From Vibrio vulnificus CMCP6 (GTDB lineage Bacteria > Pseudomonadota > Gammaproteobacteria > Enterobacterales > Vibrionaceae): a DNA stretch of 32,000 nt. The first letter of the stretch is position 1, and each line of letters opens with the position of its first letter. The stretch lies in assembly GCF_000039765.1 (NCBI RefSeq), contig NC_004460.2:1230001-1262000 (forward strand), written 5' to 3'. Shown one piece after another: positions 1-32,000 of the stretch. Below the pieces are notes generated by a model, which was not told where the DNA came from, did not search any database, and worked only from the letters and a program-made list of their open reading frames with translations. Both the position numbers and the translations under genes were made by a program.

Positions 1-170
1 GATTGGGGGATCAACTGGTCGATGGCTTCTCGCCATTCGGTGCTATCAGGGATCGCATTGTTCAATCGCTGCAAGGTTTTACGACACTCAATTCGCAGCC
101 CATACAGCTCTTCATCCCACGCATTGTAAGGCTCTCCAGCCAACATTTTTTGCTTTTCAGTTCTGTTCAT
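1..170 (-). CDS. Maltose/galactoside O-acetyltransferase family protein, N-terminal part. The gene runs off the left edge of the window.
   Basis: The reverse strand from the ATG (complement of 168-170) reads MNRTEKQKMLAGEPYNAWDEELYGLRIECRKTLQRLNNAIPDSTEWREAIDQLIPQ. This resembles the N-terminal Mac domain of E. coli Maa (MSTEKEKMIAGELY...). A GGAAG Shine-Dalgarno-like motif lies just upstream. It is absent from the ORF track because it is under 60 aa within the window. Confidence 0.6.
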   Translation of the reverse strand, partial: MNRTEKQKMLAGEPYNAWDEELYGLRIECRKTLQRLNNAIPDSTEWREAIDQLIPQ

Positions 171-594
171 TTCGCGTCTTCCAACGTTCACTACGGGCAT
201 TTTCTGCTGCGCACTATCGCACATTTCCCCTCCTGAAATGAGGAGAATCTCGCCCTAAAGAGAAGAGTCGGGTGCCCAGTCACGCTTTGCGCAATGGCGA
301 CGTAAGCAGGCTGTTACCTTTCATCCAAGAGGCAAATAGTCCGTGCAAATATCGCCGTGACAAGAATGAATGGAGAGTTATTGCAACCGCCCTCTTCCTG
401 CTGTCCGAGCCATTTACACTGTAAAACCAGCGGCCGTTCAGCTTGCCTTCTCACAACTGACACTTTGATTCAAAAAAAGCAAACGAATGAAAATTGGCGA
501 ATTTTTTGCGTGTTACTTCACGGTAATGTCACGGCAATTTCGTAGTGTGAGGGCTTCTGTCCCCCAACATTTGGCGCAAGCCTAAGGAAGAAAA

Positions 595-1680
595 ATGAAG
601 AAGAATCTGCTTGCCATTGCGCTGTGCAGTGTGATTGCCGTACCGATGAGTACATGGGCCGCGCAAACCACAGTGAAACCTTCGGTTGAATACGCGCAGC
701 TGGTCACTCAGCGACAAGTGGTTGATCAACTGCTGCACGATGCCGTGGTGGCGTTTAAGTCTCCAGCACGTGTATCTCATGCCGGTTTCACGGCAAAAAT
801 GCCAAGCAATATGGAAATCGTCACCGATCGATTGCTCGAAGCGTACCAGCTAGAACCGTATCGCACCGATTTGCTGATTTCTGCCGCCAACGCGCAGATC
901 TACAACAAGAATGTCGATAAAGCGATTGAACTGTTTCAACAGGCGCTGAGCGTTGCCCCCGATGATGTCGATTTGCACACCTACCTTGCGGTATGGCAAA
1001 AATTCAAGGGCAACGAGCAAGCGTATCAGCAGCATGTCACGGCACTGAATACGCTTAACCAAGGTCGAGCGGCGGATCTGCAACGCCTTCTGTCCACGGT
1101 GGATCGCATTCTTCAAACGCCCCTTAAAGAGAAAGCCACACGTCAGTTAGGCAGGAACGACGCCATTGTCACTTTGGGCTATGCCCTCAATCCCGATGGC
1201 TCGATGCACGATATTCTCATCGAGCGATTAGAAACCACGCTTACGATGGCTAAAGCCAATCCAGAAGCGCTTATCATCTTAACCGGTGGTGTGCCACAAA
1301 ATCACAAAACCGAAGGCAAGTTGATGGCCGATTGGTTGATTGAACGAGGCATTAGCGCGAATCGTATTATTGAAGAAAACTACGCCACCAGCACCGTGGA
1401 TAATGCCTTGTTCAGCGCCTACGCCTTAGCGCGTCACGGTGTAAAACACGCCACCATCATTAGCTCTGCCAGCCATGTACGCCGTGGCCAAACTCTGTTT
1501 GAAATCGCCACTTGGCAAACCGGCCCGCGCAATATCACGTTTGATACCGTGGCCTACCCAGACAAACCATTGAATGAGCTCAAACACGCCAGCAGTGGTG
1601 AGCTACTGGGTATTTACCGCGACGCACTACGCACCTTTGGCATGTGGAGCTACCGCTCTTCGCCACTGGAGTTCCGTTAA
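595..1680 (+). CDS. Secreted TPR-like + DUF218 (YdcF/ElyC/SanA-like) domain protein
   Basis: An AAGGAAG SD precedes the ATG. The N-terminal signal peptide is MKKNLLAIALCSVIAVPMSTWA. The C-terminal half (IVTLGYALNPDGS...LTGG...ENYATSTVDNA...SSASHVRRG) matches the DUF218 pattern. A rho-independent terminator follows. Confidence 0.75.
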   Translation: MKKNLLAIALCSVIAVPMSTWAAQTTVKPSVEYAQLVTQRQVVDQLLHDAVVAFKSPARVSHAGFTAKMPSNMEIVTDRLLEAYQLEPYRTDLLISAANAQIYNKNVDKAIELFQQALSVAPDDVDLHTYLAVWQKFKGNEQAYQQHVTALNTLNQGRAADLQRLLSTVDRILQTPLKEKATRQLGRNDAIVTLGYALNPDGSMHDILIERLETTLTMAKANPEALIILTGGVPQNHKTEGKLMADWLIERGISANRIIEENYATSTVDNALFSAYALARHGVKHATIISSASHVRRGQTLFEIATWQTGPRNITFDTVAYPDKPLNELKHASSGELLGIYRDALRTFGMWSYRSSPLEFR

Positions 1681-1685
1681 TCTTG

Positions 1686-1720
1686 GTAAGGGGCATCGCC
1701 CCTTACTTTCCTTCTTTTTC
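1686..1720 (+). terminator. Rho-independent terminator of the DUF218 gene
   Basis: A 9-bp GC-rich stem (GTAAGGGGC / GCCCCTTAC) with a 3-nt loop, followed by a T-rich run (TTTCCTTCTTTTTC). Confidence 0.7.
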
Positions 1721-1875
1721 TTCTTTGTCTCAGATACTCATCAAATTGCACTTTCAATTGCTTACAAAAGCAGCAAAAAGTAAGCCCTAGTAAGCATCTC
1801 AATACTTGTTCATTCATTGTGGTTATGATTCCAGCAAATTAATTGCACATTGTTTTATTAAGGATGGGAACTGGA

Positions 1876-3585
1876 ATGAACAACACTCGACTGACTCTTC
1901 TCGCGCTGTCTATCGGCGTCATCGCAGGCTGCAACTCAGGAAGCAGCTCACACTCAGGTTCGGGAGGCCAAGTTGACAGCAAAGGCGTTTACCGCTCAGT
2001 TTGCCAAGAAAATTTGGGCAGCAGTGATAAAGGGCTCACCTTCACCGTCGAAGGTTCGGTTGCCAAACTGACCGGTATTGTGTGCAGTGGCTCACCTGCC
2101 GCCTTTGAGCGAATGATGAAAGAGAACCCGCAGGTCAAAACACTCAACTTCGTCACCGTTGGCGGCTCAATCAACGACGATGCCAATCTAGAGCTGGCTT
2201 ATAAAGTGCGCAATAAGCGACTGGACTCTCTTATCAACAGCAATGGCCTTATCGCCTCTGGGGGAACCGATCTGTTTATCGCTGGTGTTCAACGCACCAT
2301 CGAAACGGGCGCGAAAATCGGTGTTCACTCTTGGGCAACCGAAGGCGACGATGGCAAAGAGATACAAGGGGCCGATTTACCGAAAGACCACCCCGATCAC
2401 CAAAGCTATATTCGCTACTACCGAGCAATGGAGCTCGCTCAACCGTCCGAGTTCTATTTCTTCACCTTAGAAAAAGCCCCTTCTGACGGGATGCACTACA
2501 TGACTGAAGCCGAATTAACCACTTATCAGGTGGGAAGCGTGACAACCAAACCCGATTCTGGCCTCAGCAGCGCGATCGATCGCCAAATGTTTCAACAAAT
2601 CGCACAAGCGTACGAGCTGATCGACGAGCAAAACCTCTGGCCAAACTACGCCACCTATTACAAAACCATGCCTCAGTATCTGCTGCGTGTTGATGCCAGT
2701 GAATCCCCCATCAGCGCTTTTATTCTCAATCCGCCAACATTGGCAAACAGCATGCAACCACTGGGCAGCGTAGAGAGCGCCAACTTAAGAGCTTATAGAG
2801 ATGACAGCAACATGCATCTTGCTCAAGACAAACTCAAAGCAGGCAATGGCATCTATGACTTTGATTACGCGTTTCAAGGTGGAAAATTCTATCTGCAGCA
2901 GGTGAGTGACAACGACATGAACAGCGATATTTCTCCGGTTAACAGCACTATCGGGCTCAATGTTCATGAGAACTTTCATCAATATCAGTTCACGTATTTT
3001 CAGCGCCCGGCATCCTACATTCAGGATTTGGCCAACTACCCAGTGAACCAACCATTGATCGAACTAAAACTGCTGACGTTAGCGTTGTTTAGCGATCTCC
3101 CCGCCACGCTGACCGATGAGCAGCTGCTTGGCAAACTGGTGCAATACGTCGCGCTGACTGAAAAACAAATCGCCATCGACCCTTCTGCGGCTAAACTGGT
3201 CCGTCATATGGGGCTTGGCCAAGAATTGTATGAAGGCAGTGCATACTACGTGGAAACGCTACTCAGCCGTGAAATGTTTGGCGATGAACATCACTTTCCC
3301 TTCGTCCACCCAAGCATGCTAACCAGAAGCTACGCCAATGCGAAAGAAGTACGCGATGACTTTGGCTTTGGCGTGTTCTACCACACAGGTGCGAGCGCCA
3401 TTTGGCTGCTGCACTCACTGGGTTACGATTTGGCTGAGTTTGAAAAGGGCGTCTACCCGTTTGATGCGGCAAAGAAAATGGTCGGCAATGAGATCGACAT
3501 GGAGCAAGTGGTGGCTGCCATGTACGCCGACCCAGACAATAAAGCGCTGCTACAGCGTGCAAGAACCATTGCTGACTTGCTGTAA
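1876..3585 (+). CDS. Lipoprotein of unknown function with an HExxH motif; possible metallopeptidase
   Basis: The ATG at 1876 gives MNNTRLTLLALSIGVIAGC, a signal peptide with an IAGC lipobox, and has a GGGAA SD about 6 nt upstream. The track start at 1843 is a non-ATG extension. HENFH is encoded at 2965-2979, and a downstream EGSAYYVE could supply a third zinc ligand. The N-terminal third (VGGSINDD...ASGGTDLFIAG..R....GAKIGVHSW) resembles ClpP-like periplasmic COG3904-type domains; this is a pattern-level call only. Confidence 0.65.
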   Translation: MNNTRLTLLALSIGVIAGCNSGSSSHSGSGGQVDSKGVYRSVCQENLGSSDKGLTFTVEGSVAKLTGIVCSGSPAAFERMMKENPQVKTLNFVTVGGSINDDANLELAYKVRNKRLDSLINSNGLIASGGTDLFIAGVQRTIETGAKIGVHSWATEGDDGKEIQGADLPKDHPDHQSYIRYYRAMELAQPSEFYFFTLEKAPSDGMHYMTEAELTTYQVGSVTTKPDSGLSSAIDRQMFQQIAQAYELIDEQNLWPNYATYYKTMPQYLLRVDASESPISAFILNPPTLANSMQPLGSVESANLRAYRDDSNMHLAQDKLKAGNGIYDFDYAFQGGKFYLQQVSDNDMNSDISPVNSTIGLNVHENFHQYQFTYFQRPASYIQDLANYPVNQPLIELKLLTLALFSDLPATLTDEQLLGKLVQYVALTEKQIAIDPSAAKLVRHMGLGQELYEGSAYYVETLLSREMFGDEHHFPFVHPSMLTRSYANAKEVRDDFGFGVFYHTGASAIWLLHSLGYDLAEFEKGVYPFDAAKKMVGNEIDMEQVVAAMYADPDNKALLQRARTIADLL

Positions 3586-3630
3586 GCCTTTCTGCTGTCA
3601 CGGTCTTGCATAAGATCATGGCCAATAAGC

Positions 3631-3661
3631 AAAAAGCCAGAATATCGATTCTGGCTTTTTT
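3631..3661. terminator. Bidirectional rho-independent terminator between convergent genes
   Basis: A perfect 9-bp stem (AGCCAGAAT / ATTCTGGCT) with a 4-nt loop. It has an A-run on the left and a T-run on the right, so it can terminate both the lipoprotein gene (+) and the methyltransferase gene (-). Confidence 0.75.
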
Positions 3662-3681
3662 ATGACGGGTCAATCGCTAGG

Positions 3682-4929
3682 TTATTCTGCGATGCGCTCT
3701 AAACGCGCTAAGTAGAAACCATCAAAGCCGGAGTTGGCTGGGGTGATGTTTTCATCATCGATCAAACGGAAATGCGGGTTCGCCGCTAAGAACGCATCCA
3801 CCTGACCACGGTTTTCACACGGCATGATGGAGCACGTTGCGTAAACCAACATGCCACCCACTTTCACCATACGGCTGTAGCTAGCCAAAATGTGGGCTTG
3901 CAGCTCCATCAATACTGGCAAACGCTCTTCGGTGTCACGCCATTTGGCATCTGGGTTACGTTTGAGAACGCCAAGGCCTGAACACGGCACATCGAGCAAC
4001 ACGCGATCCGCCGATAGCTTCAAACGCTTGATGGTTTTGCTGCTGGTGATCAAACGGGTTTCAACGTTATGTGCACCAGCACGACGCGCGCGCTCTTTGA
4101 GGTTGTTAAGCTTCCACTCTTCAACATCCATCGCCAGCAAACGGCCTTTACCTGCCATCATCGCGGCCAAGTGCAAGGTTTTGCCCCCTGCGCCCGCACA
4201 CGCATCGATCACGCGCATGCCCGGTTTTACCTCCAATGCCGCCGCGACTTTTTGCGAGCCAGCATCTTGCTGCTCAAACCAACCGTCGGCAAAAGATTGC
4301 GTCTTAAATAGGGCTGAGTTTGACGTCACTTCCAACGCACTTTCCACACCGTCAACAGGTACGGTGCTCACGCCTTCTTTGTTCAAACGTTTGGCAAGAT
4401 CATCACGGTCACACTTGAGTAAGTTAACGCGTAAGTAACGCTTAGCCGGTTTCGCCAGTGCGCTACGCTCTGCTGCCCAAAGTTCACCAAGCTCTCGCTC
4501 ACCCAATACATCAAGCCACTCTGGACAACCATCCCACAGGGCGGGTTGCGCTTTGGCTTCTTCCATTTTTGCTTGGAAAAGATCGTCTTCAATCGCTTCT
4601 GCGTAATTGGTTTTTGGCAGCGCTAAGCCGTGGAATTTATGCCAAATGTGAATCAAACGCATGCTCTCGCGGCTGATGTTCGACGCATCGATATCGGCCA
4701 AAAAGCAGTATAGGTTGAGGCGACGCAGCAAATCACCAGTCACCATCGTAATACGTGCTTGCTCTGCGCTGATCAAATTCAACTCAGAGAAGTGGCGAGA
4801 ATAGGCTCTATCCAGAGGCGAACCTTCGTTCAACACCAAATCAAGAATGCTAAGAACCAGATTGGAAGAGGAAGGCGAAAGAGACGATTTGAGCATAAAA
4901 GCATCCAAAGAAGAGAAAAACCGCGACAT
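3682..4929 (-). CDS. RsmB/RsmF (NOL1/NOP2/Sun) family rRNA cytosine-C5 methyltransferase
   Basis: SAM-binding motif DACAGAGGKT, and the catalytic Cys motifs LDVPCSGLGVLKRNPD and YATCSIMPCEN. The start is uncertain: either ATG at 4929 (MSRFFSS...) or the TTG at 4956 used by the track. Confidence 0.85.
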   Translation of the reverse strand: MSRFFSSLDAFMLKSSLSPSSSNLVLSILDLVLNEGSPLDRAYSRHFSELNLISAEQARITMVTGDLLRRLNLYCFLADIDASNISRESMRLIHIWHKFHGLALPKTNYAEAIEDDLFQAKMEEAKAQPALWDGCPEWLDVLGERELGELWAAERSALAKPAKRYLRVNLLKCDRDDLAKRLNKEGVSTVPVDGVESALEVTSNSALFKTQSFADGWFEQQDAGSQKVAAALEVKPGMRVIDACAGAGGKTLHLAAMMAGKGRLLAMDVEEWKLNNLKERARRAGAHNVETRLITSSKTIKRLKLSADRVLLDVPCSGLGVLKRNPDAKWRDTEERLPVLMELQAHILASYSRMVKVGGMLVYATCSIMPCENRGQVDAFLAANPHFRLIDDENITPANSGFDGFYLARLERIAE

Positions 4930-5068
4930 GATAGGAGTTATTGTCGGGTCTAGCAAGCGAGGCGCACACCATCGCAGCTAACTTGCTGATTTCGCAAGGC
5001 ACGATGGTTCACAAGATTATTAAGCAATGCACTGCTTGCTCAGGGTGAGCGCAATGAATGGCGCTGAG

Positions 5069-5917
5069 CTACAAAATCTGCCGAATATCAGAGGAGATGT
5101 CGCTGATCATCTGCCTAGCGCTCTCATCACGCAGTTGCACCAAAATGATAAACAGCAAATCGGTGATGACGTTTTGCGCGCTACGTGAAGCAATCGCCGA
5201 GCTGCGATGCTCGGTTTCATCGGCGATGGTGTCGAAGGTCATATCGGCAATTTGGCGCAACCGGCTTTTTTTCGGTGAGCTGAGCGCAATCACTTTCGCC
5301 CCCTGCTCTTTGGCCGCTTCGGCCGCCACCAAGATCTCTTTGCGCTCTCCTGAAAACGAGATGGCAATTTGCACATCTTGTTCGCTCAAAGTGCGCGCCA
5401 CCGCGATCTGCACATGGCTGTCTTGCTCAGCCAAGGTGGTGATGCCCAATTTAAGCAGCTTATAACTGAGGTCTTTCGCCGTTAACGCCGAACCCCCAAT
5501 ACCGACGATCTGCACTCGCCTTGCCTCACTTAACCACTGCACCGCCTGATGACACGCTTCATAAGAGAGCGCATTGGTGGTTTGAAACATCGCGTCGGTT
5601 TTGGCTTTAATCAGCTTTTGCGCAATCACCGCCAGCGGATCATCGGCCAAAATATCGCTGTGCAACGGCGTGGCCTGCATCGCTTGTTTGCGGCCAATTT
5701 CCTCCGTCAGGGCGAGCTTAAACGCGCTGTAACCTTTAAAGCCGAGTCGCTGAGTAAACTTGACGATACTCGATTGGCTCACTTGTGCCTGCTCTGCCAG
5801 CTCTTGACTGGTCAATTGCGCCGCTTTTTCTGCGTTTTCTACAATCCAATCGCCAATCACTCGGCCACTTTGCGACAACTGAGTTCGTCTTGCGACGATT
5901 TTATTGATAACAGACAC
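5069..5917 (-). CDS. murR: RpiR-family transcriptional regulator (HTH_6 + SIS domains); MurR-like repressor of the adjacent murQP operon
   Basis: It has an N-terminal RpiR HTH (TSQELAEQAQVSQSSIVKFTQRLGFKGYSAFK) and a SIS domain (VQIVGIGGSALTAKD). It lies divergent to murQ, as in E. coli. I place the start at the GTG at 5917 because GAGG sits 6 nt upstream; the longer track ORF to 5986 has no SD. Confidence 0.85.
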   Translation of the reverse strand: MSVINKIVARRTQLSQSGRVIGDWIVENAEKAAQLTSQELAEQAQVSQSSIVKFTQRLGFKGYSAFKLALTEEIGRKQAMQATPLHSDILADDPLAVIAQKLIKAKTDAMFQTTNALSYEACHQAVQWLSEARRVQIVGIGGSALTAKDLSYKLLKLGITTLAEQDSHVQIAVARTLSEQDVQIAISFSGERKEILVAAEAAKEQGAKVIALSSPKKSRLRQIADMTFDTIADETEHRSSAIASRSAQNVITDLLFIILVQLRDESARQMISDISSDIRQIL

Positions 5918-6078
5918 AGTAAACCTCAAAAAAAGTTTAAATAAATTATTCCAAACAAGAAATAAAAACCGAAAACCACAAACCATTAATTAAAAGCAAT
6001 TTTTCTTTCAATTGCGGTTATTTTCGCGCTTTGCTTAGACCCATTATTCCAGAGTTCATCTGCCTAAAGAATAACCTT

Positions 6079-6100
6079 AAGTGTGATTTTTATCACCAAA
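6079..6100 (+). promoter_or_regulatory. Candidate CRP (cAMP receptor protein) site of a class II promoter for murQ-murP
   Basis: The sequence aagTGTGAttttttaTCACCaaa-type site reads TGTGA-N6-TCACC at 6082-6097, matching 9 of 10 core positions of TGTGA-N6-TCACA. A TAGAAT -10 hexamer lies at 6119-6124. That places the site centre about 41.5 bp upstream of the predicted transcription start. CRP dependence of murQP is established in E. coli. Confidence 0.55.
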
Positions 6101-6154
6101 ACTGAATATTTTATTCCATAGAATCGCCCTCAGTTCAAAACCTATTATCGAGAA

Positions 6155-7066
6155 ATGTCCGTCATGAAAATTGATTTAAGCCGTTTGGTTACAGAAAGCC
6201 GCAACCCAGCCAGTGCAGAGATTGATACCCTGTCCACCGTCGAGATGCTCAGAGTCATCAATCAAGAAGATCAGAAAGTCGCACTGGCGGTAGAAGCGGT
6301 TTTGCCGCACATCGCCCAAGCGGTGGATGCCATCACGCATGCGTTTGCCCACGGTGGCCGTTTAATTTACATGGGTGCAGGTACCTCGGGTCGCTTAGGC
6401 ATTCTTGATGCCAGTGAGTGCCCACCCACTTACGGCACACCGGCAGAGCTCGTGGTTGGCCTGATTGCGGGTGGCCACACCGCCATTCTAAAAGCGGTGG
6501 AAAATGCCGAAGACAACCGAGAGCTAGCACAAAACGATCTCAAATCACTCAACCTAACGGCCAACGATGTGGTGGTCGGCATTGCCGCAAGCGGACGCAC
6601 ACCTTATGTGTTGGGCGGTTTGGAATACGCCACCTTGATTGGCGCAACGACGGTGTCGATCGCCTGCAATCCGGTTTGCCCAATGGCCGATGCGGCGCAA
6701 ATCGCCATTTTGCCCGTGGTGGGCCCAGAAGTGGTCACAGGCTCTTCTCGCATGAAAGCAGGCACGGCGCAAAAACTGGTGCTCAACATGCTGACCTCTG
6801 GCGCGATGATCCGCAGTGGCAAAGTGTTTGGCAACTTGATGGTGGATGTGGAAGCGACCAACGCCAAGCTGATCCAACGCCAAACCAACATAGTGGTGGA
6901 AGCCACTGGCGTGTGCGCAGAAGAAGCAGAAGAAGCCCTAAAGGCCTGCGATCGCCACTGCAAAACCGCGATTTTAATGATTCTTTCTGGCCTGGATGCC
7001 GAGCAAGCCAAAACAAAACTACAACAGCACAACGGTTTTATCCGCGCTGCGCTGAACGACAAGTAA
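6155..7066 (+). CDS. murQ: N-acetylmuramic acid 6-phosphate etherase
   Basis: Near-collinear similarity to E. coli MurQ as I recall it: [79 protein letters not shown]. An alternative start is the ATG at 6164. Confidence 0.93.
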
Positions 7067-7091
7067 CCATTGAGGTTTCAAGGAGACCGTT

Positions 7092-8552
7092 ATGGCAAAG
7101 ATAACCCAAACAATGATCTCGCAGCTGCTGGCTGCGGTGGGTGGCAGCAGTAATGTCAGCAAATGTGGCAACTGCATGACCCGACTTCGCTTGACGCTGG
7201 CCAACAATGGCGTAGCGGATCAAGCCGTGATTAAGCAAATCCCCGGCGTCATGGGCGTGGTGGAAAGCGATGAGCAATTTCAAATCATCCTTGGCCCCGG
7301 CAAAGCGCAGCAAGCGGCGGAACTGATGAACAAGCTGATTGAAAGCGTCATCAATGGCGATGTGCAAGAACAGGCTATTGCCAGCGACACGAACGATCTC
7401 TCCAGCGTCGCCGCTGAGCAGAAAAAGCAAATGAAGAGCAAACAGACCAGCGCGGTGCAACGCTTTTTGAGCAAGTTTGCCACCATTTTCACCCCGCTGA
7501 TCCCCGGTTTTATTGCCGCTGGTTTGCTGCTTGGTTTTGCTACGCTGCTTGAGCAAATGTTCGTGCTGGAACAAACCCCAAGCCAATTTATGCTCGATCT
7601 GATCGCTTACATGAAAGTGTTTGGCAAAGGGCTGTTTGCCTTCCTGAGCATCTTGATTGGTTACAACGCGCAGCAAGCCTTTGGTGGCTCTGGCGTGAAC
7701 GGCGCGATTCTCGCGTCACTCTTTGTGCTGGGCTACAACCCTGATGCGACCTCTGGCATCTACTCGGGCATGAGTGAGTTCTTTGGCTACACCATTGACC
7801 CGCGAGGCAACATTATCGGCGTGCTGCTGGCGGCGATCATTGGTGCGCAAGTGGAACGCAAAGTTCGTGAATACATGCCCGATGATCTCGACATGATTCT
7901 TACCTCAGTGGTCACACTGCTGATCATGGGTGTGATCACGTTTGTGGTGATCATGCCTATCGGTGGCGAGCTGTTCAAAGGCATGTCTTGGCTGTTCTTG
8001 AACCTCAACGACAACCCGCTGGGCGCAGCGATTCTTGCTGGTCTGTTTTTGATTTCGGTGGTGTTTGGTATCCACCAAGGCTTTGTGCCTGTCTATTTTG
8101 CGCTGATGGAAGCACAAGGTTTTAACTCTCTGTTCCCAATTCTGGCGATGGCGGGTGGCGGCCAAGTGGGGGCTTCACTGGCACTGTATTTCAAAGCGAA
8201 GAAAGACGCGGTACTGCGCACGCAAGTGAAAGGGGCAATCATTCCGGGCATTCTCGGCATCGGTGAGCCACTGATTTACGGCGTCACCCTACCACGCGTC
8301 AAACCGTTTGTGACGGCCTGTATTGGTGGCGCGGCGGGCGGCTTCTTCATCGGCTTGGTTTCCTACCTTGGCTTACCTGTCGGTTTGAATACCGTGTTTG
8401 GCCCTTCTGGTATCGTGGCGATCCCACTGATGACATCGCACAGCGGCATCTTCGCAGGCATGGCGGTCTTCGTGGTTGGCCTGCTCATCTCCTACGTGGT
8501 CGGCTTCCTCGCCACTTACTTCTTTGGCAGCAAAGACGTCGATTTAAGCTGA
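7092..8552 (+). CDS. murP: PTS N-acetylmuramic acid-specific EIIBC component
   Basis: The EIIB motif [10 protein letters not shown] contains the phospho-Cys and is followed by a polytopic EIIC domain. The gene lies immediately downstream of murQ, with a GGAG SD before the ATG. Confidence 0.9.
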
Positions 8553-8584
8553 TTCATTCTTCCCCCTATAGGAATGAACTGGCC

Positions 8585-8608
8585 GCGCCTTTGAGCACTC
8601 AAGGGCGC
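8585..8608 (+). terminator. Strong hairpin downstream of murP; possible terminator or attenuator without a T-run
   Basis: GCGCCTTTGA gcac TCAAGGGCGC forms a 10-bp stem with one G-T wobble. No poly-T follows, so its function is uncertain. Confidence 0.35.
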
Positions 8609-8718
8609 ACTCCTTAACCCAACCCTACAGACACCGCTTTTAGGATTTCGAACCATCGGAAGGGGCGCTGCTGTGTCTAAAAAAACGGAAAACTTCCCAT
8701 CTCATTGAGGTTATGAAA

Positions 8719-9777
8719 ATGAAAAAAACGCTTCTCTCTGTGCTACTTCCTGCGGCATTTATCTCCAACACCGTTTTGGCGGCAGAAATTTATCAAGCAG
8801 AGGATGGCTCAACGGTCGATCTCTATTCTCGTTTGGGCTTCAACATCACCAACAAAAACAATACGCATGGCGATGGCAAAGGCGAGTTTGATGGCCGTAT
8901 TGGCCTGAGTGGTTCGCAAACCATTAACGAGCATGCGTCGGTGATCGGCATGGCGCAGTATCAAGTTGGCGCGGCAGAATACGCCAACCAAGTGAACGAC
9001 AAACCGGCTCTGACTGCGCGTTATGTGTGGGCGGGGATTGATGCCAAAGAGTATGGCCGTATCACGGGTGGCCGTGTGTCGTCGGGCTTGATCATGTTCA
9101 CTGACATTGGCGATGTGTTTGCTTCTTCCGATGTTTCGATGGCGCGCCAAGCCAACAAAGTGGACAAAACCGCCACTCAGGTTTTCCGTCAAGACGGCAC
9201 ACTGCAATACCAAAATCAGTTCGGCAATCTTGATGTTTCTGCCGCTTACATTCTGGGCAACAACACTTCCGAGCTCGATTACGGCTACAACGCCGCGCTG
9301 CGTTACACCATCGACATGGGGGACTTTGGCCGCCTAGCGCCAGTGGTGGCGATGCAGAAAAACAAAGGTGACGCACGTGAAGGCAACGACACCGATTACA
9401 CTTTTTGGGGTGTCGGCACACGTTATTACTTGGGTGATGTGATGCTCGGGGCGCTCTATTCTGAAGATGAACTGCAAGGCTTCTACACACAAACCAGTAC
9501 CGATAAAGTGACGGAGCTGACGGCGGTGTATAACCTTAGCGACAAATGGGCGCTGCGTGCGGGTTATCGCTCATTGCAAAACAGCGGCGGCGACGAGCTA
9601 GAACTGAGCGATACCACCTTAGAAGTGCAATACAAGTTGACCGCTCGTTCCTCCATTTACACCAGCTATGTGGATCGCAACGGCGAGCGCGGCTACAACA
9701 GCGGCCAAGAGACTTCCTTTGGGGGAGCGCATGCCGATGAAAGCTACTACCACTTCGGCTTACGTTACGAGCTGTAG
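8719..9777 (+). CDS. General-porin-family outer-membrane protein; possibly dedicated to MurNAc or muropeptide uptake
   Basis: Signal peptide MKKTLLSVLLPAAFISNTVLA-AEIY. The body has the alternating beta-strand pattern typical of Gram-negative porins (GFNIT, RIGLSG, LQYQNQFG, YHFGLRYEL). GAGG lies 8 nt before the ATG at 8719; the track start at 8713 is too close to the SD. Confidence 0.8.
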   Translation: MKKTLLSVLLPAAFISNTVLAAEIYQAEDGSTVDLYSRLGFNITNKNNTHGDGKGEFDGRIGLSGSQTINEHASVIGMAQYQVGAAEYANQVNDKPALTARYVWAGIDAKEYGRITGGRVSSGLIMFTDIGDVFASSDVSMARQANKVDKTATQVFRQDGTLQYQNQFGNLDVSAAYILGNNTSELDYGYNAALRYTIDMGDFGRLAPVVAMQKNKGDAREGNDTDYTFWGVGTRYYLGDVMLGALYSEDELQGFYTQTSTDKVTELTAVYNLSDKWALRAGYRSLQNSGGDELELSDTTLEVQYKLTARSSIYTSYVDRNGERGYNSGQETSFGGAHADESYYHFGLRYEL

Positions 9778-9786
9778 GTAACTTTA

Positions 9787-9817
9787 CCCGCTAGGCTAAG
9801 CGGCCTAGCGGGCTTTT
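9787..9817 (+). terminator. Rho-independent terminator of the porin gene
   Basis: A CCCGCTAGG / CCTAGCGGG stem followed by CTTTT. Confidence 0.7.
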
Positions 9818-9832
9818 ACTTTAAGTAAGCAC

Positions 9833-10609
9833 TCACATGGGTTTGGTCGGTCGCGCCAAGTAGTATCCTTGGAAATAATCAAACCCAACCTCAATGCACT
9901 GGTTTAAGGTTTGCTGATCTTCGATGCCTTCTGCGATGGTTAGCGCGTTAACCGAATGCGCGCAGGCGATGGCACTTTGCATTGGGCTCACCCCCGCCTG
10001 AATAATGCTTTTATCCACTTTGACAAACGCGGGGCGGATGATACGAACCCGCTCTTTGGTGGAATAGTGGCTGCCAAAGTCATCGATTGCGGTTCTGATT
10101 TGGTTATTCAGTAAGTTTTGCACGCCGTTGACGGCCAGTCGCTCACTGTCTCCTGCCATTTCCATGATTTCATAAATCAATTGACTGGGCGCTAGACCAT
10201 AGTAATGCAGCGCTCCCACAAGGTGATCAATGGCACTCGGATTGTTGGCCAGTTCTTCAAACAGCAGCGGAGAAGTGTTGATAAAGAGGTGTTTGTCACG
10301 ATAGTTCGATTTGCCAAAGTTTCGTACGTGCAAGGTCGAGGCAGCCAAAATAGCAAACGAGAAGCGCTCGAGTTGATCACTCAGTTCACTGAAAAAAAGC
10401 CCTGGATTGATGGAATGCCCTTGTGCATCAAAAATCCTCACCAAACATTCGACACCATAAATGGCCATCGTCTTGTCATAGATGGGTTGGAACGCACTCT
10501 CAAACCTAAGCCCGTCGAGATGCAGCGAGTAAAAACCCTCCTCATTGGGATGAATTTTACTCAAAATCGACTCCATAACCTGAAAATATTCCATACTGAC
10601 GCTTATCAT
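9833..10609 (-). CDS. Stand-alone EAL-domain protein; putative c-di-GMP phosphodiesterase
   Basis: EAL-domain signature blocks are present: FQPIYD, ECLVR (the EAL-motif position), FINTSP, YEIME, AIDDFGS, VKVDKS, IAEGIED, QGYYLARP. Confidence 0.85.
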   Translation of the reverse strand: MISVSMEYFQVMESILSKIHPNEEGFYSLHLDGLRFESAFQPIYDKTMAIYGVECLVRIFDAQGHSINPGLFFSELSDQLERFSFAILAASTLHVRNFGKSNYRDKHLFINTSPLLFEELANNPSAIDHLVGALHYYGLAPSQLIYEIMEMAGDSERLAVNGVQNLLNNQIRTAIDDFGSHYSTKERVRIIRPAFVKVDKSIIQAGVSPMQSAIACAHSVNALTIAEGIEDQQTLNQCIEVGFDYFQGYYLARPTKPM

Positions 10610-10750
10610 TAGGGTCTGTTGACCTATACATCTATCGATAGTAACAAATGCAGTTTGCCTGACTACGCTAACTTACATTTACTTACGCTAATATATTCAA
10701 TCCGCGCCAAAGGTCTCACTTCTCAGTTGCTCTATGTAACGTCACCGTAC

Positions 10751-10786
10751 AAAAACACAAACCAGAGCCATGGGCTCTGGTTTGTG
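10751..10786 (-). terminator. Rho-independent terminator of the histidine phosphatase gene
   Basis: A perfect 14-bp stem (CACAAACCAGAGCC / GGCTCTGGTTTGTG) with a 3-nt loop. On the minus strand it is followed by TTTTTGT. Confidence 0.8.
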
Positions 10787-10809
10787 ATTGCCGAAACCTG
10801 TGTCACGCA

Positions 10810-11424
10810 CTAAGCAGGCATCACTAACGTCTCGAGATCGACAAGTGGACAATCAATACGTTCAACCTGACCCTTCTCGATCTTGAAAAACGCATCTTGA
10901 GGCAGATCTTGTTGCCATACTTGCTGGTAGTCCAGTCCCAGCAACATCCCTCTCAGCACAATGCCCGTCAATCCATGGCTTACCACTACAAAGCGTCCTG
11001 TTTCTGGCAGCGTTTCCAACCATTGTGATAAACGTTGTTGTACTTGCTCATAACGCTCACTGTTGGGCGCTTGTAGATACCAATCAGCCTCATCAAGAAG
11101 ATCCGGCCGTGTCGTTTGCAACTCGGGCAAGGTTTTTTGCTCCCAATCTCCTAACGAAAACTCTTTTAATCGATCATCGGCGATGATCTCGTCGGTCGCA
11201 TAATCTAGCTGCTGACAAACAATCTCTGCCGTTTGCAACGCTCGGCCCAACGAACTGGAATAGACGCGATATGAGCCTGACTCAAGATGGGCTTGCAACA
11301 CTCTGCCCACACTCAATGCTTGGCGCTGACCTTTTTCCGTTAAGGGTGAATTGCAGTGCCCTTGTAATTTTTGCTCGGCATTAAACTGGGTTTGCCCATG
11401 TCGTAAAATAAAAAACTGTCTCAA
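10810..11424 (-). CDS. Histidine phosphatase (phosphoglycerate mutase / GpmB-like) family protein
   Basis: The N-terminal RHG catalytic motif is present (FILRHGQTQFN), followed by the SSLGRALQTA and VSHG blocks. Confidence 0.85.
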   Translation of the reverse strand: MRQFFILRHGQTQFNAEQKLQGHCNSPLTEKGQRQALSVGRVLQAHLESGSYRVYSSSLGRALQTAEIVCQQLDYATDEIIADDRLKEFSLGDWEQKTLPELQTTRPDLLDEADWYLQAPNSERYEQVQQRLSQWLETLPETGRFVVVSHGLTGIVLRGMLLGLDYQQVWQQDLPQDAFFKIEKGQVERIDCPLVDLETLVMPA

Positions 11425-11702
11425 ACGTTAACTCCTTATTCACTGGTCAAACACGTTACCGCAAACTTTTTCCCGCTGCAAAAGCGAGTTTTTGAGTCAA
11501 AGTTGACTCTGCGTATACGTTACTTCGTTCCATTTGTTTAAATTTTTATTAACGTTTTCAACGAGTAAAATTCATGCCGTCATTTCTATAAATTAGAGTA
11601 ATAAATCTATTTTCTGAACTGAGCTCATAAAATTTATGAGACTAGTTTCATTTCATAACGCATAAGGCATATAACACACCGCTCAAATTATTTTGCTAAT
11701 CA

Positions 11703-14138
11703 ATGAGTGTTGTTATGTCTCATCTTCTTCCTTTTCCTCGTCGCCGTTTGGCTCTGGCTTGTTTACTCGCATCGATCTCTGGTGCGTCTTTTGGGCAAAC
11801 CCAATGTGATGTGGCCCAATTGCAGCAGTCGCCCGATCTTGCCACTGCCATCTCCAGTGCAGATTACGCCTGTTACAGTGGTTGGTTTTCTGCCTCATCC
11901 GATACGTTGAACAACATCTACAGCGAAGCAAGCTTAAGCCGTGTTCAAGTCGCACTGCACCAAGCGGTACAAACGTATCAAGGCGAAGCCGAGCAAGCGC
12001 GCGCCATTGAAAACTTAGGCGAATACGTTCGCGCTGCCTACTACGTTCGCTACAACGCAGGAAACGTAGCGGCCTTTTCCGATCTCTTAGGCCAGCAATT
12101 CGCCCATACCATCAACGCATTTTTAGCCAACCCTCATGCTCTTGATCAAGGGCGCGAGCAAGTGGGGGCGATGAAGAGCCTCACGCTGATGGTGGACAAC
12201 ATTAAGCAACTGCCGCTGACCATGGACGCCATGATGCTGGCGCTGCAACAGTTTAACCCTGAGACAGCGAAAAATACTCAGTGGGTTGATGGCCTCAACA
12301 ACCTGTTCCGCTCGATGGCAGGCCATATCGCCAACGATGCGTTTTATCGCTACCTTGCCAGCAACACTCAACACATTGATATGCTGGAAAAATTCGCTAA
12401 TGACAACGCATGGGCGCTCGATACTGATGCCGATTTTTTGGTGTTTAACGCACTGCGCGAAACGGGCCGCTTGATCGCCAGCCCAGACAAAGCCACTAAA
12501 CAGAAAGCCGTACAAGTAATGCAACGCGTGATGGCTCGTTATCCATTGGGTAGCGAGCACGATAAGTTGTGGCTTGCAGCGGTGGAAATGCTCAGCTACT
12601 TCGCCCCAGAAGCGTTAAATGGTTTGGATTTGCCGCAAGCGAAGCGCGATCTCGCCGCTCGCGTATTACCTAACCGCCACGAATGCCAAGGCCCAGCGAT
12701 CATCCGTTCACAAGATCTCACTCCAGAACAAGCCGCCAAAGCGTGTGATGTGTTGGCCGCCAAAGAAGCCGATTTCCACCAAGTGGCCAATACTGGCATG
12801 CAGCCAGTGGCGGACGATCACAACCAACGTGTGGAAGTGGCAGTGTTTGCCAACAACGACAGCTATGTCGATTACTCCGCGTTTCTGTTTGGCAACACCA
12901 CCGACAACGGTGGTCAGTACCTTGAAGGCAACCCGGCCGATGAACACAACACCGCTCGTTTTGTCGCCTATCGCTACGCCAATGGCGAAGAACTCTCGAT
13001 TCTGAACCTAGAGCACGAATACACCCACTACTTGGACGCGCGCTTTAACCAATATGGCTCGTTTAGCGACAACCTCGCTCACGGTTATGTGGTTTGGTGG
13101 CTAGAAGGTTTTGCTGAGTACATGCATTACAAACAGGGCTACCAAGCAGCCATTGAGCTGATTGCCCAAGGGAAAATGAGCCTCTCGCAAGTGTTTGCCA
13201 CCAGCTACTCGCACGATACCAATCGCATTTATCGCTGGGGTTATTTGGCGGTGCGCTTCATGTTGGAAAACCACCCACAAGAGGTTGAGGGGCTGTTGGC
13301 TTTGTCGCGCTCTGGCCAGTTCGAACAGTGGGCGCAGCAAGTACAAACCCTTGGCCAGCAATACGACGGCGAATTTGCTCGCTGGTTAGATGGCTTAGAA
13401 GTGACGCCAGAAAACCCAGACACCGATCCAGATACGCCAACAGAGCCTAGCGATGGTGTGACGCAATTACAGGCCAATCAGAGCATCACCCTCAGCGGCA
13501 AAGCCTACAGTGAGAAGCTGTTCTACGTGGATGTGCCCGCCAACACCACCCACTTTAGCGTAGCCATTGAAGGCGATGGTGATGCGGATCTCTACATGAG
13601 TTACAACCAAGTGGCCCACTATTACGATTTTGAAGTGAGCAAATTTGTCGATGGCAGCAATGAGGAAATTCAGTTTGCCGCCGACGCTTCTGGCTACGTG
13701 AAACCGGGCCGCTACTATCTGAGCGTCACTGGTCGTGGTCGTTACCAAGCCGTGAACCTAACCGCAACAATAGACACCGCGGCACCCACACCACCAACCC
13801 AAGAGCAAGATGACCTTGCGCCTGTTATGCTGCAATCCGGTCAGGCACAGCATTTGACCGTCCACCAGCAGCGCTACGCCGCTGTGTATGTACCTGAGGG
13901 CGTGAGCGAAGTGCGCATTTGGCTAAGCGATCTCACCTCCTCGGACAGCCAAGGCAACGTGAACCTATACGCCAGCCGTGAACATTGGCCAACCCCAGAG
14001 CAGCACCAGTTTGCATCTCGCTACGCTGGCAGCAACCAATACCTCGCGATTCCTGTTGAGCAAGCGGGTTATCTGCATTTTTCACTCAACGCGCCACAAC
14101 AAGGCGATGACGTCGAGATGGTGGTTTACTTCCACTGA
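11703..14138 (+). CDS. Secreted M9-family (Vibrio-type) microbial collagenase with C-terminal pre-peptidase (PPC)-like domains
   Basis: The zinc site is HEYTHYLD plus the downstream [10 protein letters not shown]. There is a signal peptide, a [11 protein letters not shown] linker, and C-terminal beta-rich repeats (GDGDADLYM...). The start could be the ATG at 11703 or at 11715. Confidence 0.9.
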
Positions 14139-14166
14139 TCATTAGTTGGAAAGACAAATGAAAAAC

Positions 14167-14197
14167 AAACGCCACCGCAAGGTGGCGTTTGCCTTTT
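14167..14197 (+). terminator. Rho-independent terminator of the collagenase gene; last clearly core element before the island
   Basis: AAACGCCACC gcaa GGTGGCGTTT forms a perfect 10-bp stem, followed by GCCTTTT. Confidence 0.8.
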
Positions 14198-14342
14198 AAA
14201 GGAATAATAGGCTGTGTCGAAATTCATACTCTTGTTTTTTGCTTTAGCATGCTTTCACACATTCAAAATTAGGAGGATTACTTATCAGCGAATAAAAAAT
14301 ATTACTCGTCTATAAAAATCGTAGACAGCTCAATCAAACACA

Positions 14343-15005
14343 TTATTTGGCACACTGTGTTTTTCCCATATCCTCATCGCGAGATACTTTACACAACATT
14401 AATTTCTCGCTATTCATCGCTTGAGTAAAGTGACTTCCTGTTGGATTTCCTTTCAGAACAATATTGGTTAGTTCAGTTATTTGAGATTGTGTCAATGTTT
14501 CATAATCGACATTATAATTTGCGATAATAGGGTTCTCAACACCCTTCTGATAGCAGAATCCGTTAATTGTAGCACCATAAATCGTAATATTTGTATTCGT
14601 GTACTTTCCATCAACTGAAATATCCGTTGTACATACTATCGCACCTTGTGATTTTTCATCATTGTCTGGCGTGCGAGGTAAGCTTGCAAACAGTTCAAAG
14701 TTATCGCTAGTGCGTACCAATCGATACCTTTGAACATTGTGATCCCAAAAACCGGTATACGGAAGGTTTGTTTTATAGCCCCAGATTTCTGCTAAATCCA
14801 GAGTACCAGTGTAGACCAAGTCATTACATGTGTTCTGGAAGAAGTGGTAACTGTTGCGGTTAACTGAACTGTCTGTCACTTGAACTACTTTTGTGTCAGC
14901 AGCGCAACTTCCATTACTAGAACGCCCGTCTGCCGAACTACTGTCACCTGAACCACACCCATACAACATCCCCATGGTGGCAAGAACTAACAAGCCATGT
15001 CTCAT
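14343..15005 (-). CDS. Cys-rich putative lipoprotein, unknown function (island cargo)
   Basis: The N-terminus is MRHGLLVLATMGMLYGC, followed by GSGDSSS, which is a lipoprotein-like linker. The Tyr at lipobox position -2 is atypical. Coding is AT-rich and I recognise no family. Confidence 0.55.
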   Translation of the reverse strand: MRHGLLVLATMGMLYGCGSGDSSSADGRSSNGSCAADTKVVQVTDSSVNRNSYHFFQNTCNDLVYTGTLDLAEIWGYKTNLPYTGFWDHNVQRYRLVRTSDNFELFASLPRTPDNDEKSQGAIVCTTDISVDGKYTNTNITIYGATINGFCYQKGVENPIIANYNVDYETLTQSQITELTNIVLKGNPTGSHFTQAMNSEKLMLCKVSRDEDMGKTQCAK

Positions 15006-15516
15006 TATTTTTCCTCATTCTGACGTTAGAAGAATTATAAAATAGGGTGAACATTACAAACGTCAAATAAATCTTATACAAAAAAATCAGTATTAAACAG
15101 CTGTCACACTTGGTAGGCTACGTAAAGTTAACCCGATCACACTCTGCGCAATAAAAATAGATTTCCAACTTGAGTAAAAATACAAAAAAACAATTAAAAA
15201 CCACTAATTTAACATGTTATTTTTTTGATAAAACTGGTTAAACTCTAACTATTTGTTGTTATTTAATCACAACAAAAAGTTAACTTTTAAACATGTAAAG
15301 ATAAATTCAACACTTCATACCATAATATTTAGGTCAATTCTTTCCTATCAAGATTTCTAATAATATAAAAGTACCTACCCCTTTTATTGCCTTATAGTAA
15401 AAACAACATTACTGAATAACTAAAATATCAATAAGTGACAAGGAGAAATTAAATTTTAACTTTCTTAATTAGAGAGTTCTTAATATGTTGTCTATACAAA
15501 CATACCGACAATCTAT

Positions 15517-15855
15517 GTGCAGCACTGCCTAGGAAAACACGCTCTTTCTGCGCTATCAAAGGCAAAATTACCTTACATATCGGTATTAGCCGATCAAACT
15601 TTTGGTGGTGTTTCTGCGAGTTTGGCAATGCTGGGTGACATTAACATTGGTGAGCCCAAAGCAAGGATCGGCTTTGCAGGGCGTCGCGTTATTGAACAAA
15701 CCGTTCGCGAAATCTTGCCTGAAGGCTTTCAGCAAAGTGAGTTCCTCTTAGAGCACGGCGCACTCGACATGATTGTGGATAGACGCGAGATGCGTAAACG
15801 AATTGGTGGGCTATTAGCAAAAATGACAAACACAACACTCTCAACAAATGAGTAG
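15517..15855 (+). pseudogene. accD: 3' fragment of an accD paralogue (acetyl-CoA carboxylase carboxyltransferase beta subunit), 5'-truncated
   Basis: [86 protein letters not shown] is collinear with roughly the last 110 residues of E. coli AccD ([70 protein letters not shown]). The zinc-ribbon and N-terminal two thirds are missing. There is no credible start, only a GTG inside AT-rich DNA. Conserved Pro residues are substituted (DPT to DQT, GPRV to GRRV). Confidence 0.75.
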
Positions 15856-15936
15856 CTTATCTGTTTTCACTAACCTAAGCGGGCAATGGTATGCTCACTG
15901 ACTGAATCATGAAGATGGTATAAAGGGAATAAGCTA

Positions 15937-16968
15937 ATGCTCTATATTCGGAATGCTATATACACATTGGGCTTGGTGGCTTTTTCTGCCAATGCGTTTG
16001 AGGGAGAGAGTTTTCAGCACAAAGATTGGTATCTCGCTTGTGATAATACAGGCACCTGCCGAGCGGCTGGCTATTCAGATACAGACACCCTTAATCCTGT
16101 TGCTGTGATGTTTACCCGTGAAGCAGGCCCTGCAACGCCAGTAACAGCCAAAGTGTATCTGGGAGACGAATCTGATTTCGATCCTTGGCCTGAGCAGATA
16201 AATCTGTATATCGATTCTCAGGATTTGGGGCCGATAAAGCATGACATCCTAACAGCTATGCAAGTTCAAGCCCTTCTCGCTGTGGTGACCAAAGATTCGC
16301 TGATAGAAATTGGTGATGGTAAATCCAACTGGGTACTGTCTGGCAATGGTGCTAGTGCGGTGTTTCGAAGGATGGATGAATATCAGGGGCGTCAGAACAC
16401 TCCATTTGCCATTGTCGCAAAAGGGCAGAGCGCTGAGTCCAAGGTGATCCCTGCTGCGGATCTCCCCACACTGGTGAATGTTGGCGGCGATGCAATAATG
16501 AAATCGCTTGAACCAGAATCTGCTCAGTACGCCAAATTGTTACCACAACTTCGTGCGACCTATCAGGATGAGGGAGACAGCACTGAGTGCGGCAGGCTGT
16601 TTGAAGAGTCGCCTTCAATCTCTATTGCAAAGTTTAATAACGGTCAATCATTGATTGAAGCATCTTGTTGGATGGCAGCTTATAACTATGGTTCAAGCTA
16701 CTGGTTGTTGGATGAAGGCGAATCTGCTCTTCCCAAACTCCTTAATATCTCCGGCAATGACTATTCTGACGGCATCGTTTCTTCGGCTCACAAAGGTCGA
16801 GGATTAGGGGATTGCTGGAGCTTTGAAAGCTGGGTGTTTGATGGCAAAACAATGGTTCGTTCGAACGACAGTACTACCGGTTTATGCCGTGGCATCGCCG
16901 CAGGAGGCATTGACCCAATGCCTATCTGGGTGAGCGAAGTGGTTGTCGCACAAGATTTGAATAAATAA
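15937..16968 (+). CDS. Secreted DUF1176-like protein, unknown function
   Basis: A signal peptide (…FSANA-FEGE) followed by DWYLACDNTGTCRAAGY and a conserved-Cys pattern, which I recall as typical of DUF1176. This family call is pattern-based only. Confidence 0.6.
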   Translation: MLYIRNAIYTLGLVAFSANAFEGESFQHKDWYLACDNTGTCRAAGYSDTDTLNPVAVMFTREAGPATPVTAKVYLGDESDFDPWPEQINLYIDSQDLGPIKHDILTAMQVQALLAVVTKDSLIEIGDGKSNWVLSGNGASAVFRRMDEYQGRQNTPFAIVAKGQSAESKVIPAADLPTLVNVGGDAIMKSLEPESAQYAKLLPQLRATYQDEGDSTECGRLFEESPSISIAKFNNGQSLIEASCWMAAYNYGSSYWLLDEGESALPKLLNISGNDYSDGIVSSAHKGRGLGDCWSFESWVFDGKTMVRSNDSTTGLCRGIAAGGIDPMPIWVSEVVVAQDLNK

Positions 16969-17360
16969 CCATGTTGAAAGTGAGCTTTACGGCACTGACA
17001 GCTTTATTACTTCAAATCTTCAGATAGTTGATAATTTGGCATGCTCTCTAACTCATCACTGCCCGGAACCTTAATAGTTGGCACTTCGTAACTCAGAAGT
17101 GCCCATTCCTTGCCAGTAACCTTCTATCTCACAAATAACAGTTAGGTTCTTCTAATCAGCATAGTGTCTATGAAAGTGGGGGCTTACCAACTTCGCTAAC
17201 TCGTTCGAATAGGCCATCTTATTTCTATTTTTTAACCTACCGAACAAACGTGTTCTCTGTTAGAGTCACCGTCAACTACGCTATTGAATAAAGATACCCA
17301 CAGATCGCATGTCATTGATGGATTTTTATTCACCCTTAGAACTCATATTAGGAATCCCTA

Positions 17361-17840
17361 GTGACTAACAACGAAATTTTACGTCGTATCCAACACGCGT
17401 TAAACCTTAAAAACGCACAGATAATGAAAGCTTTCGAGCAGGCCGAAGTCACTGTGGCTCACGATAAAGTGGCAAACTGGTTAAAAGATGAAAGCGACAA
17501 ATCTTGCGTTAAGATGAAGGATCAAGAGTTAGCGGTATTCTTAAATGGCTTTATTAACCTCAAGCGAGGAAAAAAAGACGGCGAGCAACCTAAGCCAGAA
17601 GCCACGTTGACCAACAACATGATTCTCATGAAGCTACGTATTGCGCTAGACATGAAAGCAGAAGATGTGTTGGACGTATTAGAAGTGGTTGGTATTAGTT
17701 TAAGTAAATACGAAATTGGTGCGTATTTCCGCAAGCCAAACAACAAAAACTACAAACAGTGTGAAGACCAGTTGCTGTGCGACTTCTTAAATGGTGTGCA
17801 GTTTACCAATCGTCCCGATTCTGAAGAGTTTACTGGGTAA
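17361..17840 (+). CDS. DUF1456 (YehS-like) family protein
   Basis: A two-repeat architecture collinear with E. coli YehS as I recall it: NNEILRRIQHALNL..., FLNGFINLKRGKKD..., NNMILMKLRIALDMKAEDVL..., CEDQLLCDFLNG. It has a GTG start with AGGA upstream. Confidence 0.75.
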   Translation: MTNNEILRRIQHALNLKNAQIMKAFEQAEVTVAHDKVANWLKDESDKSCVKMKDQELAVFLNGFINLKRGKKDGEQPKPEATLTNNMILMKLRIALDMKAEDVLDVLEVVGISLSKYEIGAYFRKPNNKNYKQCEDQLLCDFLNGVQFTNRPDSEEFTG

Positions 17841-17934
17841 TTTTTATCTCGAATCGAACGTGGTAATTGATTAAAAAAGCGAGAACCATTTCATTTGGCT
17901 ACTCGCTTTTATCATGCTAAAGACCGGTATTAGA

Positions 17935-18961
17935 TGTGTGATTCATAGAGATGGTTTCAATTTTCTTAGCTGAAGATCGAGCTTGTAATTCTGCTCTTGA
18001 AACCGCTCTTTCTTGATCTGGTAGTGCTGAGATACCTCTTCAGACAAAGGAGTTTGATCAGATATCTCAGTAATCCTGTCTATCGGGGTTAGTCCATTTA
18101 AAGAGCTGTGGGGCCGTTCCCAGTTGTAGTAGTGTTGCCATTCAGCTAGTAGCAGATCCAGTTCTTCCAGCCCCACAGAGACATCTATGGTCGGATAGAA
18201 CTCACTTTTATCTGTTTTCTGCGAGCGTTCCACTTTGCCATTCAAGTGAGGTGAGCCAGGCTTATTTGGGCGAAACTTGATCCCATAAATCATGAGTTGT
18301 TTCTGGACTTTCTCAGCAAAGAATTCACGCCCTCTGTCCGTCTGAATACGCTGGATAGGAAATGGCATCTCTTCCACGACACAATCGATAAAGTCGACTG
18401 TATTTGCTGCTGTACGCCGAGAGTAGCACCTTAGAACCCGATAGCGAGAGCAGTCATCAATAGCTGTATACTGATAAATTCCAGGCGCTATTTTACAGGT
18501 GTCCATTTGGACTCTATCACCAGGAATTGGGCGCTCATATCTTTGGAAATCTTTTTTGCGTCGGTAAGTTACGATGGGTTTGACTGATGCTTCGGATAAA
18601 ACTTTATGGAGTGTCGCGGTGCTTAGGTGTATTTGGTGAAGTCGGATTAATTCCGTTTGTAAACGCCGCGCCCCTAAATTGCGTTTCTGACGCATCGTAA
18701 GGATCAATGCTCTTAGCTCATCAGTGACTTTGGTATCTGGGGATGAATAAGGGCGTCTGCTCTGGCTTTCCAGACCAACGATTCCAGACTGCTTATATCG
18801 CTTAGCCCACTTACGTAATGTTGGTCTGGAAATACCACAGCGTCGACATACGAGGCCTGCATCACCACATTCCTCATACATTTTTACCCACTGTAGTCTT
18901 TGTTGGATTTCTCTGTCCATAAACACCCAGTATAGTTGAAAGGATGTCTATGAATCACACA
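17935..18961 (-). mobile_element. Intact IS481-family insertion sequence (1,027 bp) with a 7-bp target-site duplication
   Basis: The terminal inverted repeats are TGTGTGATTCATAGAgAT (17935-) and its complement ATgTCTATGAATCACACA (-18961). The direct repeat TATTAGA lies immediately outside both ends, at 17928-17934 and 18962-18968. The element holds a single DDE transposase ORF. Confidence 0.85.
17943..18926 (-). CDS. IS481-family DDE transposase (HTH + rve integrase core)
   Basis: An N-terminal HTH (CGISRPTLRKWAKRYKQSG) is followed by the rve core with the DDE triad context (VQMDT, YTAIDDCSR, IQTDRGREF, GKVERSQKT, YNWERPHSSL). Confidence 0.9.
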   Translation of the reverse strand: MFMDREIQQRLQWVKMYEECGDAGLVCRRCGISRPTLRKWAKRYKQSGIVGLESQSRRPYSSPDTKVTDELRALILTMRQKRNLGARRLQTELIRLHQIHLSTATLHKVLSEASVKPIVTYRRKKDFQRYERPIPGDRVQMDTCKIAPGIYQYTAIDDCSRYRVLRCYSRRTAANTVDFIDCVVEEMPFPIQRIQTDRGREFFAEKVQKQLMIYGIKFRPNKPGSPHLNGKVERSQKTDKSEFYPTIDVSVGLEELDLLLAEWQHYYNWERPHSSLNGLTPIDRITEISDQTPLSEEVSQHYQIKKERFQEQNYKLDLQLRKLKPSL

Positions 18962-19042
18962 TATTAGAGCTTCACAATCACGTCTACTCTTTGTCTTTCT
19001 TCAGTAGATACCTATTCTAGTAATTCACTAAAACTGACCACG

Positions 19043-19118
19043 TATATAGAGTTTTTCCATACTTTTGGTCATGCGTACAGAGTCACGACTGACGCCGTTG
19101 GTAACACGAAATTGCCCC
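19043..19118 (+). repeat. Direct repeat copy 1 (76-bp core), on the left flank of the kinase module
   Basis: It is identical to 21306-21381 at 71 of 76 positions. It contains a conserved imperfect hairpin, GCGTrCAG-agtcacga-CTGACGC. Weaker similarity extends about 17 bp to the left (ACTAAAA). Confidence 0.85.
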
Positions 19119-19354
19119 ATTCCTTGTTTCGACCGATTCAACACAGCTATCGCCAAAGCTTCATTTGACTTATTTTTTCTAATCTAGCTATGTGACCAAA
19201 CTAAGTGTGCCACTACAGTTCAAGAATGAATGTATAGAAACCACTCCGAGCGCAACTTATTGCAGTGCAATCTCATGATATTTTTCTTGTACGTAATATG
19301 GTTTTTTATTATTGTTTCGCCCAACTTATAACCACAAATAACTATCAGATTCAC

Positions 19355-19816
19355 ATGAATACTTTAGGCTTAAGAGCTTCTCCTAGTACTGTATACTTTT
19401 GCGTCTATGATTCTACAGATGACTCAATTATAAACCTCGAACAAATAGCTATCCCCAATGTTTTTGAAACTCCAGAAAAACTCAAATACCTGAGAATCAC
19501 AATTCTAGATATCATCCGTGAATACGAGGTACAAAAAGCTGGGATTCGTTTAAGCGAACCTCACCCTAAGGCGAAACCCAACGTGACCCGTATTCAATTT
19601 GAAGGAATTATTCAAGAGGCTTTCGCCAGTAGTAGCCTGCAATCGTACTTTCGAGGAACAATAGTCACTATTGCTAGCCACCTAGAACGCCATTCGCGAG
19701 AAATTAAGCCATTGATTGAAGGAACACAAACTATTGAACATTTGGACGATTGGTCTGACTACTCCAAGGAAGAGCGAGAGTCGATCTTAGCAGCAATGGG
19801 GGCAAAAAATGCTTGA
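19355..19816 (+). CDS. Hypothetical protein with an RNase-H-fold-like pattern (YqgF/RuvC/DUF3010-like); gene A of the kinase operon
   Basis: From the ATG at 19355 the protein reads MNTLGLRASPSTVYFCVYD...SIINLEQIAIP...EKLKYLRITILDIIREYEVQKAGIRLSE...RIQFEGIIQEA. This reproduces the beta1-3/alpha1/beta4/alpha pattern of YqgF- and DUF3010-type proteins (compare LIKEYEVEKIVVGLP). The position of the first catalytic Asp is Arg (LGLRA). The stop overlaps the kinase start (ATGCTTGA). The GTG at 19265 used by the track adds a low-complexity extension that I discount. The fold call is inference only. Confidence 0.55.
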   Translation: MNTLGLRASPSTVYFCVYDSTDDSIINLEQIAIPNVFETPEKLKYLRITILDIIREYEVQKAGIRLSEPHPKAKPNVTRIQFEGIIQEAFASSSLQSYFRGTIVTIASHLERHSREIKPLIEGTQTIEHLDDWSDYSKEERESILAAMGAKNA

Positions 19817-20855
19817 TTACACTGTAGCAGAGGTAAGATTTGATGAACTCGGGCGAATTGGGGATGAAGGGCGAAACTCCGTTGTCCTGAAAGTTCGAGA
19901 TGTTTGCTTAGACGCCATCATGGCAGTTAAGAAAATAAAAAAAGGCAGTAGAGCATTACCTAATCCAGCCGAGTACTTCAATGAAGCTAGGATTTTATAC
20001 GCAAATCCACACCCTTATGTTGTTCAAGTGAACTATGCTTGTGAGGACAGCAGTCATGTTTATATTGCTATGCCTTTATATAAGAATGGTTCATTGAGCA
20101 AGTATATGAGCGAGCGTTATCTCACTCTCGGTGAAATCGTCCGTTTTTCATGTCAATTTTTATCTGGCTTACACAATATCCATTCAAACCAACTGATTCA
20201 TTTCGATATCAAACCTGACAACATCCTATTATCAGACCGGAATGAAGCTATGTTGTCCGATTTTGGCTTAGCTAAGTTTTCTGATGAGGATGGCTTTGCT
20301 ACTCCAAACCAGTTATACGGCACACACATGCCTCCAGAAGCATTTGAAGGTGGGGAATATACAAACCTACTAGATATTTACCAAGCTGGTTTAACAATGT
20401 ATCGCATGTGTGTTGGTAGTGATGAATTTAAACGTCAAGTAGATACTTTCCGCGAGCCTGACGGCACGCTAGGTCATACTTTTATTCAAGCTGTTCAAGC
20501 AGGTGATTTCCCTGCAAGAAATGCTTTTCCTGCACACATACATAGTAAAGTTAAAAACGTAATTACTAAGTGTATGTCTCCAGACCCCGATGACCGATAT
20601 ATGTCAGCCATTGAAGTCGTAAATGATCTATCTTTTGTTGATGAAAGCTATTTCCCTTGGCAGTATAGTATTGACGACGGTGTGCGAAAGTGGGAAAAAA
20701 ACACTAGTTCGAATGGAAAAAAGTGTATAGAGTGGCACCCTGACTCTAGCTCAGTCGCCTACACTATAAGTGTAGGGCAAGTAAGAAAAGCTAACTCAAA
20801 GTACACTAAAGACCGCTTAACTATTACGGAGTTGAGAAGATTTCTGAAGGAGTAA
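19809..20855 (+). CDS. Soluble Hanks-type (eukaryotic-like) Ser/Thr protein kinase, non-RD type; gene B of the kinase operon
   Basis: All catalytic subdomains are recognisable: a degenerate G-loop IGDEGRNSVV, K41 in AIMAVKK, E59 in FNEARIL, the catalytic loop HFDIKPDN (D133, K135, N138), DFG (D151), a PPE (APE-like) motif, DIYQAG and DPDDRYMS. There is no signal peptide, TM segment or PASTA domain. A C-terminal extension of about 80 aa has no family I recognise. Confidence 0.9.
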   Translation: MLDYTVAEVRFDELGRIGDEGRNSVVLKVRDVCLDAIMAVKKIKKGSRALPNPAEYFNEARILYANPHPYVVQVNYACEDSSHVYIAMPLYKNGSLSKYMSERYLTLGEIVRFSCQFLSGLHNIHSNQLIHFDIKPDNILLSDRNEAMLSDFGLAKFSDEDGFATPNQLYGTHMPPEAFEGGEYTNLLDIYQAGLTMYRMCVGSDEFKRQVDTFREPDGTLGHTFIQAVQAGDFPARNAFPAHIHSKVKNVITKCMSPDPDDRYMSAIEVVNDLSFVDESYFPWQYSIDDGVRKWEKNTSSNGKKCIEWHPDSSSVAYTISVGQVRKANSKYTKDRLTITELRRFLKE

Positions 20856-20858
20856 CTT

Positions 20859-21026
20859 ATGGATAAACCTACTCAATCTAGAAACAAAAACTTTAAAAAC
20901 AGAGCATCCCTTACTAGTAGTAAAACAAATCTGTCCTACAAAGAAAGAGTTGCTAAACGTGCGAAAAGTAAAGGAATTACAGCCGATCACTTATCAAAGA
21001 GTGACTATTTCGTAACACTTAGCTAA
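20859..21026 (+). CDS. 55-aa basic, Ser/Thr-rich peptide; putative gene C of the kinase operon (not in the ORF track because it is under 60 aa)
   Basis: The ATG at 20859 lies 6 nt after a strong SD (GAAGGAG) that overlaps the end of the kinase gene. The product is MDKPTQSRNKNFKNRASLTSSKTNLSYKERVAKRAKSKGITADHLSKSDYFVTLS, with 13 Lys/Arg against 4 Asp/Glu and 14 Ser/Thr. The stop lies 8 nt before a rho-independent terminator. Confidence 0.5.
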   Translation: MDKPTQSRNKNFKNRASLTSSKTNLSYKERVAKRAKSKGITADHLSKSDYFVTLS

Positions 21027-21033
21027 GTCTTGG

Positions 21034-21054
21034 AAGCCCCTTATTGGGGCTTTT
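21034..21054 (+). terminator. Rho-independent terminator closing the kinase operon
   Basis: AAGCCCC ttatt GGGGCTT followed by TTTT. Confidence 0.7.
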
Positions 21055-21305
21055 GCGACTTAATGGATACAGCAGATCCAGTAATCTTAAATAAATGTGT
21101 AGATGTTCTACTCTCCAACTTTGCTTGTACTTCCAACGAAACTAAGCCCCCGAAACTTGTAATGTACTGGCTTGTAGGAAGCTTTAAACAATTATGGCTC
21201 ATTTTGAAGTCATCCCAACCGGTGATTGTTCTCCAGTTTTAAGTACGTAGTTCTGCTGTCTCTTCCTTGGTTGATCAGCAACTGTAGTGGTCAACTAAAA
21301 TTGGC

Positions 21306-21381
21306 TATATAGGGTTTTTCCATACTTTTGGTCACGCGTGCAGAGTCACGACTGACGCCATTGGTAACACGAATTTGCCCC
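21306..21381 (+). repeat. Direct repeat copy 2 (76-bp core), on the right flank of the kinase module and abutting the integrase remnant
   Basis: It matches copy 1 (19043-19118) at 71 of 76 positions. The integrase fragment starts 14 bp downstream. Confidence 0.85.
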
Positions 21382-21394
21382 TAAGTTTGTTAGG

Positions 21395-21660
21395 CGGGGG
21401 AAAGCTAAAGCTCGCATCGATCAGTTGACGAAGTTGGAACTAGGTGAGCCTGCGCATGACTGGCGTTTCCATGATCTTCGAAGAACCCTAGCCGCAGGTT
21501 TGGTTTTTTAGGTGTTCGTACTGAGGTGATCAAGCGAGTTCTTGGTCGTGAGGCTTCTGCAAATGATGTTACCTCAACTCACTACCTCTGGCACAATTAC
21601 GACAACGAAGCGCTAGAGGTAGTAGAGTTGTGGAATGGCTACTTAGGCAGGTTGTTTTGA
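21395..21660 (+). pseudogene. Tyrosine recombinase (phage-type integrase) C-terminal remnant, 5'-truncated and frameshifted
   Basis: Frame 1 reads AGKAKARIDQLTKLELGEPAHDWRFHDLRRTLAAGLVF and then a stop. After a shift of frame in the T-run near 21505 it continues LGVRTEVIKRVLGREASANDVTSTHYLWHNYDNEALEVVELWNGYLGRLF and then a stop. This is the box II region of tyrosine integrases (HDLRRT ... catalytic Tyr in THY). Roughly 300 N-terminal codons are absent. Confidence 0.75.
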
Positions 21661-22737
21661 GTTATTGGCTGGTATCACTTCAGGGTTCAGTAACTTGCCC
21701 GAAGTTTTATCGACTTGCTGCCAGTCCCCGATTTGTACATCGAACCCTGCATTGGCGACCTCTTGTGCAATGGCTTTTAAGTATTCTTTATCTGTTTTAA
21801 AGTCAGCCAACTTGAAGATCTCTCGACCAAGTTGGCTGGTGAGAAGAACATTAAATCCAATTTTTTTCTTGGGATCTGCATGTCTAGCAACTAAACCACT
21901 GTTTTTGCTTGTGAAAGCTCTTACGAATCTAGATGAATCTAATGAAGTGTACTCAGTAGTAAGACCCATAGAGTCTACGCCGGAGATGATTCCTATTTCT
22001 TGAAGGTAAAGTAGCTTGGTGAAGTTTAACCCCTTTTCAGCCATCATTTTTTCAACGGTATCGGATTCATTTCCAAGTCCTCTAGGATCAATAACACCTT
22101 GGAAAACTCTACCATCAATTATGAACTCACCGAGTTTACTAATCAGCTCCGCTTCATTCTTTGACAGGCTTTTGAGTAAGTCGAGTGTGCGTAGAGAGTA
22201 AGTTCCCGGAGTGGTAACCTCCCCCGCGAGAACCTTCGCCCACAATGTTTGTAAATAATCATTACTGACTTTTTCTGCGTTGTCTCGCCAGCGAGTGAAC
22301 CAGTCAGGATCTACTGGGTCATCATTAGCTTCATATTTACCTGATTCAAGTTCTTGCTCGGCTAGCAACACTGTCTTGGTGAGATTCACTTCTTCCTGCA
22401 TCGCCTGAATCTGTTTGCGAGTCTTGCCTTGTCTATCCAGATTTTCCAAATTCAGGTATGGCTCAACTCTGTTGCCTTTCTGAATTTCAACTAACTGTTC
22501 TGCATTTGCTTCGGAATCAACGGCAATAAGTCTACGATCTTCAGTATATTGCAATTTGCCTGCTTTGATATCGGCTATCTGTTGCTCAGTCTGTGCGATC
22601 ATAAGCATCTCATCGCGTTTGGCGTCGACCTCGGCCTTGCCTACTCTCTTGATTTGGTTAGGGGCAAAGATACCTCCAATTCCATCGGATACTAAATCAC
22701 CCAACTTCATCAATGCTTTTTCACCGGGCCAACCCAT
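21643..22737 (-). CDS. DUF2806 family protein, unknown function; often phage- or island-borne
   Basis: The N-terminal charged helix is GGIFAPNQIKRVGKAEVDAKRDEMLMIAQ. The central motif DPDWFTRWRDNAEKVSNDYLQTLWAKVLAGEVTTPGTYSLRTLDLLKSLSKNEAELISKLG matches DUF2806 as I recall it. Its 3' end overlaps the integrase remnant. Confidence 0.7.
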   Translation of the reverse strand: MGWPGEKALMKLGDLVSDGIGGIFAPNQIKRVGKAEVDAKRDEMLMIAQTEQQIADIKAGKLQYTEDRRLIAVDSEANAEQLVEIQKGNRVEPYLNLENLDRQGKTRKQIQAMQEEVNLTKTVLLAEQELESGKYEANDDPVDPDWFTRWRDNAEKVSNDYLQTLWAKVLAGEVTTPGTYSLRTLDLLKSLSKNEAELISKLGEFIIDGRVFQGVIDPRGLGNESDTVEKMMAEKGLNFTKLLYLQEIGIISGVDSMGLTTEYTSLDSSRFVRAFTSKNSGLVARHADPKKKIGFNVLLTSQLGREIFKLADFKTDKEYLKAIAQEVANAGFDVQIGDWQQVDKTSGKLLNPEVIPANNSKQPA

Positions 22738-22933
22738 GCATGTCCCTCAATACAATATAATACCTTGATTAGTAATTACTTTAACATGGTTTCTTGAAAA
22801 GTGAACAAGATTTGATTGTAAGCATTACCCCTGTAGTGGATGAGTGATTTTGGTCACTCAATTAGTTTTTTTGCAACACCCCAAATAATCCGTTAAATGC
22901 TAATTTAGCAAAGTCACTGGCACGTTTATGTCC

Positions 22934-22965
22934 AAAAACGAGTTAGATCATCTATCTCTAACTCG
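22934..22965 (-). terminator. Rho-independent terminator at the end of the chemosensory/partner-switch operon; first clearly core element after the island
   Basis: The minus strand reads CGAGTTAGA-gatagatga-TCTAACTCG (a 9-bp stem) followed by TTTTT. It lies 12 nt downstream of the DUF342 stop codon. Confidence 0.7.
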
Positions 22966-22976
22966 CTCGCACATCG

Positions 22977-24650
22977 CTACACTGCGACGTCCTCTTCTTC
23001 TAAGGTTGAGGAGACTTTGATTTCGTATTGGTTGAAGCTAAAGATGCTGCCGCCGTGGGTGCGCTTGGTGATCACTTGTTCATCGCCAAATTGGACGGTC
23101 ACACGGGTGAAGACTTTTTCCGTCGCTTCTACGGTGTTGAGTTCCAGTAAAGCGTTGAACTCGGCATCGAGGGTTTCTAACTGGCCTTTAACGGCTTCCA
23201 GTTTGGCGTTGTTTTCTGCCTTCATTTGCGCGATGGCTTCTTCCATGCCCTCTTCGCGCTGCGATTTCGGCGTTTTCTTAAATTCGAGTTCACGACGGAT
23301 GACATCCATCGTCTCTTCTTGGGCAAGCTTGTATTGCTCTTTCAGGGAGGCGATTTTGTCTTTGTAGGCACTAAAACGGGCGAAGGCTTCCACTTTGGTG
23401 GCGGTATCCCCTTCCACACCCAGTTGAACACAACGCACTTTGCCACCCACCTTGGCCACGCCACCGCTTAAGGTACCGTTACGCTCATTGGCGTCGATCA
23501 CCAGCAAATCGTGTCCACAGCGAATCTCGTTGTTAAAAGAGTGCACCGCAAGTTCAATGTTGCCACCGGCTTGTAGCTCGCTGTATTGGGCGTAGTTAGC
23601 AACAATTTTGCCTTTAGTTTTGACCGAGCAACTGCGTGGCTCACCGTCGCTAACGGTGTGGCCAATGATGCCTTTGCCCACTTCAATGTCGCCTTGGGCT
23701 TGAACATCGGCCGATTCGATAAACCCGCCCACGGTAATAGAGCCTGTCGCACGTACCATCATGCCAGCTTCAATATCACCAGAGATCACCACATTGCCTT
23801 TGAACTTCACGTGCCCCGTGCCCACACCAACGTTGTTCAAACAGAGTGCACTGTCCACTTCGATGGTTTTTTCTTTGATGAGCGGCATGCCCGATTGGCT
23901 AGCAATAAGAAGATTCGGATCGTAGGAAGCGATTTCCGTGCCTTTGCCGGGTTTGAGCAGGGCATCTTTGCCTGCTTGAGGAGGAATGATTTTGCCTTGA
24001 ACGGTAAAGCCTGGAGTGCCTTTGGTTGCAGGTTCACGGCGCATCACTTCATCACCTTTATCAACGGTGATGGTGGCCCCGAGGTTACGCATATCGATTT
24101 TGGCGTTCGCGGATTTGCCTTTTTCCGGCTTCAACACACGTTTGGTAATGTCTTCCACCAGAGGCACAAACTGAGCATCTTTACCTTTGATTGGCTGTTT
24201 GCCCTGCGCTACCGGTTGGACAAACTCTTCGCCGGCTTTGAGTTGGTTACTCACCACCAACACTTTTTTCAGCGCCAACTTGTTGATGCCTTTGGTGACG
24301 CGAGCTTGAGCCAAGGCATGCACAATTTCACTGCCGCGCAATCCACGGCCACCATACGCGCCAGTGACTTTCATGCTGGCCAGCATGTCGTTGTCGGTGA
24401 GATCCACTTCAATTTGTGCATTAAGACGCTTGGCGATGACGATGCCATCATACGCTTCGGCCTTACGCTCTCGCGCACAGTTGAGAAAGCGAACGACTTC
24501 TGCATCATCAAGATAAAGCTCTGCGCCTTCCATCTCAGCGATGACGGCATCCAATTCTTTTCTGACGAGCTCACTCCCCAAATCAGCCTCAGGCAATTTG
24601 GCGGTAATTTCAGTCTTCTTTTCGTTCCATGAAAGGCAGAGTTTCCACAT
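22977..24650 (-). CDS. DUF342 (FapA-like) family protein
   Basis: A long beta-helix-like Gly-rich repeat region (GNVVISGDIEAGMMVRATGSITVGGFIESADVQAQGDIEVGKGIIG...) is followed by a C-terminal coiled coil. This is the typical DUF342/FapA architecture. Confidence 0.8.
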   Translation of the reverse strand: MWKLCLSWNEKKTEITAKLPEADLGSELVRKELDAVIAEMEGAELYLDDAEVVRFLNCARERKAEAYDGIVIAKRLNAQIEVDLTDNDMLASMKVTGAYGGRGLRGSEIVHALAQARVTKGINKLALKKVLVVSNQLKAGEEFVQPVAQGKQPIKGKDAQFVPLVEDITKRVLKPEKGKSANAKIDMRNLGATITVDKGDEVMRREPATKGTPGFTVQGKIIPPQAGKDALLKPGKGTEIASYDPNLLIASQSGMPLIKEKTIEVDSALCLNNVGVGTGHVKFKGNVVISGDIEAGMMVRATGSITVGGFIESADVQAQGDIEVGKGIIGHTVSDGEPRSCSVKTKGKIVANYAQYSELQAGGNIELAVHSFNNEIRCGHDLLVIDANERNGTLSGGVAKVGGKVRCVQLGVEGDTATKVEAFARFSAYKDKIASLKEQYKLAQEETMDVIRRELEFKKTPKSQREEGMEEAIAQMKAENNAKLEAVKGQLETLDAEFNALLELNTVEATEKVFTRVTVQFGDEQVITKRTHGGSIFSFNQYEIKVSSTLEEEDVAV

Positions 24651-24871
24651 ATAGACGGTCGCTTACTACAACTAAAATAAAAATTCTTGAACCAGTCTAA
24701 CTAATTAACGATCCGGTGAAAATCGGCAAAAGAGAATAATCGGGCTCACATCACTAAAGCAAAAAACACCCTTATTCACGCCAATTTTGTGACGAGTTGA
24801 CGCATTTCCGACATCTCTTTTTACACTGTAAATCGGATGCCTTGCCGTCAACGCATCACCGTGATCTCGGT

Positions 24872-26548
24872 CTACAACTGGTAGGTTGCGGTCACGCACT
24901 TCCCGCCATTACTGTAAACGACTGATTCACAAAGCTCATTGAGCAGAATTCGTCCACGCCCATGCAGTTGACTTTCTTGCACTTGTTGCACCGGGTTACT
25001 GTAATCAAACCCTACTCCGTTATGCTCTATTATTATAGCTAGCAAAGTGCGTTCCGGCTGGTAGTCAAATTGGATGGAGAGGTAAGCGTCTTGACTAAGT
25101 TGTTCGAGTTTTTCTTCTCGCGCTTGGTAGTAAACAAAGAATCCGTCGGCATCTTCTTTGAGCTTCGAATCGAGCTCAAGTAAACCGTGGTCGATGGCAT
25201 TCGCCAATAGCTCAGAAAGCACCGAACAGATGAGATCCAGATGAGGTCCGCCACTCACTACGCCTTTAAGAATGGCGCGTAAATCGGGCAGCAGATGATG
25301 AGAAGCGATTTGCGGTTTGTTCAGCGTTAAGCAGCTCTTTAGTGGCAGTTGCGATAAGAGTTGTGGATCGCAACGTGTCTGCTCACTTTCTGGCGACGCT
25401 GAAACAATGGGGCATTTCAGCGTCAGTATCGATAAGTCATCGTGACGCTGACGACAAGAAAACGCCGCCACCGCCTTTTGCAGCGCCTTGATGATGTCGT
25501 AAGGATGCTGTTCAATCACACGCAACAAGCGCGTTTCACCAAACTGTTCGCCTTCTTCGTTTGGCGATTCAGTGACGCCATCGGTGTATGTGATGATCGA
25601 TTGCCCTTCCAGTAACTCAAAGCTGATCACGCTGGCATCAAACTCTCGCTCTTCTAACACGCCTAGCGGCATGTGCGTGGAGGTTAGGCGCTCTGCCACT
25701 GAACCATCGTGATTAAGCAAAAAGGCATCTGGCAAGCCACCACCCCACCAGCGAATATGACGTCCGTTACCGCTGATTTCAAACAAGCTGGCCGCGAGCA
25801 TCATCCCCATGGGAAGAAAACGCACCAGCGCACTGTTGATTTCACTGACAATCTCGCCCAGCGCCATCCCTTTTGCCGCCATGGAGTTAAACGCTCGCGT
25901 CGCAGGAATGGCCGAAATCGCCGCAGGCAAGCCATGCCCAGTTGCATCGGCAATCATGGCGTATATGCCGCCGTGCGGTCTGCGAGCCAAGATGATCAAA
26001 TCGCCATTAAACACGGTTGAGGGCGAAGAGAAATAGTCGACGCCCGAGACGACATCAAGGCAGCCTTCCATCTCTTGTTTGAGGTTGGCAAAAATGCTTT
26101 CTGCGATGGTGTAATCGTAGCGGACTTGTTCATGAAAATGGCTCAACTCTGAGCGCTGTTTCGCCACTTCGTTATACATTTTGGCGATGCGCACATGCGC
26201 CTGAACTTTGGCCAGTAACACATTGCGCTGCACGGGTTTGGGAATGAAGTCATCGCCAAAGGTTAGGCACTTACCGAAGGATTCTTGATCGTCGAGCGCG
26301 GTGAGGAAGATGATGGCGATATGCCGATTGGGAAAAGCTTCTCGGATGATTTGCGCGGTCTGAAACCCATCCAGTTCCGGCATCATCACGTCGAGCACGA
26401 TCACATCAGGCAGCTCGTTGACCTCTTGCAGCGCCGAAATCACATTCAGGCCACTGTTAAAGGTGCTGATCCGGGCATCGAGATCGCTCAGCATCATCTT
26501 ACACACTTCAATATTGCTCGGATGATCGTCGACGATGTAAATCTTCAT
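24872..26548 (-). CDS. Three-domain response regulator, REC + PP2C/SpoIIE phosphatase + HATPase (RsbW-like anti-sigma kinase); CrsR-like partner-switch protein
   Basis: REC domain: MKIYIVDDHP...VIVLDVMMPELDG. PP2C domain: GDLIILARRPHGGIYAMIADATGHGLPAA...TDGVTE. HATPase_c domain: LSELLANAIDHG...HNGVGFD...GRGRILLNE. Confidence 0.85.
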   Translation of the reverse strand: MKIYIVDDHPSNIEVCKMMLSDLDARISTFNSGLNVISALQEVNELPDVIVLDVMMPELDGFQTAQIIREAFPNRHIAIIFLTALDDQESFGKCLTFGDDFIPKPVQRNVLLAKVQAHVRIAKMYNEVAKQRSELSHFHEQVRYDYTIAESIFANLKQEMEGCLDVVSGVDYFSSPSTVFNGDLIILARRPHGGIYAMIADATGHGLPAAISAIPATRAFNSMAAKGMALGEIVSEINSALVRFLPMGMMLAASLFEISGNGRHIRWWGGGLPDAFLLNHDGSVAERLTSTHMPLGVLEEREFDASVISFELLEGQSIITYTDGVTESPNEEGEQFGETRLLRVIEQHPYDIIKALQKAVAAFSCRQRHDDLSILTLKCPIVSASPESEQTRCDPQLLSQLPLKSCLTLNKPQIASHHLLPDLRAILKGVVSGGPHLDLICSVLSELLANAIDHGLLELDSKLKEDADGFFVYYQAREEKLEQLSQDAYLSIQFDYQPERTLLAIIIEHNGVGFDYSNPVQQVQESQLHGRGRILLNELCESVVYSNGGKCVTATYQL

Positions 26549-26562
26549 ACCCGCTCCGCCTG

Positions 26563-26862
26563 TTACTCGATGTGGAATTTTTTATCGAAACGACTGATCA
26601 ACAAAATTTTGCGCACTTGCGGTAAGGTGTTGATGATCTTTATTCGCCCATCGGCACTGTTGAGATGTTTTTGCATGTTGAGCAACATGCCAAGCCCCGC
26701 ACTATCAATGTAGTCTACTTTGCGTAAATCGATAATAAACTGGCTATTGAGGTGCTCGGTGTAAGCGTTTCGAAACTCTTGCACCAAGTTAAATCCAAAG
26801 GCCCCTTCTATTGCTAAGGTCACCGTATTGCTTGTTTTATCGACTTCTTTCATCACTGACAT
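26563..26862 (-). CDS. STAS-domain anti-sigma-factor antagonist (RsbV/SpoIIAA/CrsA-like)
   Basis: A 99-aa protein with the phosphorylatable-Ser motif context VDYIDSAGLGMLL. It sits directly upstream (5') of the PP2C/kinase gene in the same operon. Confidence 0.85.
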   Translation of the reverse strand: MSVMKEVDKTSNTVTLAIEGAFGFNLVQEFRNAYTEHLNSQFIIDLRKVDYIDSAGLGMLLNMQKHLNSADGRIKIINTLPQVRKILLISRFDKKFHIE

Positions 26863-26902
26863 CTTGCCTTCCCCTAGCTGAGCCGTTGTTGATGGTAAGC
26901 CC

Positions 26903-28075
26903 TTAAAAGAGCTCTACCTCGCCTTCATCAATACTGACTTGATTCGCCGCCCCTTCGCCACGCCCTTGTTCTTGTCGTTCCAATAGCTCAACCTGTTGGA
27001 TCAGATCGTCGCTGCTGATTTGGCTCGCGGCATGTTGTTTGATCAATTGCTGAAGCGCTTCAACGTTCTGCATAGTGTGAGAGGCAAAGTCCCCTTGCTG
27101 AACCACAATATCGGCAAACTGTAACGCTCGGATGCCCGAGGAGACTTTCTGCGCCAACTGAGCACCCAATTCATGGATTTGCTGGACTTGCGCTTCCACC
27201 ATCTCATTCACTTTTTGTACACCGCGCAGCATTTCATCCACTTCTTCCTTAGATTCGATGGCCACCGTCATATCGATAGACGCCATTTCACCCACGGTGT
27301 GATTGGCTTGCTTAACCGTGCTCAAGGCGATGTTAATTTCCCGCTCGATTTGGTTGTTGAGCGATTCCGCTTTGACCGATAAATCACGCACTTCTTGGGC
27401 AACAACGGCAAAACCACGCCCTTGCTCACCCGCTCGCGCCGCTTCTATTGCCGCGTTCAGGGCCAATAAGTTGGTTTGCTCAGAAAGCCCGCGAACTTGA
27501 TTGAGCAGTTTAAACACCGCGTCCAATTTGTCCGACATGTCATGAATACTGTGGACTGCCGAGATGCTTTTCTCTGACACATTGATCAGGATATCGATGT
27601 AGCGATTGATGATTTTTTCCGTTCTTGGCATAACATTGGCGATGCTGTTCTCGCTGTTTTGATTGGCAAGAAGATCGTCCACCAAGCGTTCAGAAACTTG
27701 GCTTTGCTCTTCACAGGTACGCTGTAAACCAAAAAAGCTGTCGTTGAGGGTTTCTACCGAGGCTTCAATAACGCTTCTCTGTTTCGCCAGAGGTTGCTCT
27801 ACGCGAGGAATCGCCGTTTGCAGAAAATGGCCCACAGGCCCCCACGCAGCATCGGCTTTTTTCTCTCTCTCAACACTGGCACTTTCGCTATTTTCATCGC
27901 GGCCCAGAGAAAAAATCGAGGGTAAGACAAACCAAGGAATGGCGGCCGCAATAATCATCAGTGCAATATTGCCCATGGAGTTGGCGATCATTGCGCCAAA
28001 GGTGAGCGCGACGATTTGGCAGAACACCGCGATGAGGTAACGAGTTCGATAACTTGTTTGTGCCGATTTTTCCAT
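26903..28075 (-). CDS. Short methyl-accepting chemotaxis protein with two N-terminal TM helices and essentially no periplasmic domain
   Basis: The highly conserved MCP tip is present: [31 protein letters not shown]. The N-terminal hydrophobic segments are [19 protein letters not shown] and [19 protein letters not shown]. The protein ends in EVELF. Confidence 0.85.
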
Positions 28076-28126
28076 ATTCGCCTACCTGACAAAATCCATT
28101 ATGTAACTTTTTGCTTATGTTTTCTT

Positions 28127-29161
28127 TTAGCTTAGTAGATCGCACAAAAACTGAGGAAGTTTATTGAGTGGTTTGATGTGCATGGCGGCGCCACACTCCA
28201 CCGCAGCCCGCGGCATGCCATACACCACGCAACTCTGCTCATCTTGCGCCACGGTGATGGCCCCTTGCTGCTTCATTTGCAGCATGCCTTGCGCGCCATC
28301 TTTCCCCATTCCAGTGAGGATCACGCCTATCGCTTTGCCTTTTAAACTTTCCGCGACTGAGCCAAACATCACATCCACCGAAGGCTTGTGTCGATTCACC
28401 GCCGGGCTGTCATCCAAATGGGCATACAACTGCCCTCCGCGACGAAACACCATTAAGTGTTTGTCCCCCGGCGCAACGTAGGCATGATTGGTTTTTAAAG
28501 CGACTTCCCCTTGAGTGAGTTCACTGACACTCAACGCACAACTGGCGTCCAATCGGCTGGCAAACGGGCCAGAAAACATCGCGCTGATGTGTTGGGTAAT
28601 CACAATCGGTGGCATGCTGGCTGGCAAGGCTGAGAGCAGATGTTTCACTGCCTCGGTACCTCCGGTGGACGCGCCAATGGCAATGAGCTGATATTGGCTA
28701 GTGGAAACCGCACTGCTGCTGGCCACTGCTGGCGACATGCTTTGATTCGCCCCCACTTGCGCCTGAGCGGCCATGCGGATTTTTTCGTTCACTAAGCTGC
28801 GATAACCCAGCATATCGGCGGTATTGGCCACCGATGGTTTGGGAAAATAATCCACCGCGCCAAGCTCTAAAGCCATCAGTGTCGCGTCTGCGCCATGCTG
28901 GGTGAGCGTTGAGATCATCACCACGGGCAAAGGATGCAGGCGCATTAGGTTTTTGAGAAACTGAACGCCATTCATCTTGGGCATTTCGATGTCGAGAGTC
29001 AGCACATCTGGCTTTAAAGCTTTGATCATCTCACGCGCTTGATAAGGATCTTCAGCCGCGCCGATCACCTCTAATTGAGGATCCGAATTAATGATCTCCG
29101 AGAGCAAGGCTCTGAAAACGGGGGAATCATCCACCACCAAGACTTTAATCTTCTTACTCAT
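28127..29161 (-). CDS. cheB: Chemotaxis response regulator protein-glutamate methylesterase
   Basis: A REC domain ([12 protein letters not shown]...[12 protein letters not shown]) plus a methylesterase domain ([25 protein letters not shown]). The ATG at 29161 overlaps the cheD stop by 1 nt (TGATG). Confidence 0.92.
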
Positions 29162-29805
29162 CAAAATAACTCCACCTCTGAATCGTTATCGGTTTGCTTT
29201 TCCAGGGTATGGGCATAACGCTCTTCTTCACGACGAAGATGATTGATCTCGGCAAAGGGAATGCGTTTCAGCCATGCTTTGCCTGTGAGGGGGTCAAACA
29301 TGATCTTTCTTGGCTCTAAACCACCGAGATCGTACGCCACCACCTCCAACCCTTCTTGCTCGGCGTAATGCAGCACAAACTCGACATTTTTCTCACCGAT
29401 CATCGAATGAAAGCCCATCATCTGTGCGCCGCCAAACAGCTTCATTCGTAAGCGCTCTCGGCGAGCCCCCAGCGAGAGCAATTGATTAAGCAGCATCTCC
29501 ATCGCATAACTACCATAACGAGACGCGCCAGAGAGCAGCTCATCGGCATGCCAATGCTTCTCTTCAAAATGGTTGTGAAACGGCAGCAAAAAGTGATTCA
29601 TGCCCCCAACGCGTTTCACCGGGTCCCAAATGCAGGCCGAAACGCACGAGCCTAATCCGGTGCAAATAAGCTCTTCCTGATCACTGACATACACGCCGCC
29701 GGGCAACACTTTGATCATGTGCAACCCGCGCTGCTCGTTAAAAAATCGGCTGTAATACGCTTCTTCATGGGCTTGAAAATGGTGATTAATTGGGTCGAGC
29801 ATCAT
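29161..29805 (-). CDS. cheD: Chemoreceptor glutamine deamidase CheD, with an unusual acidic C-terminal tail ending EVELF
   Basis: CheD core motifs are present: [57 protein letters not shown]. Confidence 0.88.
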
Positions 29806-29820
29806 GCTGCCTTAGCGCTG

Positions 29821-30675
29821 CTACGCTTTGATATAAATTGTTTTTCCGAGATGTTTAAACAACTGGCAATCGCTGCCGACGCTTTCCGAATGGCCCAGAA
29901 ACAGCACGCCGTCATCTTGAAGTTGATGATAGAAACGTTCAATCAAACGTTGCTGCGTCGGTTTATCGAAATAAATCATAACGTTACGGCAAGAAATCAG
30001 ATCAAACTTCTGCTTCATGGGCCAAGCATCCAGTAAGTTAAGCTGACGAAAAGCGACATGTTGCTTGAGACATTCTTTCGCTTTGATGTTGCCTGCTTGT
30101 GCCCCTTTGCCGCGCAAAAAATTGCCTTTGAGATAGCGCGTTGGAATACACTCCAGAGCGCTCTCTTCATAGATACCTTGCTGCGCACGTTGCAAAACGT
30201 TGGTATCCAAATCCGTTGCCAGTAGTTGGCAATCCACCCCAGCCTGCCATAAACCACTTTGCTGAATGCTGGCCAGGTAGCTGTAAGGCTCCTCGCCAGT
30301 GGAGCACCCGGCAGACCAAATTCTGACTTGCTTTTTGCGTTGATCGCGCCAATAAGGAAACAACTGGCTTTCGAGAAACTCTACGTGGTGGATCTCGCGG
30401 AAAAAATGCGTTTTGTTGGTGGTGAGCGCATTGATAAACGCCATGCGATCGTCTTGATTATTCTCAATGCACTCACGATAGTCGGCAAAACGCTTTAACC
30501 CTTTTTCCCGCAGCTTGCGACTCAAGCGGCCATAGACCATGGCCCGCTTGTGGTCAGACAAAAAGATCCCAACGTGTTTGTGAATAAACCACTGCACGTA
30601 TTTGAAATCTTGATCGGTCAGCTCAAACTCTTGCGCAGGTTCAAGCGTGACTTCACTGCTTAGAACTCTTCCCAT
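29821..30675 (-). CDS. cheR: Chemotaxis protein methyltransferase
   Basis: The CheR N-terminal helical domain is followed by the SAM motif [16 protein letters not shown] and CRNVMIYFD. The ATG overlaps the 3' end of the upstream MCP gene by 16 nt. Confidence 0.92.
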
Positions 30676-32000
30676 TCGTCGCTTTCCTCCGTTCTAAAAC
30701 CGGAATTGGCTACTTTTGGCTTTTTCATTTCACTTATATTGCCGCGTGTGGGCATCGCAGTCACTTTCGCGGCCGATGGCGCGGCACTGGGTGAAGTCTC
30801 TAACGTGGTAATGCTGCTGTCGGTGCTAAAGAAGCTCATGAGATTGAGCAGCTCTTTGCCTTCCGCTTTGAGCGATTGGCTTGCCGCAGAGGTCTCTTCC
30901 ACCAGTGAGGCGTTTTGCTGCGTCATCTCATCCATGGTCGCGACCGCACGGTTAATTTCATCAATACCTGTCGACTGTTCGATGCTCGACTGGGCAATTT
31001 GACTGATGAGGCCCGTGACTTTTTCTACCGCAGCGACGATGTCGTTGAGCGTTGCCCCCGATTCATCCACCAAGCGCGATCCTTCGTCCACTTTCTCGAC
31101 GCTGTCTTTGATCAGCCCTTTGATCTCTTTTGCTGCCGCAGCACTGCGCTGTGCCAGATTGCGCACTTCACCTGCAACCACGGCAAAACCGCGCCCTTGC
31201 TCGCCCGCACGCGCCGCTTCCACCGCGGCATTGAGCGCCAATAGATTGGTTTGGAAGGCGATTTCATCAATCACGCCAATGATGTCGGAAATCTTCTTAC
31301 TGGCAGTGTTGATTTCAGCCATTGCCGCCACCGCTTGGCCCACCACATCGCCGCCTTTGCGCGCTTTTTTCGCGGCATCTTCAGAGAGCTCATTGGCACC
31401 TTTGGCGTTGTCGGCGTTTTGTCGCACCGTTGCGGTCATCTGCTCCATACTGGCTGCGGTTTCTTCTAAGTTTGACGCTTGCGCTTCTACACGTTGGCTA
31501 AGGTCATTATTGCCATCGGCAATTTCTGTTGAGGCGGTGGCAACGCGCGCCGAAGAGACGGTAATTTTGTCGACCATGTTACGAATATTGAGAATCGAGG
31601 TGTTGACCGCTTCGGCCAAACGACCAAACTCGCCTTGGTGGGTGTCGCTCATCTTCGTTTTCAAATCGCCGTTGGCCACTTTACTCATCACTTGAATGCA
31701 CTGATCAAGCGGTTCGACCAATGTATCGAGCAGGCTATTAATGCCGTCTCCCAACTCTTTCATAAAGCCGCTGTAAACCGAGGTATCAATGCGCTCTTTG
31801 AGCTGCCCCGCAATCGCTTTTTGAATCAAGCTTTCCACTTGACGCTGACCATCTCGTTGCTCAGTGATGTCAATCCATTGCAGCGCAGGCCCCATGTAGT
31901 TGCCGCTGCCATCTCGCATCGCAATACAAGTGAGATTGAACTCGAGCGAGCCGACTTTGATATCAGAGCTAAATGGCAAGCGATCCGGATTCGAGATGAT
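30660..32000 (-). CDS. Methyl-accepting chemotaxis protein (PAS + HAMP + signalling domain), 5'-partial; the ORF stays open to the window edge
   Basis: The MCP tip [34 protein letters not shown] is present, with a HAMP-like segment upstream and the end of a PAS fold ([21 protein letters not shown]). The C-terminal pentapeptide is EWEEF (xWxxF class). The TTG at 31979 used by the track is probably not the real start. Confidence 0.88.

Follow-up and report, generated by a model that had tools for sequence, protein, structure and literature searches.

What are the three closely packed genes that lie beside an insertion sequence in the genome of Vibrio vulnificus CMCP6, and do they form an undescribed defence or toxin-type system? 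The question arose from an initial annotation of a 32,000-nucleotide stretch of contig NC_004460.2 (positions 1,230,001 to 1,262,000; hereafter the window), which singled out a gene for an RNase-H-fold-like protein (A), one for a Ser/Thr kinase (B) and one for a small basic peptide (C). The answer draws on the layout of the locus, the three proteins, their relatives in other genomes and phages, and the kinase-based systems that they resemble.

Gene organization and the mobile cassette

The features of the locus, in window coordinates, are as follows.

17934 to 18962, minus strand: IS element with 27-nt inverted repeats and a 327-aa HTH+rve transposase
19027 to 19118, plus strand: left imperfect direct repeat, whose inner edge is the left end of the cassette
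19112 to 22937, no strand assigned: mobile cassette of 3.8 kb
19355 to 19816, plus strand: gene A, ORF of 153 aa
19809 to 20855, plus strand: gene B, ORF of 348 aa
20846 to 20852, plus strand: Shine-Dalgarno sequence GAAGGAG of gene C, read in the sequence inside the last codons of B
20859 to 21026, plus strand: gene C, ORF of 55 aa
21024 to 21062 (core stem 21031-21055), plus strand: operon-closing hairpin found by RNA folding, followed by UUUU
21294 to 21381, plus strand: right direct repeat, inside the cassette
21643 to 22737, minus strand: DUF2806/TIGR03899-like gene (PF10987 at 3.4e-30)

Genes A and B share 8 nt (ATGCTTGA, 19809-19816), and gene C starts 3 nt past the stop of B, with GAAGGAG 6 nt upstream of its start. 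Homologues of A measure 152-153 aa and align from residue 1, which supports the ATG at 19355 as its start codon. The hairpin after C is strong (dG -22.6 kcal/mol, z = -5.4, equalled by 0 of 200 shuffles); a simple terminator scan missed it because its U tract is short. G+C content is 0.39-0.42 over the trio versus ∼0.50 in the flanks. Upstream of A lie the IS and a 240-nt non-coding stretch; a sequence scan recognized no promoter upstream of A, and the window holds no cI-type repressor gene.

A blastn comparison of the window with loci L077-L082 delimited the cassette, which comprises the trio, an intergenic stretch containing the right repeat, and the DUF2806 gene. Copies with 99.8-99.97% identity occupy three distinct genomic settings: a prophage end beside an integrase, a conjugative element carrying TraH/TraG/TraD/TraI, and the present IS-flanked site, where the IS stands in the place occupied in other genomes by the integrase adjoining the cassette. 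The direct repeats are 93% identical over 76 nt (19043-19118 and 21306-21381) and 88% identical over 92 nt. The DUF2806 gene is a companion of the trio in the Vibrio cassette alone and lies outside the conserved unit: no such gene adjoins the trio in the P0031 loci, in the phage loci or in most genome loci. It has no PADLOC match. PADLOC found no further known defence gene among the genes tested (11.7-24.6 kb of the window), and a megablast search of plasmids returned no more than a 97-nt match.

Nearly all of the layout first proposed was borne out, namely the tight co-oriented packing, the strong Shine-Dalgarno sequence before C, the terminator (though with a short U tract), the AT-rich composition, the upstream IS, the flanking direct repeats and the adjoining DUF2806 gene. 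An 'integrase remnant' was not confirmed. Frames around 21440-21660 read HDLRRT... and ...VLG..., resembling a tyrosine recombinase; the rebuilt peptide had no Pfam match, and tblastn with two integrases that adjoin the cassette elsewhere gave no support.

Properties of the three proteins

Gene B, whose product is identical to AAO08054.1 of V. vulnificus CMCP6, encodes a Hanks-type kinase. It matches the Pfam Pkinase family (PF00069) at 2.7e-40, and its predicted model (pLDDT 90.8) places a kinase domain at about residues 10-275 and a C-terminal beta domain of five strands and a helix at 285-347. Family members are 340-350 aa long and share as invariants K41, E59, H131-x-D133-x-K135-xx-N138, D151-F-G, P176-E177 and R263. 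Read from this alignment, B retains every Hanks catalytic motif, including the K41 and D133 that the initial annotation had picked out. Matches to B in Pfam, NCBIfam and PADLOC are generic to the kinase domain (mad6, PD-T4-6, PknB), and its PHROG family is named 'serine-threonine kinase'.

Protein A, initially described as RNase-H-fold-like, can be placed more precisely as a RuvC fold. Its AlphaFold model has a pLDDT of 94.5, and the best Foldseek matches in the PDB are the RuvC structures 7w8d, 4ld0, 1hjr and 6lw3 (E 8e-8, about 1e-7; TM 0.65-0.73), aligned over the whole length of A. The link to RuvC is seen by fold search only and not at the sequence level: hmmsearch of the PDB gave 0 matches, and the hhalign alignment was limited to 27 columns, with a probability of 1.9%. 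A matches phrog_3875 (3e-31), a family named 'RuvC-like Holliday junction resolvase', and has no Pfam, NCBIfam or PADLOC match. Unlike the RuvC resolvases, which carry GID with the beta1 Asp of the acidic catalytic tetrad, A has Arg at the beta1 catalytic position (R7, in the motif LGLR), this being the one tetrad position scored. R7, E68 and E142 are invariant in the family alignment A1. The beta1 strand reads [LIM]G[ILVM]R rather than GID in all ∼109 unique loci scored, the Arg is retained in 11 of 12 distant members, and a conserved basic residue (R/K65) stands at the end of beta4. A further difference from RuvC is that A always lies 5′ of a kinase gene. Despite the 'resolvase' names, the predicted active site of A argues against nuclease activity.

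Protein C is, as first described, a basic, Ser/Thr-rich peptide of 55 aa; it has a net charge of +9 and contains 14 Ser or Thr residues. When 71 unique peptides were aligned, two motifs emerged, aromatic-x-x-R-x-x-hydrophobic near the N-terminus and aromatic-hydrophobic-x-aromatic/Leu near the C-terminus; in C they include R15 and the C-terminal YFVTL. C has no Pfam, NCBIfam or PADLOC match and is annotated as 'hypothetical' in V. vulnificus.

Relation to the Stk operon of phage 933W

Studies by Tyler and Friedman in 2004 and by Friedman and colleagues in 2011 are said to be the source of Stk-mediated abortive infection of phage HK97. A tblastn search with A returned 41 phage records, all with the match in the immunity region, and 39 of them are Shiga-toxin (Stx) phages including 933W. 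The annotated order in these phages is pM-cI-L0084-L0083(153 aa)-stk(348 aa)-L0081(54 aa)-tM. B is 39% identical to 933W Stk across 348 of 348 aa (E 3e-86), the non-kinase C-terminal domain included, and A is 35% identical over its full length to L0083 of 933W and res of phi24B. C and L0081 are positional equivalents that share motifs only in the 71-peptide alignment; BLAST detected no similarity between them. Protein sizes nearly coincide (153/348/54 aa in 933W, 153/348/55 aa here), and both operons have an A-B overlap, a small ORF right after the kinase and then a terminator, annotated as tM/tRM directly after L0081 in 933W and phi24B and represented here by the hairpin at 21024-21062. Judged by order, size and coupling, the trio is the Vibrio copy of the L0083-stk-L0081 operon of Stx phages 933W and phi24B.

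The settings differ. The 933W trio sits in the cI/pRM operon of the immunity region, whereas the Vibrio copy lacks both cI and the upstream DUF3024 gene and rides outside any prophage immunity region on the 3.8-kb cassette with the DUF2806 gene. PMC3564112, PMC3681748 and PMC8008677, citing Friedman et al. 2011, report that 933W Stk aborts HK97 superinfection; the kinase is said to kill the infected cell and so to block the rival phage. In these papers, stk is described as cotranscribed with cI and as aborting HK97 infection (PMC3564112), and Stk as activated on HK97 infection with little activity in uninfected cells (PMC3681748). The function of the Vibrio copy may have diverged from that of Stk, since the two kinases share 39% identity.

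Given the 933W homologue, the reported Stk abortive infection and the existing PHROG families for A and B, the description of the trio as 'undescribed' is unsupported. Searches for literature on L0083/L0081, or on stk together with a resolvase, found nothing relevant; the literature within reach, to which the primary Stk papers did not belong, reports no function for the A and C partners; and no paper or model was found in which the three genes make up a single system. What is new here is the pair of partners that accompany Stk, which look obligate and are conserved from Proteobacteria to Bacillus phages.

Conservation and distribution of the trio

Gene A is followed by B in 73 of 76 genome loci. 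The exceptions are a locus whose kinase is cut to 88 aa (L050), one that has lost the kinase (L051) and a 1.1-kb contig that ends just past A (L062). Among IMG/VR sequences, B and a small ORF follow A in every one of the 73 viral loci. The small ORF, 49-72 aa long, lies directly 3′ of B in all of these and in nearly all genome loci, its start mostly at -4 to +3 nt from the stop of B. In 110 of 121 unique loci B begins before A has ended, with an overlap of 8 nt in 67. Conserved synteny, which the initial annotation had put forward as a check, is thus evident, and with the same gene order in >140 independent loci the A-B-C arrangement is more than chance.

The trio falls into at least 500 clusters at 50% identity. 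Its hosts comprise alpha-, beta- and gamma-proteobacteria, a cyanobacterium, a myxobacterium, Bacillus phages and plasmids; an E. coli lambdoid prophage and Bacillus SPbeta-like phages likewise show this arrangement behind an XRE repressor. Relatives >90% identical are spread across five Vibrionaceae species. Relatives of the trio adjoin Gabija-like, MmeI RM, type I RM, CBASS and dGTPase genes, integrases and prophage ends. These defence neighbours are individual observed cases, and many housekeeping genes also flank the genome loci. The trio travels among prophages, conjugative elements and chromosomal islands, and the expectation of a self-contained, tightly coupled unit holds for a mobile module in defence and mobile-element contexts.

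Comparison with other kinase systems

Several described systems have kinases comparable to B. Stk2 of Staphylococcus epidermidis, described by Depardieu and colleagues in 2016, is a eukaryote-like kinase; a phage protein reportedly triggers it, and its broad phosphorylation then brings about abortive infection. Likened to B by description, it is a single gene with no known RuvC-fold or peptide partner.

The best PADLOC match of B (4.5e-50), and its match in NCBIfam (113 bits), is MAD6, whose model spans 612-659 residues; the match is confined to the kinase domain of B. Membership in MADS (mad1-8) was rejected, as 113 bits compares with an NCBIfam cut-off of 460 and the neighbours tested at 11.7-24.6 kb gave no PADLOC match. 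PD-T4-6 is, like B, a Hanks kinase, and is reported to have anti-phage activity. Its PADLOC models match B at 1e-37 over the kinase domain only, and match Stk equally. PD-T4-6 is one 436-aa CDS at 62620-63930, cloned with ∼180 nt upstream (Vassallo et al. 2022, Table S2), which leaves no room in the clone for a RuvC-like gene. Identity with PD-T4-6 was therefore rejected, this being a single 436-aa CDS as against a 348-aa B with two conserved partners.

Other candidates were set aside. HipA-type kinase toxin-antitoxin systems do not fit a PF00069 Pkinase without an HTH partner. The GAPS systems were considered because one trio relative lies inside a GMT-like island, and the GAPS paper reports no kinase system. 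The kinases reported with DefensePredictor are of HipA type only.

Proposed mechanism and alternative explanations

The trio is probably a 933W-type Stk operon in mobile form that acts as a three-gene, kinase-based phage-exclusion (abortive infection) module. B would be the effector kinase, presumably inactive in uninfected Vibrio cells. A phage-made protein or structure may switch it on, and active B would then phosphorylate host proteins, leading to growth stop or death before phage release. For A, the likeliest role is that of a partner without nuclease activity that serves as sensor or scaffold, and what it senses or holds may be branched DNA or a phosphorylated ligand. C, with its conserved R-x-x-hydrophobic motif, most likely binds the kinase and regulates it, acting as a pseudosubstrate-like inhibitor or else as substrate and adaptor. 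The roles suggested for A and C are taken from conservation and residue patterns alone.

A bolder version, to which we give only a small chance, is that Stk-type kinases never act alone and that the trio is a three-component immune switch. A nuclease-dead A would read a phage cue and free B from a pseudosubstrate-like C, unleashing lethal phosphorylation. Candidate cues for such a switch are a branched DNA intermediate, a phosphorylated ligand or a phage protein ligand. If true, the trio would form a kinase checkpoint gated by DNA structure or a ligand, one that extends from Proteobacteria to Bacillus phages and was overlooked in both the 933W work and the current defence catalogues.

Functions other than phage exclusion also have to be weighed. 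It is unlikely that the trio is primarily a toxin-antitoxin or addiction module, with a kinase toxin that stabilizes the mobile element, C or A as labile antitoxin and phage defence no more than incidental. Such a module would fit the compact operon, in which translation is coupled and one partner protein is small and basic, as well as its carriage by prophages, plasmids and conjugative elements and the loss of the kinase first in decayed copies (L050, L051). Against it, the small gene comes last and a third conserved gene first, which is atypical of type II systems; B is a Hanks rather than a HipA-type kinase; and the 933W homologue is reported to be abortive when triggered by phage and to show little activity in uninfected cells. 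An addiction function would overlap with phage exclusion more than it excludes it. Less probable still is a role in lysogenic conversion or signalling, in which the kinase would reprogram the host (stress response, virulence or prophage induction) rather than act against phage. Bacterial Hanks kinases are often regulators, the Stx-phage trio is expressed with cI during lysogeny, and no further defence gene was found in the window by PADLOC (genes at 11.7-24.6 kb). Yet the same cassette occurs outside prophages, on conjugative elements and adjoining defence genes, and, as would suit an accessory conflict gene, it is patchily distributed and horizontally transferred (>90% identity across five Vibrionaceae species). 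Moreover, stk had no effect on the A/E lesion phenotype (PMC3681748).

The 'resolvase' names suggest yet another function, a recombination or repair module in which A is an active Holliday-junction resolvase under kinase control. The full-length RuvC fold, the invariant acidic residues E68 and E142, and the annotation of A as a resolvase in phage records ('res') and PHROGs all speak for it. We consider it highly improbable, given the Arg at beta1 in all ∼109 unique loci scored and 11 of 12 distant members, the conserved basic R/K65 at the end of beta4 and the lack of detectable sequence similarity to RuvC in the hmmsearch and hhalign comparisons. Lambdoid phages also encode their real resolvase (Rap/RusA) elsewhere. 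Phage exclusion by a 933W-type Stk operon remains the preferred explanation of the trio.

Implications

An anonymous Vibrio cassette is now linked with a kinase-based phage-exclusion system that is among the oldest examples of its kind, and the Stk example itself emerges as a three-gene unit rather than a lone kinase. Current tools would either label the trio as a single-gene 'PD-T4-6'-like kinase or miss it, and would name A a 'resolvase'; a gene-trio signature would be an improvement for defence-system catalogues. Finally, the trio gives a handle on how a toxic Hanks kinase stays silent and is then triggered.

Gene organization of the trio

The three ORFs of the initial annotation were recovered at the same positions, in a unit that is AT-rich as described (G+C ∼0.40, versus ∼0.50 in the flanks):

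19355-19816: gene A, 153 aa, RuvC-fold protein
19809-20855: gene B, 348 aa, Hanks-type kinase
20859-21026: gene C, 55 aa, small basic peptide

The stop of A and the start of B overlap by 8 nt (ATGCTTGA), and C starts 3 nt past the stop of B, with GAAGGAG 6 nt 5′ of its ATG. ATG 19355 is favoured as the start of A because homologues are 152–153 aa and the alignment begins at residue 1. The predicted terminator-type hairpin 3′ of C lies at 21024-62 (ΔG −22.6 kcal/mol; z = −5.4 versus shuffles); a consensus terminator scan did not list it because its U run is short. Other landmarks also agreed with the initial annotation: an imperfect direct repeat of 76–92 nt brackets the trio (19027-19118 and 21294-21381), a DUF2806 gene lies 3′ (21643-22737, minus strand) and an IS with 27-nt inverted repeats lies 5′ (17934-18962). 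The IS is complete: its repeats are 89% complementary, and it encodes an apparently IS481-like transposase of 327 aa (HTH_32/rve/rve_3). The proposed integrase remnant is unproven, as the frames read HDLRRT... yet have no Pfam match.

Membership of the 933W Stk operon family

The trio had been put forward as an undescribed defence or toxin system. It is instead a member of the operon family of Stk, the kinase of Shiga-toxin (Stx) phage 933W, moved from a prophage immunity region to a small cassette. A tblastn search of A against phage records matched 41, and 39 of these are Stx-converting phages (including 933W, phi24B, Min27 and P27), in which the homologue is always in the immunity region. 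The order there is pM/pRM, cI, L0084 (DUF3024), L0083 or ‘res’ (153 aa), stk (348 aa), L0081 (54 aa), terminator tM, nutL and N. B is 39% identical to Stk across all 348 residues, and A is 35% identical to L0083. C and L0081 are alike in position, size and motifs; BLAST found no similarity between them. An E. coli lambdoid prophage has the order repressor, A, kinase, and Bacillus SPbeta-like phages carry a trio of 167, 350 and 60 aa with a kinase 39% identical to B (3501-5259 of L091, the phage SPbetaL7 locus). The third protein of the Bacillus phage trio is not basic, and A-like genes are also found on the Bacillus plasmids NZ_CP031069 and CP020005. In PHROGs, A falls in phrog_3875 (‘RuvC-like Holliday junction resolvase’) and B in phrog_2361.

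The kinase of the homologous operon is reported to act as a phage-triggered abortive-infection effector. Passages in three papers, all citing Friedman et al. 2011, describe Stk as co-transcribed with cI and aborting HK97 superinfection (PMC3564112), as switched on by HK97 infection and otherwise showing little activity (PMC3681748), and as one of two phage kinases to have been characterised (PMC8008677).

The DUF3024 gene that separates cI from the trio in Stx phages (L0084 in 933W; 2592-2930 of L088, the phi24B locus) matches the PADLOC candidate PDC-S43 at 4e-41; the Vibrio cassette lacks it. Two known systems were rejected as identities for the trio: PD-T4-6 is a single 436-aa gene, and for MADS the score of B is 113 bits, below the cut-off of 460, with no partner gene among the ORFs scanned. 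A HipA-type kinase was likewise rejected for B.

Features of the three proteins

B is a Hanks kinase (PF00069, 2.7e-40) with an intact catalytic core: K41, E59, the HxDxKxxN loop, DFG, PE and R263 are invariant across 41 relatives. In its model (pLDDT 90.8) a five-strand, one-helix domain (residues 285–347) comes after the kinase domain, and the structural neighbours of B are the eukaryotic AMPK, ROCK, SIK, PLK and CaMKII kinases. This C-terminal beta-sheet-plus-helix domain (window 20661-20852) is confidently predicted; long Foldseek alignments of B to the AMPK alpha subunit may cover it, at an rmsd of ∼23 Å that leaves the likeness unproven. The B family comprises 1151 clusters at 90% identity (below 1e-30), with listed members of 340–360 aa.

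A has no family in Pfam, NCBIfam or PADLOC. Its AlphaFold model is confident (pLDDT 94.5, from an alignment of 35 homologues) and bears out the RNase-H-like fold first suggested for it: the top full-length PDB matches are RuvC resolvases (E 1e-7 to 1e-6, TM 0.65–0.73), a relationship visible to structure comparison alone and invisible to sequence methods. In the first strand, the G-I-D of RuvC is replaced by L-G-L-R; this Arg is kept in all ∼109 unique loci with a scorable position 7 and is present in 11 of 12 distant members. Strand beta4 ends in a basic residue (R/K65), and E68 and E142 are invariant in the family alignment. With Arg read at its first catalytic position, A is probably not a nuclease of the canonical two-metal type. 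The family spans 504 clusters at 50% identity, whose listed members are all stand-alone proteins, mostly of 150–175 aa.

C has a net charge of +9, and Ser and Thr make up 25% of its residues. Among 71 unique peptides from the equivalent position of other loci, the median length is 60 aa and the median net charge +6. They share an N-terminal motif, aromatic-x-x-R-x-x-hydrophobic, in which the Arg is often followed by Ser, though Ala, Thr, Glu and Arg also occur there, and a C-terminal motif, aromatic-hydrophobic-x-aromatic/Leu.

Conservation and mobility

The three-gene order is strictly conserved and translationally coupled. A pattern scan in which each species was represented by a single genome gave 76 loci spanning alpha-, beta- and gamma-proteobacteria, a cyanobacterium and a myxobacterium; B follows A in 73, and nearly all have a small ORF after B. 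The exceptions to the A-B order comprise a 1.1-kb contig (L062) and two decayed copies, one with the kinase cut to 88 aa (L050 6443-6709) and one that has lost the kinase by deletion but retains part of the C-peptide tail, DRFYF (L051 6468-6686). No other effector was seen replacing B beside A in the 76 loci. All 73 viral contigs from IMG/VR carry B and a small ORF, and the end of A and the start of B overlap at 110 of 121 unique A-B junctions.

The trio is carried on mobile elements. At least 24 contigs encode an identical A protein, and the 3.8-kb cassette holding the trio and the DUF2806 gene (19112-22937) is 99.8–99.97% identical across three settings, in a comparison that included loci L077-L082:

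Setting 1: ∼85 nt 3′ of a prophage integrase
Setting 2: inside a TraH/TraG/TraD/TraI conjugative element, after a 198-aa recombinase
Setting 3: the present window, beside the IS

In the prophage and conjugative-element settings the left end lies ∼85 nt past the stop codon of unrelated integrases, which suggests an att-type hotspot there. In the window, IS 17934-18962 takes the place of the integrase that adjoins the cassette in other genomes. A stand-alone tyrosine recombinase of ∼198 aa, ∼320 nt 5′ of the trio (loci L079 9081-9677, L082 and L084 9094-9693), accompanies two trio variants only ∼49% identical and perhaps belongs to a small mobile unit. Kinases of >90% identity cluster from V. 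vulnificus (AAO08054.1, strain CMCP6), V. anguillarum, V. cholerae, V. harveyi and Photobacterium.

A 49%-diverged trio of V. parahaemolyticus-type genomes adjoins Gabija-like genes, PIN genes, an MmeI RM system with T5orf172 and a GMT-like island carrying VgrG. Among the 136 nearest neighbours scanned around 36 genome loci are type I RM, CapP-like M78 peptidases, dGTPase, CBASS effectors, Cas8f/TniQ and integrases, together with many housekeeping genes. PADLOC gave no match for the other ORFs scanned at 11.7–24.6 kb of the window. The lowest-GC stretch of the window is 14343-16000 (0.34–0.35), where a 219-aa minus-strand ORF (14343-15005; no Pfam or PADLOC match) adjoins DUF1176 and DUF1456 genes. 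The chromosomal flank 3′ of the cassette (22977-29805) is a chemotaxis-like cluster with FapA, a response regulator with SpoIIE, STAS, MCP, CheB and CheD.

Possible mechanism and significance

By homology to Stk, B would be the effector, kept off until infection; HK97 gp41 is said to be the Stk trigger. Residue patterns suggest that A may be a non-catalytic RuvC-fold partner, serving as sensor or scaffold, and that C could be a bound regulator, pseudosubstrate-like or a substrate. A toxin-antitoxin or addiction module is a rival reading that overlaps with abortive infection, and B as a host-reprogramming kinase is another. A true resolvase module is disfavoured, given the Asp-to-Arg change in A and its want of any sequence signal for RuvC.

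Within the sources searched, the membership of Stk in a trio conserved across phyla appears unreported, as does the loss of the first catalytic Asp in its ‘resolvase’ partner. The trio is of interest for its two uncharacterised partners, A and C, rather than for the presence of a kinase defence gene.
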